A stretch of 64,000 nt of DNA from Eledone cirrhosa (taxonomy: Eukaryota). This document shows, piece by piece, positions 1 to 64,000 of the stretch; positions within the stretch are counted from its first letter, which is position 1, and each line of letters opens with the position of its first letter. The stretch lies in contig OZ024761.1 of assembly GCA_964016885.1 (NCBI GenBank), positions 4,960,001 through 5,024,000 on the forward strand, given 5' to 3'. The notes below the pieces were generated by a model that had not been told where the DNA came from, did not search any database, and saw only the letters and a list, made by a program, of their open reading frames with translations. The position numbers and the translations under genes are program-made.

Positions 1-288
1 ACACAGATACACACACACATAACTACACACGTACATACACATACACACGCATGCACACATAAATATACACATATACAAATATATACACATACATACAATT
101 TAATTAATTGTAAAGGACTGTTTGAGTTTATAACTCTAAATATAATATAATACACATACATACATACATATACAAATATACATACATACATATATACATA
201 CATACACACATACATACACACATATACGTATATACATACATACATACATACACATACACATACACATACACACATACATACATACATA

Positions 289-668
289 CATGGTGGCTGC
301 CAACTCGTTTTCGAGTACGGCCACTACTTTATATCCATGTAGGAGAACCCCTACCGATGCGCTGAACGAGTGTGACTTTTTAGTCCAGCCAGTGACTTGA
401 AAACTCTGGTACAAACACTACACTTGTGACAATTATTGACACATAGTGCTGGGCCCATGGTACCATGTGACAACAAGTGCAGAGAGATCTCCAGATACAA
501 AGCAATGCCTGTGCCGTGAGGCTTTTATAGTGAGCAAAGGCACTGCACAAAGCCAGTCCCACTCTCTTAACCAAGATGATATTTACCAAAAAGAAGAACA
601 AGTCAACATCATTGGATACCATCAGGGTTGCAGGTGTTATAGGAGAATTCTAGAAGGAAAACTCTGAC
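289..668 (-). mobile_element. 5'-truncated non-autonomous RTE-like LINE derivative with (TATG)n tail and short inverted 5' piece
   Basis: Near-identical to 739-1350. Minus strand encodes the C2H2 end CHKCSVCTRVF..LKSHTRSAHR, then 3'UTR and (TATG)n. 640-668 is a flipped piece of the 5' region. Confidence 0.75.
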
Positions 669-738
669 ATACATACATACATACATACATACATACATAC
701 ATACATACATACATACATACATACATACATACATACAT

Positions 739-1350
739 ACATGGTGGCTGCCAACTCGTTTTCGAGTACGGCCACTACTTTATATCCATGTAGGAGAACG
801 CCTACCGATGCGCTGAACGAGTGTGACTTTTTAGTCCAGCCAGCGTATTGAAAACTCTGGTACAAACACTACACTTGTGACAATTATTGACACATAGTGC
901 TGGGCCCATGGTACCATGTGAGGACAAGTGCAGAGAGACCTCCAGATATAAAGCAATGCCTGTGCCGTGAAGCTTTTATAGTGAGCAAAGGCACTGCACA
1001 AAGCCAGTCCCTCTCTCTTAACCAAGATGATATTTACCAAAAAGAAGAACAAGTCAACATCATTGGATACCATCAAGGTTGCAGGTGTTATATCAGAGTT
1101 TTCCTTCTCCTAGAATTCTGCCTTGACAAAGGCTAAGGGGTCATCTCTCCCGGTGATTTTGGATGGCCATTGACTCTTAAGAACTCCTTTGCCCTTTGAC
1201 AGGTTTTGTTTTTAGTCCTGCAGGATGTCCAAAGTCACCCTCCTCACCAAGAAACCTTGGTGGGGTTGCCAGTTTAGTCGCCAACGACCCGACCATGAGA
1301 CAGGTTGTACTGGGATACATGTTACCAGTAGCACCAACTGGTGACCTGAC
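739..1350 (-). mobile_element. Bipartite non-autonomous RTE-like element (LINE 5'UTR-like part joined to LINE 3' end), ~610 bp
   Basis: Other copies at 18600-19162 and 20934-21252. The 3' part matches the longer ORF-bearing copy at 19415-19860. The 5' part carries the AGAATTCTAGGAGAAGGAAAACTCTGA motif. Flanked by (CATA)n. Confidence 0.75.
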
Positions 1351-1738
1351 ACAATACATACATGCATACACACATACATACATACATACATACATACATA
1401 CATACATACATACATACATACATACATGCATACATACGTACATACATACATACACGCGCATACACATACCTATATAGACACACATACATACACACATAGA
1501 CACACACACGTTAAGGAAAGACTGTGTTGTCATGGTTGGAAGGTCTCCGTTAATAAAATGGCCTCCATTTCTGAGATCACGTTCAGTTAAACAACAGCAA
1601 CACTATCAACAGTCATATGCATATACACATATACACACTCACACATACACACACATACACACTCATACACATATACACACATACACACTCATACACACTC
1701 ATACACATACACATACACACACATGCACACACATACAC

Positions 1739-1867
<129 letters not shown>

Positions 1868-1941
1868 TAATAACAAATATAACAAACGGCACAGTACATG
1901 GAAGAAATATATTAATATATCGCTTGAAAAAGCAGGATATG

Positions 1942-2043
<102 letters not shown>

Positions 2044-2107
2044 ACACTTATATATATATATACAATGATATTAAATAAATGGAAACTATATTTATATAAC
2101 CATATTT

Positions 2108-2168
2108 ATTTTATTATATATATTTCAAGGGTAACGAGTCACCTTGGTACGCTTTCCTCAGATAAAAT
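2108..2168 (-). ncRNA. Type I hammerhead ribozyme motif (family A)
   Basis: Minus strand: ATTTTAT-CTGAGGA-AAGC GTACC..GTTAC CCTT-GAAA-TATATA-T-A-ATAAAAT. 7-bp stem I, CUGANGA and GAAA cores, palindromic stem III. Confidence 0.8.
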
Positions 2169-2298
2169 ACAAAGTTTGTTTTATAAATAGAGACATACCC
2201 ATAAAAATCATACCTTATCGGTTGGATATTCTCTGGATAGTCATACCGATAAGGTATGATTTTTATGGGTATGTCTCTATTTATAAAACAAACTTTGT

Positions 2299-2359
2299 AT
2301 TTTATCTGAGGAAAACGTACCAATGTGTCTCGGTACCCTTGAAATATATATAATAAAAT
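2299..2359 (+). ncRNA. Type I hammerhead ribozyme motif (family A)
   Basis: ATTTTAT-CTGAGGA-AAAC GTACC..GGTAC CCTT-GAAA-TATATA-T-A-ATAAAAT. Confidence 0.8.
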
Positions 2360-2574
2360 AAATATGGTTTTATAAATATAGTTTCCATTTATTTAATATC
2401 ATTGAATATTTACTCCACTCAGTGTTGAGTCCTCTAAATCAGTAATAACCTTTTATATTTGTCGGACTTCCAACAAATTAAATACCCCTTCTACTTATAT
2501 ATATATATATGTACCCGACCTCCCATGGGTACAAGCTGAAGCATATAGACAATATTCCCCCACAACCTCCACCG

Positions 2575-2846
2575 CAAGGTGGTCGTGGAGGTGCCACGGC
2601 AAAAAAGCACCCAGCCCACACTGTAAAGTGGACGTGTAGGCGCCACGAAAAAGCACCCAGCACTCACTGTAAATGAGGTTGGTGTTAGGAAGGGCATCCA
2701 GCTGTAGAAATCAAGCCAAATCAGTTCCTGTATGAGCAAGGCATGGTCAGCCGACCAGACACTGCCCACAACAGGACAACCCGTCTAACCCATGCTAGCG
2801 TGGAAGAACGGACGTAAAGCGGTGATGATGATGATGATGATGATGA

Positions 2847-2850
<4 letters not shown>
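2575..2850 (+). mobile_element. SINE/RTE-type 3' end with (GAT)n tail
   Basis: GGAAGGGCATCCAGCTGTAGAAA...CCCATGCTAGCGTGGAA...GATGATGAT. Related copies at 47755-48385, 49025-49275 and 57210-57480. Confidence 0.75.
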
Positions 2851-2895
<45 letters not shown>

Positions 2896-3286
2896 TGTGT
2901 GTATAGTATATTTGATAATATACTGTATGTTTAATTAAAAACATTTTAAAGACCATTCAGACCATTTGCTATGAATTTTAAAGTAGTCACTATCCCACTT
3001 ACTTATTCTCGGTAAAAACAAAGTTCTGTTCTTCGCTTGTTAGCAGTTATCAAGCCTACTCACACCTTCGCTTCTGCCGAAAATGATAGAAGCTGGATTC
3101 TTATAGAATTCCAGTAATGTCTAAGAGTTGATTAAACAGAATGGTTGCTGGTCCAGCAAAAATTAGGTATTAGTTTTGGTTCTCTGAAATAGCGATGTAT
3201 ACATGAATGTTATTGCATAATATATATTGGTAATACGTTACCAGCAGTATATCTGCATTCTTGCATAACTACATCTCATAATTATA

Positions 3287-3366
3287 TGTACATCTGATGA
3301 TGTCACATGGAAACTGTTAATGATATAACCATTGCATAACCATGTCATTGAAATATGTATAATACA
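3287..3366 (+). ncRNA. Degenerate hammerhead motif
   Basis: CTGATGA-TGTC ACATGG..CCATGT CATT-GAAA-TATGTA-T-A; stem I imperfect. Same stem-II base as 36142-36215. Confidence 0.55.
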
Positions 3367-3475
3367 ATAAAACAATTATGTAAAAGTAACCCTGTCTTAA
3401 CAACATTTTATAAATGGTTTATCCTCGCGGCATTTAAACGTAACCTCCACGGATGAACACCCTTGTTATTTGCAG

Positions 3476-3507
<32 letters not shown>

Positions 3508-3521
3508 TGTATGTATGTATG

Positions 3522-3593
<72 letters not shown>

Positions 3594-4940
3594 GTATATA
3601 TATATATACTATATAAATCGGACGTTGTATATTTAAGTAAGTAGGTGTAGTCGGATAAACGTCGAAACGGCTTGGTGGAATGCAGCGAAAATTTACACAG
3701 TTTTGCAGAATGGCCCGAGGAGGCGTTGGGTCGACTTTCAAGATACAAGTTTCCATGGTTACGGAGAAAATCGATGAAACAGGAATTCCCCATTCAAATT
3801 GAACTGAGAGTAATATGTGAACGCAGAAGTAAATATTTCGAGAAACCTTGCAACCGAACGAAAACAGGAAGACGATATTTTGGTTCGTGAAGACGTTCCC
3901 TGGCAATGAACGGGAAAAAAGCGAGGATAATACGTCGTTATGTGGAGCGAGAAGAACAATTTCATGCAAAGACAAGACCAAGTTTATGATATAAATGGAG
4001 TCGTTAGACTAATATTCTATTTAAAATAACAGACTGATTTCCAGCCCCGGAGTTTAAGAATGATGTAAATAAAATTGAAAACGAAAATGACAGAGGTTAT
4101 TAAAATAGTAAAAGTAGATAGTGAAGATTTAGGCCAGTACATACGTATGCCCCGATGGACATACACATACATACGCACACACAAATAGATACACTCCAAC
4201 AAACACACACACACGCGCGTGCGCACGCACACGTATGTATAAACCTTATGCATTTCTACAGTATTTTCACCAAACTTAAGACATAGGTTACTTATGTTCT
4301 CCGGATGGTTATGGGCACTTTCATTTATCCAGATATTGATTATAGGGCCTCCCGGCAGATAACCCCCTTTAACCTCTTTCATTGCTATTTCTACGCATTA
4401 AAAACCAGATACCTCAAAACCAGTGCGAGCGATAACTAAAATATGTTATCGGGACAGCGAATTGGAAGGGGAAAGTAAACAAACGACATAGTAGTAATGC
4501 AACGTAAAGCGAGGAAAAGAGAGACAAGTCAATGAATTTTGTGGACGTAAGTCCGAACAAATCAATCGACGAGAAGAAGCGGACACGTCCGAACCACGCG
4601 AAAAGTGAGAGAAAAGGATTTCACACAGGTCAGACGGGAGGAAGTGAAAAAGGGGGAGTAGCAGAGAGTGAGTGAGTGAAAATGTGAGGAAGGGGCCAGC
4701 AGAGGGGGGTGAATGAAAGCAAGAGGTACAAGGAGAGAGAAGGGGGAGAGAGAAAGAGGATAGCAGTAAGGTGATAGAAAAAATACGAGCCACAACGAGG
4801 GGAAAAATGATATGTGAATGAAAAAATGGCGTGCTGCGTTGTTGCGAGTGATACATATGAATGAAAATAGACCGAGAAACGGGATTGTCCATCATCAGTA
4901 GTCTGCTGATTATCATTGGTATTTCTTCGCATTAAAGACC

Positions 4941-5360
<420 letters not shown>

Positions 5361-5401
5361 GATATTAAATAAATGGAAACTATATTTATAAAACCATATT
5401 T

Positions 5402-5460
5402 ATTCTATTATATATATTTCAAGGGTACCAAAACTCTGGTACGCTCTCATCAGATAAAAT
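5402..5460 (-). ncRNA. Type I hammerhead ribozyme motif (family A; element starts at ~5358)
   Basis: Minus: ATTTTAT-CTGATGA-GAGC GTACCA gagttt TGGTAC CCTT-GAAA-TATATA-T-A-ATAGAAT. Confidence 0.85.
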
Positions 5461-6044
5461 ACAAAGTTTGTTTTATAAATTTTGACATAACCAAGAAAAG
5501 ATACCTTAACGGTTCAAGTTTTTCTTGGATAGTGAAGGGATAAGAGAAGAAAAGTCAAATATTTCAAATTATTAAGATGAGTATGCAAATGAGGTTGAGG
5601 TATAGGGCTGATAAAACGTTATTTTTAGACGCTATGCAGAATTTAAATTATTAGGATATATGTATGTATGAGTAGGAAGAAGAAAAAAAGAAAGAAGAAT
5701 TTGTATTTACGTTAATTTAAAATGAATTAACAATTTGCGGGAATGGTGGAATATGATTCCAGAATTTAAATTTATTTAGCTATATTATGAGTTATAATAT
5801 TGTATATATAATCAGTTAGATTATATGAAGAATTATGGTTGTAAGTACATTTTATCTTATTACATTACAATAGGTTGTAAGTATATAAATATCTATATAG
5901 ATTAATAATTGTGCATGTATAAGTATTATAGAAATAGAAATAATTTACAATTACTAGTTGTTTACATTTCTAATATGAGTTACGAATGATGTTGATTTTG
6001 CATTTTACATTAAAAAAAACACGTAGTTCAAGTTGTAAGAGGAG

Positions 6045-6107
<63 letters not shown>

Positions 6108-6252
6108 GATCAAATGTTAATAAGGTTCATTAATTACTCAATGAATATAGTTTTACAATAGATTCAAAGCACTCAACAGTGGAGTTTTCTGGAGTTATTA
6201 ATATTATTCAAAATATTAATAAATGAAGACTTTCACATAATCAAAATATATG

Positions 6253-6314
6253 TTTTATTATATATATTTCGGAGGTACTGTGCTGTTTTATCAGTACGTC
6301 CTCGTCAGATAAAA
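6253..6314 (-). ncRNA. Type I hammerhead ribozyme motif
   Basis: Minus: TTTTAT-CTGACGA-GGAC GTACTG..CAGTAC CTCC-GAAA-TATATA-T-A-ATAAAA. Confidence 0.88.
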
Positions 6315-7159
6315 TACATAAATTGATGTACGACATACCTCAACTGTCTTGATGGTTTAGTTTCAGTCTTGGCAGTGATTTATAACTATTAATTAATCCT
6401 ATATGTAATTGACAACTATTGATTTAAACTGTTTGTAATGTTTATAATGTTAATAATTCTAAACATTGTATAAAATGAATATACAGATATAAAATGGTGA
6501 TATGTGATTAAGTTATGATAAATATACTCATACATATTTACTATATTTGTAAACTTTATTTGTAGGTTAAATGTTTCTGATTTTGAATTTTGTAACAAAA
6601 AATTCAAAATATTTCATATTGTTTAATTTTGATTTAATACATTAGTATAATACAATATATAGAAATAATTTTAACGATATTTATTTAATTGGTCGCTTCT
6701 ACCTAACTTAATATTTAAAAACAACTGTTACGCATCACGTCCCCTTCTTCTTTCTTTCTTTCTTTCTTTCTTTCCCGTTGCAGTTATGTTTTCCATCCTC
6801 TCTTTTATCTCCCTCTCCCTCCTTCTTTTTATCTTCATCTTTTTTCTTTCCCTCCTCTCTTCTATTTAGCACACACACTCTCTCTCTCTCTCTCTCTCTC
6901 TTCTGTTTCTTCTCTAACAGGAATATTTAAATATTTTAACATTTATGTACTTATGTGTTTATTTATTTCTTCTATATTTTCCCTTACCCCCCTCTTGATA
7001 CTTATATCTCACTCCACATCCCTCTCTTCATCATATTTAGTTTGTCATCTTATTCCTTCTTGTGGTATATAAATAAAGAGTTTTGTTGTAATAAATCACT
7101 GCCAGGACTGAAACTAAACCATCAAGACAGTTGAAGTATGTCGTACATCAATTTATGTA

Positions 7160-7220
7160 TTTTATCTGATGAGAACGTACTGAAAAACGGCACAGTACCT
7201 CTGAAATATATATAATAAAA
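7160..7220 (+). ncRNA. Type I hammerhead ribozyme motif
   Basis: TTTTAT-CTGATGA-GAAC GTACTG..CAGTAC CTCT-GAAA-TATATA-T-A-ATAAAA. Confidence 0.82.
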
Positions 7221-7343
7221 CATATATTTTGATTATGTGAAAGTTTTCATTTATTAATATTTTGAATAATATATATATATATCACCTTGACCGACCAGTC
7301 TGTCGGGCGCCAATCAGCGCCGCTGGTCACAGCACGTCGTGCT

Positions 7344-7405
<62 letters not shown>

Positions 7406-7408
<3 letters not shown>

Positions 7409-7949
7409 AAATATTAAAAAAATAATGAATAAAACAATGAAACAGTTCCTTATATTAAACAAAAAAAGTTCATTATTTAACGATCGTTTCTAGGATATAT
7501 ATGTGTTAGAATTGGCATGCATATTCAACAGATCTATGTACAAAATTATACAAAATTATACAAACTATCAAAATTAAATATACATACCAAACACATATAT
7601 ATGCCGTCTTCAGAAATAATGAAGACGGCATATATATGTGTTTGGTATGTATATTTAATTTTGATAGTTTGTATAATTTTGTATAATTTTGTACATAGAT
7701 CTGTTGAATATGCATGCCAATTCTAACACATATATATCCTAGAAACGATCGTTAAATAATGAACTTTTTTTGTTTAATATAAGGAACTGTTTCATTGTTT
7801 TATTCATTATTTTTTTTATATTTTATCTTGACTCTGTATTCCGTTTATCTTTCACCGAAAGTGATTTTTCATTGCATCTCTTCTTTCCATGATATCCGGA
7901 TTACATTGAGTTCTTCATACTACCGTAAACTCTTGGTAGATTTATCTAC
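7406..7949. mobile_element. Family-C near-perfect palindrome (arms 7406-7612 / 7620-7826) plus right tail, in (TA)n
   Basis: Reverse-complement arms of ~207 bp with a 7-nt spacer and unpaired tail 7827-7949. Confidence 0.85.
7471..7621 (-). ncRNA. Hammerhead motif with ~115-nt extended stem II
   Basis: Minus: CATTATTT-CTGAAGA-CGGC ATATATATGTGTT...AACACATATATAT CCTA-GAAA-CGATCG-T-T-AAATAATG. 8-bp stem I, palindromic stem III. Confidence 0.75.
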
Positions 7950-7952
7950 ATA

Positions 7953-8818
<866 letters not shown>

Positions 8819-8964
8819 GTATATATAGTGAAAGAGTGAAGAATAACATGGTCAACAGTACAAAAAGGCTTTTATTTACAGTATTAACAATTGTGTCATT
8901 ATATATATACATATATATATATATATACTGTATATATGTATGTATATATGTATGTATATATGTG

Positions 8965-9025
<61 letters not shown>

Positions 9026-9102
9026 GTAACTTTGTTTTGAAACAATGAGTTTGTAATAGAAATAGAAGCTTTCGCCGCATTTTTAAAATGTGTTTATTAA
9101 AG

Positions 9103-9180
9103 TCGTTGATGTGTTAGTGTGATGGTAACACAGTAGTCTAGATAACCAAAGATGTGGGTTTGACTCCCGTCTACGTCAGT
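9103..9180 (+). mobile_element. tRNA-like SINE head
   Basis: A-box-like TAGTGTGATGG and B-box-like GGTTTGACTCCC, with acceptor-like pairing GTTGATGT/ACGTCAGT. Confidence 0.45.
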
Positions 9181-9546
9181 ACTCTTCTTTTTCCATTTCT
9201 TAGAGGGTTCTAAACCCCACTATCAGGATAACAGTTCTTTAAATTGAAGTTCAGTAGAATAGAAGCTCTGGCTGCGGCCATGCTAACGTTTGTAATCCGG
9301 AATGTGCAGCTAAGCACTCAATAAGGTAGTTTTTCCTTAGAGCGATAACATTACGTTTAGACAGCTTGACAAATTGAAGATTGCGACCTGTAGCCAGCCG
9401 CAAGGACCAAAGCAACGAGAAAACCAACTCAGGATAATTTGACAAATCTGGACCATCACATAAACATACACACACACACACACATATGTATATATATATA
9501 TATATGTGTGTGTGTGTATATATATATGTATACACACACACACACA

Positions 9547-9699
<153 letters not shown>

Positions 9700-9700
9700 G

Positions 9701-9811
<111 letters not shown>

Positions 9812-9925
9812 TTAGTGTTATACTTGGGGAGGGTCATATTGTTGTAATAATATTGTCAGCAATAATAACAGAACACACTCACTGTTTGGTTGGTTTTCGC
9901 TTCTGTATCTTTTATATCTCCATAG

Positions 9926-10227
9926 TTAATTTATTTAGCAATCATTGTTTATCATTGACTGACCAATGGTTAAAAATACACATATAACTATATATATATA
10001 GTCTAACAAAGTTCTTTCGTTGCACATCTGTGACATCATCAGTGGTACTATTATCATATATATATATTAAAATAACAGATTAAAGTTTAAGCAAAGAATC
10101 GCTGCTTTCACCCTTAACTGGATCTATATACACACATTATTTAACATTAGACTATATATATATATTTATATCTGTATATTTGACCGTTGGTCAGTCAGTG
10201 ATAAACATTGATGGCCAAATAAATTAA
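9926..10227. mobile_element. Old inverted-repeat element with degenerate hammerhead and a nested family-B fragment
   Basis: Arms 9926-10006 and 10148-10227. Minus-strand CTGATGA-TGTC..CAAC-GAAA at 10015-10042. Family-B piece at 10067-10125. Confidence 0.6.
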
Positions 10228-10420
10228 GGCGGTGGATTGGCAGTATCGGTAGAGGGTCGGCCGCCATGTTTAGCAGCAAAGAGTTACGTCATTTTATGGT
10301 CTGAGTTCAAATCCCGCCAAGGTTAACTTTGCCTTTCATCCTTACGGGGTAGGTAAAATAAAGTACCAGTAATACACTTGGATAATTGCTGACCTTGTGC
10401 CAAAACTAGAAACAATTATT
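10228..10420 (+). mobile_element. tRNA-derived SINE (abundant family)
   Basis: GGATTGGCAGTATCGGTAGAG..GAGTTCAAATCCC..GATAAAATAAAGTACCAGT; many copies in the window. Confidence 0.8.
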
Positions 10421-10682
10421 TAACATTGACATAATTATAAAAAATTGTAATTATGTATAATTAATTAAAATTATTTTAGACAAGGACCTCAAAGTTGATA
10501 TATCAGAGACGCCTACCCCGTCATATAACAAACGTTTATAAAGGGGGTGGAGAGCTTATGAAGACAAAACAACATCCAGTCTTGGCCAGTCTTATCCACA
10601 GACATGTTCCGCTGGATCAAAGGAAAAAGGATGGAAAGGATGTCACTACAGGCAACTGATGTCAACCTCAATTATAGGATCT

Positions 10683-12534
10683 CTCACTACAGGCAACACT
10701 ATGTCACTGCAGGCAACTCTATGTCACTACAGGCAACTCTATGTCACTACAGGCAACTGTATGTCACTGAAAGCAACTCTATGTCACTACAGGCAACTCT
10801 ATGTCACTACAGGCAACTCTATGTCACTGCAGGCAATTCTATGTCACTGCAGGTAACTCTATGTCACTGCAGGTAACTCTATGTCACTGCAGGTAACTCT
10901 ATGTCACTACAGGCAACTCTATGTCACTACAGGAAACTCTATGTCACTGCAGGCAACTCAACGTCCCTGCAGGCAACTCTATCTCACTGCAGGCAACTCT
11001 ATGTCACTACAGGCAACTCTATGTCACTACAGGCACCTCTATGTCACTATAGGCAACTCTATGTCACTACAGGCAACTCTATGTCACTGCAGGCAACTCT
11101 ATGTCACTACAGGCAACTCTATGTCATTACAGGCAACTCTATGACTACCTATATGATAGTACACACTATAGGCAACTCTATGTCACTACAGGCAACTCTA
11201 CGTCACTGCAGGCAACTCTATCTCACTGCAGGCAACTCTATGTCACTACAAGCAACTCTATGTCACTACAGGCACCTCTATGTCACTATAGGCAACTCTA
11301 TGTCACTACAGGCAACTCTATGTCACTACAGGCAACTCTATGTCACTACAGGCAACTCTATGTCATTACAGGCAACTCTATCACTACCTATATGATAGTA
11401 CACACTATAGGCAACTCTATGTCACTACAGGCAACTCTATGCCACTGCAGGCAACTCTATGTCACCACAGGCAACTCTATGACCACCTATATGATAGTAC
11501 ACACTATAGGCAACTCTATGTCACTGCAGGCAACTCTATGTCACCACAGGCAACTCTATGACCACCTATATAATAGTACACACTATAGGCAACTCTATGT
11601 CACTACAGGCAACACTATGTCACTGCAGGCAACTCTATGTCACTATAGGCAACGCTATGTCACTTCAGGCAACTCTATGCCACTGCAGGCAACTCTATGT
11701 CACCACAGACAACTCTATGACTACAACCTATATGATAGTACACACTACAGGCAACTCCATGTCACTGCAGGCAACTCTATGTCACCACAGGCAACTCTAT
11801 GACTACCTATATGATAATACACACTATAGGCAACTCTATGTCACTGCAGGCAACTCTATGCCACTGCAGGCAACTCTATGACTACCTATATGATAGTACA
11901 CACTACAGGCAACTCTATGTCACTACAGGCAACTCCATGTCACTGCAGGCAACTCTATGTCACCATAGGCAACTCTATGACTACCTATATGATAATACAC
12001 ACTATAGGCAACTCTATGTCACTGCAGGCAACTCTATGTCACTGCAGGCAACTCTATGCCACTGCAGTCAACTCTATGTCACTGCAGGCAACTCTATGTC
12101 ACCACAGGCAACTCTATGACTACCTATATGATAGTACACACTATAGGCAACTCTATGTCACTGCAGGCAACTCTATGTCACTACAGGCAACTCCATGTCA
12201 CTGCAGGCAACTCTATGTCACCACAGGCAACTCTATGACTACCTATATGATAGTACACATTATAGGCAACTCTATGTCACTGCAGGCAACTCTATGTCAC
12301 TACAGGCAACTCCATGTCACTGCAGGCAACTCTATGTCACCACAGGCAACTCTATGACTACCTATATGATAGTACACACTATAGGCAACTCTATGTCACT
12401 GCAGGCAACTCTATGCTACTGCAGGCAACTCTATGTCACTGCAGGCAACTCTATGTCACCACAGGCAACTCTATGACTACCTATATGATAGTACACACTA
12501 TAGGCAACTCTATGTCACTACAGGCAACTCTATG
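10683..12534 (+). repeat. 20-bp minisatellite (ATGTCACTRCAGGCAACTCT) with 39-bp variant and 119-bp higher-order period
   Basis: Direct reading. The 39-bp variant recurs every 119 bp at about 12117, 12236, 12355 and 12474. Confidence 0.95.
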
Positions 12535-12606
12535 TTGAAAATAAAGGAATGAAAATGGGAATGAAGTAAGAAGACATGACAAAATAAATGTCTACCCCAG
12601 GTACCC

Positions 12607-12855
12607 CAGGGGTCTGAAACCCGCGGCCCGCAAACCACTTTTCTATGGTTGCCGGTAGAACCATTTTTGTGACTAACATTTTCCTAAAACTTGATAAGTT
12701 GCCCCCACCCATTCCATACTCTTGCAGCAGTATTAAATAAATATCAGTCTATCAACTATATTGAAATCACACCCCTCCACGTTTCACATCTGGCCCGCTG
12801 TGTATCACCCTCAGGACGTAATGTCCCTCGTGAGTCCTTCAGTTTGAGACCCCTG
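12607..12855. mobile_element. hAT-like MITE
   Basis: TIRs CAGGGGTCTGAAAC / GTTTGAGACCCCTG and subterminal GGCCCGC motifs; no clean TSD. Confidence 0.65.
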
Positions 12856-13156
12856 GTTTATACTGTTATCTTATATTGCATATTTCGGTGTTAACACACC
12901 CTTTTCAAAAGAAAAGTAGAATGGTGTGCGATGGTAGTGGCGAAGTCCAAAATGTATTAACAATAAGAGTTCTTCTTTCAGACAAAAATCTCCTTGCAAG
13001 GGCAATGGGCTGGGTCCACTGCTGGATCCAGCAGAATCAAACTACCACTATCAAAGTATCGGTCGTTCTCCGACAGCTTCGTGGCTGAAACTATAGCAGT
13101 AGAGACTTCCAGCGTTGTTGGTCCTCTCAACACTTCTCTTCTCACTACTATCGGGG

Positions 13157-16100
13157 CTGACGCGTATGTGTATATGTATATGTGCCTGTGTATGTGTATG
13201 TGTATATGTGCCTGTGTATGTGTATGTGTATATGTGCCTGTGTATGTGTATGTGTATATGTGCCTGTGTATGTGTATGTGTATGTGTATATGTGCCTGTG
13301 TATGTGTATGTGGATATGTATATGTGCCTGTGTATGTGTATGTGTATATGTGCCTGTGTATGTGTATGTGTATATGTGCCTGTGTATGTGTATGTGTATG
13401 TGTGCCTGTGTATGTGTATGTGTATGTGTATATGTGCCTGTGTATGTGTATATGTGCCTGTGTATGTGTATGTGTATATGTATATGTGCCTGTGTATGTG
13501 TATGTGTATATGTGCCTGTGTATGTGTATGTGTATATGTGCCTGTGTATGTGTATGTGTATGTGTATATGTGCCTGTGTATGTGTATGTGTATGTGTATA
13601 TGTGCCTGTGTATGGACCTGTGTATGTGTATATGTATATGTGCCTGTGTATGTGTATATGTGCCTGTGTATGTGTATATGTGCCTGTGTATGTGTATATG
13701 TGCCTGTGTATGTGTATGTGTATATGTGCCTGTGTATGTGTATATGTATATGTGCCTGTGTATGTGTATGTGTATATGTGCCTGTGTATGTGTATATGTG
13801 CCTGTGTATGTGTATGTGTATATGTGCCTGTGTATGTGTATGTGTATATGTGCCTGTGTATGTGTATGTGTATATGTGCCTGTGTATGTGTATGTGTATA
13901 TGTGCCTGTGTATGTGTATATGTGCCTGTGTATGTGTATATGTATATGTGCCTGTGTATGTGTATATGTATATGTGCCTGTGTATGTGTATGTGTATATG
14001 TGCCTGTGTATGTGTATATGTGCCTGTGTATGTGTATATGTATATGTGCCTGTGTATGTGTATATGTATATGTGCCTGTGTATGTGTATGTGTATATGTG
14101 CCTGTGTATATGTGCCTGTGTATATGTATGTGTATATGTGCCTCTGTATGTGTATATGTATATGTCCCTGTGTATGTGTATATGTATATGTGCGTGTGAA
14201 AGTGTATATGTATATGTGCGTGTACATGTGTATGTGTGCCTGTGTATGTGTATATGCATTTATATGTATGAGTATATAAATATAAACACAGACACACTTA
14301 CAAAAATACAAACACAGACATACATTCACAAAAACACACAGACATACATTCACACAAACATACAGACATACATTCACACAAACACACAGACATACATTCA
14401 CCCAAACACAGACATACTTTCACACAAACATACAGACATACATTCACACAAACACACACAGACATACATTCACACAAACACAGACATACATTCACCCAAA
14501 CACACATAGACATACATTCATACAAACACACACACATACATTCACACAAACACAGACATACATTCACACAAACACACAGATATACATTCACACAAACACA
14601 CACATATATTCACACAAACACACACACATACATTCATACAAACACACACAGATATACATTCACACAAACACACACACATACATTCACCCAAACACACACA
14701 CATACATTCACACAAACACACACACACATACATTCATACAAACACACACATATATTCACATAAACACACACAGACATACATTCACACAAACACACACAGA
14801 CATACATTCACACAAACATACAGACATACATTCACACAAACATACAGACATACATTCACACAAACACACAGACATACATTCACCCAAACACAGACATACA
14901 TTCACACAAACACACACAGACATACATTCACACAAACACACAGACATACATTCACCCAAACACACACACATACATTCACACAAACACACACAGATATACA
15001 TTCACACAAACACACAGACATACATTCACCCAAACACAGACATACATTCACACAAACACACACAGACATACATTCACACAAACACACACAGACATACATT
15101 CACACAAACATACAGACATACATTCACACAAACACACAGACATACATTCACACAAACATACAGACATACATTCACACAAACACACACACATACATTTACC
15201 CAAACACAGACATACATTCACACAAACACACACAGACATACATTCACCCAAACACAGACATACATTCACCCAAACACACGTACATACATTCACACAAACA
15301 CACACAGATATACATTCACACAAACACACAGACATACATTCACCCAAACACAGACATACATTCACACAAACACACACAGACATACATTCACACAAACATA
15401 CAGACATACATTCACACAAACACACAGACATACATTCACACAAACACACAGACATACATTCACACAAACACACAGACATACATTCACACAAACACACACA
15501 TATATTCACACAAACACACACACATACATTCACACAAAAACACACAGACATACATTCACACAAACACACACAGACATACATTCACACAAACATACAGACA
15601 TACATTCAAACAAACACACAGACATACATTCACACAAAAACACACAGACATACATTCACACAAACATACAGACATACATTCACACAAACACACAGACATA
15701 CATTCACACAAACACACACAGACATACATTCACACAAACATACAGACATACATTCGCACAAACATACAGACATACATTCACACAAACACACACAGACATA
15801 CATTCACACAAACACACAGACATACATTCACACAAACACACACATACATTCACACAAACATACAGACATACATTCACACAAACACACACAGACATACATT
15901 CACACAAACACACACACATACATTCACCCAAACACACACGTACATTCATACAAACACACACAGACATACATTCACACAAACACACACAGACATACATTCA
16001 CCCAAACACAGACATACATTCACACAAACACACACAGACATACATTCACACAAACACACAGACATACATTCACACAAACATACATTCACACAAACACACA

Positions 16101-17443
16101 CAGACATACATTCACACAAACACACAGACATACATTCACACAAACACACACACACATACATTCACCCAAACACACATATACATTCACACAAACATACAGA
16201 CATACATTCACACAAACACATGCACATACATTCACACAAACACACACGTATACATTCACACAAACACACCCGCATACATTCACATAAACACACACATACA
16301 TTCACACAAACACACACGCATACATTCACACAAACACACATACATACATTCACAGCATAGCAAATGGAACGCCAGCCACTGTTTTGCTACAGTTTTTTCA
16401 CCATCCACTTCCTTCCTTTTACACACATACATTCACACAGGCATCAGAGGTAAAGAGAGAGGAGTAGTATGAGGTAGTCAAACTACTCCTCTCTCTTTAC
16501 ATGTTGTACACAGGCAGCAGAGGTAAAGAGAGAGGAGTAGTATGAGATGGTCAAACTACTCCTCTCTCTTTACATGTTGTATACAGGCAGCAGAGGTAAG
16601 GAGAGAGGAGTAGTATGAGGTAGTCAAACTACTCCTCTCTCTTTACATGTTGTACACAGGCAGCAGAGGTAAAGAGAGAGGAGTAGTATGAGGTAATCAA
16701 ACTGCCCCTCCTTCTTTACATGTTGTACACAGGCAGCAGAGGTAAAGACAGAGGAGTAGTATGAGGTAGTCAAACTACTCCTCTCTCTTTACATGTTGTA
16801 CACAGACAGCAGAAGTAAAGAGAGAGGAGTAGTATGAGGTAGTCAAACTACACCTCTCTCTTTACATGTTGTACACAGGCAGCAGAGGTAAAGAGAGAGG
16901 AGTAGTATGAGGTAGTCAAACTACTCCTCTCTCTCTACATGTTGTACATAGGCAGCAGAGGTAAAGAGAGAGGAGTAGTATGAGGTAGTCAAACTACTCC
17001 TCTCTCTTTACATGTTGTGCACAGGCAGCAGAGGTAAAGAGAGAGGAGTAGTATGAGGTAGTCAAACTACTCCTCTCTCTCTACATGTTGTACACAGGCA
17101 GCAGAGGTAAAGAGAGAGGAGTAGTATGAGGTAGTCAAACTACTCCTATCTCTCTACATGTTGTACACAGGCAGCAGAGGTAAAGAGAGAGGTGTAGTAT
17201 GAGGTAGTCAAACTACTCCTCTCTCTTTACATGTTGTACACAGGCAGCAGAGGTAAAGAGAGAGGAGTAGTATGAGGTAGTCAAACTACTCCTCTCTCTC
17301 TACATGTTGTACACAGGCAGCAGAGGTAAAGAGAGAGGTGTAGTATGAGGTAGTCAAACTACTCCTCTCTCTCTACATGTTGTACACAGGCAGCAGAGGT
17401 AAAGAGAGAGGTGTAGTATGAGGTAGTCAAACTACTCCTCTCT
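13157..17443 (+). mobile_element. Composite dispersed element carrying three internal tandem arrays
   Basis: Collinear in reverse with 39969-41126: CTGACGCGT end, TG-rich array, TATGAGTATATAAATATAAAC spacer, CATACATTCACACAAA array, AAATGGAACGCCA spacer, 73-bp array. Confidence 0.8.
16437..17443 (+). repeat. 73-bp tandem array (~14 units), each unit with a 19-bp stem hairpin
   Basis: GTAAAGAGAGAGGAGTAGT-atgaggtagtcaa-ACTACTCCTCTCTCTTTAC in each unit. Confidence 0.95.
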
Positions 17444-18499
17444 GCAATTCTGGAAGTGAAAAGCTCTATTGTGCAATAAAGGCTGCGCTGCAATCCGACC
17501 ACCAGTAATTGTAAAATAATAATATATTAGAAAAGCAGGTTAAACTCTTAATACAAGTGTCTCTCTTTAAGATTCCTCGCCACCCTCACTCCATCCCATT
17601 AATTATCAATGACATTTTTAGACAACTTGATTGCTTTAAATGTTTACTTGTAACAGATTTTGTTACTGCTGAAGTTTCTACTGAATGTTGTTTTGGTGCA
17701 GGTATGGCTGTGGGGTTAAAGAGGTCGCTTCAGGAATCTGGTCTCGGGTTCGTTTACCCTTATTGGCACCTTCCCTAGGTTAGGTCTTTTCTTCCTCTTT
17801 CTTTTCTTCTTTTTCTTCTTCTTCTTCTTCTTCTTCTTCTTCTTGGCAGTATCTGTAGTGGGTCGGACGCCATGGTTTGACGCATAGAGTTACGGTCCTT
17901 GCCATTCTGAGTTGGTGGTTTGTGGTAGTGGTGGTTGGTGGTAGTGGTGTTTGTGGTGGTGGTGGTGGTGGTGGTGGTTGGGGGTTGGTTGGTGGTGGTG
18001 GAGGTGGTGGTGTTAATAAACAATGGTGACCCCCGATGATAGTCACCGTGGTGACAAGCATTTCTTTCTAGACCCTATATCAAAGTGAATTTCTTGACCA
18101 CGCGGCCATGTATGTATGTGTGTCTGTCTGTCTGTATGTATGTATGTATGTATGTATGTATGTATGTATGTATGTATGTATGTATGTATGTATGTATGTA
18201 TGTGTGTGTGTCTGTCTGTATGTATGTATGTATGTATGTATGTATGTATGTATGTATGTATGTATGTATGTATGTATGTATGTATGTATGTATGTATGTA
18301 TGTATGTATTGTGTATGTATGTATGTATGTATGTATGTGTGTATGTATGTATGTGTGTATGTATGTATGTATGTATGTATGTGTGTTTGTATGTATGTGT
18401 GTTTGTATGTATGTGTGTATGTATGTATGTATGTATGTATGTATCTATGTGTGTATGTATGTATGTATTGTGTATGTATGTATGTATGTGTGTATGTAT

Positions 18500-19162
18500 G
18501 TTATCAGGGTTGCAGGTGTTATATCAGAGTTTTCCTTCTACTAGAATTCTGCCTTGACAAAGGCTAAGGGGTCATCTCTCCCACATACATACATACATAC
18601 ATGATGGCTGCCCCCTCGTTATCGAGTATGGCCATTGCACGAGGAGAAAAAAGCCACCGACTTGAAAACTCTGGTACAAACACTACACTTGTGACAATTA
18701 TTGACACATAGTGCTGGGCCCATGGTACCATGTGAGGACAAGTGCAGAGAGATCTCCAGATATAAAGCAATGCCTGTGCCGTGAAGCTTTTATAGTGAGC
18801 AAAGGCACTGCACAAAGCCAGTCCCACTCTCTTAACCAAGATGATATTTACCAAAAAGAAGAACAAGTCAACATCATTGGATACCATCAGGGTTGCAGGT
18901 GTTATATCAGAGTTTTCCTTCTCCTAGAATTCTGCCTTGACAAAGGCTAAGGGGTCATCTCTCCCGGTGATTTTGGAAGGCCATTGACTCTTTAGAGCTC
19001 GTTTGCCCTTTGACAGGTTTTGTTTTTAGTCCTGCAGGATGTCCAGTCACCCTCCTCACCAAGAAACCTTGGTGGAGTTGCCAGTTTAGTCGCCAACGAC
19101 CCGACCATGAGACAGGTTGTACTGGGATACATGTTACCAGTAGCACCAACTGGTGACCTGAC
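18500..19162 (-). mobile_element. Bipartite RTE-like element copy plus partial duplicate
   Basis: Matches 850-1350; 18504-18581 duplicates 18886-18964. Confidence 0.8.
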
Positions 19163-19414
19163 ATACATACATACATACATACATACATACATACATACAT
19201 ACATACATACATACATACATACACAATATGTATGTATATATGTATGTATTGTGTAGTGTTTGTACCAGAGTTTTCAAGTCGGTGGCTGGACTAAAAAGTC
19301 ACACTCGTTCAGCGTATCAGTAGGGGTTCTCCTACATGGATATAAAGTAGTGGCCGTACTCGAAAACGAGTTGGCAGTCACCATGTATGTATGTATGTAT
19401 GTATGTATGTATGA

Positions 19415-19860
19415 AGGCACGCAACACTAAAAAGAGATGTCCGGAAAGGAATCCATGTTGGCCTTCCCCGAAGGCACTGACAGACGGCCTGATCTGTAAG
19501 ACCTGTGAGACCTGTAATAGGGTTTGTCTGAGCATGGCAGGTCTAAAGAGTCACCTGAGAGTGCACAAGAACAGGGAAGCAGGCACCTGTGGAGCTATAA
19601 GTGTTCATCAGACGACGTCATGTAATGATTTTGGAAGGGTATGCAGGTCGAGTAGTGATCTCACACGACACCTTGGGTCACATGGTACCATGGGCCCAGC
19701 ACTATGTGTCAATAATTGTCACAAGTGTAGTGTTTGTACCAGAGTTTTCAAGTCGCTGGCTGGACTAAAAAGTCACACTCGTTCAGCGCATCGGTAGGGG
19801 TTCTCCTACATGGATATAAAGTAGTGGCCGTACTCGAAAACGAGTTGGCAGCCACCATGT
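19415..19860 (+). mobile_element. 3' end of an RTE-like LINE ORF with three C2H2-type zinc fingers, 3'UTR and (TATG)n tail
   Basis: CETCNRVCLSMAGLKSHLRVH, CNDFGRVCRSSSDLTRHLGSH (degenerate), CSVCTRVFKSLAGLKSHTRSAH*. Short extra 3' copy at 19250-19385. Confidence 0.75.
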
Positions 19861-19932
19861 ATGTATGCTACGGGTGCTACTGGTAACATGTAATCCAGTA
19901 CAACCAAGGTTCAAGGTGTGGACAGATCTCGC

Positions 19933-19989
<57 letters not shown>

Positions 19990-20096
19990 GGAGATTAATA
20001 TCCCCACAGGTACTAACTACCCCTGGAAATATATAGGGTGTCTATGATACAGCGGTGTTCCATGGTATTAATTTGACATACCAGAACTATAAAATT

Positions 20097-20362
20097 AAAA
20101 ATAAATTAAAAAATATAATTTAAATATTTACCAAATCCATTTGCTTTTACCGACGGTTTTGCCGTTCTTGGGACTTCTGTCCTAGGAAAGGAAAATGCTC
20201 TCTGATGATCCGAACATTTCCATTGGAGGTCCCTACGATCTCCAATCTTTTGTAAGGTAAACCGTCGGTAAAAGCAAATGGATTAGGTAAATATTTAAAT
20301 TATATTTTTTTATTTATTTTAAGAAATTGTTTGAATTTTACTTGCTCCGCTTATCGCAATTT
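20097..20362. mobile_element. Inverted-repeat element with degenerate hammerhead (20196-20276, +)
   Basis: Arms ~20097-20159 and 20259-20320. TGCTCT-CTGATGA-TCC...GG T-AAA-CCGTCGG-T-A-AAAGCA, with G12 apparently lost. Confidence 0.6.
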
Positions 20363-20368
20363 TATATA

Positions 20369-20460
<92 letters not shown>

Positions 20461-20639
20461 ATATATATATAAACGTTAAAACCCTCTTCCTACTATATCA
20501 AGCGGTAACCTAATATATCCCTTCCATATACTGTACCGATTGTGTTGTTATTTCTGTTTACCTTTTACATATATATATATATGTATATGTATATATGTAT
20601 ATGCATGGGTGCATATGAGTCTATATGCGCGGGGTCATA

Positions 20640-21252
20640 GAAATAGTCGGGCTGGATACCCGATCGCGCGGTTATACCACTGGGAGTGAAGGACCCCTAG
20701 CCTTTGTCAGAGCATTCTTCTAGAAGAAGGCAACTCAGGAAACTGGGATAACTCTGACATAAAACCTACGCTCAGTAGTTACCGATGATGTGAATCTTTT
20801 CTTCTTTTCGGGTTATAGCTACTGTAGCTCAGAGAGTGGGATTGGCTCAATGCACAGTCTTTCCTCACTTTAAAAAAAATCTTTACGTACAGGCATTGCA
20901 CGATAGAATTAATTAATAATTATAAATTATTAATGATGTTGACTTGTTCTTTTTTGTAAATATCATCTTGGTTAAGAGAGTGGGACTGGCTTTGTGCAGT
21001 GCCTTTGCTCACTATAAAAGCTTCACGGCACAGGCATTGCTTTATATCTGGAGATCTCCCTGCACTTGTCGTCACATGGTACCATGGGCCCAGCACTATG
21101 TGTCAATAATTGTCACAAGTGTAGTGTTTGTACCAGAGTTATCAAGTCGCTGGCTGGACTAAAAAGTCACACTCGTTCAGCGCATTGGTAGGGGTTCTCC
21201 TACATGGATATAAAGTATTGGCCGTACTCGAAAACGAGTTGGCAGCCACCAT
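20640..21252 (+). mobile_element. RTE-like 5'UTR relative (20640-20900) followed by a bipartite element copy (20934-21252)
   Basis: GACCCCTAGCCTTTGTCA..TCTAGAAGAAGG..AACTCTGA..ACAGGCATTGC, then a match to the reverse complement of 739-1070. Confidence 0.7.
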
Positions 21253-21971
21253 GTATATGTATGTATGTATGTATGCATGTTGTGCCTTGAAGAAGTTGAC
21301 CAATGATTAAAGTTCCAACTACGACCCTCCCATTATATTTTTGTCTAAGCTGTTTAATGATTCATTTTGAAACCAGTTGGGTGTGATTGCAGGGAAATAA
21401 AACTGCGATTTCTTGCGGTTTCGGTAACCCGAGAAGGGCTCTCATCTTTGTTTTACACACTCGCATATATGTGTATATGTATGTATGTGTGTGTATGACT
21501 GTGTGTGTGTATGTTTAGAGTGTATGTATGTGTGTCAGTGTGTGTATGTGTTACAGTGTATACGCTAGACTCTACCATACACAACAAGACCAGAAGCTGT
21601 AGAAGGATTAAGAGAAGATTTAGAACAACAGCAATCAAAAGACAAGCTGACATATTTGTGATGTCCTGTTTGAGGTTTTGGGGGAGTTTCATTTGTTGGT
21701 TTTTCAAGGTCACAACATTTCTAAACATTTGGGAAAATTCCCACTTAAAGCGTTGTAGAAAAACAACCAATGAAAATGACGTATTTCCGTGACGTTATCA
21801 TATTACTGCCTATAAACATCCGCTACTGACCTTTCTCTCTATCTATCTCTATCTATCTATCTCTCTCTTACTCCCCCCTCTCACTCTCTTACTCCCCCTT
21901 TCTCTCTCGCTCTTTCTCCCCCTCTTCCCCTCTCTCACTCACTCTCTCTCTTACTCCCCCCTCTCTCTCTC

Positions 21972-22034
<63 letters not shown>

Positions 22035-22075
22035 CGAAACATAAGTCAATTGCATGAACTCATAATCCTTTATTT

Positions 22076-22131
22076 ACTGCTATATATATTTCGATGATAG
22101 CCATTGAATGGCTATGACCTCATCAGGCAGT
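22076..22131 (-). ncRNA. Type I hammerhead ribozyme motif, downstream of a PLE GIY-YIG remnant
   Basis: Minus: ACTGC-CTGATGA-GGTC ATAGCCAT tca ATGGCTAT CATC-GAAA-TATATA-T-A-GCAGT. Confidence 0.9.
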
Positions 22132-22747
22132 TAGTCAGTTCTTAGATATGCCAGCTCTGTGTTTATGGTGTTGATGGTATTAGAACCTTGGGACATATGA
22201 GCTTGTTAGGAATAATTTAATGTTGTCAGCAGGAATAATCTTAATTCTCATTGGTCAGTTTGTAGATGCTAGTAGGGTTGGTATTTTACCTCAAAGAGGC
22301 AGGTGGTGTTGTAAAGTTCAAACCGCCAGGCAAGATGACATTAGTTCCATATGACTGATTTTCACAAAAAGCATTCCTGGTCAGATATATATTCAATTGA
22401 GGTTTATAGTATGAAATTCGATACTACAGGTCATTCTTAAATTGAGGAATTTATGTCGGGTGGTACTACGGAAAATTATGGGTAGAGTAGAATACTAGAA
22501 AATTTACATATAAAAAGACTTATGTTGGTTGACTTGCACATACACTCACACCCACCCCCACAAACACACACACACATCCACACATACAAATTGAGGAATT
22601 TATGTGGGGTGGTAATACTGAAAATTATGGTTAGAGTCAAATACTTACAAAGTTTAGAAATAAACAGACTTATGTTGGTTGACTTGTACATACACTCACA
22701 CCTACCTCCTCAGACATACACACATCTACATACACAAATCCATACAG

Positions 22748-22805
<58 letters not shown>

Positions 22806-23912
22806 GCACATGTGCATATATATATACAACAGAGGCCCCCAAATCGAAGTATAAGGCAGACATAAAACTAGGTGGGTGTTATTTTTAAAGAAAAGTAAAG
22901 TGGGTGTTTGGAAAAGTTATTGTTTCGACTAGACAAAGGTAGAGTGTGATATATATCTTCACAGCAATAGCTTGGTGGCTTTGGAGCTTAGGCGAATCCC
23001 TTAGTACAGACATATATACCCACCCACACTTTTATATCTCTGGATGCGTGTGTATGTCTATATACACATGTGCACTCATACAAGAGAGCATATACAAATA
23101 TACTCTTAAGCATACACTCGAACATTTTTCAAATGCAACCTGGGGTATTAGTATTTCGTTGCGTTCACATGAGTGTGTACATTCACGTAATCCCAGTATA
23201 CACACACAGTGCACGGTTGCGGGCACTCATTCATGCGTATAGGGTTAGTACCTTGGGATAATTGTTCTTCCTGTGTGGGCCACTCCCGGGGTGGTGTGGG
23301 GGTTTCTCAGGTTCAATAAACGTGGTTTTGTTGACTCCTAACCAGTAGAGGATCCGGTGGACAATCCACCATAGGGGCCACAAACTATGGGTGGATGTTG
23401 TTGCCCATTGGTCATTGGTAGGGGATGTAGGGGACCTACAGGGGGGGGGGCGTTGTGGGAGGCCATAACCGGGGTTTATCCATATAGCTTGAGGAAAGTT
23501 CCCGTCCTTAGGTGTCTGCAGGCGCCGAATAAGTCGGCCCTTCTGTTTAATAGCTTGGTTCCGCCATGAAGTATCTCGAGTGTCTCACTAAGACAGAGGT
23601 TGCAAATACCCACCTCTGTCTGGGGGAACCTTTCTAACCACGGACCAGACCAGAGAGTGCGGGGTCTTTTCAAGTTTGAGCTTCCAGATCAATTCAGAAA
23701 GGGCCGTACATTTCCTCTTTTCTATTCTGTTAAAGGAATGGCGATGGTTATACCACCGATCTTTGAAGCTCGTCGCCGTGGATCCTATGTAGTGGTGCTC
23801 CGAGTTAGGGGTTGTGACCTTGCACCTATAGACTACGTTTTTCGTCATGCAAGTGAGTGAGAGAGAGGGATATATACATATATATATATATATGTATATA
23901 TCCCCCTCTCTC

Positions 23913-24994
23913 TTAATTTTCTTGATTTTTTAGTTGATTCTATTGACTGATGAATAGCTTATGTTAATTTTAACCCTTCTGTTGAGAACTCTATTCGATT
24001 TGTGATGTTTTTGGATTCTTGCAAAAATATACACAACTGAATTCATTCGCCTGATATAGGGGTTGCCTCCCTTGCCGATCCACACGTGGGGTCAGCAATA
24101 GTCAGTCCTTGTATTAACATTGAACTAAAACCTGTTGAGAAAGTGGCTTCCTTGTTCAATCATCTTACCAGAAGCCTGACATTATTTATGTAAGCGGACG
24201 GTACTTGATTTAGGAGCCGCAGAAACCCATATACTGGATTTTACCAACCTTCCAGGGGTCCGGGTAAATTTTCAATACCCGAATTACTTGATCGTTGTTT
24301 TGGCTATGCGAATGATTGTTTAACCATCGTCTCAGTGTGTTTGGCCTTTAACGTTTGTTATAGCTCTGGTTCATCTGAATCATTGAGCACTTGCCGCACA
24401 TCTCGGAGGTTGTTTTTCGTTATTTCGTGGGCCGAAATGCGAATCTCGATAATTTATGTTTGTATTATTCTCCAGACTCTAGCTATTGACCAGTTAATTT
24501 TCTTGATTTTTTAGTTGATTCTATTGACTGATGAATAGCTTATGTTAATTTTAACCCTTCTGTTGAGAACTTTATTCGATTTGTGATGTTTTTGCATTCT
24601 TGCAAAAATATACACAACTGAATTCATCGCCTGATATAGGGGTTGCCTCCCTTGCCGATCCACACGTGGGGTCAGCAATAGTCAGTCCTTGTATTAACAT
24701 TGAACTAAAACCTGTTGAGAAAGTGGCTTCCTTGTTCAATCATCTTATCAGAAGCCTGACATTATTTATGTAAGCGGACGGTACTTGATTTAGGGTAAAT
24801 TTTCAATACCCGAATTACTTGATCGTTGTTTTGGCTATGCGAATGATTGTTTAACCATCGTCTCAGTGTGTTTGGCCTTTAACGTTTGTTATAGCTCTGG
24901 TTTATCTGAATCATTGAACACTTGCCGCACATCTCGGAGGTTGTTTTTCGTTATTTCGTGGGCCGAAATGCGAATCTCGATAATTTATGTTTGT
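23913..24994. repeat. ~580-bp direct tandem duplication inside the PLE remnant
   Basis: 23913-24463 is nearly identical to 24494-24994; the second copy lacks ~50 bp (24214-24262). Confidence 0.92.
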
Positions 24995-26685
24995 TTTTAT
25001 ATATATATATATATATATCCCTCTCTCTCACTCACCACTCTCACTCTCTCTCTATATACATATATATATACATCCCTCCCTCCCTCCACCTCTCTCTCAC
25101 TCTCTCACTCTCTCACTCTCTATCTATTTATATATATCTATCTCTATCTCAATACTGCTCTACATACCAACTCCCATCAATCCTCTATCTAATTCTTCTG
25201 TAATTTACCAACTGACTTCGTCTGTTCTCTCTGCTCCGTCTCTTATCTCTTAATATTGGTTCCAGCTCATTGCTCGACCTTCAATTATCGGATTGTAGAT
25301 ACTTTTCCATTCTATTTATACATTGAGGAAACAGTCCCGTTTTTGAAAGAATCCGACACTATAATGGTGCCCATAAGACAGTCGACGAGCGGAAATTGTC
25401 CACGTGCTTGTTCCTATCGAGTTTTCTGTTTTCTTTAAATGTTCCACTTTTCTTGCTTTTTCCCCCCTTTCTTTTAACGTTCTTTCACTCATGTTTCACG
25501 TGCTATGTGAGACACCATACGTTTTCCCTAACGTCACACAACATTCTATGTTTTCTAGCTTAACGGCTCTATATTACTGTTCTGTCTCTTGTCTCTTACT
25601 CTTTTGGACAGTGTTTGGCTTATGTCAGACGCTGTGACCAGCAGTACCGTTGGTAGGGGTGAAAACTGCCCAAGTCTATCTCAACAGCCGATGACCATGG
25701 AGTTCCGTGTCCTTCGTTTGTATATTTATTTTTAAAAATTAATTCTTTTAGGTTTCCCCTTAAAAAATTGTTTTTCGTTTTGTTTTGTTTCCTTTCGTTT
25801 TCTTGTCCTCTCTTTGTTAATTTTCTTGAGTCTATATATATATATGTAGCGAAATCTATCCGCGCCTTGAATCTTGAGTGACACCTAAAGATCAAATTCT
25901 AGGTCACCACATTTATTGTGTTAACGAGTTCATGCGTGGGCTGTCCCCTCAGGTTGGGGGACAGGAAGTGACAGCTATATATAGAGCCTGTATGAAGCTA
26001 TTTTTGGCGGATACATCGGAGCATTACACCTATAACTAACTATGTAAAGATTCACCACTATCAACAGACCCCGTGAGGTCTACAGATACACCCAGAGCGA
26101 TTGGAGCCCTATTACTACAGAACAGAAATGTGGAAGATTCACCGCTGTCTGCAGGCCACGGTGGTTCACAGTTACGTCAGACCATAACAGAGGTATACAA
26201 ACCATATCTCTCCCTCTCTTACTAACTACGGTCTCACAACTACTACCACGGACTCCAAATAACAACAACAACATTATCTATTTGCTCGCTGTTTTCACAT
26301 CAAAAACATTGTCAACCTTAACAACTCTTGGTAACTGTTTTTATGTACTTTTAATTGATTCACGTGAAGTAAACCATATATAACCAAATCATTTATTCTT
26401 TATATTCTCGTTATTAAACCTATTCTTATTATTCATATTATTACATCTAACAACTTTGTTAATTATTCTAACAATAACTATTTCATAATTATTTTTAACC
26501 CTTCGTTAAATATATATATAAGTTTAAAAGCCCTACAATGTGTACAAGATTAAAGGTGCCAGGGTAATCGGTGTTTAGAGGAAAGAATGAGGACAATAGA
26601 ATTTTACCTTGGCAAATTTAATTATCTCAAATATTTTCGGGCTTAAAAACCCATATATATATATACATACATATTATATTATCCC

Positions 26686-27461
<776 letters not shown>

Positions 27462-27681
27462 AAGAGAGAATAACATGGTTGGGTGTACAACCCCGGACCT
27501 ACCTTTCTAGACATTTGGAACACACAGGTCCTTTTGGTCCTCCAACTACTTAGTGGGCAATGTAGTCAAGAGCTATGAGAAAAATGAAGGCGCACCAACA
27601 TGTCACCGTATAAGACTACTCCCTCAACCATCTTTCAACTCAAATACTTCGGTTTCACTATTCAATTCTTCTTCTTGTCAT

Positions 27682-28838
27682 GTCCCCCAGAGTGTCAGTT
27701 ACAAAGCTTGGCTAGATGTGGTTCTGTCACAGCTGAACACATTGCTGTCCTTTTGTCCACTAGAGTGTCAGTTACAAAGCTTGGCTAGATGTGGTTCTGT
27801 CACAGCTGAACATATTGCTGTCCTTTTGTCCCCTAGAGTGTCAGTTACAAAGCTTGGCTAGATGTGGTTCCACAACAGCTGAACACATTGCTGTCCTTTT
27901 GTCCCCTAGGGTGTCAGTTACAAAGCTTGGCTAGATGTGGTTCCACCACAGCTGAACACATTGCTGTCCTTTTGTCCCCTAGAGTGTCAGTTACAAAGCT
28001 TGGCTAGATGTGGTTCCACCACAGCTGAACACATTGCTGTCCTTTTGTCCCCTAGGGTGTCAGTTACAAAGCTTGGCTAGATGTGGTTCCACCACAGCTG
28101 AACACATTGCTGTCCTTTTGTCCCCTAGAGTGTCAGTTACAAAGCTTGGCTAGATGTGGTTCCACCACAGCTGAACACATTGCTGTCCTTTTGTCCCCTA
28201 GAGTGTCAGTTACAAAGCTTGGCTAGATGTGGTTCCACCACAGCTGAACACATTGCAGTCCTTTTGTCCCCCAGAGTGTCAGTTACAAAGCTTGGTTAGA
28301 TGTGGTTCCACCACAGCTGAACACATTGCTATCCTTTTGTCCCCTAGAGTGTCAGTTACAAAGCTTGGCTAGATGTGGTTCCACCACAGCTGAACACATT
28401 GCTGTCCTTTTGTCCCCTAGAGTGTCAGTTACAAAGCTTGGCTAGATGTGGTTCCACCACAGCTGAACACATTGCTGTCCTTTTGTCCCCCAGAGTGTCA
28501 GTTACAAATCTTGGCTAGATGTGGTTCCACCACAGCTGAACACATTGCTGTCATTTTGTCCCCCAGAGTGTCAGTTACAAAGCTTGGCTAGATGTGGTTC
28601 TGCCTGAACACATTGCTGTCCTTTTGTCCCCTAGAGTGTCAGTTACATAGTTTGGCTAGATGTGGTTCCACCACAGCTGAACACATTGCTGTCCTTTTGT
28701 TCACTAGAGTGTCAGTTACAAATCTTGGCTAGATGTGGTTCTGCCAGAACACATTGCTGTCCTTTTGCCCCCTAGAGTGTCAGTTACAAAGCTTGGCCAG
28801 ATGTGGTTCCACCACAGCTGAACACATTGCTGTCCTTT
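27682..28838 (-). repeat. 73-bp tandem array (~16 units) formed from the 3' end of a LINE with an (AAG)n tail
   Basis: Unit CCCCTAGAGTGTCAGTTACAAAGCTTGG...TTTTGT. TTCTTCTTCTT tail at 27666-27676. Single-copy coding-like continuation at 28840-29040. Confidence 0.85.
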
Positions 28839-29045
28839 CTCATTAAACTCTGCCAAGTCCAATACTGAGCTGGGGTGTTCCAGCAGGGGTCATATCAGGA
28901 GGTGCTGTGTAGTCTGTGGTTCAATGCCACAGTCACACACAACGTCCCCATCCTTTAAATATCACCATTTTGCAAGAGTGACTTTAGCAATTCAACACCA
29001 GATCTTAGTCTGTTTAGACATTTCCACACTGCATAGTTTGTATCT

Positions 29046-29237
29046 GCTCCAGGAGGGCAGTGCCTTACTTGCTTTTAGCTCCAGGGGAAATGCCTCGCTT
29101 ACCTTTAGCTCCAGCGGGCCAGTACCTCACTTGCCTTTAGCTCCAGGGGGCAGTGCCTCGCTCACCTTTAACTCCAGGGAGCAGTGCCTCATTTGCCTTT
29201 AGCTCCAGGGACAGTGCTTCGCTCGCCTTTAGCTCCA
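29046..29237. repeat. ~31-bp minisatellite, ~6 units
   Basis: GCCTTTAGCTCCAGGG..CAGTGCCTC recurs. Confidence 0.85.
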
Positions 29238-29239
29238 TT

Positions 29240-29960
29240 GTTGTTACAGATGGGGAGGGGTTGTTAAGTTTTTCTTCCCAGCGAGTGACTCTTTCACTAA
29301 TTATGCTTGATGTTCCAAGGGATGTGACGCTCTTTAGGACACTTTTCCTGGATTTAAGGTGTCTTTTTGCTGGTACATGGCCGAAGAGAGGATGTCGTTG
29401 ACATTCTCTTTTGTTTGTTACACTTCGTTGTATCTCGATAGTTAGAATGACATGAGGAGAGATTTCCTATGGCATCAAGATAATTTTATCTTGTTGAATT
29501 GAATCAAATGCGTTGTCAAAGTCGATAAACATCAAACACAGCGGACCTATTGGTCTTCTTTACCTCGTCTACTATTACCTGAAGAGCCACCATATGCGAG
29601 ACAATTGGTATCTGTTCTGGTTGTATTTGAGATTTGGGGATCAATACCAACCTTACCCGATTAAGTATGGATTAATTATAGAGCATTGCTGAGACATGCT
29701 GATGTGATGGTAGCTGACGGTCTTGATAGAAATCCGGATTGGGGTGGGGGTGGGGCATGATCGAAAGAGTCTCCTGTGGTAGTTTTTCGCCCTTCCTCAG
29801 TGTTGTGTTGCAGATGTTTTGCACGATACCATCCAGGCAGGGCCAATTTAATATTTCTTCTATACTTACCTAGAGGTAATTCTTGAACACCTCAGATGGG
29901 ATCCCATCAGGTTTTCTAACTTTTTCCCTGTCTCCGAGAATTCCTGGGCCTTTCAGGTCT
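29240..29960 (-). mobile_element. Degenerate non-LTR retrotransposon RT fragment
   Basis: Minus strand at ~29480-29545 reads LCLMFIDFDNAFDSIQQDKII, similar to the FIDFxKAFDS RT motif. Confidence 0.6.
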
Positions 29961-30574
29961 GCTATGGGTCATCATTATCAGTACCAGTAATACTCGAAGG
30001 GATGTCTCTATCTTCCAGGTCTGCTATGGGTTATCAGTACCAGTAATACTGGTAGGGATGTCTCTATCTTCACCACGATTAAAGAGTTCAGCCTGTAAGT
30101 GTTTTGTCTCAGAGAGCTCCTGGCCTTCTTCAGCACCACCATGAGTCTTCAATATCAGTACCAGTAATACTCGTAGCTTACCTACACACCTCACACTCAT
30201 CGGCCAGGCTGTGGAAAAGGACAATTGCCTAAAGCGCCAGGCAGTAGAATCAAAACCAGGGTCAGATTAAGTCCTTTTGATACTCTAAGTACTTAAAAGA
30301 TTACGATACACTTTCACCCCACCCCCAGTAAATGTATGTATGGACCTTTAACTCGTGCTGGAGTCGTAGGGGCGTTGTCATGACATAGGGCGTGCTTTGG
30401 TCACTTTAAACCTGGCGGAGCGCATCACCTCTGAACACGGCCGATTTCTATCAGAGCATGAAAGAGAACGAGAGAGAGAGGAAGTGATAAAGAGATATAG
30501 AGGAAGAATCGACCCAGTACATGACTGGTACTTTTACCAACTTCGATAAGATAAAAGATGGTAGGATTTGAACT

Positions 30575-30808
30575 CATATTTCACAGCCATGTAACTTGTG
30601 TTTGGAATTGCAAGCTCTCTATATTGTCATCATATTTCACAGCCATGTAACTTATGTTTGGAATTGCAATCTCTCTATATTGTCATCAAATTTCACAGCT
30701 ATGTAACTTATGTTTGGAATTGCAAGCTCTCTATATTGTCATCATATTTCACAGCCATGTAACTTATGTTTGGAATTGCAAAGCTCTCTATATTGTCAAA
30801 ATATTTCT
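30575..30808. repeat. ~56-bp tandem repeat x4
   Basis: CATATTTCACAGCCATGTAACTTATGTTTGGAATTGCAAGCTCTCTATATTGTCAT repeated. Confidence 0.9.
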
Positions 30809-31989
30809 TTCGGAAAAAATGTGAACTTTGCTTTTATGTAATTTGATAAAATGTCAACAAAAGAAATGTTTTTTTTTTTAACAAATTCAATTAATTTGAA
30901 TAAAATAGTCTTTGATGTTCAAAGTATGTTTATTTGACTAAATACTTTCTCCAACCTTGACTGTCATCACGTGATGATAAGGCAACTTATCCTGCCCTTA
31001 GGGGTAACCGTTATAATTCATGGCTATCTCATGGTTTTTATCTAACACACACACACACACACTCACACATACACAGAAGCACACACACATACACACACGC
31101 ACGCATATACACATACACGCACACTTACACACACACACACACACATACAGAGAGACACAGGCACACGCGCGCACGCACACATATACGCACACTCATACAC
31201 AGACACATACACACACACACACACATACACACAGACGCACATCCACACAGACTCACAGAAAGACACAGACACACACGCTCGCATACACACATACACACAC
31301 ATACAGACACACATACACGCACACACACACACACGCAGACACAAAAACACACAGAAGCACATACAGATACACACATACACACATAGAAGCACATACGCAG
31401 GCACACGCACACGCACAGCGAAGCACGTGCACACACACACACACACACACATACATATACACACGCACACATATATACACACACACATACACACACCCAT
31501 GCATTTGTGTTTGTGTGGGCACGTGTTTTTACACGTGTCTGTGTGAGTGTGTGAGTGTGTGACTGTGTGTGAGTGTGTGACTGTGTGAGTGTATCAGTGT
31601 GTGAGTGTGTGACTGTGTGAGTGTATGAGTGTATGAGTGTGTGACTGTGTGAGTGTGTGACTGTGTGACTATGTGAGTGTGTGACTGTGTGTGTGTGTGA
31701 CTGTGTGAGTGTGAGAGTGTGTGACTGTGTGAGTGTGTCAGTGTGTGACTGTGTTAGTGTGTCAGTGTGTGAGTGTATTAGTGTGTGAGTGTGTGACTGT
31801 GTGAGTGTGTGAGTGTGTGACTGTGTGAGTGTGTGAGTGTGTGACTGTGTGAGTTTCGAGTTCACAAAAAGACGGCTTAAACCACAAACACATCCACATC
31901 CACATATACACATCCACATACACATACACACATCCACATACACATATACACACATACACACTGAGCTGGCATGAGCCTCGCCATCACCT

Positions 31990-32168
31990 GGGGTAACTGG
32001 TGATGCTCGTGAAGGAGCTTGGCTGTTCCAGCATATCAGCCTCGCCATCACCCGAGGTAACGCTGCCAGCGTGTTGGCTTGCCTCAACAATTATTAGAGA
32101 GGTTTTCCAGTGCTCATCGCAATATTGTTATCTTTTAGTCTGGTAGCGGTTGGTTTGTTCACCCCTTT
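31990..32168 (+). mobile_element. CRE-like non-LTR element 3' end (restriction-like endonuclease C-terminus)
   Basis: VTGDAREGAWLFQHISLAITRGNAASVLACL*; paralogous to 37129-37405. Confidence 0.7.
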
Positions 32169-34318
32169 CACCTGCTTATGTATTGCATGTGGTCCTAGAT
32201 GTGTATATTACCTGCTTATGTGTTGTATGTGGTCCTAGATGTATGTATTACCTGCTGGTGTATTGAATGTGGTCCTAGATGTGTATATTACCTGCTTATG
32301 TGTTATATATGGTCCTAGATGTGTATGTGTGGTCCTAGATGTATGTATTACATGCTGGTGTGTTGTATTTGACCCTAGATGTATGTATTACCTACTTGTG
32401 TGTTGTACGTGGTCCAAGATGTATGTATTACCTGCTTGTTTGTTGTATGTGGTCCTAGATGTGTGTATTACCTGCTTGTGTGTTGTATGTGGTCCTAGAT
32501 GTGTGTATTACTTGCTGGTGTGTTGCATGTGGTCCTAGATGTATGTATTACCTGTTTGTTTGTTGTATGTGGTGCCAGATGTGTGTATTACCTGCTTATG
32601 TATTGTATGTGGTCCTATATGTATGTATTATCTCACAGTGTGTTGTATGTGGTCCTAGATGAATGTATTACCTGCTTGTTTGTTGTATGTAGTCCTAGAT
32701 GTGTGTATTACCTGCTTATGTATTGTATGTGGTCCTAGATGTATGTATTACCTGCTTGTTTGTTGTATGTAGTCCTAGATGTGTGTATTACCTGCTTATG
32801 TATTGTATGTGGTCCTAGATGTATGTATTACCTGCTTGTTTGTTGTATGTAGTCCTAGATGTGTGTATTACCTGCTTATGTATTGTATGTGGTCCTAGAT
32901 GTATGTATTATCTCACAGTGTGTTGTATGTGGTCCTAGATGTGTGTATTACCTGCTTGTGTGTTGTATGTGGTCCTAGATGTATGTATTACCTGCTTGTG
33001 TGTAGTATGTAGTCCTAGATGTGTGTATTACCTGCTGGTGTGTTGTATGTGGTCCTAGATGTGTGTATTACCTGCTTGTGTGTAGTATGTAGTCCTAGAT
33101 GTGTGTATTACCTGCTGGTGTGTTGTATGTGGTCCTAGATGTGTGCATTACCTGCTGGTGTGTTGTATGTGGTCCTAGATGTATGTATTACCTGCTGGTG
33201 TATTGCATGTGGTCCTAGATGTATGTATTACCTGCTTATGTGTTGTATGTGGTCCTAGATGTGTGTATTACTTGCTGGTGTGTTGCATGTGGTCCTAGAT
33301 GTATGTATTACCTGTTTGTTTGTTGTATGTGGTGCCAGATGTGTGTATTACCTGCTTATGTATTGTATGTGGTCCTATATGTATGTATTATCTCACAGTG
33401 TGTTGTATGTGGTCCTAGATCTATGTATTACCTACTTGTGTGTTGTACGTGGTCCTAGATGAATGTATTACCTGCTTGTTTGTTGTATGTAGTCCTAGAT
33501 GTGTGTATTACCTGCTTATTTGTTGCATGTGGTCCTAGATGTGTGTATTACCTGCTGGTGTGTTGTATGTGGTCCTAGATGTGTGTATTACCTGCTGGTG
33601 TGTTGTATGTGGTCCTAGATGTATGTATTACCAGCTTGTGCATTGTATGTGGTCCTAGATGTATGTATTACCTGCTGGTGTGTTGTATGTGGCCCTAGAT
33701 GAGTGTATTACCTGCTGCTGTGTTGTATGTGGTTCTAGATGTATGTATTACCTGCTGGTGTGTCGTATGTGGTCCTAGATGTATGTATTACCTGCTTGTG
33801 TGTCGTATGTAGTCCTAGATGTGTGTATTACCTGCTGGTGTGTTGTATGTGGTCCTAGATGTATGTATTACCTGCTGGTGTGTTGTATGTGGTCCTAGAT
33901 GTGTGTATTACATGCTGGTGTGTTGTATGTGGTCCTAGATGTGTGTATTACCTGCTGGTGTGTTGTATGTGGTCCTAGATGTGTGTATTACCTGCTTGTG
34001 TGGTGTATGTGGTCCTAGATGTTTGTATTACCTGCTTGTATGTTGTATGTGGTCCTAGATGTGTGTATTACGTGCTGGTGTATTGTATGTGGTCCTAGAT
34101 GTGTGTATTACCTGCTGGTGTGTTGTATGTGGTCTTAGATGTGTGTATTACCTGCTGGTGTGTTGTATGTGGTCCTAGATGTGTGTATTACCTGCTTGTG
34201 TGGTGTATGTGGTCCTAGATGTTTGTATTACCTGCTGGTATGTTGTATGTGGTCCTAGATGTTTGTATTACCTGCTTGTATGTTGTATGTGGTCCTAGAT
34301 GTGTGTATTACCTGCTTG
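32169..34318. repeat. 40-bp minisatellite, ~54 units
   Basis: GTGTGTATTACCTGCTKGTGTGTTGTATGTGGTCCTAGAT in register. Confidence 0.97.
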
Positions 34319-34962
34319 TTTTTTTTTTTCTCTTTGCCTCTTTCCTTGGTATAAATTACATTTGTTTGTGTTTTCGTTTTATAAGCATTATATTATTGTT
34401 TATATATACAGCTGGCTTAAACTTCAAACACATTCACTGAGACATATTCCCACCGAGCCAGCTTAAACTTCAAACACATTCACTGAGACATATTCCCACC
34501 GAGCCAGCTTAACCCTCAATCACATTCACATACACAAATGCACAGCACAGGCACGTGCGAACCCATGCGAGAGTCCTTCTGAGGTTCACACAGAACTTGG
34601 AAAACCTCAACTAAAACCAAACACAGTTACCTCCCTTGAACGTTATATAAGTTAAACTATTCTATCAGACACCAACTGTGTTATGCCGGAGACTTCTTAC
34701 TGCCTCAATTAAGATTTATGCTTCATATTTAGTAAGACAATCCACTGTTTTTCTCTTTCTTCAATAACAGTAGACATAATGAAGTTTTTACTGTATATCA
34801 TTACTGAGTATTCGTCACAGCTGGTCTGTATTGTAGTTTTATGTCCTTTCGCCTTCCTAAGCCGTTTCCTTGTGTTATATACAATGTATCGTTTGTCAAT
34901 ATATTTAGACATATGTAAACCTTCAAGCGGCGATTTAATATATGTCTACCTTTATATATATA

Positions 34963-35011
<49 letters not shown>

Positions 35012-35022
35012 AACAACGATAG

Positions 35023-35092
<70 letters not shown>

Positions 35093-35269
35093 TGAATATA
35101 CCTCTATGTTTACATATCGAGGACTCATTCTTTCGTAATTACATTTCACACGCAGGCGATTACTCATACACACACATGCATATATATATATGCACACACA
35201 CACATGCATATATGTATATAAATATATAATATATATGTATATATATATATATGTGTGTAATAATAATAA

Positions 35270-35427
35270 ATTTGAAGACTAAAATCCAAAGAGGGCTGGA
35301 TAAGGATAAATATATATCAGATATATAAGAACCGTAGAGCAAATATTTATTAAAGGTTTCAGAAGATCCCGTTAAGGGTGAAAGCAGCGATTCTTTGCTT
35401 AAACTTTAATCTGTTATTTTAATAAAT
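35270..35427 (+). mobile_element. Family-B element with CAGAAGA hammerhead-like motif (35355-35405)
   Basis: Tail, 12-nt inverted end, then an arm starting at stem I: GGTTT-CAGAAGA-TCCC gttaa GGGT-GAAA-GCA..TGC-T-T-AAACT. Confidence 0.75.
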
Positions 35428-35464
35428 ATATATACATGTATATATATAAATATATATATATATA

Positions 35465-35630
35465 AATAGGAACAAGTATGACCCCCGACGGCAGAGCTCA
35501 AGCCGTCGAAACGGCTTGAGTTCTGCCGTCGGGGTCATACTTGTTCCTATTACCCACTCTACTACCCTAAGTATTGAGTACTTTGGTGCGTTATGGTCCA
35601 TCTGGTTCCTTACCACAATTCCTTCGTTAT
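35465..35630. mobile_element. Short palindromic element containing the 3' half of a hammerhead (GAAACGGC..GCCGTC), plus tail
   Basis: Arms 35465-35506 and 35511-35551. Relatives at 35741-35790 and 61671-61770. Confidence 0.7.
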
Positions 35631-35672
<42 letters not shown>

Positions 35673-35803
35673 TATATAAATATATAGAACATCTATTTTA
35701 TTGTGGTCCTTTATTAATATTTATATTTTAGTCCAGAATTAGCCGTCGAAACGGCTTGAGCTCAGCCGTCGGGGTCTTACTTGTTCCTATATGTATATAT
35801 ATA

Positions 35804-35879
<76 letters not shown>

Positions 35880-36141
35880 CATAATCGAAGAAAGCTAAAA
35901 GCGATACTCCGGCCAAATTCCAACTCACTCAACAAACATTAGGAAATACCTGAGTATATTCCCAATTAATCGTTTGGGGTGCTAACTATATTGTATTGTG
36001 TGGATAAATATATATATGCGCAGACCGGTGGGGGTGAATTGGTACTCACAGGGGAACGGATGAAGAACCCAAAAGCACACACTTCGTCCGTTCCCATGTC
36101 GACTTGGATTGCCTCGGAAACATAACCTTATTATGTAACAA

Positions 36142-36215
36142 GCTGTCTGATGATGTCACGACACTCGCACACAGAACAGTGTGGCAAGTGTCGTCATTGA
36201 AATATATATCACAGC
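36142..36215 (+). ncRNA. Type I hammerhead ribozyme motif
   Basis: GCTGT-CTGATGA-TGTC ACGACACT..AGTGTCGT CATT-GAAA-TATATA-T-C-ACAGC. Confidence 0.85.
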
Positions 36216-36223
36216 ATTATTAT

Positions 36224-36790
36224 TGTGGATTGGCAGTATCGGTAGAGGGTCGGACGCCATGCTTTCCAGCATAGTTACGTCCCTTTACGATCTGAGTTCA
36301 AATCCCGCCGAGGTTGACTTTGCCTTTCATCCTTACGGGGTCGATAAAATAAAGTACCAGTAATGCACTGGGTAATTGCTGGCCTTGTGCCTAAACTAGA
36401 AACAATTATTATTAAAGGACTATTATTAAAGAGCGGTGGATTGGCAGTATCGGTAGAGAGTCGGACGCCATGCTTTCCAGCATAGTTACGTCCCTTTACG
36501 ATCTGAGTTCAAATCCCGCCGAGGTTGACTTTGCCTTTCATCCTTACGGGGTCGATAAAATAAAGTACCAGTAATGCACTGGGTAATTGCTGGCCTTGTG
36601 CCTAAAGTAGAAACAATTATTATTAAAGGACTTATTATTAAAGCATTATTATTAAAGGACTGAGTTCAAATCCCGCCGAGGTTGACTTTGCCTTTCATCC
36701 TTACGGGGTCGATAAAATAAAGTACCAGTAATGCACTGGGGTAATTGCTGGCCTTGTGCCTAAAGTAGAAACAATTATTATTAAAGGACT
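36224..36790 (+). mobile_element. Tandem tRNA-derived SINE copies (2 full, 1 partial)
   Basis: Near-identical ~200-bp units starting at 36224, 36436 and 36660. Confidence 0.85.
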
Positions 36791-36821
36791 TGAACATCTG
36801 AAACTACTTCGCTTTTACTTA

Positions 36822-36894
<73 letters not shown>

Positions 36895-37128
36895 AACGAG
36901 AGGAGTGATATAGTGTCTTGTTAAAGTATATATTAAACGGGATTACTGTCGCAACTCAGGTGTTCTACCTTTCTACCTGTCTCTTCTTCCCACGTGGCCT
37001 TCAAACTTCTACAAAAACTGGTTTTATATTCTATCCCCGCATTGATACATATATTCACAATAGAACCAATTGCATCTCTTCACATTCACACCATTTATTT
37101 TGTATGCTCGGCTTTTCTCCCTAATTAA

Positions 37129-37405
37129 AAATACTCTGATCTGTCGGCCAGCTACATTTTTCAGCCTGTGGCTTTCGAGACGTTTGGGGGAGTCGGGCCG
37201 CTGACTGCGAGGTTCCTCTCTTCACTGGCGGCTCGCCTAATAGAGGTAACTGGCGAATCCCGCAAGGGCGCTTGGCTGTTTCAGCGCATCACCCGAGGCA
37301 ACGCTGCAAGTGTGCTGGCTTGCCTCAAAAATCATTAGAGAGGTTGCCCAGTACCCCTGGCTGCTGTCTTTTGCTCTGGTCTTGGCTCCGTTGTTCACCC
37401 CTTCC
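37129..37405 (+). mobile_element. CRE-like non-LTR element 3' end
   Basis: KYSDLSASYIFQPVAFETFGGVGP..FLSSLAARL..WLFQRITRGNAASVLACL*. Confidence 0.75.
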
Positions 37406-37654
37406 TTTACATTTTCTTTACATTTTCTTTACATTTTCTTTGCAACATTAAAAGAATATATCTTTCTGAATGAATCGCGAGCTATTTATAATGTTATCTA
37501 AGCATTTGTAATGTTATTTATGTATATATTTAAAACATATTTGTTATTTATTCTACCGTAAATTTATTCATATGCTCTGTTTATATTTTCATTCTGAAAG
37601 ATTTGCAAACGGTTTGTAATGTATTTATGAAATAAAGATTACACATATACGTCT

Positions 37655-37915
37655 GTATGAAGCTACATATATGTATGTATGTGTGTATGAAGCTACATAT
37701 ATGTGTGTACGTGTGTATGAAGCTACATATATGTGTGTACGTGTGTATGAAGCTACATATATGTATGTACGTGTGTGTGAAGCTACATATATGTGTGTAC
37801 GTGTGTATGAAGCTACATATATGTGTGTACGTGTGTATGAAGCTACATATATGTATGTACGTGTGTATGAAGCTACATATATGTGTGTATGTGTGTATGA
37901 AGCTACATATATGTG
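37655..37915. repeat. 30-bp minisatellite, ~9 units
   Basis: GTGTGTATGAAGCTACATATATGTGTGTAC. Confidence 0.95.
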
Positions 37916-38341
37916 TGTGTGTGTATATGTATGTAGTATAAATATAATATTCACATGTCTGTGTATGTGTATATATATATATGTGTGTGTGTGTGTGTCT
38001 GTATATGTATGTAGTATAAATATAATTGTTTCTACTTTTGGCACAAGGCCAGCAATAAACCAGTGTATTACTGGTACTTTATTTTATCGACCCCCGTAAG
38101 GATGAAAGGCAAAATGAACCAAAACTAGCATTTGATAGCAAAGCTGTGTTGATGATGTAAGAGAAATTGCTCCTCCACGTTGGTTGTTACCACGTTTGTT
38201 TACCACGTAGTCTTTCATATAATCAATACTAGTGTACTCGTGTCGTCGACAATCAGCGCTCCGCCGTTCAACGTATTTTATTTTTTGGAATCCAGGCTTT
38301 GCCTGCCATATATTCCAGGATTACTGGACATTCATGTAACT

Positions 38342-38697
38342 CAGGGGTTCTCAAACTGTTGGGGAGCACCGCCCCCCCCCCCCCCTCACGGCCACGTTAT
38401 ACCCCCCCCCCCCCCCCTTCTATTTCCAGAGAGAGACCTACCTAACCGCAAATTGTAAATATTATACAATAAATAAAATTGTTAATTTATATATAATAAA
38501 TAATATAATATATACTATGTATAAATAAATATATATTTTTTATTTTATTATATTTATATATAATATGTATCATTTGATATTTAATATACTATTATATCAT
38601 CTCTACCACGCCACCTCACCGCCCCCTTAGCCCCAATGACCCCCTGGGCCTTCTCAACGCCCCCTGGTGGCGATAACGCCCACTTTGAGAACATCTG
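38342..38697. mobile_element. hAT-like MITE
   Basis: TIRs CAGGGGTTCTCAAA / TTTGAGAACATCTG; 8-bp flanks ATGTAACT / ATATAAAT match at 6 of 8. Confidence 0.7.
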
Positions 38698-38979
38698 ATA
38701 TAAATAGAGATAATTTGCATTTTGATAAATTAATGGAAGGTCCAGCTGAGCGTAGTTGTTAAAGTGGGAAGGACTGGCTGAATAGAAGTCAAGGGCAGGT
38801 ATGCAGATACCTCTGCTGCCAAATTTAGAGAACTCAAACAAAATGAAGACATTGGAATGGAATGGAGACTGTTTCAGCTGCTAAATGATGCAGGCAAAGG
38901 TGGCTTGGTGTAGTGTTGCGTAACATGCAGGGCCTGCGTTACCATATAAGCAAACTAGGCAGCAGCCTAGGGCCCTGAT

Positions 38980-39968
38980 TTAACCCTTTAGCATTCACAT
39001 TACTCTATATATACTATTATATTTTCATGGTAAAGGCTTTACCTCACATAATACCTCACATAACATTTACATTACTCTATATATACTATTATATTTTCAT
39101 GGTAAAGGCTTTACCTCACATAATATCTCACATAACATTTACATTACTCTATATATACTATTATATTTTCATGGTAAAGGCTTTACCTCACATATTACCT
39201 CACATAACATTTACATTACTCTATATATACTATTGTATTTTCATGGTAAAGGCTTTACCTCACATAATACCTCACATAACATTTACATTACTCTATATAT
39301 ACTATTGTATTTTCATGGTAAAGGCTTTACTTCACATAATATCTCACATAACATTTACATTACTCTATATATACTATTATATTTTCATGGTAAAGGCTTT
39401 ACCTCACATAATACCTCACATAACATTTACATTACTCTATATATACTATTGTATTTTCACAGTAAAGGCTTTACCTCACATAATATCTCACATAACATTT
39501 ACATTACTCTATATATACTATTGTATTTTCACAGTAAAGGCTTTACCTCACATAATATCTCACATAACATTTACATTACTCTATATATACTATTGTATTT
39601 TCATGGTAAAGGCTTTACCTCACATAATACCTCACATAATATTTACATTACTCTATATATACTATTGTATTTTCATGGTAAAGGCTTTACCTCACATAAT
39701 ATCTCACATAACATTTACATTACTCTATATATACTATTATATTTTCATGGTAAAGGCTTTACCTCACATAATACCTCACATAACATTTACATTACTCTAT
39801 ATATACTATTGTATTTTCACAGTAAAGGCTTTACCTCACATAATATCTCACATAACATTTACATTACTCTATATATACTATTGTATTTTCATGGTAAAGT
39901 CTTTACCTCACGTAATATCTCACATAACATTTACATTACTCTATATTTACTATTGTATTTTCACAGTA
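38980..39968 (+). mobile_element. Left part of a TTAA (piggyBac-type) MITE with 72-bp internal array (~13.5 units)
   Basis: TTAACCCTTTAGCATT end; same 72-bp unit as 45186-45834; right end absent. Confidence 0.8.
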
Positions 39969-41126
39969 ATACTACTCCTCTCTCTTTACCTCTGCTGCCT
40001 GTGTACAACATGTAAAGAGAGAGGAGTAGTTTGACTACCTCATACTACTCCTCTCTCTTTATCTCTGCTGCCTGTGTACAACATGTAAAGAGAGAGGAGT
40101 AGTTTGACTACCTCATACTACTCCTCTCTCTTTACCTCTGCTGCCTGTGTACAACATGTAAAGAGAGAGGAGTAGTTTGACTACCTCATACTACTCCTCT
40201 CTCTTTACCTCTGCTGCCTGTGTACAACATGTAAAGAGAGAGGAGTAGTTTGACTACCTCAGACTACTCCTCTCTCTTTACCTCTGCTGCCTGTGTACAA
40301 CATGTAAAGAGAGAGGAGTAGTTTGACTACCTCATACTACTCCTCTCTCTTTACCTCTGCTGCCTATGTACAACATGTAAAGAGAGAGGAGTAGTTTGAC
40401 TACCTCATACTACTCCTCTCTCTTTACCTCTGCTGCCTGTGTGAATGTATGTGTGTGTAAAAGGGAGGAAGGGGGTGGTGAAAAAAACTATAGCAAAATA
40501 ATGGTTGGCGTTCCATTTATTATGCTGTGTGTATGTGTGTGTTTGTGTGAATGTATGTGTGTGTTTGTGTGAATGTACGTGTGTGTTTGTGTGAATGTAT
40601 GTGTGTGTGTTTGTGTGAATGTACGTGTGTGTTTGTGTGAATGTATGTGTGTGTTTATGTGAATGTACGTGTGTTTGTGTGAATGTATGTGTGTGTGTTT
40701 GTGTGAATGTATGTGTGTGTGTTTGTGTGAATGTACGTGTGTGTTTGTGTGAATGTACGTGTGTGCTTGTGTGAATGTATATGTATGTGTTTGTGTGAAT
40801 GTATGTGTGTGTTTGTGTGAATGTATGTGTGTGTTTGTGTGTGAATGTATGTGTGTGTGTTTGTGTGAATGTATGTGTATGTGTTTGTGTGAATGCATGT
40901 GTATGTGTTTGTGTGAGTGTATGTGTGTGTGTATATTTTTGTGAATGAATGTGTGTGTGTGTGTGTGTGTGTGTGTATTTTTGTGTCTGTGTTTACACGT
41001 TTATATTTATATACTCATACATATAAATGTACACATACGTACATACACACACACACACATAAAAAACACACACACACATGCACACACTCTTATACACATA
41101 CACACACATATACACACACGCGTCAG
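39969..41126 (-). mobile_element. Second, shorter copy of the composite three-array element
   Basis: Reverse-collinear with 13157-17443; ~6.5 units of the 73-bp hairpin repeat. Confidence 0.8.
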
Positions 41127-41186
41127 TGTGATGAAAATAATTCTGGTATAATAAAAAATGTGTAATATTTTGTAGAGGTAAGAGAC

Positions 41187-41269
41187 ATGGAGGAGGGGGG
41201 CCGAAATATCCTGATTTTGGCCAAAATGAATGAAGTGTGCGGCAACTTAAGTACAGCAACGAGGATTAA
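41187..41269 (+). CDS. GLT1D1: GLT1D1-like glycosyltransferase, first coding exon
   Basis: MEEGGRNILILAKMNEVCGNLSTATRI(K) resembles the GLT1D1 N-terminal GNxxTAxR motif. Donor GTAAGT, phase 2. Possible acceptor TTTGTAG at 41175. Confidence 0.85.
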
Positions 41270-41299
41270 GTAAGTACAGAGCTACCTCTCACCACCACC

Positions 41300-44165
41300 A
41301 GCATCATCATTGTCACATCATTGTCACATCATCGTCACATCATTGTCACATCATCGTCACATCATTGTCACATCATTGTCACATCACCATCATTGTCACA
41401 TTATTGTCACATACATCATCATTGTCACATCATTGTCACATCATTGTCACATCATCGTCACATCATTGTCACATCATCGTCACATCATTGTCACATCATC
41501 GTCACATCATTGTCACATCATCGTCTCATCATCAATGTCACATCACCATCATTGTCACATACATCATCATCATCGTCACATCATCGTCACATCATCGTCA
41601 CATCATTGTCACATCATTGTCATATCATTGTCACATCATTGTCACATCATTGTCACATCATCGTTACATCATTGTCACATCACCATCATTGTCACATCAT
41701 TGTCACATCATTGTCACATCATTGTCACATCATTGTCACATCATTGTCACATAATTGTCACATCATCGTCACATAATTGTCACATCATCGTCACATCATC
41801 ATCACACCATTGTCACATCATTGTCACATTATCGTCACATCATTGTCACATACATCATCATTGTCACATCACCATCGTCACATCATTGTCACATCATTGT
41901 CACATCATTGTCACATCATTGTCACATAATCGTCACATCATTGTCACATCATCATCACATCATTGTCACATACATCATCATTGTCACATCACCATCATTG
42001 TCACATCATCGTCACATCACCATCATTGTCACATCATCGTCACATCATTGTCACATCATCGTTACATCATTGTCACATCATCGTCACATCATTGTCACAT
42101 ACATCATCATTGTCACATCACCATCGTCACATCATTGTCACATCATTGTCACATCATTGTCACATCATCATCACATCATTGTCACATACATCATCATTGT
42201 CACATCACCATCATTGTCACATCATCGTCACATCATCGTCACATCATTGTCACATCATTGTCACATCATCGTCACATAATCGTCTCATCATTGTCACATC
42301 ATCGTTACATCATTGTCACATCATTGTCACATACATCATCATTGTCACATCATTGTCACATCATCGTTACATCATTGTCACATCATCATCAATGTCACAT
42401 ACATCATCATTGTCACATCATTATAACATCATCATCATTGTCACATCATTGTCACATCACTGTCACATCATCATCATTGTCACAGCATTGTCACATCATC
42501 ATCATTGTCACAGCATTGTCACATCATTGGCACATCACTGTCACATACATCATCATCATTGTCACTTCACCATCATTGTCACATCACCATTGTAGTGTTT
42601 TGGAACAGTTTAAAATCCACTCAGCGAGACAACAACTGTTTAGCAACTTCACAAGGAAGAAGACCTTTATTACAACAAAACACCAATTTATACAGGTGTT
42701 AAAATAGGTATGACTCATGCACGTGATGATTGGTTGAGTACAAAAACAAACAAAAGGGGAGTCAGGTAATGCTTAACGTTAAGACAAAGGAATGTATGAA
42801 AAATGATTAGTCATGCACACGTGATACAAACAGGTGTAGAGAGAAAGTAGAATAATGTATAAAATGTTGAATCAGAACGAAGAACAGTCACAACAACCAT
42901 CTTTGTCACATCATTGTCACATCATCACCATTGTCACATCATCATTGTCACATCATCATCATTGTCACATCATCATCATTGTCACATCATCATTGTCACA
43001 TCATCATTGTCACATCATCATTGTCACATCATCATTGTCACATCATCATCACTGTCACATCCTCATCACTGTCACATCATCATTGTCACATCATCATTGT
43101 CATATCATCACCATTGTCACAGCATTGTCACATCATCATTGTCACATCATCATTGTCACATCATCATTGTCATATCATCACCATTGTCACAGCATTGTCA
43201 CATCATCATTGTCACATCATCATCATTGTCACATCATCATTGTCACATCATCATCATTGTCACATCATCATTGTCACATCATCACCACTGTCACATCATC
43301 ATCATTGTCACATCGTCATCATCATTGTCACATCATCATTGTCACATCATCATCATTGTCACATCATCATCATTGTCACATCATCATCATCATTGCCACA
43401 TCATCATCATTGTCACATCATCATCATTGTCACATCATCATCATCATTGCCACATCATCATCATTGTACTATCATCATTGTCACATCATCATCATTGTCA
43501 CATCATCATTGTCATTTCATCATCATCATTGTCACATCATTGTCACATCATCATCATTGTCACATCATCATTGTCACATATTCATTGTCATCATCATCAT
43601 TGTCACATCATCATTGTCACATCATTGTCACATCATCATCATTGTCACATCACCATCATTGTCACATCACCATCATTGTCACATCACCATCATTGTCACA
43701 TCATCATCATTGTCACATCATCATCATCATCATTGTCACATCATTGTCATATCATCATCATGTCACATCACTATCATTGTCACATTGTCATCAATGTCAC
43801 ATAATCATCATCATTGTCACATCATTATCATCACTGTCACATCACTATCATTGTCACATCATCATTGTCACATCATCATCATTGTTACATCATCATTGTC
43901 ACATCATCATCATTGTCACATCATCATTGTCACATCATCATCATTGTCACATCATCATTGTCACATCACTATCATTGTCACATCATCATTGTCACATCAT
44001 CATCATTGTCACATCATCATTGTCACATCATCATCATTGTCACATCATCATTGTCACATCACTATCATTGTCACATCATCATTGTCACATCATCATCATT
44101 GTCACATCATCATTGTCACATCACTATCATTGTCACATCATCATTGTCACATCATCATTGTCAAC
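41300..44165. repeat. Two blocks of TGTCA(CAT)n compound minisatellite (41300-42592, 42903-44165)
   Basis: Direct reading; source of the His/Ile/Ser-rich spurious ORFs. Confidence 0.95.
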
Positions 44166-44185
44166 ATTGCCATTATTACATCAGG

Positions 44186-44870
44186 ACGGTGGATTGGCAG
44201 TACCGGTAGAGGGTCGGACACCATGCATTGCAGCATAGAGTTACGGCCCTTGAGTTCAAATCCCGCCCAGGTTAACTTTGCCTTTCATCCTTACAGGGTT
44301 GATAAATAAAGTACCAGTCAAGTACTGGGGTCGATGTAATTGACTTTCTCCTCCCCCCAAAAAAAATTGCTGAACTTGTGCCTACATAAGAAACTATTAT
44401 TAATAAGGGCAGTGGATTGGCAATATCAGTAATACACTGGGGTCAATATGATCAACGTTTCCTTTCCACCCATATAATTGACCTTGTGTCAAAAGTAGAA
44501 TTGTTGGCCTTGTGTCATTATTAGATCAGTCTGTGGGTGGTGGATTGGCAGTATCGGTAGAGGGTCGGACGCCATGCTTTCCAGCATAGTTACGGCCCTT
44601 TATGATCTGAGTTCAAATACCGCCGAAGTTGACTTTGCCTTTCATCCTTACGGGGTCGATAAAATAAAGTACCAGTAATGCACTGGGTAATTTCTGGCCT
44701 TGTGCCTAAATTAGAAACAATTATTAGATCAGTCTGTATCATCTCTGGAAGTGGTTGATAAAATAAAGTACCAGTAATGCACTGGGTAATTGCTGGCCTT
44801 GTGCCTAAAGTAGAAACAATTATTAGATCAGTCTGTATCATCTCTGGAAGTGGTTGATAAAATAAAGTAC
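44186..44870 (+). mobile_element. Cluster of tRNA-derived SINE copies and partial duplicates
   Basis: Same family as 10228 and 36224. Confidence 0.8.
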
Positions 44871-44943
44871 CATGATGACAAATTAGATGGTACATAATAC
44901 TACGCAGTTTCCCTGCTGATATCTCTTCATCTTCTCTTTTTAG

Positions 44944-45083
44944 GCATCACCTTGAGAAAGCTGGCTACCATTGTACACTAGAGAATGTGGAGACTGTTCA
45001 AAACATTGATGTTCTTCTCCAACAACATGAGATATCGGCTATATTTGCTCTCCATGCTTATCATTCAGGGAAGATTCTTATAA
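44944..45083 (+). CDS. GLT1D1: GLT1D1-like, coding exon 2
   Basis: HHLEKAGYHCTL..SAIFALHAYHSGKILI; TTTAG acceptor, GTAAG donor, phases 2/1 fit the neighbours. Confidence 0.92.
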
Positions 45084-45185
45084 GTAAGAAATATCTCAAC
45101 TGTTAACAACCATCTTTTAAATTGTTCAGCTGAGGCTCAATCAAAAACTTAATTAATGCTGTCATCAATTAACTTCTTGATTCAT

Positions 45186-45834
45186 TTAACCCTTTACCAT
45201 TTACATTACCCTATATATACTATTGTATTTTCACAGTAAAGGCTTTACCTCACATAATATCTCACATAACATTTACATTACTCTATATATACTATTGTAT
45301 TTTCACAGTAAAGGTTTTACCTCACATAATATCTCACATAACATTTACATTACTCTATATATACTATTATATTTTCACAGTAAAGGCTTTACCTCACATA
45401 ATATCTCACATAACATTTACATTACTCTATATATACTATTGTATTTTCACAGTAAAGGTTTACCTCACATAATACCTCACATAACATTTACATTACTCTA
45501 TATATACTATTGTATTTTCACAGTAAAGGCTTTACCTCACATAATATCTCACATAACATTTACATTACTCTATATATACTATTGTATTTTCACAGTAAAG
45601 GCTTTATCTCACATAATATCTCACATAACATTTACATTACTCTATATATACTATTGTATTTTCACAGTAAAGGCTTTATCTCATATAATATCAAAAATAT
45701 AGGAGATTTTGATATTATTCATTTTGAGAACAATACTTTAACATCAGTATAAGTGGGCTGTTACAGCCGGTTTGAACAGAAATGGATGAGAGAATTCTGG
45801 CCGAATATGGCCGGTTTAAATGCTAAAGAGTTAA
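45186..45834 (+). mobile_element. Complete TTAA-flanked MITE with 72-bp internal array (~7 units)
   Basis: TTAA-CCCTTTACCATTTA...TAAATGCTAAAGAG-TTAA; another right end at 46270-46408. Confidence 0.85.
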
Positions 45835-46477
45835 GGGTTTAACACTACCACCTGGTTCATGGGTACCTTTAGCAGAGTCCCTACTGTCTCATGCATTTGG
45901 GGCAAGTGTCTGGTTCAAGGATACCTTCCTTCTGCCCTACTCACCAATCACAGGGTCCCTTAGAAAGGTTTATGGGTATTGTCCTCCTCTCCCTGACTAA
46001 GTTTAAGATGAGTCTATCACAAACCCTATGACTCATCAGTCCAGTACTTTGCAGTAATCAATTGAGATTACAAGACTTTCCCCTGGGACACTATAAGCCC
46101 AACACCCTCACCACTAAATCAAACTCCTGTTATCCTATATCATATATAAGGTGACTTTTTCAATGCCCATCAACCTCTAACCTACAAACATACCATCTCC
46201 TCCCTCTACAGTGAAAATACATGGCTCTGTGGTTAGGGTGTTCGTCTCATAATTAAAAAGTTATGAGCTTGGTTATGAAATTTTGATATTATTTATTTTG
46301 AGAACAATACTTTAACATCAGTATGAGTAGGCAGTTACTGCCGGTTTGAATAGGAAGAGGTGAGAGAATTTTGGCCGGATATGGCTGGTTTAAATGCTAA
46401 AGGGTTAAACTTATTCAACCCCTCATAATCAAATAAATAGCTAGACTAAACGAAACTTGCTTATTTCTCCCTTTCAG

Positions 46478-46589
46478 AAAGCCATCTAAACTTACCATAT
46501 GCTGTGATTCTTGGTGGAACTGATGTCAATGAATATCATAGAAATAATGATTACATGGAGGTTATGACTTCAATTTTAAAACATTCGAG
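46478..46589 (+). CDS. GLT1D1: GLT1D1-like, coding exon 3
   Basis: SHLNLPYAVILGGTDVNE.. (GGTDVNE signature); TTTCAG / GTAATG; phases 1/2. Confidence 0.95.
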
Positions 46590-46919
46590 GTAATGAGATT
46601 TTCACAAATTATATTTATGGTGGTTCAGTGGTTAGAGAGTTGGATTCACAATCATGAGGTTGTGAGTTCGATTCTCAGACTGGGCAATGTGTTATGTTCT
46701 TCAGTAAGACACTATATTTTATATTGCTCCTTCTGCCAGGAATTGCAACAGATAAATAGTATTAGTAGTTAGAAAGACCAACAGAAAGATTGTTTCCTTG
46801 GTCCAATCTGATGAATTCCACTCCACTCAGTAAGTGAGGGATCTTGTTTCATTTACCCTTTACTTTATATTACTGCATGGAAGTGTCATTTCAGTCAGAA
46901 AAACTGTTAACTTTGCTTT

Positions 46920-47106
46920 ACACGAGCGTGGCTGAAAAGTTCATAGGCTGTCTATGACAGAGTAATGCTAGAGCTGTGAAATCTTACATGGTTAATATCA
47001 ACTCTTCTTCTTAATAACTGCATTGTTTCTTTCCAGGGATTATGTTGAAAAATAAACCTCATTTGGTCATTCCATGAGAGTATCTTGGTCAGCCTATGAA
47101 CTTTTC
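46920..47106. mobile_element. Tc1/mariner-like MITE
   Basis: Inverted repeats GAAAAGTTCATAGGCTG / CAGCCTATGAACTTTTC. Confidence 0.6.
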
Positions 47107-47754
47107 GTGTTTTTATATTTACCATTTATTTCTTAGTGTCCACATTTTTATGGCACTGACACATCTAAAAGGACCTAGTCCACTCTGTTAGGGGATCATG
47201 CTAGTTTCATGACTAAAAGCACCCAGTCCACCCAGTAAGGTGGTCATACTAATTCCATGACTGAAAGCACCTGTCTATCTTGTAAGGTAGTAGTGCTGGG
47301 GTCAAAACAAAAAGCACCTTATCCACTGTTAGGTGGTCATGCTAGTTTCACAACTTAAAGAACTTAAATCCACCCAGTAAGATGGTCATGTTTGTGCCAT
47401 GACAAAAACACCTAGGCCACTCTGGTTGTACTCGTTCCATGACAAAAAGCAACCTGTCTGTCCATCATGTAAGGTGGTAGTGCCAGAGTCACAGAAAAAG
47501 CTCTGTCCTCACTGTAAAGTGGTTAGCATTAGAAAGGACACCCAGGCTTAGAGAGGACACCCAGGCTTAGAAAGGACACCCAGGCTTAGAAAACCAAGCC
47601 AAAAATGGAATGTATGAGCAAGACATTTCCTATGAGTTGTTTAATCTCAAAATATGACAACCCATCGAACCTATGCAAGCCTTGAAAATAAATGTCAGTG
47701 ATGATGATGATGATGAGGAAGCGGAGGCGGAGAAGATGATTTTCTATCATATTG

Positions 47755-48385
47755 TGTAAGTGTCACAACAAAAAGAACCCAGCCCACACTGTAAAGTGTT
47801 CATGTAGGTGTCACAACAAAAAACACCCAGTCCACACAGTAAAGTGGTCATGTAGGTGTCACAAGAAAAAGTACCCAGCCCACTCTGTAAAGTGGTCATG
47901 TAGGTGTCACAACAAAAAGCACCCAGTCCACACTGTAAAGTGGTCATGTAGGTGTCACAACAAAAAGTACCCAGTCCACACTGTAAAGTAGTCATGTAGG
48001 TGTCACAAGAAAAAGTACCCAGCCCACTCTGTAAAGTGGTCATGTAGGTGTCACAACAAAAAGCACCCAGTCCACACTGTAAAGTGGTCATGTAGGTGAC
48101 ACGACAAAAAGCACCCAGCCCACACTGTAAAGTGGTCATGTAGGTGTCACAACAAAAAGCACCCAGTCCACACTGTAAAGTGGTCAGTAAGGTGTCATGA
48201 CAAAAAGCACCCAGTACACACTGTAAATGAGGTTGGCATTAAGGAAGGGCATCCAGCTGTAGAAATTAAGCCAAAATTAGTTCTGTATGAACTAGACATG
48301 GACACCTGAGTTGGTATTGCCCACAACGAGACAACTCATCTAACCCATGCTAGTGTAAAAAATGGACATAAAACAATGATGATGA
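47755..48385 (+). repeat. 48-bp internal unit amplified ~10x inside an RTE-tailed SINE
   Basis: TGTAGGTGTCACAACAAAAAGCACCCAGTCCACACTGTAAAGTGGTCA; other copies (2575, 57210) have only 2 units. Confidence 0.88.
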
Positions 48386-49412
48386 GAATCAAAGTCGGTT
48401 TCTTGCAGTTCGATAATGTTACATCAGACAAGTTTGGAAGAAGTCGATGCTAAATGGACTAAAATGTTGTTTGTAAACCATATCTTCTCAGTTGGAACAG
48501 CCAATATTTAGGTCAGAGTAAACAATTGTAAAATCTATTTTTGTTGCATCTTGTTTATTTATTAACTCATGAATACTAACTTCAGTATCAATGTAAAAAA
48601 CTGTGTATTCATTCTCTCACAGTTCATTACATAAATTATCAACCACACCTACTTAACATTTCTCAAGCTCAATATTCACACACTTTCTAACAGAACAATA
48701 TTTAAAACATACGTCACTCTTTTATGTAAACATGAAAAATTGCAAAATCATTTGCTGTTGAACCCAACAACAATAACTGTTTCTACTTTTGGCACAAGGC
48801 CAGCAATTACCCAGTACATTACTGGTAGACTACCACTACTACCACTACCACCACTACTACTACCACTACCACCACTACTACTACTACCACCACCACTACT
48901 ATTACTACTACTACTACCACCACTACTACTATCACCACCACTACTATTATGACCACCACTACTATTACCACCACCACCACTACTTCTACTACCACCACCA
49001 CTACTACTACCACCACCACCACTAGAGGTCGTGTAGGTGTCACGACAAAAAAACACACAGTCCACGCTGTAATGTGGCCGTGTAGGTAACACGGTAAAAA
49101 CCTCCCAGTCCACACTGTAAACGTGGTTGGTGTTGGGAAGGGCATCCAGCCGTAGAAAACCCGCCAGACAGTCCTATATGAGCAGGACAACCAATCTTGC
49201 CTCAAGTGGGAAAATTCCCGTCCAAACCCATGCTAGCGTGGAAGATGGACGTTAAACGATGATGATGATGATGGTGATTACTGGTTCTTTATTTTATTGA
49301 GCCCGTAAGGATGAAAGGCAAAGTTAACCTCGGCAGGATTTGAACTCATAACCTGACAATAATAATAAGAATTATTTTACTGTTTTCCTTTATTTAGTAA
49401 CATTTTCTTTAT

Positions 49413-49857
49413 TAGCTTTATACAATATGTACATTAATTTCGTATTTCTAAAGAAATACGGTTTTAGGAAGCTGTAGCTATGCAAACACTGGGGCTAACG
49501 CCCTCTGGTGGTGTCTAGCAGAAGCAAGGGAGACAACCATCTATGCATTTCAGGCTTGACTGGCCTTCTTCAGGACGGTCCCTCCCACCGCTTGCTACTA
49601 CTGCACTTGAAAACAGACGAGAATATATAGTTGTCTCGTCTGTGTAAATGAGCTGATTAATCTCATTTGCATATGAAGCTACATAAGTTGGCTCAACTTA
49701 GAATAGAAAAGAAATAAGATTTCACTTCAAGCATAGCTTTGTACAATATGTATAGAAATTTCGTATTTCCAAAGAAATACGGTTTTAGAAAGCCGTAGCT
49801 ATGCAAACACCTGGGGCTAACGCCCTCTGGTGGTGTCCAGCAGAAGCAAGGGGGACA
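49413..49857 (-). mobile_element. Retrozyme-like element: ~321-bp unit plus partial repeat, flanked by a 53-bp direct duplication
   Basis: 49413-49535 is similar to 49734-49857; flanks 49356-49408 = 49869-49921; HHR inside. Confidence 0.8.
49536..49579 (-). ncRNA. Minimal type I hammerhead ribozyme, fully canonical core
   Basis: Minus: ACCGTC-CTGAAGA-AGGC cagtcaa GCCT-GAAA-TGCA-T-A-GATGGT. Confidence 0.92.
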
Positions 49858-49945
49858 TATTTAACCCAACAATAATAATAAGAATTATTTTACTGTTTTC
49901 CTTTATTTAGTAACATTTTCTGAAAGATTCTTATTCTTTTGTCAG

Positions 49946-49997
49946 GAAAATAATTGGATTCAGTGAGGAGATGATTGACAATGCCACAAAGTTATGG
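49946..49997 (+). CDS. GLT1D1: GLT1D1-like, coding exon 4
   Basis: (R)KIIGFSEEMIDNATKLW; GTCAG / GTAATA; phases 2/0. Confidence 0.9.
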
Positions 49998-50204
49998 GTA
50001 ATATCGCTGTTGCTTTTCATTCTACTTTGATATACACAGTAATTAGTGTGGGTCAGCAGATGGTTTACCTGGAGGTGGGGTCACCTTTGTGATTGGTTAG
50101 AAGGACTGGAGCTGCAGGTCAAGGTTAGAAGTTAGAGGGGAGATGGTTTAATTCTTCATTGACCTGTCCAGATCTTGGGGCTGTTTATTGATGTATGGTT
50201 TACA

Positions 50205-51270
50205 TTGATGTGAGGGTCATGGCTGGCTGTTGTTGATGTGAGGGTCATGGGTGGCTGGTGTTGGTGTGAGGGTCATGGGTGGCTGGTGTTTGTGTGAGGG
50301 TCATGGGTGGCTGGTGTTTGTGTGAGGGTCATGGGTGGCTGGTGTTGGTGTGAGGGTCATGGGTGGCTGTGTTTGTGTGAGGGTCATGGGTGGCTGGTGT
50401 GAGGGGTCATGGCTGTTGTTGGTGTGAGGTCATGGCTGGCAGGTGTTGGTGTGAGGGTCATGGGTGGCTGATGTTGGTGTGAGGGTCATGGGTGGCTGGT
50501 GTTTGTGTGAGGGTCATGGGTGGCTGGTGTTGGTGTGAGGGTCATGGGTGGCTGGTGTGAGGGGTCATGGCTGTTGTTGGTGTGAGGTCATGGCTGGCTG
50601 GTGTTGGTGTGGGGGTCACGGCTGGCTGTTGGTGTGATGGTCATGGCTGGCTGGTGTTGATATGAGGGTCATGGCTGGCTCTTGTGAGGGTCATGGCTGG
50701 CTGGTGTTGAAGTGAAGGTCATGACTGGCTGTTGTTGGTGTGAGGGTCATGGCTAGCTGGTGTTGGTGTGAGGGTCATGGCTGGCTGGTGTTGATGTGAG
50801 GGTCATGGGTGGCTGGTGTGAGGGGTCATGGCTGTTGTTGGTGTGAGGTCATGGCTGGCTGGTGTTGGTGTGGGGGTCACGGCTGGCTGTTGGTGTGATG
50901 GTCATGGCTGGCTGGTGTTGATATGAGGGTCATGGCTGGCTGGTGTTGAAGTGAAGGTCATGACTGGCTGTTGTTGGTGTGAGGGTCATGGCTAGCTGGT
51001 GTTGGTGTGAGGGTCATGGCTGGCTGGTGTTGATGTGAGGGTCATGGCTGGCTGGTGTTGGTGTGAGGGTCATGGCTGGCTGTTGTTGGTGTGAGGGTCA
51101 TGGCTGGCTGGTGTTGGTGTGGGGGTCATGGCTGGCTGTTATTTATGTGAGGGTCATGGGTGGCTTGTGCGAGTCATGGCTGGCTGGAGTTAGTGTGAGG
51201 GTCATGGCTGGCTGGTGTTGGTGTGAGGATGATGGCTGACTGGTGTTGGTGTGGGGGTGATGGCTGGCTT
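50205..51270. repeat. ~25-29-bp G/T-rich minisatellite
   Basis: GAGGGTCATGGCTGGCTGGTGTTGGTGT and variants. Confidence 0.92.
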
Positions 51271-51329
51271 TGGTTTAATTTTTGTTGTATCACTGGTTAT
51301 GACAATTAGAATCTCACACAGATATATGA

Positions 51330-52545
51330 GTGTGTGTCTCTCTCTGTATGTGTGTGTGTGTGTCTCTCTGTATGTATGTATGTATGTGTCTGCCTATCTG
51401 TGTGTGTGTGTCTGCCTCTCTGTATGTGTGTGTGTGTGTCTCTCTCTGTATTTATGTGTGTGTCTCTCTGTATGTATGTGTGTGTGTCTGCCTCTCTGTG
51501 TGTATGTGTGTGTGTCTGCCTCTCTGTATGTGTGTGTGTGTCTGCCTCTCTGTATGTGTGTGTGTCTGCCTCTCTGTATGTATGTGTGTGTCTGCCTCTC
51601 TGTATGTGTGTGTGTGTCTGCCTCTCTGTATGTATGTGTGTGTCTGCTTCTCTGTATGTATGTGTGTGTCTGCCTCTCTGTATGTATGTGTGTGTCTGCC
51701 TCTCTGTATGTATGTCTCTCTGTATGTATGTGTGTGTCTGCCTCTCTGTATGTGTGTGTGTGTCTGCCTCTCTGTATGTATGTGTGTGTCTGCTTCTCTG
51801 TATGTATGTGTGTGTCTGCCTCTCTGTATGTATGTGTGTGTCAGCCTCTCTGTATGTATGTGTGTGTCTGCCTCTCTGTATGTATGTGTGTGTCAGCCTC
51901 TCTGTATGTATGTGTGTGTCAGCCTCTCTGTATGTATGTGTGTGTCTGCCTCTCTGTATGTGTGTGTGTGTCTGCCTCTCTGTATGTGTGTGTCTGCCTC
52001 TCTGTATGTGTGTGTGTCTGCCTCTCTGTATGTATGTGTGTGTCTGCCTCTCTGTATGTATGTGTGTGTCTGCTTCTCTGTATGTATGTGTGTGTGTCTG
52101 CCTCTCTGTATGTATGTGTGTGTCAGCCTCTCTGTATGTATGTGTGTGTCAGCCTCTCTGTATGTATGTGTGTGTCTGCCTCTCTGTATGTATGTGTGTG
52201 TCTGCCTCTCTGTATGTATGTATGTGTCTGCCTCTCTGTATGTATGTGTGTGTCTGCCTCTCTCTATATATGTGTGTGTCTGTCTCTCTGTATGTATGTG
52301 TGTGTCTGCCTCTCAGTATGTGTGTGTGTGTCTGCCTCTCTATGTGTGTGTGTGTCTGCCTCTCTGTATGTGTGTGTGTGTCAGCCTCTCTGTATGTATG
52401 TGTGTGTCTGCCTCTCTGTATGTATGTGTGTGTCTGCCTCTCAGTATGTATGTGTGTGTCTGCCTCTCTGTATGTGTGTGTGTGTCTACCTCTCTATGTG
52501 TGTGTGTGTCTGCCTCTCTGTATGTGTGTGTGTGTGTGTGTGTCT
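51330..52545. repeat. ~26-bp microsatellite-derived minisatellite
   Basis: TCTGCCTCTCTGTATGTATGTGTGTG. Confidence 0.92.
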
Positions 52546-52908
52546 GTTTTTTTTTTCTTTTCTTGTTTTGAAATAATAGTTTCTGATTTAAACACAAGGC
52601 CAACAATTCTTGGAGGGGAGAGAGTCAATTAAATTGAGCACCAGTGTATGACTGGTACTTTATTTTATCAAGCCTGCTGATAGAGTGTTCACCCTTTACA
52701 ACACAGTCAAAATACAAACATCTTGATAACCATCTGTATTGATCTTGTGGAAGATTGTTATCCAATATTGATACTCTCTCCCCCTCCTCCCCCTTCCTCT
52801 TCCTCCCCTTCCTTCCTCTTCCTCCCCCTCCTCTTCCTCTTCCCCCTCTGGATGTTATTTATTGCAGACAAGTAAAATGTCTTCTTTTGTTTTCTATTTT
52901 AATTTCAG

Positions 52909-52948
52909 AAACACATAGATGCTGGGATATTTGTAGTTATCCCTCAAG
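52909..52948 (+). CDS. GLT1D1: GLT1D1-like, coding exon 5 (further exons not found in the window)
   Basis: KHIDAGIFVVIPQ(G); long polypyrimidine tract with TTTCAG, donor GTACC; phase 0 start fits exon 4. Confidence 0.85.
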
Positions 52949-53077
52949 GTACCTATCATCTGTTTTAGAGCCTGGTTCCTCTCCTACTCTCTAACCCCTA
53001 ACACTAACTCCTCACATTTTTTAATTGTTCCCCCTCATGTTTCCAGCACTAAATAAAAAAAATAAAAAAAATAATAA

Positions 53078-53946
53078 TAATTGTTTATACTTTAGGCACA
53101 AGGCCAGCAATTACCCCAGTGTATTACTGGTACTTTATTTTATCGACCCCATAAGCATGAAAGGCAAAGTCAACCTCGGCGGGATTTGAACTCAGATCGT
53201 AAAGGGAGGTAACTCTATGCTGCAAAGCATGGCGTCCGACCCTCCACCGATACTGCCAATCCACCGCCCTAATAAAAAAAATAATAATAATTGTTTATAC
53301 TTTAGGCACAAGGCCAGCAATTACCCCAGTGTATTACTGGTACTTTATTTCATCAACCCCGTAAGCATGAAAGGCAAAGTTAACCTCGGCGGGATTTGAA
53401 CTCAGGCCATAAAGGGCCGTAACTCTATGCTGCATAGCAATGTGTCTGGCCCTCTACTGATACTGCCAATCCACCGCCCTCCAAAAGAAAAATAATAATA
53501 ATAATAATGGTTTCCCCAATTTTGGGAGAGTGGGGAAAATCAATTAAATTGACTCCAGTGCATTACTGGTACTTGTTTTATCGACCCTGTATAGATGAAA
53601 GGAAAAGTTAACCATGGCAGAATTTGTACTCAGAACGTAAAGGGACATAACTCTATGTTGCAAAGTATGGTAGTAAGAATAATTGTTTCTACTTTAAACA
53701 CAAGGCCAGCAATTATCCCAGTACATTACTGGTACTTTATTTTATTGACCCCGTAAAGATGAAAAGCAAAGTTTACCTTATAATGATTTCTAGTTTAGGG
53801 ACAAGGCCAGTAATTTGGGGGAGGCAAAAGTCGATTAAATTGACCAAGTACATTACTGGTACTTTATTTTAGCAACCCTGTAAGGATGAAAGGTAAAGCT
53901 AAACTTGGCAGAATTTGTACTCAGAATGTAAAGGGACATAACTCTA
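53078..53946 (-). mobile_element. Head-to-tail cluster of ~5 tRNA-derived SINE copies
   Basis: Reverse complement of the 36224 family. Confidence 0.85.
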
Positions 53947-54358
53947 TAAAAATAATAATAAAAATAAAAACAACTAGAAGATCAAAAGAGATGTATAAAA
54001 ATATTAGAAAACTGGAGACTTGCTTACCATCTTGTCCAGTCTGAGTTAATATCAACTTCAACATAATTTCTTCTGAATTATATATCATGTCCTGAAAAGG
54101 ACCTGTCCAACCCATGCCAGCATAGAAAAATGGACTTAAAGGTATTGATGATGATGATGATGATACCAGTAATATACTTTGTCTTGTCAACATCTACACA
54201 CTGTGCCTTTATATATATAGTCAGTATCTACACACTGTGTCTATATATATATATATATACACCCAACATCTACACAATATATATATATAGTGAAATAAAA
54301 TAACAAGGACGATTGGATAGTGGATATATATATATATATATACAACATCTACACACTG

Positions 54359-54407
<49 letters not shown>

Positions 54408-54445
54408 TCAACATCTACACACTGTGTCTATATATATATACACCC

Positions 54446-54888
54446 ACCATCTACACTATTATCTACCTCTCCAGTCAATCTCTACACTATTATCTACCTC
54501 TCCAGTCAATCTCTACACTATTATCTACCTCTCCAGTCAATCTCTACACTATTATCTACCTCTCCAGTCAATCTCTACACTATTATCTACCTCTTCAGGC
54601 AATCTGTACACTATTATCTACCTCTTCAGCCACCATCTACACTATTATCTACCTCTCCAGTCAATCTCTACACTATTATCTACCTCTTCAGTCACCATCT
54701 ACACTATTATCTACCTCTCCAGTCAATCTCTACACTATTATCTACCTCTTCAGTCACCATCTACACTATTATCTACCTCTCCAGTCAATCTCTACACTAT
54801 TATCTACCTCTTCAGGCAATCTGTACACTATTATCTACCTCTTCAGCCACCATCTACACTATTATCTACCTCTCCAGTCAATCTCTAC
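54446..54888. repeat. ~31-bp minisatellite, ~14 units
   Basis: TCTACACTATTATCTACCTCTCCAGTCAATC. Confidence 0.92.
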
Positions 54889-55125
54889 ATCCACTTAAGC
54901 CTACTTTACTTATAATCCTACACTTTGCTCTGCCCTTCACTCTCCCCCAATATGTCCCACACTCCTTGTGCTTCATGCCAAGACCAGCAATACAGGACAG
55001 TGGGAGTTTTCTCCTTTCTGCACTGAAACTAGCATTCACCTATGTTATACACACACGCACACGCGTACGTTCTTACGTATCTATGTATTTATGTATGTAT
55101 GTACATATGAATGTATTTGTATATA

Positions 55126-56477
55126 TATCATCATCATTGAACGTCCATTTTGCCAGCTAGCATGTGTTAGACAGGTTGCCCCATTGTGAGTCAAGCCAGG
55201 TTCAATGACCATGACTAGCTTATACAGAACTGGCTCTGGTTTGGTTTCTATGGCTGGATGCCCTTCCTAACACCTCATCCCAAGTCTTCCTGGGTCTTCT
55301 TTCATTGTGGTTTCCATCAACCTTGAGTCCCCTGCACCTTTTTATACAGCTGTCATCCTTCATACACATCACATGTCTATACCAGCACATTTTCCTCTCC
55401 TGCATGCTGCATTTGATTCCTCTTATGCCTAGTTTCTCTCTCAGTTCATTTATTCTTTGCCGTTCATGTATTACACATCCATCGTAACATGCAAGCTTTA
55501 TTTCTTTCCAGCCTTCATAGAAGCTCTGCACACAGTGCCCAGGTCTCACTGCCATGTAACATTGCTGTTTCTATACATGCATTATAAAATCTGCCTTTCA
55601 TTTTGAGGAAAAAAAACTTTTGTGGCTAGCAGCGGTAGTTGCTCCCTGAACTTCTGCCATCCCATTCTTACTCTAGCTACAGTGCTTTAGGAACATCCAC
55701 CTCCACTGCTAATTTGGTCACCCAGGTAACAGAAACTATCAACTAATTCTACTGAGCCTTCTAGGCATTTAAAGGTTTAGTATCCTGTGGGATGTTGCTA
55801 CTTACTGTACCTGTGCAATGACCACATACAAAACCTGCGTTCTTTGCTAGCCTACCTGAGATCCCACTACATCTCTTGTGTACCCATAGTTAGCATTTGG
55901 GGCATAGGATGGAGTTTCTGCCTACTCCTTTCCTACACACTGAGCAAGGCCATTACCCTGAGGCAATCTGGGTCCTATTTTCCTTTCTACATATTAGAAC
56001 TTTAGTCTTTGACAAGTTAACTTTAAGACCTTTAGATTCTACACCTTGCTTCCAGCTTTGGAATTTCTTCTCTAGTTCTGCCATAAATTCAGCTACAAAG
56101 GTTAGATAATCAGCATACAGAAGTCCCCATGAGCATCCAGGCTTAAACTTTTCCGTTATAGTCTGCAAGGTGATAATAAACAAGAGAGGGCTAAGAACAG
56201 AGCCTTGATGTACTCCTACCTTCACGCTAAATTCTTCACTAAAGCCGTTATTAATTCTAACCTTGTTGGTTCTTTCTCTATACCACTCATATACTCTTAG
56301 TTTTCTAAGAGCCCACCAGATAATGGAACGAGGGATTCTGCCAAAAGCTTTTTTCCAGGTCCACATATGCCAAGTATAGGGTTTATTTTTAGCTAGGTAC
56401 TTCTCCTGCAGTTACCTCACAAGCAAGAGAGCCTCAGTGGTACTTTTACCAGGCTCAAATCTGAACTGCATCTCATC

Positions 56478-56478
<1 letters not shown>
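55126..56478 (-). mobile_element. Degenerate RTE LINE (RT and 3' end)
   Basis: KAFGRIPRSIIWWALRKL..VGVHQGSVLSPLLFII..LLYAD..GLKVNLSKTKVL; RPRKTW; (GAT)n tail. Confidence 0.9.
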
Positions 56479-56537
<59 letters not shown>

Positions 56538-56542
<5 letters not shown>

Positions 56543-56816
56543 ATATTAAATAAATGGAAACTATATTTATAAAACCATATTTATTCTATTATATATATTT
56601 CAAGGGTACCAAAATTTTGGTACGCTATCATCAGATAAAATACGAAGTGTGTTTTATAAATTTTGACATAACCAAGGAGAATATACCTTAACGGTTCAAG
56701 TTATCCTTGGATAATATCATTGTATATTATACTCCAGAAAATCTGTAGAGTGCTCTGAATCAGTTATAAACATTTATATTTGTTGAATTACCAACAAATT
56801 GAATATCCCTTCTGCT
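56538..56816. mobile_element. Family-A element with HHR at 56583-56641 (minus), 10-nt inverted end and tail
   Basis: Minus: ATTTTAT-CTGATGA-TAGC GTACCAA aatt TTGGTAC CCTT-GAAA-TATATA-T-A-ATAGAAT. CAATGATATT (56538) is mirrored by AATATCATTG (56713). Confidence 0.85.
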
Positions 56817-56857
56817 TATATATATATTTATTTATTTATTTATTTATATACTATACA

Positions 56858-57126
56858 AATAAAGGAACAAAGAGTAAGTGTTGCATCATAACATATTTAA
56901 TAGCATATTACATATGTTTCACTGTCAATCAGCTCAAGGAACGATCAATAATAGATCATTCCTTGAGCTGATCGACAGTGAAACATATGTAATATGTTAT
57001 TAAATATGTTATGATGCAACACTGACTCTTTGTTCCTTTATTCTTATACTATTATACTCTGTGCCAGCATCCAGTGCTCACCCGACAAACTGCCTACAGA
57101 CACAATTTTTCTTGCACCCATACACC

Positions 57127-57127
<1 letters not shown>
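56858..57127. mobile_element. Palindromic element with 3' half of a hammerhead in each arm, plus right tail
   Basis: Arms 56858-56946 and 56954-57042; CAGT-GAAA-CATATG-T-A at 56976-56991. Confidence 0.7.
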
Positions 57128-57158
<31 letters not shown>

Positions 57159-57500
57159 AAATAAAGTGTCTTGCTCAAGGAAACAACACATCACCCTATC
57201 ATTCCACTACAAAGTGGTCGTGGAGGTGCCATGGCAAAAAAGCACCCAGTCCACACTGTAAAGTGGACGTGTAGGCGCCACAGAAAAAAAGCACCCAGCA
57301 CTCACTGTAAATGAGGTTGGTGTTTGGAAGGGCATCCAGCTGTAGAAATCAAGCCAGAATCAGTTCCCAGTTCCCATATGAGCAAGACAAGGTCAGCTGA
57401 CCAGACACTGCTCACACCAAGACAACCCGTCTAACCCATGCTAGTGTGGAAGAACGGATATAAAAACGGTGATGATGATGATATATATATATATATATAT

Positions 57501-58033
57501 AAGAGAGTATTGAAGTTTGCTTGAAGCATTGTGGAACAATAAGTAAATATTTATAAGTCGTTTGGAAGCCTCGACAATGCAAATGGGTAAATCTCTGGGT
57601 AACAAGGTCCGGTGGTGGAGAGAGAGATATGTAAGTGGGTGTACGTTGAGATGCGTGGTGTGTATAAGATGTGTGAGATGTGTAGAATGAAAGGAAGAGT
57701 AAAAGAATAAAAATAATAATAACAACACAAGAGAGAGTTACCTTGGGAGAGATTTAATAGTCCCTATATATTTCGGATTCACATCCATCAACTGGGGTTT
57801 TTTCCGGGGTGGGGGAAAAGGTTGTCTGTCGGACAACTCGGAACGCGTCTTTCGCTGTCTGTTGATTTGAATATCTGAGGTATTCGGCCGAGCGCGCGTG
57901 CGCGTGAAATGGGGTCGGTCGTACAGAGGTCAGCGGCCGAATGAGGGAGTGGGATGGCACTAGCTGTCAGTCCATTCTCTGCCTGTTTGTTAAATGTTAC
58001 TGTGTGTGTGTGTGCGTGTGTTGTCTCGCTTGA

Positions 58034-58065
<32 letters not shown>

Positions 58066-60353
58066 GTTGTTGCCTTGTTCATCTGTATTGGCAGTGTAGT
58101 ATGTTCGTATGGTGGAATGCTACTGTGTGTGTGTGTGTGTGTAGTTGTCTCGTTTGCGTGTGTGTGTGCGTGTGTTGTGTGTCGTTGCATCGCTTGTTAA
58201 CTTAAACCAGCCATTTCATTTCGCTTCTCTCTAATCGGTTGTTTATTTGCGGTTGCAGTTGTTTGATAAGAAGCGCTTCCTTAATACGTAACGTGTCGAC
58301 GTTTCTTTCAATCGCTAGAATTGTGACAATGGGCCTTCCGTCTTTGTTTCTGCATTTGTCTATGTGTTTCTGGAAAGACGAGGCCCTGGTTTTAATGTGT
58401 TCCTTGATCCGGATGTGCATAAGTCGAATTGTGCTACCTATGTAGTATTGGTTGCACCTGTCACATTCTATCTTATACACGACGTATGTGCGTAGGCAAC
58501 AGTTAGCATGGCGTATCGGGCAGTCTCTGAGGGAGCATGCGTCAGTAGATTTTTCGGGTTTTCTGGAGAGGCATCTTCACAGGGAGGGGCCCGAGTGGGC
58601 CAGGTGGATGTCGAGGCCCTCCCTCCGTATAGCCTTACGGATAGCGTTGGTGGTTTTCTCGCCCAGGTGTGGAATATTAAGGAAGCACTTGCTTTGGGTG
58701 CTTCTCTGTCTCTTGCGTCTGGTGTCTCCTATTCTGTCTGTGATCGAGGTAGGGTACCCGTTCGTCTCCAGCACCTCGAGGAATCGCTTGGTATGAGTGA
58801 CACCACTGGCGGGATCGCTACATCTGTTTTTGAAATCGCGCGATCTCGTTCGTGATGTATCCTCTTTTGGCACTGTTAGGGAGGGCGGACTTGTAGTGAA
58901 CGAACAGGTCCCTGCAGGCTGCCTTTCTGTAGAAGTTGCAGTGGATCCCTCCTTGTTCCGTGATGTTGATTCGGAAGTCGAGGAGGGCAAGTGACCCGTC
59001 TTCGTTGGGGTGTTCAACACTGAAGTCAATGTTCTCGTCCGTGTTGTTGAACATCTCATAGATTCTGTTCGCCGTGTCTTGGGAAGATGTGAGGATGAGG
59101 ATATCGTCCACGTATCTTGAGAAAAAGGCTACGGCGTTGAGGTGGCAGGCGTTGAGAGCCTTTCGTTCGAGGTTGTCCATGTAGGAGATCGCTAGCACAC
59201 CTGATAGACTTGATCCCATGGGCAATCCCGAGGTTTGTTGGTATATTTGGTCAAGGAATCCGAAGTAGGTGTTGTCGACGACGATGGATAGGAGTTGGTG
59301 GATGTCAGTGGTGGTGAGCCCGAAGCAGTGTAGAAAACCCGAAAAATCTACTGACGCATGCTCCCTCAGAGACTGCCCGATACGCCATGCTAACTGTTGC
59401 TTACGCACATACGTTGTGTATAAGATAGAATGTGACAGGTGCAACCAATACTACATAGGTAGCACAATTCGACCTTTGCACATCCGGATCAAGGAACACA
59501 TTAAAACCAGGGCCTCGTCTTTCCGGAAACACGTAGACAAATGCGGAAACAAAGATGGAAGGCCCATTGTCACAATTCTAGCGACTGAAAGAAACGTTGA
59601 CACGTTACGTATTAAGGAAGCGCTTCTTATCAAACAACTGCAACCGCAAATAAACAACCGATTAGAGAGAAGCGAAATGAAATGGCTGGTTTAAGTTAAC
59701 AAGCGATGCAACAACACACAACACACGCACACACACACGCAAACGAGACAACTACACACACACACACACGCACGCACACACACAGTAGCATTCCACCATA
59801 CGAACATACTACACTGCCAATACAGATGAACAAGGCAACAACACACGCACACACACACACACTCAAGCGAGACAACAACACACGCACACACACACGCAGT
59901 AACATTTAACAAACAGGCAGAGAATGGACTGACAGCTAGCGCCATCCCACTCCCTCATTCGGCCGCTGACCTCTGTACGACCGACCCCATTTCACGCGCA
60001 CGCGCGCTCAGCCGAATACCTCAGATATTCAAATCAACAGACAGCGAAAGACGTGTTCCGAGTTGTCCGACAGACAACCTTTTCCCCCACCCCAGAAAAA
60101 ACCCCAGTTGATGGATGTGAATCCGAAATATATAGAGACTATTAAATCTCTCCCAAGGTAACTCTCTCTCTTGTGTTGTTATTATTATTTTTATTCTTTT
60201 ACTCTTCCTTTCATTCTACACATCTCACACATCTTATACACACCACGCATCTCAACGCACACCCACTTACATATCTCTCTCTCCACCACCGGACCTTGTT
60301 ACCCGGAGATTTGCCCATTTGCATTGTCGAGGCTTCCAAATGACTTATAAATA
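57501..60353. mobile_element. Penelope-like element, 5'-truncated, head-to-head inverted structure, in (TA)n
   Basis: Minus arm 59329 to 57501 has RT (GLPMGSSLSGVLA..RYVDDIL..LLDFRI) and GIY-YIG (VVYKIECDRCNQYYIGSTIR..RIKEH), frameshifted. Plus arm 59332-60353 mirrors 57548-58564. Tail 57501-57546. Confidence 0.95.
57762..57797 (-). ncRNA. Non-canonical hammerhead-like motif in PLE pseudo-LTR (mirror copy 60102-60137, +)
   Basis: CCC-CAGTTGAT-GGAT gtga ATCC-GAAA-TATA-T-A-GGG. Confidence 0.6.
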
Positions 60354-60529
60354 TATATATATGATATAAAGAAGAGAGACAGTTTAGAATGTACATCCTC
60401 TCTTTATTATATAATCGTGTTATATGTATTTCGAAGATGTCAAAGTGATTGCACAATAACTGTTTGACGTCTTCAGAACTATAGACATGCACAGACAGAC
60501 CCAGTAACTTTGACATAACAATGGTCTCT

Positions 60530-61000
60530 ACCGACTCAGCCCAAATTACAGACTTGCTAATCTGATCACCAAGGTATCGGAAGCTATCAACCACATCTAT
60601 AGATCCTACCTGCATTTGAAAAATGTGTCTATCACTGCGACTTCTCATGTCAAATTTCCCTGAACATCTACTGCACACGTATTTCTCCCTACCTGTTAGT
60701 TTGCCTGCTATCCCACTACACCTCTTGTGTATCCAAGATGTGCATTGTGTACATTTTATAGAATTTATGCCAACTACTTTTCTACATATCGAACATGGCC
60801 ATTTCCCTGATGGAATCAGAGTCTTGTCCTCTTTCCTACTTATCAACACTTTAGTCTTAGCTAAGTTCACTCTCAGTCCTCTTGATTCCAACTGCTGTTT
60901 CCATAGCCAGAATTTATTCTCTAGCTCCTCTACTGATTCTGTGATAGGTACCATATCGACAGCATAGAGAAGTTCCCATGGGCAGCCAATCTTAAACTCT
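60530..61000 (-). mobile_element. RTE LINE fragment (RT C-terminal part with PHD-like Cys cluster)
   Basis: GCPWELLYAVD..GLRVNLAKTKVL..KWPCSIC..NSIKCTQCTSWIHKRC..FRYLGD. Confidence 0.88.
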
Positions 61001-61056
61001 TACACCATTTGGTGTAGGACAGATTAAATGAGAGACACACAAAAAATAAAAACCTA

Positions 61057-61099
61057 GTCACTGAAGAGGTCACAGAATGTGTGACAAAAGAGCTTTGAT
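61057..61099 (+). ncRNA. Hammerhead motif with G12->A mutation (probably inactive)
   Basis: GTCA-CTGAAGA-G-GTCAC agaatgt GTGAC-AAAA-GAGC-T-T-TGAT. Confidence 0.6.
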
Positions 61100-61319
61100 A
61101 ATATATAAACAACCATCCGGTTATCGAACCAACCATCCAACCCGAAATTTATAATAAATTGAAGTGAAAACCAACAGGAGCATGTGTTTTTATTGGCAAC
61201 ATGACCCTCCCAAAGTATAACAATATATGTTTCAACACACGGTTTCAGATAAGAAATCTCACAAAACAAATTCAAAAACAAATCACATATATATATATAT
61301 ATATATGTGATTTGTTTTT

Positions 61320-61360
<41 letters not shown>

Positions 61361-61380
61361 TATAAATATATATATATATA

Positions 61381-61640
61381 TCATCATCATCATCATCATC
61401 ATCACCACTATTTTACATCCGCTTTTCCCTGCTTGCAAGGGTGGGACGGGTCTTATTCAGCACAGCATCTCTCCACTCGTCACGGTCCCTCGTCATCTCC
61501 ACCGTGAGCTTCAATGATCTGAGGTCTGTTCTCACCACCTCCGCCCATGTTTTTCGTGGTCTACCTCTACCACGTCTTCCTTCAACTGGCATTTCCTGGC
61601 ACTTCTTCAACCATCGGTCATCCTCCATGCGCATCACATA
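61381..61640 (-). mobile_element. RTE LINE 3' end with (GAT)n tail
   Basis: VMRMEDDRWLKKC..GRRGRGRPRKTWAEVVRTDL..DRDEWR. Confidence 0.88.
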
Positions 61641-61641
61641 T

Positions 61642-61672
<31 letters not shown>

Positions 61673-61767
61673 GGAAAATGTCCAAGACCCCGATGGCAGA
61701 GCTCAACCCTAAGTATTGAGTGCTTTGGTGCATTATGGTCCACCTGGTTCCTTACCACACTTCCTTC

Positions 61768-61844
<77 letters not shown>

Positions 61845-61855
61845 ATATGTATATA

Positions 61856-62783
61856 TGTAATACAAATGAATATATGAGAGATGAACATCTATACACTTAT
61901 AGAAGTGTTCAGATTGCAAATGACCAAGTTAGCTAGGTTGAAAAAATACTAATTTAACATAATATGGTTTGCAAGTCTCGATTTAAAATAATAAATCAAT
62001 AAAAATAACAAACCTATATTGGCAATGGCCGTGACACCCGGACAAATTTTAAATCTGTTTGACAAATTTCAAATTTGTTTCGCAACAATTAAGTGAAAGT
62101 TACTATTCCTGTGCTCTTCTGCAGGTATCCAGAAATTGGTACCTTCCACTTCAAAATACTTAAGAAGACTGAGAAACATGTGTTGTTGAACGCACGTGTG
62201 TCAGCGCCTAACTCTTTAAGCTATTTAATTGTAAAAGACTATTTCGAGTTTATAACTCAATATTTGATATTTATGGCTCCATGCGTTGAGCTAATTTTTT
62301 AGTCCCATAAAACCGACTGCTATTTTTAGCGGCAGGGATATGAAACGAGTTAGGCGCTGGGACACACGTGCGTTCAACAACACATGTTTCTCAGTCTTCT
62401 TAAGTATTTTGAAGTGGAAGGTACCAATTTCTGGATACCTGCAGAAGAGCACAGGAATAGTAACTTTCACTTAATTGTTGCGAAACAAATTTGAAATTTG
62501 TCAAACAGATTTAAAATTTGTCCGGGTGTCACGGCCATTGCCAATATAGGTTTGTTATTTTTATTGATTTATTATTTTAAATCGAGACCGGCAAACCATA
62601 TTATGTTAAATTAGTAATCTTTCAACCTAGCTAATTTGGTCATTTGCAATCTGAACACTTCTATAATTGTATAGATGTTCATCTCTCATATATTCACTTG
62701 TATTACACGGCTCAGAAATATTCCCTTCTTTGAGCTATTTAATTGTAAAAAACTATTTCGAGTTTATAACTCAATATTTGATA
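61856..62783. mobile_element. Inverted-repeat element with ~360-bp arms, right tail and CAGAAGA hammerhead-like motif
   Basis: Arms 61856-62215 and 62347-62707. 62439-62508: CAGAAGA-GCA..TGC-GAAA-CAAATT tga AATTTG-T-C, with stem I poorly formed. Confidence 0.8.
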
Positions 62784-62954
62784 TGTATATATATGTATAT
62801 ATATATATATATATGTATTTATATGTATATATATATGCATGTGTATATGTTTTTCAAGAGATGTCAACATGAATGGACCTATTATTTTTATCTAAAGACA
62901 TTTTTTCCAATTCCTTCCCACCTGTCCCCTTAATCTATTTTATTTCTCATTCTT

Positions 62955-62990
62955 TCTTCTGATGAAGGACTAGCGTCCGAAACGTTAAGA
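62955..62990 (+). ncRNA. Minimal type I hammerhead ribozyme
   Basis: TCTT-CTGATGA-A-GGAC tagc GTCC-GAAA-CG-T-T-AAGA; the downstream ~100 bp is homologous to 20471-20570. Confidence 0.85.
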
Positions 62991-63074
62991 CCCTCTTCCT
63001 GCTATATCAATCGTTAACCTAATATATACCTTCCATATACTGTACTGATTGTGTTGTTATTTCTGTTTACCTTT

Positions 63075-63106
<32 letters not shown>

Positions 63107-63113
<7 letters not shown>

Positions 63114-63634
63114 CGTAGTTAAGAAAGCCACAACAATGCAGAGGGAAATCTCGAGGTAGGAAGTGAAAGATAGATAGGAAAAACAGGTGAAAGTGAAAAT
63201 TGAGAGAGACAAAGATGAAAACAAAACAAAGGTAGAAGGGTTACCGTAGTGGAGATTTAATCCCAATATTTCGGGCTCACGCCCATCAACGGGGGAAAGT
63301 TCCAAAAGGGGGGGAACAGGCCAAGCGGAGATCCTCATAACGGCATTCCTGTCTTAACGACATCACAACTTTCTCCGCTTGGCCTGTTCCCCCCCTTTTG
63401 GAACTTTCCCCCGTTGATGGGCGTGAGCCCGAAATATTGGGATTAAATCTCCACTACGGTAACCCTTCTACCTTTGTTTTGTTTTCATCTTTGTCTCTCT
63501 CAATTTTCAGTTTCACCTGTTTCTCTTATCTATCTTTCACTTCCTACCTCGAGATTTCCCTCTGCATTGTTGTGGCTTTCTTAACTACGTATTTTACACA
63601 TTTCACAATGCTTCAAGCAAACTTTAACACCCTC
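63107..63634. mobile_element. Non-coding inverted pseudo-LTR pair related to the 57.5-kb PLE
   Basis: Arms 63107-63331 and 63372-63596. Tail CACAATGCTTCAAGCAAACTT is shared with the reverse complement of 57513-57533. Confidence 0.85.
63407..63442 (+). ncRNA. Non-canonical hammerhead-like motif (mirror copy 63261-63296, -)
   Basis: TCCC-CCGTTGAT-GGGC gtga GCCC-GAAA-TA-T-T-GGGA. Confidence 0.6.
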
Positions 63635-63659
63635 ATATATATATATATATATATATATA

Positions 63660-63990
63660 GTGAAAGAGTGAAGAATAACATGGTCAAGAAACCTCTTGTT
63701 GAATCAAACAATGCCGTACGCTTAAACTAGCCAGAATACGGAGTACTCACAACCTCTAACTGGATTACCTATAACGATAACTTGTTATCCCTTATATATA
63801 TAAGGGATAACATTAGTGCGGCAGAAACTCTAGTCCGGGAACATTATAGGCACCCGTTTTACGTGTGTTGTGTTGAGGCAAATAACTATGTGTATACTCT
63901 GGTAATGTATCTTACATTGCCCATTGAGTGCGCTGAGATATAACCGGTACTGGCATTGATTAATATGCTGGGTCCGTCAACCCTTATTAT
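63660..63990. mobile_element. Unclassified (TA)n-embedded repeat with conserved GTGAAAGAGTGAAGAATAACATGG end
   Basis: Same terminus at 8828 and 27458, and more weakly at 54290. Confidence 0.5.
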
Positions 63991-64000
63991 ATATATATAT

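What the first reader, a model, noticed from the sequence alone, without database searches (positions are those of the whole stretch)
49356..49921. Retrozyme-like insertion starting at its own hammerhead cut site
Seen: a non-coding ~321-nt unit plus a 123-nt repeat with one canonical minimal HHR. On the ribozyme strand the element begins at 49857, equivalent to 6 nt after the predicted cut (49542/49541). An unusually long 53-bp direct duplication flanks it and preserves intron sequence 24 nt before the exon-4 acceptor. It is not in (TA)n and not inverted. Known: metazoan non-LTR retrozymes are short HHR-containing tandem units processed to monomers and circles. Inference: reverse transcription of an HHR-cleaved or circular RNA for ~1.4 units.
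Basis: partly seen in the sequence, partly recalled or inferred. Interest (0 to 1): 0.8.

Follow-up and report, generated by a model that had tools for sequence, protein, structure and literature searches.

The report
Hammerhead retrozyme copy, long target duplication
This is one decayed copy of an abundant 321-base non-coding repeat that carries a predicted self-cutting RNA motif and was likely pasted into an intron by a Penelope-type jumping-gene enzyme, a known kind of element whose only oddities here are a 53-60-base flanking duplication and a start 6 bases from the predicted cut, a start that does not stand out among the family's other copies.

Summary
In detail: a 445-nt non-coding insert (one 321/322-nt unit plus a 123-nt repeat) with one type I hammerhead on the minus strand, starting 6 nt after the predicted cut, between direct duplications. 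These are identical over 53 bp and probably span 60 bp with one decayed CpG. Sequencing runs show an abundant family with a family-wide head-to-tail junction, a strongly self-pairing unit (z -4.9), and common 3' ends about 58 and 154-160 nt after the cut in TA-rich DNA, a Penelope-type signature. It works like an animal non-LTR retrozyme, a class proposed in print to be Penelope-mobilised. The headline claim is weak. The cut region is not among the 12 best-supported copy ends shown (of 331), chance alone gives about 2%, and a circle has no end at the cut. Repeat-versus-duplication divergence cannot separate a circular from a multimeric template. This copy is atypical: non-standard 3' end, non-(TA)n target, long duplication. 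Cleavage, circles, multimer arrays and the empty site are untested. The scan already noted several such families in this genome, and cut-site starts here and in other genomes. New member of a known kind; interest 0.3.

The parts
49349..49408 (+). Left copy of the flanking duplication (60 bp; the identical 53-bp core is 49356-49408); 80% AT; not family sequence
   Evidence: summed depth 7-11 in bin 49380-49404 in runs X1-X3, like the unique right flank
49409..49412 (-). 4-nt filler at the element's 3' junction
49413..49535 (-). 3' terminal repeat (123 nt); ends 129 nt after the predicted cut; holds an 8-bp hairpin at 49441-49460
49535..49580 (-). Type I hammerhead motif; predicted cut between 49542 and 49541; the family majority has a Watson-Crick pair in helix I where this copy has G-U (49539)
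   Evidence: motif scan with 0 of 30 shuffles; folds; family variants; not found by Rfam
49516..49600 (-). Extended helix I: the post-cut segment pairs with the segment before the ribozyme, closing the unit into a rod
   Evidence: -36.1 kcal/mol for 49505-49605
49536..49857 (-). One full period (322 nt, 41.9% GC); element-wide longest stop-free frame about 60 codons; circular fold -98.6 kcal/mol, z -4.9
   Evidence: 0 of 200 shuffles folded as well
49734..49857 (-). 5' terminal repeat (124 nt); element 5' end at 49857, equivalent to cut + 6 nt
49858..49861 (-). 4-nt filler at the 5' junction (11 nt, to 49868, if the duplication is read as 53 bp)
   Evidence: junction present with 0 differences in a contig of run X3 and as a joint in X1
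49862..49921 (+). Right copy of the flanking duplication (core 49869-49921); keeps the original intron sequence in front of the acceptor
49946..49997 (+). 52-nt host exon, 24 nt after the duplication; the ribozyme strand is antisense to this gene
   Evidence: AG/GT and open frame, phase-compatible with exon candidates 44944-45083 and 46478-46589

Best explanation
This is a decayed, 1.4-unit copy of an abundant 321-nt hammerhead-bearing non-coding repeat that works like an animal non-LTR retrozyme and was likely written into the intron by a Penelope-like (PLE) reverse transcriptase acting in trans on a linear RNA longer than one unit. Shown: the unit, the motif, the duplication, the family's abundance, its head-to-tail junction and its TA-flanked ends. 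Inferred steps: (1) a multimeric family transcript was bound by a PLE protein; (2) AT-rich intron DNA was nicked on the two strands about 60 nt apart; (3) copying began inside the RNA, 129 nt after an uncut ribozyme, with 4 extra bases; (4) it ran through that ribozyme and one whole unit; (5) it stopped 6 nt short of the next cut site upstream, somewhat more likely because the RNA had been cut there than by random truncation; (6) joining added 4 filler bases and gap filling made the duplication; (7) the copy then decayed with a GC-to-AT bias. It lies antisense to the host gene, so the motif would not cut the pre-mRNA, and the duplication leaves the acceptor's upstream sequence intact.
For: Abundance: 3,539 contigs of run X1 lie on one unit, with median summed depth about 6,500 times the flank (not a copy number). 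1,712 reads of RAD run X5, another sample and study, lie on it too. Unit period is family-wide: depth does not fall across the 49733/49734 junction; 16 X1 contigs run on from 49413 into the unit end (agreement 0.83); joints going back 322 and 314 nt appear in X1 and X5. Penelope-type ends: loose ends into TA-rich DNA at 49703 (17 X1 contigs, 296 X5 reads), 49709 (95 X5 reads) and 49484 (22 X1 contigs), i.e. 160, 154 and 58 nt after the cut. The 5 other hammerhead elements of this window meet (TA)n 50, 50, 52, 54 and 153 nt after their cuts. An RT and a GIY-YIG remnant lie at 58821-59691. In vitro, an anole PLE nicks both strands of AT-rich DNA, starts copying inside the RNA downstream of the ribozyme and uses mainly uncut RNA (PMC11167929). 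Retrozymes are proposed as PLE-mobilised or PLE-derived (PMC7229834; bioRxiv 10.64898/2026.07.22.740005). Slight lean to non-identical units: 0 differences in the 53-bp core against 3.5 expected if all change came after insertion (P 0.03).
Against: This copy lacks the family's usual 3' ends and (TA)n target. PLE duplications in the passages read were 8-10 bp (PMC3846280), far from 53-60. With the 60-bp reading the divergence test is not significant (2 of 60 versus 10 of 124, Fisher p 0.34; composition-corrected P 0.20), so a circle fits as well. The cut region is absent from the 12 loose-end rows shown of 331, and X5 shows 5'-type ends elsewhere (49679, 49748). The unit has no significant match to the PLE fragments or other hammerhead elements of the window (best E 0.14), so no partner PLE is identified. 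The 49484 end class has low agreement (0.57) and may partly be an internal variant. X1-X3 are one sample and may be the source of the window.
Confidence: 0.55

Rival explanations
1. Same family and enzyme, but the template was a monomer RNA circle copied for 1.4 laps. The stop near the ligation site is chance or a pause, and all differences between the two repeats arose after insertion.
For: Circular fold z -4.9 with the post-cut and pre-ribozyme segments paired. Repeat divergence (9-10) matches the 11.6 expected from post-insertion decay alone. Circles are shown for coral, mussel and axolotl retrozymes (PMC7229834).
Against: A circle offers no 5' end at the cut, and the enzyme had already passed that site once. 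The 53-bp core has 0 differences against 3.5 expected (P 0.03). Only 1 of 21 private changes is A-to-G on the ribozyme strand, so there is no editing scar shared by the two repeats.
Confidence: 0.3
2. The insert came from this family but not through the PLE endonuclease. It was either patched into a staggered DNA break from RNA or from another genomic copy, or mobilised in trans by a LINE such as RTE. Both ends are then arbitrary.
For: Non-standard 3' end, non-(TA)n target, filler at both junctions, 53-60 bp duplication. Duplications over 50 bp are reported for Dualen and R9 LINEs (PMC9977147 passage). Break-patch insertions exist (PMC5110952 abstract).
Against: No poly(A) or simple-repeat tail. 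The target is 80% AT, as PLE nicking prefers (PMC11167929). The 3' end lies between the family's two end classes, in the zone where PLE priming is seen.
Confidence: 0.1
3. The stretch is only the truncated pseudo-LTR end of a longer coding PLE, with no monomer RNA.
For: Single ribozyme; PLE remnants and 5 PLE-type hammerheads lie in the same window; retrozymes and pLTRs are related in Xenopus.
Against: The sequence closes on itself after 321 nt in this and other copies. None of the 12 loose-end rows shown is a shared read-out into new sequence: the well-agreed ones are unit variants or single loci. The ribozyme has the retrozyme shape (PMC4209133).
Confidence: 0.05

Closest known systems
Metazoan non-LTR retrozymes of coral, mussel and axolotl (Cervera and de la Pena 2020, PMC7229834; sections 13, 14, 17 and passages read)
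   Same: 150-450-nt non-coding unit, GC under 50%, type I hammerhead with weak palindromic helix III, strongly self-paired predicted circle, head-to-tail junction, duplications longer than 4 bp, PLEs in the same genome
   Different: Here only 1.4 units and one ribozyme at the locus; cleavage, circles and multimer arrays not shown; 'octopus' does not occur in that paper's main text; duplication of 53-60 bp
Retrozymes as non-autonomous PLE derivatives (Li, Clavereau, Pollet 2026, bioRxiv 10.64898/2026.07.22.740005; parts 1-3 of 5 read, supplements not seen)
   Same: Dispersed monomers and partial copies of a hammerhead unit; co-occurrence with PLEs; about 43% of Xenopus copies lie in introns
   Different: Their 'active' criterion (two consecutive units with complete ribozymes) is not met at this locus; no homologous pLTR was found here; mollusc genomes were not in their sample
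Poseidon PLE of Anolis (PAc; Frangieh et al. 2024, PMC11167929; parts 1-2 of 4 read)
   Same: AT-rich target, both strands cut, copying starts inside the RNA downstream of the hammerhead, read-through of an uncut ribozyme
   Different: PAc is coding; its main start is about 85-92 nt after the cut (my arithmetic from the text) against 129 here; the authors found no RNA reads beginning or ending at the cut
PLE minimal hammerheads (Cervera and de la Pena 2014, PMC4209133; part 1 of 4 read), as in the 5 other motifs of this window
   Same: Type I core, palindromic helix III predicted to need a dimer (1-bp helix III costs 5.4 kcal/mol; the palindrome self-pairs at -6.7)
   Different: Those have a long helix II and a short AT-rich helix I and end in (TA)n; this one has a 4-bp helix II and a long GC-rich helix I

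Membership tests
Metazoan non-LTR retrozyme | Type I hammerhead with intact core and helices | tested here: met
   0 of 30 shuffles; Rfam gave no hit
Metazoan non-LTR retrozyme | Unit of about 150-450 nt, GC under 50% | tested here: met
   321/322 nt, 41.9% GC
Metazoan non-LTR retrozyme | Non-coding | tested here: met
   six-frame translation, longest stop-free stretch about 60 codons
Metazoan non-LTR retrozyme | No primer-binding site or polypurine tract | not tested
   no formal scan
Metazoan non-LTR retrozyme | Multi-copy, with head-to-tail unit junction | tested here: met
   3,539 contigs in X1 and 1,712 reads in X5; junction in 16 X1 contigs and in joints of both runs
Metazoan non-LTR retrozyme | Arrays with two or more complete ribozyme units | tested here: inconclusive
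   this locus has one ribozyme; the pieces listed (at most about 215 nt aligned on the unit) and 150-nt reads cannot span two; no genome held
Metazoan non-LTR retrozyme | Highly self-paired predicted circle | tested here: met
   -98.6 kcal/mol, z -4.9, 0 of 200 shuffles
Metazoan non-LTR retrozyme | Self-cleavage, and monomer or circular RNA in cells | not testable with these tools
   needs a cleavage assay and northern or RNase R
Autonomous EN+ Penelope-like element | ORF with RT and GIY-YIG | tested here: not met
   no ORF in the insert
Autonomous EN+ Penelope-like element | Unit homologous to the pLTR of a coding PLE | tested here: inconclusive
   no significant match to 6 PLE or hammerhead stretches of the window; the rest of the genome could not be searched
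PLE-mobilised element | Fixed 3' ends downstream of the hammerhead in AT- or TA-rich targets | tested here: met
   met for the family (58 and 154-160 nt), not for this copy (129 nt)
PLE-mobilised element | Flanking duplication is a target-site duplication (empty site holds it once) | tested here: inconclusive
   one X2 contig has 33 non-element letters, the duplication and the right flank, but short-word contigs cannot phase a 53-bp repeat
Cut-site-defined insertion | Family 5' ends enriched at the ribozyme cut | tested here: inconclusive
   not among the 12 rows shown of 331 (X1 rows hold 12-32 contigs each), so not dominant; mild enrichment is not excluded

The most novel reading that the evidence does not exclude
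The copy is a genomic fossil of hammerhead cleavage in an animal germline. A PLE enzyme copied a linear dimer-derived RNA whose upstream ribozyme had cut and whose downstream one had not, ran off the cut 5' end, and did so through a second insertion route (non-standard priming site, non-(TA)n target, nicks about 60 nt apart). Retrozymes would then spread from partly cleaved linear multimers as well as from circles, and PLE enzymes would be able to make very long target duplications.
Probability: 0.3. Interest if true: 0.55.

Novelty: new member of a known kind. Interest (0 to 1): 0.3.

Why it matters
How animal retrozymes get into DNA, and whether their ribozymes cut the template in cells, is proposed but not shown in the papers read (PMC7229834, PMC7761336, PMC11167929, the 2026 preprint). 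A family with thousands of variants and fixed Penelope-type ends makes this testable by counting copy ends. This single decayed copy adds little: younger, multi-unit families in the same genome were already noted by the scan and are better material. Its useful oddity is the 53-60 bp duplication, well above the 8-10 bp seen for PLEs in the passages read.

Tried and rejected
No whole genome is held, so arrays, partner PLEs and a full end histogram could not be computed. Rfam found no hammerhead at gathering score or at E up to 10. No other copy of the unit lies in the window. Run search: no RNA holder listed. Run X4 (kind not on record, 0.06 of words) covers the predicted exon to the base (bin depths fit 49944-49997) and has no cover in the two adjoining bins; it may be a spliced-RNA library, but it is not used as evidence on expression of the element. 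Empty site: the X2 contig is ambiguous. My first argument against a circle (0 of 53 versus 10 of 124, p 0.034) was weakened by the 60-bp reading (p 0.34) and by GC-biased decay (15 of 21 private changes start from G or C). RNA-editing scars: 1 of 21 changes, rejected. Pol III A and B boxes (patterns recalled): only loose one-mismatch hits, no convincing pair. The short 76-nt ribozyme window alone does not fold better than shuffles (z -1.08); the signal is in the motif and the whole unit. Host gene name: no significant Pfam hit for two candidate exons, and no PDB or Atlas hit for the one tested; a likeness to GLT1D1 is recalled, not tested. Sequence look-ups among earlier findings gave nothing, nor did the look-up near this place. 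Literature: searches. One search listed 25 of 79 papers and none reports an octopus retrozyme; the O. vulgaris repeat paper has no 'ribozyme' or 'retrozyme' in its main text. Subscription papers and all supplements were not seen and may list this family.

Full report
Observation. The window is eukaryotic, rich in microsatellites, and octopus-like (recalled repeat style; earlier notes on this genome say the same). No whole genome is held. The feature is real. A duplication at 49356-49408 and 49869-49921 is identical over 53 bp. It extends to 60 bp with two adjacent mismatches, TG in one copy and CA in the other, which is what one CpG gives when it decays on opposite strands. The 5 extra matching bases have a chance of about 0.001 in that register. 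I therefore prefer 60 bp, which leaves 4 filler bases at each junction. Inside lie 445 nt: repeats at 49413-49535 and 49734-49857 (114 of 123 identical plus 1 gap) and a 198-nt middle. The minus strand carries one type I hammerhead at 49580-49535 with the cut between 49542 and 49541; 0 of 30 shuffled windows gave as good a motif, though Rfam missed it. The element's 5' end equals cut + 6.

The unit as RNA. One period (49857-49536, 322 nt, 41.9% GC) folds as a circle at -98.6 kcal/mol against -72.9 +/- 5.2 for shuffles (z -4.9, 0 of 200). The stretch after the cut pairs with the stretch before the ribozyme, extending helix I into a long rod, and the rest forms hairpins. Helix III is weak: closing it costs 5.4 kcal/mol, while the palindrome self-pairs at -6.7, so cleavage would likely need a dimer, as described for such motifs (PMC4209133, part 1 of 4 read). 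By that paper's definitions this is the canonical metazoan shape. The 5 other hammerheads in the window (2161, 5453, 6308, 22126, 27299) have the long-helix-II PLE shape. No reading frame exceeds about 60 codons.

The family. Seven runs were listed, 4 holding part of the stretch. I laid X1-X4 on 49280-50010 and X1 and X5 on 49360-49750. X1-X3 are one sample and may be the window's source; X5 is RAD data from another sample and study. In X1-X3 the two duplication copies and the right flank mostly have summed depth of about 7-45, while the unit has 20,000-180,000 in X1 (median about 6,500 times the flank; the tool warns this is no copy number). 3,539 X1 contigs and 1,712 X5 reads lie on one unit. 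An X3 contig runs from the element through the duplication into the flank with 0 differences, so that junction is in the run's data. Depth does not drop at the unit junction, 16 X1 contigs read from 49413 into the unit's end, and joints going back 322 and 314 nt occur in X1 and X5. The 321-nt period is thus a family property. None of the 12 loose-end rows shown (of 331) is a shared read-out into new sequence, which argues against a mere pLTR of a coding element. Arrays with two ribozymes could not be seen with such short pieces.

Ends. The commonest 3' ends shown run into TA-rich DNA at 49703 (17 contigs; 296 reads), 49709 (95 reads) and 49484 (22 contigs, agreement only 0.57). These are 160, 154 and 58 nt after the cut. 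The window's other hammerhead elements reach (TA)n 50, 50, 52, 54 and 153 nt after their cuts, and RT and GIY-YIG remnants lie at 58821-59691. This fits PLE machinery, which in vitro nicks both strands of AT-rich DNA, primes inside the RNA downstream of the ribozyme and uses mostly uncut RNA (PMC11167929, parts 1-2 of 4). This copy's own 3' end, at 129 nt, is not one of those classes, and its target is not (TA)n. For 5' ends, the cut region (49530-49542) is not among the 6 rows shown for X1 (12-32 contigs each) or the 6 for X5, and X5 shows 5'-type ends at 49679 and 49748, each probably one locus. A dominant cut-site bias is therefore unlikely; a mild one is not excluded, since 319 rows were hidden. 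Three single X1 contigs leave the unit at 49530, 49534 and 49535 and rejoin at 49607-49610 with unknown letters between; I cannot read these. A uniform truncation falls at cut+0..+6 with probability 7/321 = 2.2%, and the case was picked after the fact.

Template. A circle predicts identical repeats at insertion and no end at the cut; a linear multimer allows both differences and a cut end. The copy differs from the X1 majority at 21 listed sites (further rows hidden), 15 of them starting from G or C and 1 being A-to-G on the ribozyme strand. That looks like genomic decay, not RNA editing. At those rates the repeats should differ at 11.6 sites (9-10 seen), the 53-bp core at 3.5 (0 seen, P 0.03) and the 60-bp duplication at 4.3 (2 seen, P 0.20). 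The lean to a linear multimer is slight. My odds: linear and cut about 0.35, linear with random truncation 0.2, circle 0.3, non-PLE insertion 0.1, pLTR remnant 0.05.

Host. The insert is antisense in an intron, 24 nt before a 52-nt exon that is in phase with two upstream exon candidates. The ribozyme would not form in the pre-mRNA, and the duplication leaves 84 nt of original intron before the exon, so the copy is likely harmless. The gene was not named by any search (50, 51, 53).

Comparison. Animal non-LTR retrozymes are 150-450-nt, low-GC, type I hammerhead repeats with duplications longer than 4 bp, expressed as circles in coral, mussel and axolotl and proposed to use PLEs (PMC7229834, sections 13, 14, 17 and passages; PMC7761336 passages). 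A 2026 preprint links them to PLE pLTRs (parts 1-3 of 5). Every sequence-level feature of the class that could be decided here is met; multimer arrays were inconclusive, and cleavage and circles are untested. PLE duplications of 8-10 bp are reported in a rotifer (PMC3846280 passages), and they are often hidden by microsatellite targets (PMC8557442 passages). Duplications over 50 bp are reported for Dualen and R9 LINEs (PMC9977147 passages), so the length here is unusual but has precedent among retroelements. PMC8490949 (passages) and PMC5110952 (abstract) added only context. No octopus retrozyme paper turned up (25 of 79 listed); supplements and subscription papers were not seen.

Scan context. 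Earlier unchecked notes describe 310-, 422-, 467-, 523- and 591-nt families in this genome with two fixed ends, and several cut-site starts elsewhere with mixed verdicts. None matched this sequence. I found the two end classes before reading those notes; the editing test came from them.

Verdict. A real, older copy of a previously unlisted retrozyme-like family; new member of a known kind. The cut-site start is a single suggestive case. Interest 0.3.

Noticed in passing
window 2161(-), 5453(-), 6308(-), 22126(-), 27299(+): Five PLE-type hammerheads with long helix II and the same TATATA helix III palindrome, each running into (TA)n 50-54 nt (four) or 153 nt (one) after the cut; three look like one family.
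   Followed up: partly
window 57544-60357: Inverted 1-kb arms (95% identical) around RT and GIY-YIG remnants: a head-to-head Penelope-like insertion; my scan found no hammerhead in it.
   Followed up: partly
window 23588-23929 (-): Open frame that looks like a GIY-YIG endonuclease end by eye (recalled motif); no Pfam hit.
   Followed up: partly
window 49280-49352: An extremely high-copy short repeat (summed depth above 1e7 in X1) ends where the left duplication begins; the retrozyme sits at its broken end.
   Followed up: no
window 49530-49610 (X1 joints): Three single contigs leave the unit at 49530-49535 and rejoin at 49607-49610, skipping the ribozyme, letters between unknown: ribozyme-less variants, divergent ribozymes, or a jump from the cut end.
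   Followed up: no
window 49700-49750: A subfamily with a different 49700-49740 segment (32 X1 contigs) and a 314-nt period in X5 reads: the family has length variants.
   Followed up: no
window 44944-45083, 46478-46589, 49946-49997 (+): Three phase-compatible exon candidates of the host gene; a likeness to GLT1D1 is recalled, not confirmed by Pfam, PDB or Atlas.
   Followed up: partly
window 9108-9178 (+): Weak tRNA-like match (33 bits, Rfam RF00005), probably a SINE head.
   Followed up: no
window 7937-8779: About 355-bp inverted pair (95% identical), possibly another fold-back insertion.
   Followed up: no

What the first reader, a model, noticed from the sequence alone, without database searches (positions are those of the whole stretch)
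57762..63442. Non-canonical CNGUUGAU hammerhead-like motif with compensatory changes
Seen: the PLE pseudo-LTR has CCC-CAGTTGAT-GGAT gtga ATCC-GAAA-TATA-TA-GGG and its diverged relative has TCCC-CCGTTGAT-GGGC gtga GCCC-GAAA-TA-TT-GGGA. Two stem-II pairs change compensatorily while the GUGA tetraloop, C3, G5, G8, A9, GAAA and palindromic stem III persist. U4 and A6 are substituted and one extra nt follows A9. A half motif at 26627-26654 (minus) looks similar. Known: A6 is nearly invariant in hammerheads. Inference: either an active double-variant ribozyme or an HHR-derived fold kept for another role such as dimerisation or RT binding.
Basis: partly seen in the sequence, partly recalled or inferred. 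Interest (0 to 1): 0.85.

Follow-up and report, generated by a model that had tools for sequence, protein, structure and literature searches.

The report
Mutant-core hammerhead in thriving Penelope retrotransposons
Thousands of young copies of a jumping gene carry a hammerhead-ribozyme-like motif in which two core letters have been replaced, with older copies keeping the normal and half-changed forms, so it likely no longer cuts RNA well yet has been kept, which would make the unknown purpose of these ribozymes directly testable.

Summary
The motif is real: four copies in the window and 4,561 genome matches against 85 control. It sits in the pseudo-LTR, on the sense strand, of two young Penelope-like families, A and B. 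Their proteins are 70% identical and 98 of 167 four-fold sites differ. It descends from a minimal hammerhead. Older relatives carry the canonical core or U4C (family D), then A6U alone (F), then A6U plus U4A (C, A) or U4C (B); an outgroup element is canonical. Stems, C3, G5, G8, A9, G12-A15.1 and the stem III palindrome are kept, with two compensatory stem II pairs in B. Corrections: the extra base after A9 is standard in these ribozymes, loop II varies, and the half motif at 26.6 kb belongs to a family with the published U3-A8 core. Published mutagenesis finds no rescue of U-turn double mutants, so a crippled ribozyme kept as a leader structure is likeliest (0.55); weak assisted cleavage is next (0.3). 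Cleavage is untested. I did not find this core in print (Lunse 2017 was unavailable); this scan noted only a U3-A8 case elsewhere.

The parts
57762..57797 (-). Family A hammerhead-derived motif (U4A, A6U), intact stem I; C3 at 57794, predicted site 17 at 57765
60102..60137 (+). Second family A motif in the inverted arm; G>A at 60136 breaks stem I
63407..63442 (+). Family B motif (U4C, A6U), two compensatory stem II pairs, 4-bp stem I, U17
63261..63296 (-). Family B motif in the inverted arm of a short head-to-head pLTR insertion
57502..59333 (-). 5'-truncated family A copy: frameshifted RT/GIY-YIG C-terminus (aa 500-875), 3' UTR, pLTR, and the first 28 nt of the next ORF start (ATG at 57529), ending in a TA run
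59332..60350 (+). Inverted 5'-truncated family A copy (aa 756-875, 3' UTR, pLTR) forming the inverted repeat
63110..63635 (.). Family B insertion, two inverted pLTR arms between TA runs (ends approximate); ORF start codon at 63608 on +
60155..60162 (+). Splice-donor-like motif about 20 nt after predicted site 17, kept in all families (also 57737-57744 on -, 63456-63463 on +); use as a donor is inferred only
26625..26654 (-). 5'-truncated hammerhead of family E (full copies: U3-A8 covariant core, A6 intact); not the U6 motif
62955..62990 (+). Canonical minimal hammerhead of an unrelated young PLE family (K), used as control

Best explanation
The motif is the pseudo-LTR minimal hammerhead of a Penelope-like retrotransposon lineage in which A6 and U4 are replaced while the stems and the other core bases are kept, and it likely cleaves little or not at all and is likely retained as a structural hairpin in the RNA leader. 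Shown: homology to a canonical hammerhead, subfamilies with canonical, A6U-only and double-variant cores, conservation far above neutral, compensatory stem II changes between two U6 families, and no other canonical hammerhead in the A or B copies scanned. Inferred: the order of steps (A6U first, then position 4 free), loss of catalysis (from mutagenesis of other hammerheads), and the role. The likeliest role is a protein-bound stem I/stem II structure with tandem G.A pairs just ahead of the putative 5' splice site, helping to control processing of the leader. Transposition by target-primed reverse transcription would proceed without self-cleavage.
For: Subfamily series: D1 canonical, D2 U4C, F A6U, C/A A6U+U4A, B A6U+U4C; tip lengths fall from D (0.07-0.26) through F and C to A and B (0.00-0.03, one misaligned B row aside); outgroup canonical. 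A versus B: 98 of 167 four-fold sites differ but 29 of 35 motif positions are identical (hand count; binomial 5.6e-7 at p=0.41, 0.003 at p=0.6, window chosen after the fact). 3 of 28 upstream columns are invariant among six U6 groups. Position 4 takes U, A and C once A6 is gone, as expected if the U-turn is no longer constrained. All single and double mutants of the U-turn region were low, only the 3-8 swap rescued (PMC9901934 passages). A6C cost about five orders of magnitude at 0.3 mM Mg in one construct (PMC7151607). Cleavage is dispensable for PLE insertion in vitro (PMC11167929) and Naiad PLEs lack hammerheads (Craig preprint). No second hammerhead in A or B.
Against: No cleavage or RNA data. 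C3, G5, G8, G12, A15.1-U16.1, the palindrome and a non-G at 17 are all kept, as an active ribozyme needs. Natural single variants at 4 and 6 keep low activity (PMC3088659, PMC7151607), and the Anolis PLE ribozyme cleaves only with protein, so weak assisted activity cannot be excluded. Predicted pairing of U6 (0.40-0.97 in U6 families against 0.01-0.23 in four A6 controls at 37 C) does not discriminate, because family E with A6 also scores 0.76. The role is not shown, and RT binding was not needed in the Anolis element. The root of the subfamily tree is unsure.
Confidence: 0.55

Rival explanations
1. It is a slow but functional variant ribozyme: two motifs pair through the stem III palindrome, and the element's protein or Mn2+ compensates for the lost U-turn contacts, so cleavage at position 17 still makes the 5' end of some transcripts.
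For: Every catalytic or conformational base other than 4 and 6 is invariant across six U6 groups, position 17 changed only A to U, and the palindrome survived a 2-nt insertion. A6C is natural and is rescued by Mn2+. U4C supports viroid infectivity (PMC3088659). PLE hammerheads are known to be weak, dimeric and protein-assisted. Sister families explore other tolerated variants (U4C in D2, U3-A8 in E).
Against: No rescue among U-turn double mutants in a type III hammerhead. The minimal scaffold lacks tertiary contacts and is already barely active when canonical. Position 4 drifted to two other letters, and the free position 7 stayed U. The few invariant bases that only catalysis explains (C3, 16.1, 16.2) each have about a 0.4 chance of staying unchanged anyway.
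Confidence: 0.3
2. The block is kept mainly as DNA or linear sequence (internal promoter or splice-control element), and the paired changes in stem II arose by template switching in a quasi-palindrome rather than by selection on an RNA fold.
For: Penelope has an internal promoter around its pLTR and intron (PMC2377424 abstract). Neighbouring unpaired blocks, a 14-nt upstream element and the donor-like motif, are also conserved between A and B. The compensatory evidence inside the U6 clade is one lineage (B), and no intermediate copies were found (9 hits, all B point mutants).
Against: All six substitutions in the A/B motif fall on two partner pairs, position 4 and position 17, which is the hammerhead pattern. 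Stems I and II covary further in E and the outgroup.
Confidence: 0.1
3. Neutral relic: the ribozyme died and the sequence has simply not yet decayed.
For: A and B copies are young; families can spread without hammerheads.
Against: About 1.1 substitutions per four-fold site separate A and B, and most of their 3' UTR and leader do not align, while the motif is 83% identical with compensatory changes.
Confidence: 0.05

Closest known systems
Minimal type I hammerheads of metazoan Penelope-like elements (Cervera and De la Pena 2014, PMC4209133)
   Same: pLTR location, sense strand, short stem I, extra base between 9 and 10.1, G10.1-C11.1, palindromic stem III, H17
   Different: Published consensus keeps U4 and A6; the described core variant is U3-A8. 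Here both U-turn bases are replaced in families with thousands of young copies.
Bcep176 A6C hammerhead and viroid U4C hammerhead (PMC3088659, PMC7151607)
   Same: Natural single changes at the same two core positions, with low but real activity
   Different: Single changes, to C, in full-size ribozymes; not A6U, not double, not in a retrotransposon series.
PAc (Poseidon) protein-assisted hammerhead of Anolis (PMC11167929)
   Same: Same element class; insertion ends set by internal RT initiation downstream of the motif; cleavage not needed in vitro
   Different: PAc's hammerhead cleaves with protein and needs C3 and G8; no change at 4 or 6 is mentioned in the parts read.
Naiad and most Chlamys PLEs (Craig et al., 10.1101/2021.04.23.441226)
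   Same: Prolific PLEs without a detectable canonical hammerhead
   Different: They have an N-terminal endonuclease and no motif was found even with relaxed descriptors; this lineage has a C-terminal endonuclease and a clearly homologous, conserved fold.

Membership tests
PLE minimal hammerhead | Lies in the pLTR of an RT + GIY-YIG element, sense strand | tested here: met
   Direct copies flank the ORF in L074 and L077; Pfam RVT_1 1e-10, GIY-YIG 4e-4, below the curated cut-off
PLE minimal hammerhead | Stem I, stem II with G10.1-C11.1, extra base after A9 | tested here: met
   covariation in B, E and the outgroup read by eye
PLE minimal hammerhead | C3, G5, G8, A9, G12, A13, A14, A15.1-U16.1, H17, palindromic stem III | tested here: met
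   Commonest letter in all six U6 groups
PLE minimal hammerhead | U4 and A6 of the U-turn | tested here: not met
   U6 in F, C, A, B; A4 in C and A; C4 in B
PLE minimal hammerhead | Descent from a canonical hammerhead | tested here: met
   D1 and outgroup canonical in the homologous place
Hammerhead ribozyme (functional) | Self-cleavage 3' of position 17 | not testable with these tools
   No RNA run listed; genomic junction test inconclusive
Rfam hammerhead families | Covariance-model match | tested here: inconclusive
   No hammerhead hit in a full A copy or among the 150 of 309 window hits listed; the canonical motif at 62959 was not listed either, so the models may miss minimal hammerheads
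Nematis-type PLE | DKG motif, CCHH in the endonuclease, cysteine linker between RT and EN | tested here: inconclusive
   Motifs read in P0001 against Craig's description; no tree with named references was built
Kink-turn | 3-nt bulge between a canonical stem and tandem G.A pairs (definition recalled) | tested here: not met
   By inspection, no canonical stem forms next to the G.A pairs in that register

The most novel reading that the evidence does not exclude
The U6/N4 motif is an active hammerhead that has replaced the universally conserved U-turn with another fold, reached by steps still preserved as genomic fossils and rescued by dimerisation or the element's own protein. It would be a natural double-variant core, and it would imply that descriptor searches miss such ribozymes, including in PLE families now called ribozyme-free.
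Probability: 0.3. Interest if true: 0.8.

Novelty: new variant of a known kind. Interest (0 to 1): 0.55.

Why it matters
Why PLEs carry hammerheads is open: the reviewed papers call the function unclear and allow for roles other than cleavage. Here one genome holds a natural allelic series (canonical, U4C, U3-A8, A6U, A6U+U4A, A6U+U4C) on nearly the same scaffold, and the most altered forms are in young, abundant families. Six short RNAs in one assay would tell whether selection keeps the cut or only the fold. A dead result would show a ribozyme kept for a non-catalytic role; an active result would revise the hammerhead core consensus.

Tried and rejected
Alternative register (reading U6-U7-G8-A9 as positions 3-6): rejected, because it needs A9G and two extra bases and contradicts the alignment with family D. 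Upstream AG as a splice acceptor that remakes the core: rejected, absent in B. RNA evidence: no RNA holder listed; the four runs laid were contigs of one study. 5'-junction pile-up at site 17: among 30 of 60 family A loci, 2 of 24 true junctions lay exactly there, against 0-4 non-TA junctions at neighbouring positions. The canonical control K (30 of 206 loci) showed junctions driven by TA microhomology, and the A pattern cannot see TA-run junctions at the site, so the test is inconclusive. Folding energies did not separate the hypotheses. Viral contigs: no relative. GTDB: two PLE contigs in MAGs, one with its pLTR. No further U6 family with a different second stem II base (100 of 105 hits seen) and no B intermediates. 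No formal pair count was made, so covariation rests on reading by eye. Lunse et al. 2017 is not held and file 1 of the Cervera supplement could not be searched; either may list such a variant.
Full report
Observation. The window is G000:C22:4960001-5024000 of a 3.0 Gb genome. The nearest named homologue of the element's protein is from Octopus bimaculoides (55% over 47% of the region searched), so the host is probably an octopus; this is an inference. The motif occurs four times: family A at 57762-57797 (-) and 60102-60137 (+), family B at 63261-63296 (-) and 63407-63442 (+). The pattern has 4,561 matches genome-wide against 85 for the reversed control. There are 1,449 exact B stems and 2,982 A/C anchors. 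The copy at 60105 has a near-private change in stem I.

The element. Full-length A copies have the motif in direct repeats about 3.3 kb apart around one ORF (L074, L077). [quoted passage not shown] The motif is on the sense strand about 420 nt after the stop. It is followed by a donor-like motif, a pyrimidine-rich tract and the first 28 nt of the next ORF, where many copies end in TA runs. This is the pLTR, tail and inverted 5'-truncated layout described for PLEs (Craig preprint passages). No canonical, U3-A8 or G3-C8 hammerhead lies elsewhere in one full A copy or one partial B pair, and Rfam finds none.

Homology and history. A search for the canonical core in the same context gave 5 matches at 3 loci. 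These led to an old family D whose copies are 75-84% identical to the query. D1 (10 copies) mostly has the canonical core and D2 (15 copies) mostly U4C; A6 is the commonest letter in at least 90% of both (one copy in each group was a seed chosen for its core). A search for U4 with U6 gave 46 matches. Ten of 30 loci inspected form their own subfamily F and the rest are point mutants of A or C. Three more U4+U6 copies came from DNA searches blind to the core. C and A have U4A+A6U; B has U4C+A6U. A PLE contig in a MAG, 36% identical in protein, has a canonical core with the same architecture. In a 630-column DNA tree of 55 ORF ends, D, F, C and A form a ladder with shrinking tips, and B joins at the F/C boundary (bootstrap 88). 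With 24 rows dropped, starred branches still separate D from B, C and A, but the long outgroup joins B (73/95). A protein tree put B outside D at 63. So one origin of A6U followed by at least two changes at position 4 is preferred, from the unrooted DNA topology and tip lengths. Two origins, or a reversion in D, are not excluded.

Selection. A and B are 70% identical over 508 codons, and 98 of 167 four-fold sites differ (Jukes-Cantor 1.14). In the non-coding region, apart from simple repeats, only the motif-to-donor block, a 14-nt upstream element and the stretch before the start codon align well. In the motif 29 of 35 positions are identical (hand count); the six differences are position 4, position 17 (A to U) and two compensatory stem II pairs, plus a 2-nt insertion that keeps the palindrome. 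Across six U6 groups the stems and core stay fixed while 3 of 28 upstream columns do. Contigs of one other study show no substitution at 5% or more across 60103-60135 but many in the flanks (possibly the same species, weak evidence). The compensatory signal inside the U6 clade comes from one lineage, with no intermediates found.

Corrections. The base after A9 is a standard trait of PLE minimal hammerheads (PMC4209133). The half motif at 26.6 kb is a truncated member of family E, whose core is the published U3-A8 covariant with A6 intact and whose stem I covaries.

Mechanism. U4 and A6 are the two ends of the U-turn (own knowledge; the turn's importance is). [quoted passage not shown] Natural A6C is weak and Mn-dependent, and canonical minimal hammerheads are already weak and dimeric. 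In the one PLE reconstituted, the ribozyme needs protein, is dispensable for insertion in vitro, and no RNA-seq reads ended at its site (PMC11167929). I therefore put 0.55 on a crippled ribozyme kept as a leader structure. I put 0.3 on weak assisted cleavage, because every other catalytic base and the palindrome are kept, 0.1 on a DNA-level element and 0.05 on a neutral relic. Folding predictions let U6 pair into the opposite strand but do not discriminate, since family E behaves alike. The junction test was inconclusive in both A and the canonical control K. No RNA data were available.

Literature seen. PMC4209133: parts 1-2 of 4, and passages of supplement file 2 (file 1 not searchable). 10.64898/2026.07.22.740005: part 1 of 5. 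Craig preprint, PMC3088659, PMC7151607, PMC9901934 (supplements listed, not read), PMC6765202, PMC11014351 and PMC13282606: passages. PMC11167929: passages and half of section 3. PMC2377424: abstract. Searches showed no paper on an A6U or U4/A6 double-variant natural hammerhead, judged from listings and the passages above; a 2026 Octopus repeat annotation does not mention ribozymes. Lunse et al. 2017 on PLE hammerhead variants is not held and could contain it. The scan's own notes had one U3-A8 case in another genome and nothing like this sequence.

Verdict. A real, selected, previously unreported (as far as searched) variant of a known motif, with a fossil series that makes the function of PLE hammerheads testable. 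Activity is unknown. Interest 0.55.

Noticed in passing
window 60155-60162 and 60298-60304 (+): The donor-like motif has a complementary stretch 40-150 nt downstream in families A, C, F, D, B and E, which could mask the splice site and bear on intron retention in PLEs; predicted pairing is strong in A but uneven elsewhere.
   Followed up: partly
window 59992-60005 (+): A 14-nt GC-rich element about 100 nt upstream of the motif is identical in A and B; it resembles an NRF1-type site (recalled) and may be part of the promoter.
   Followed up: no
L200:2195-2221 (-), L205:327-357 (+): One locus seen in two metagenome assemblies has a minimal hammerhead-like motif with A6U only and a 4-bp stem II, with no PLE protein nearby; it may be a point mutant or an independent case.
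   Followed up: partly
window 2123-2344, 5417-5453, 6267-6308, 7166-7185, 27299-27339, 56598-56634: At least seven copies of another abundant repeat with a canonical hammerhead core, a long stem II and a TA-rich stem III region.
   Followed up: no
window 62850-63085 (+): Young PLE family K with a canonical minimal hammerhead, 3,599 exact anchors genome-wide, also ending in TA runs.
   Followed up: partly
window 23588-23929 (-): GIY-YIG-like fragment of a different PLE.
   Followed up: no
window 49548-49573 (-): Further canonical-core hammerhead candidate passing my descriptor.
   Followed up: no
L266, L267: PLE sequences lie in two bacterial MAG assemblies, most likely animal contamination.
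   Followed up: no
window 61856-62707: A 347-nt inverted repeat, 98% complementary, unrelated to the motif; possibly a MITE.
   Followed up: no
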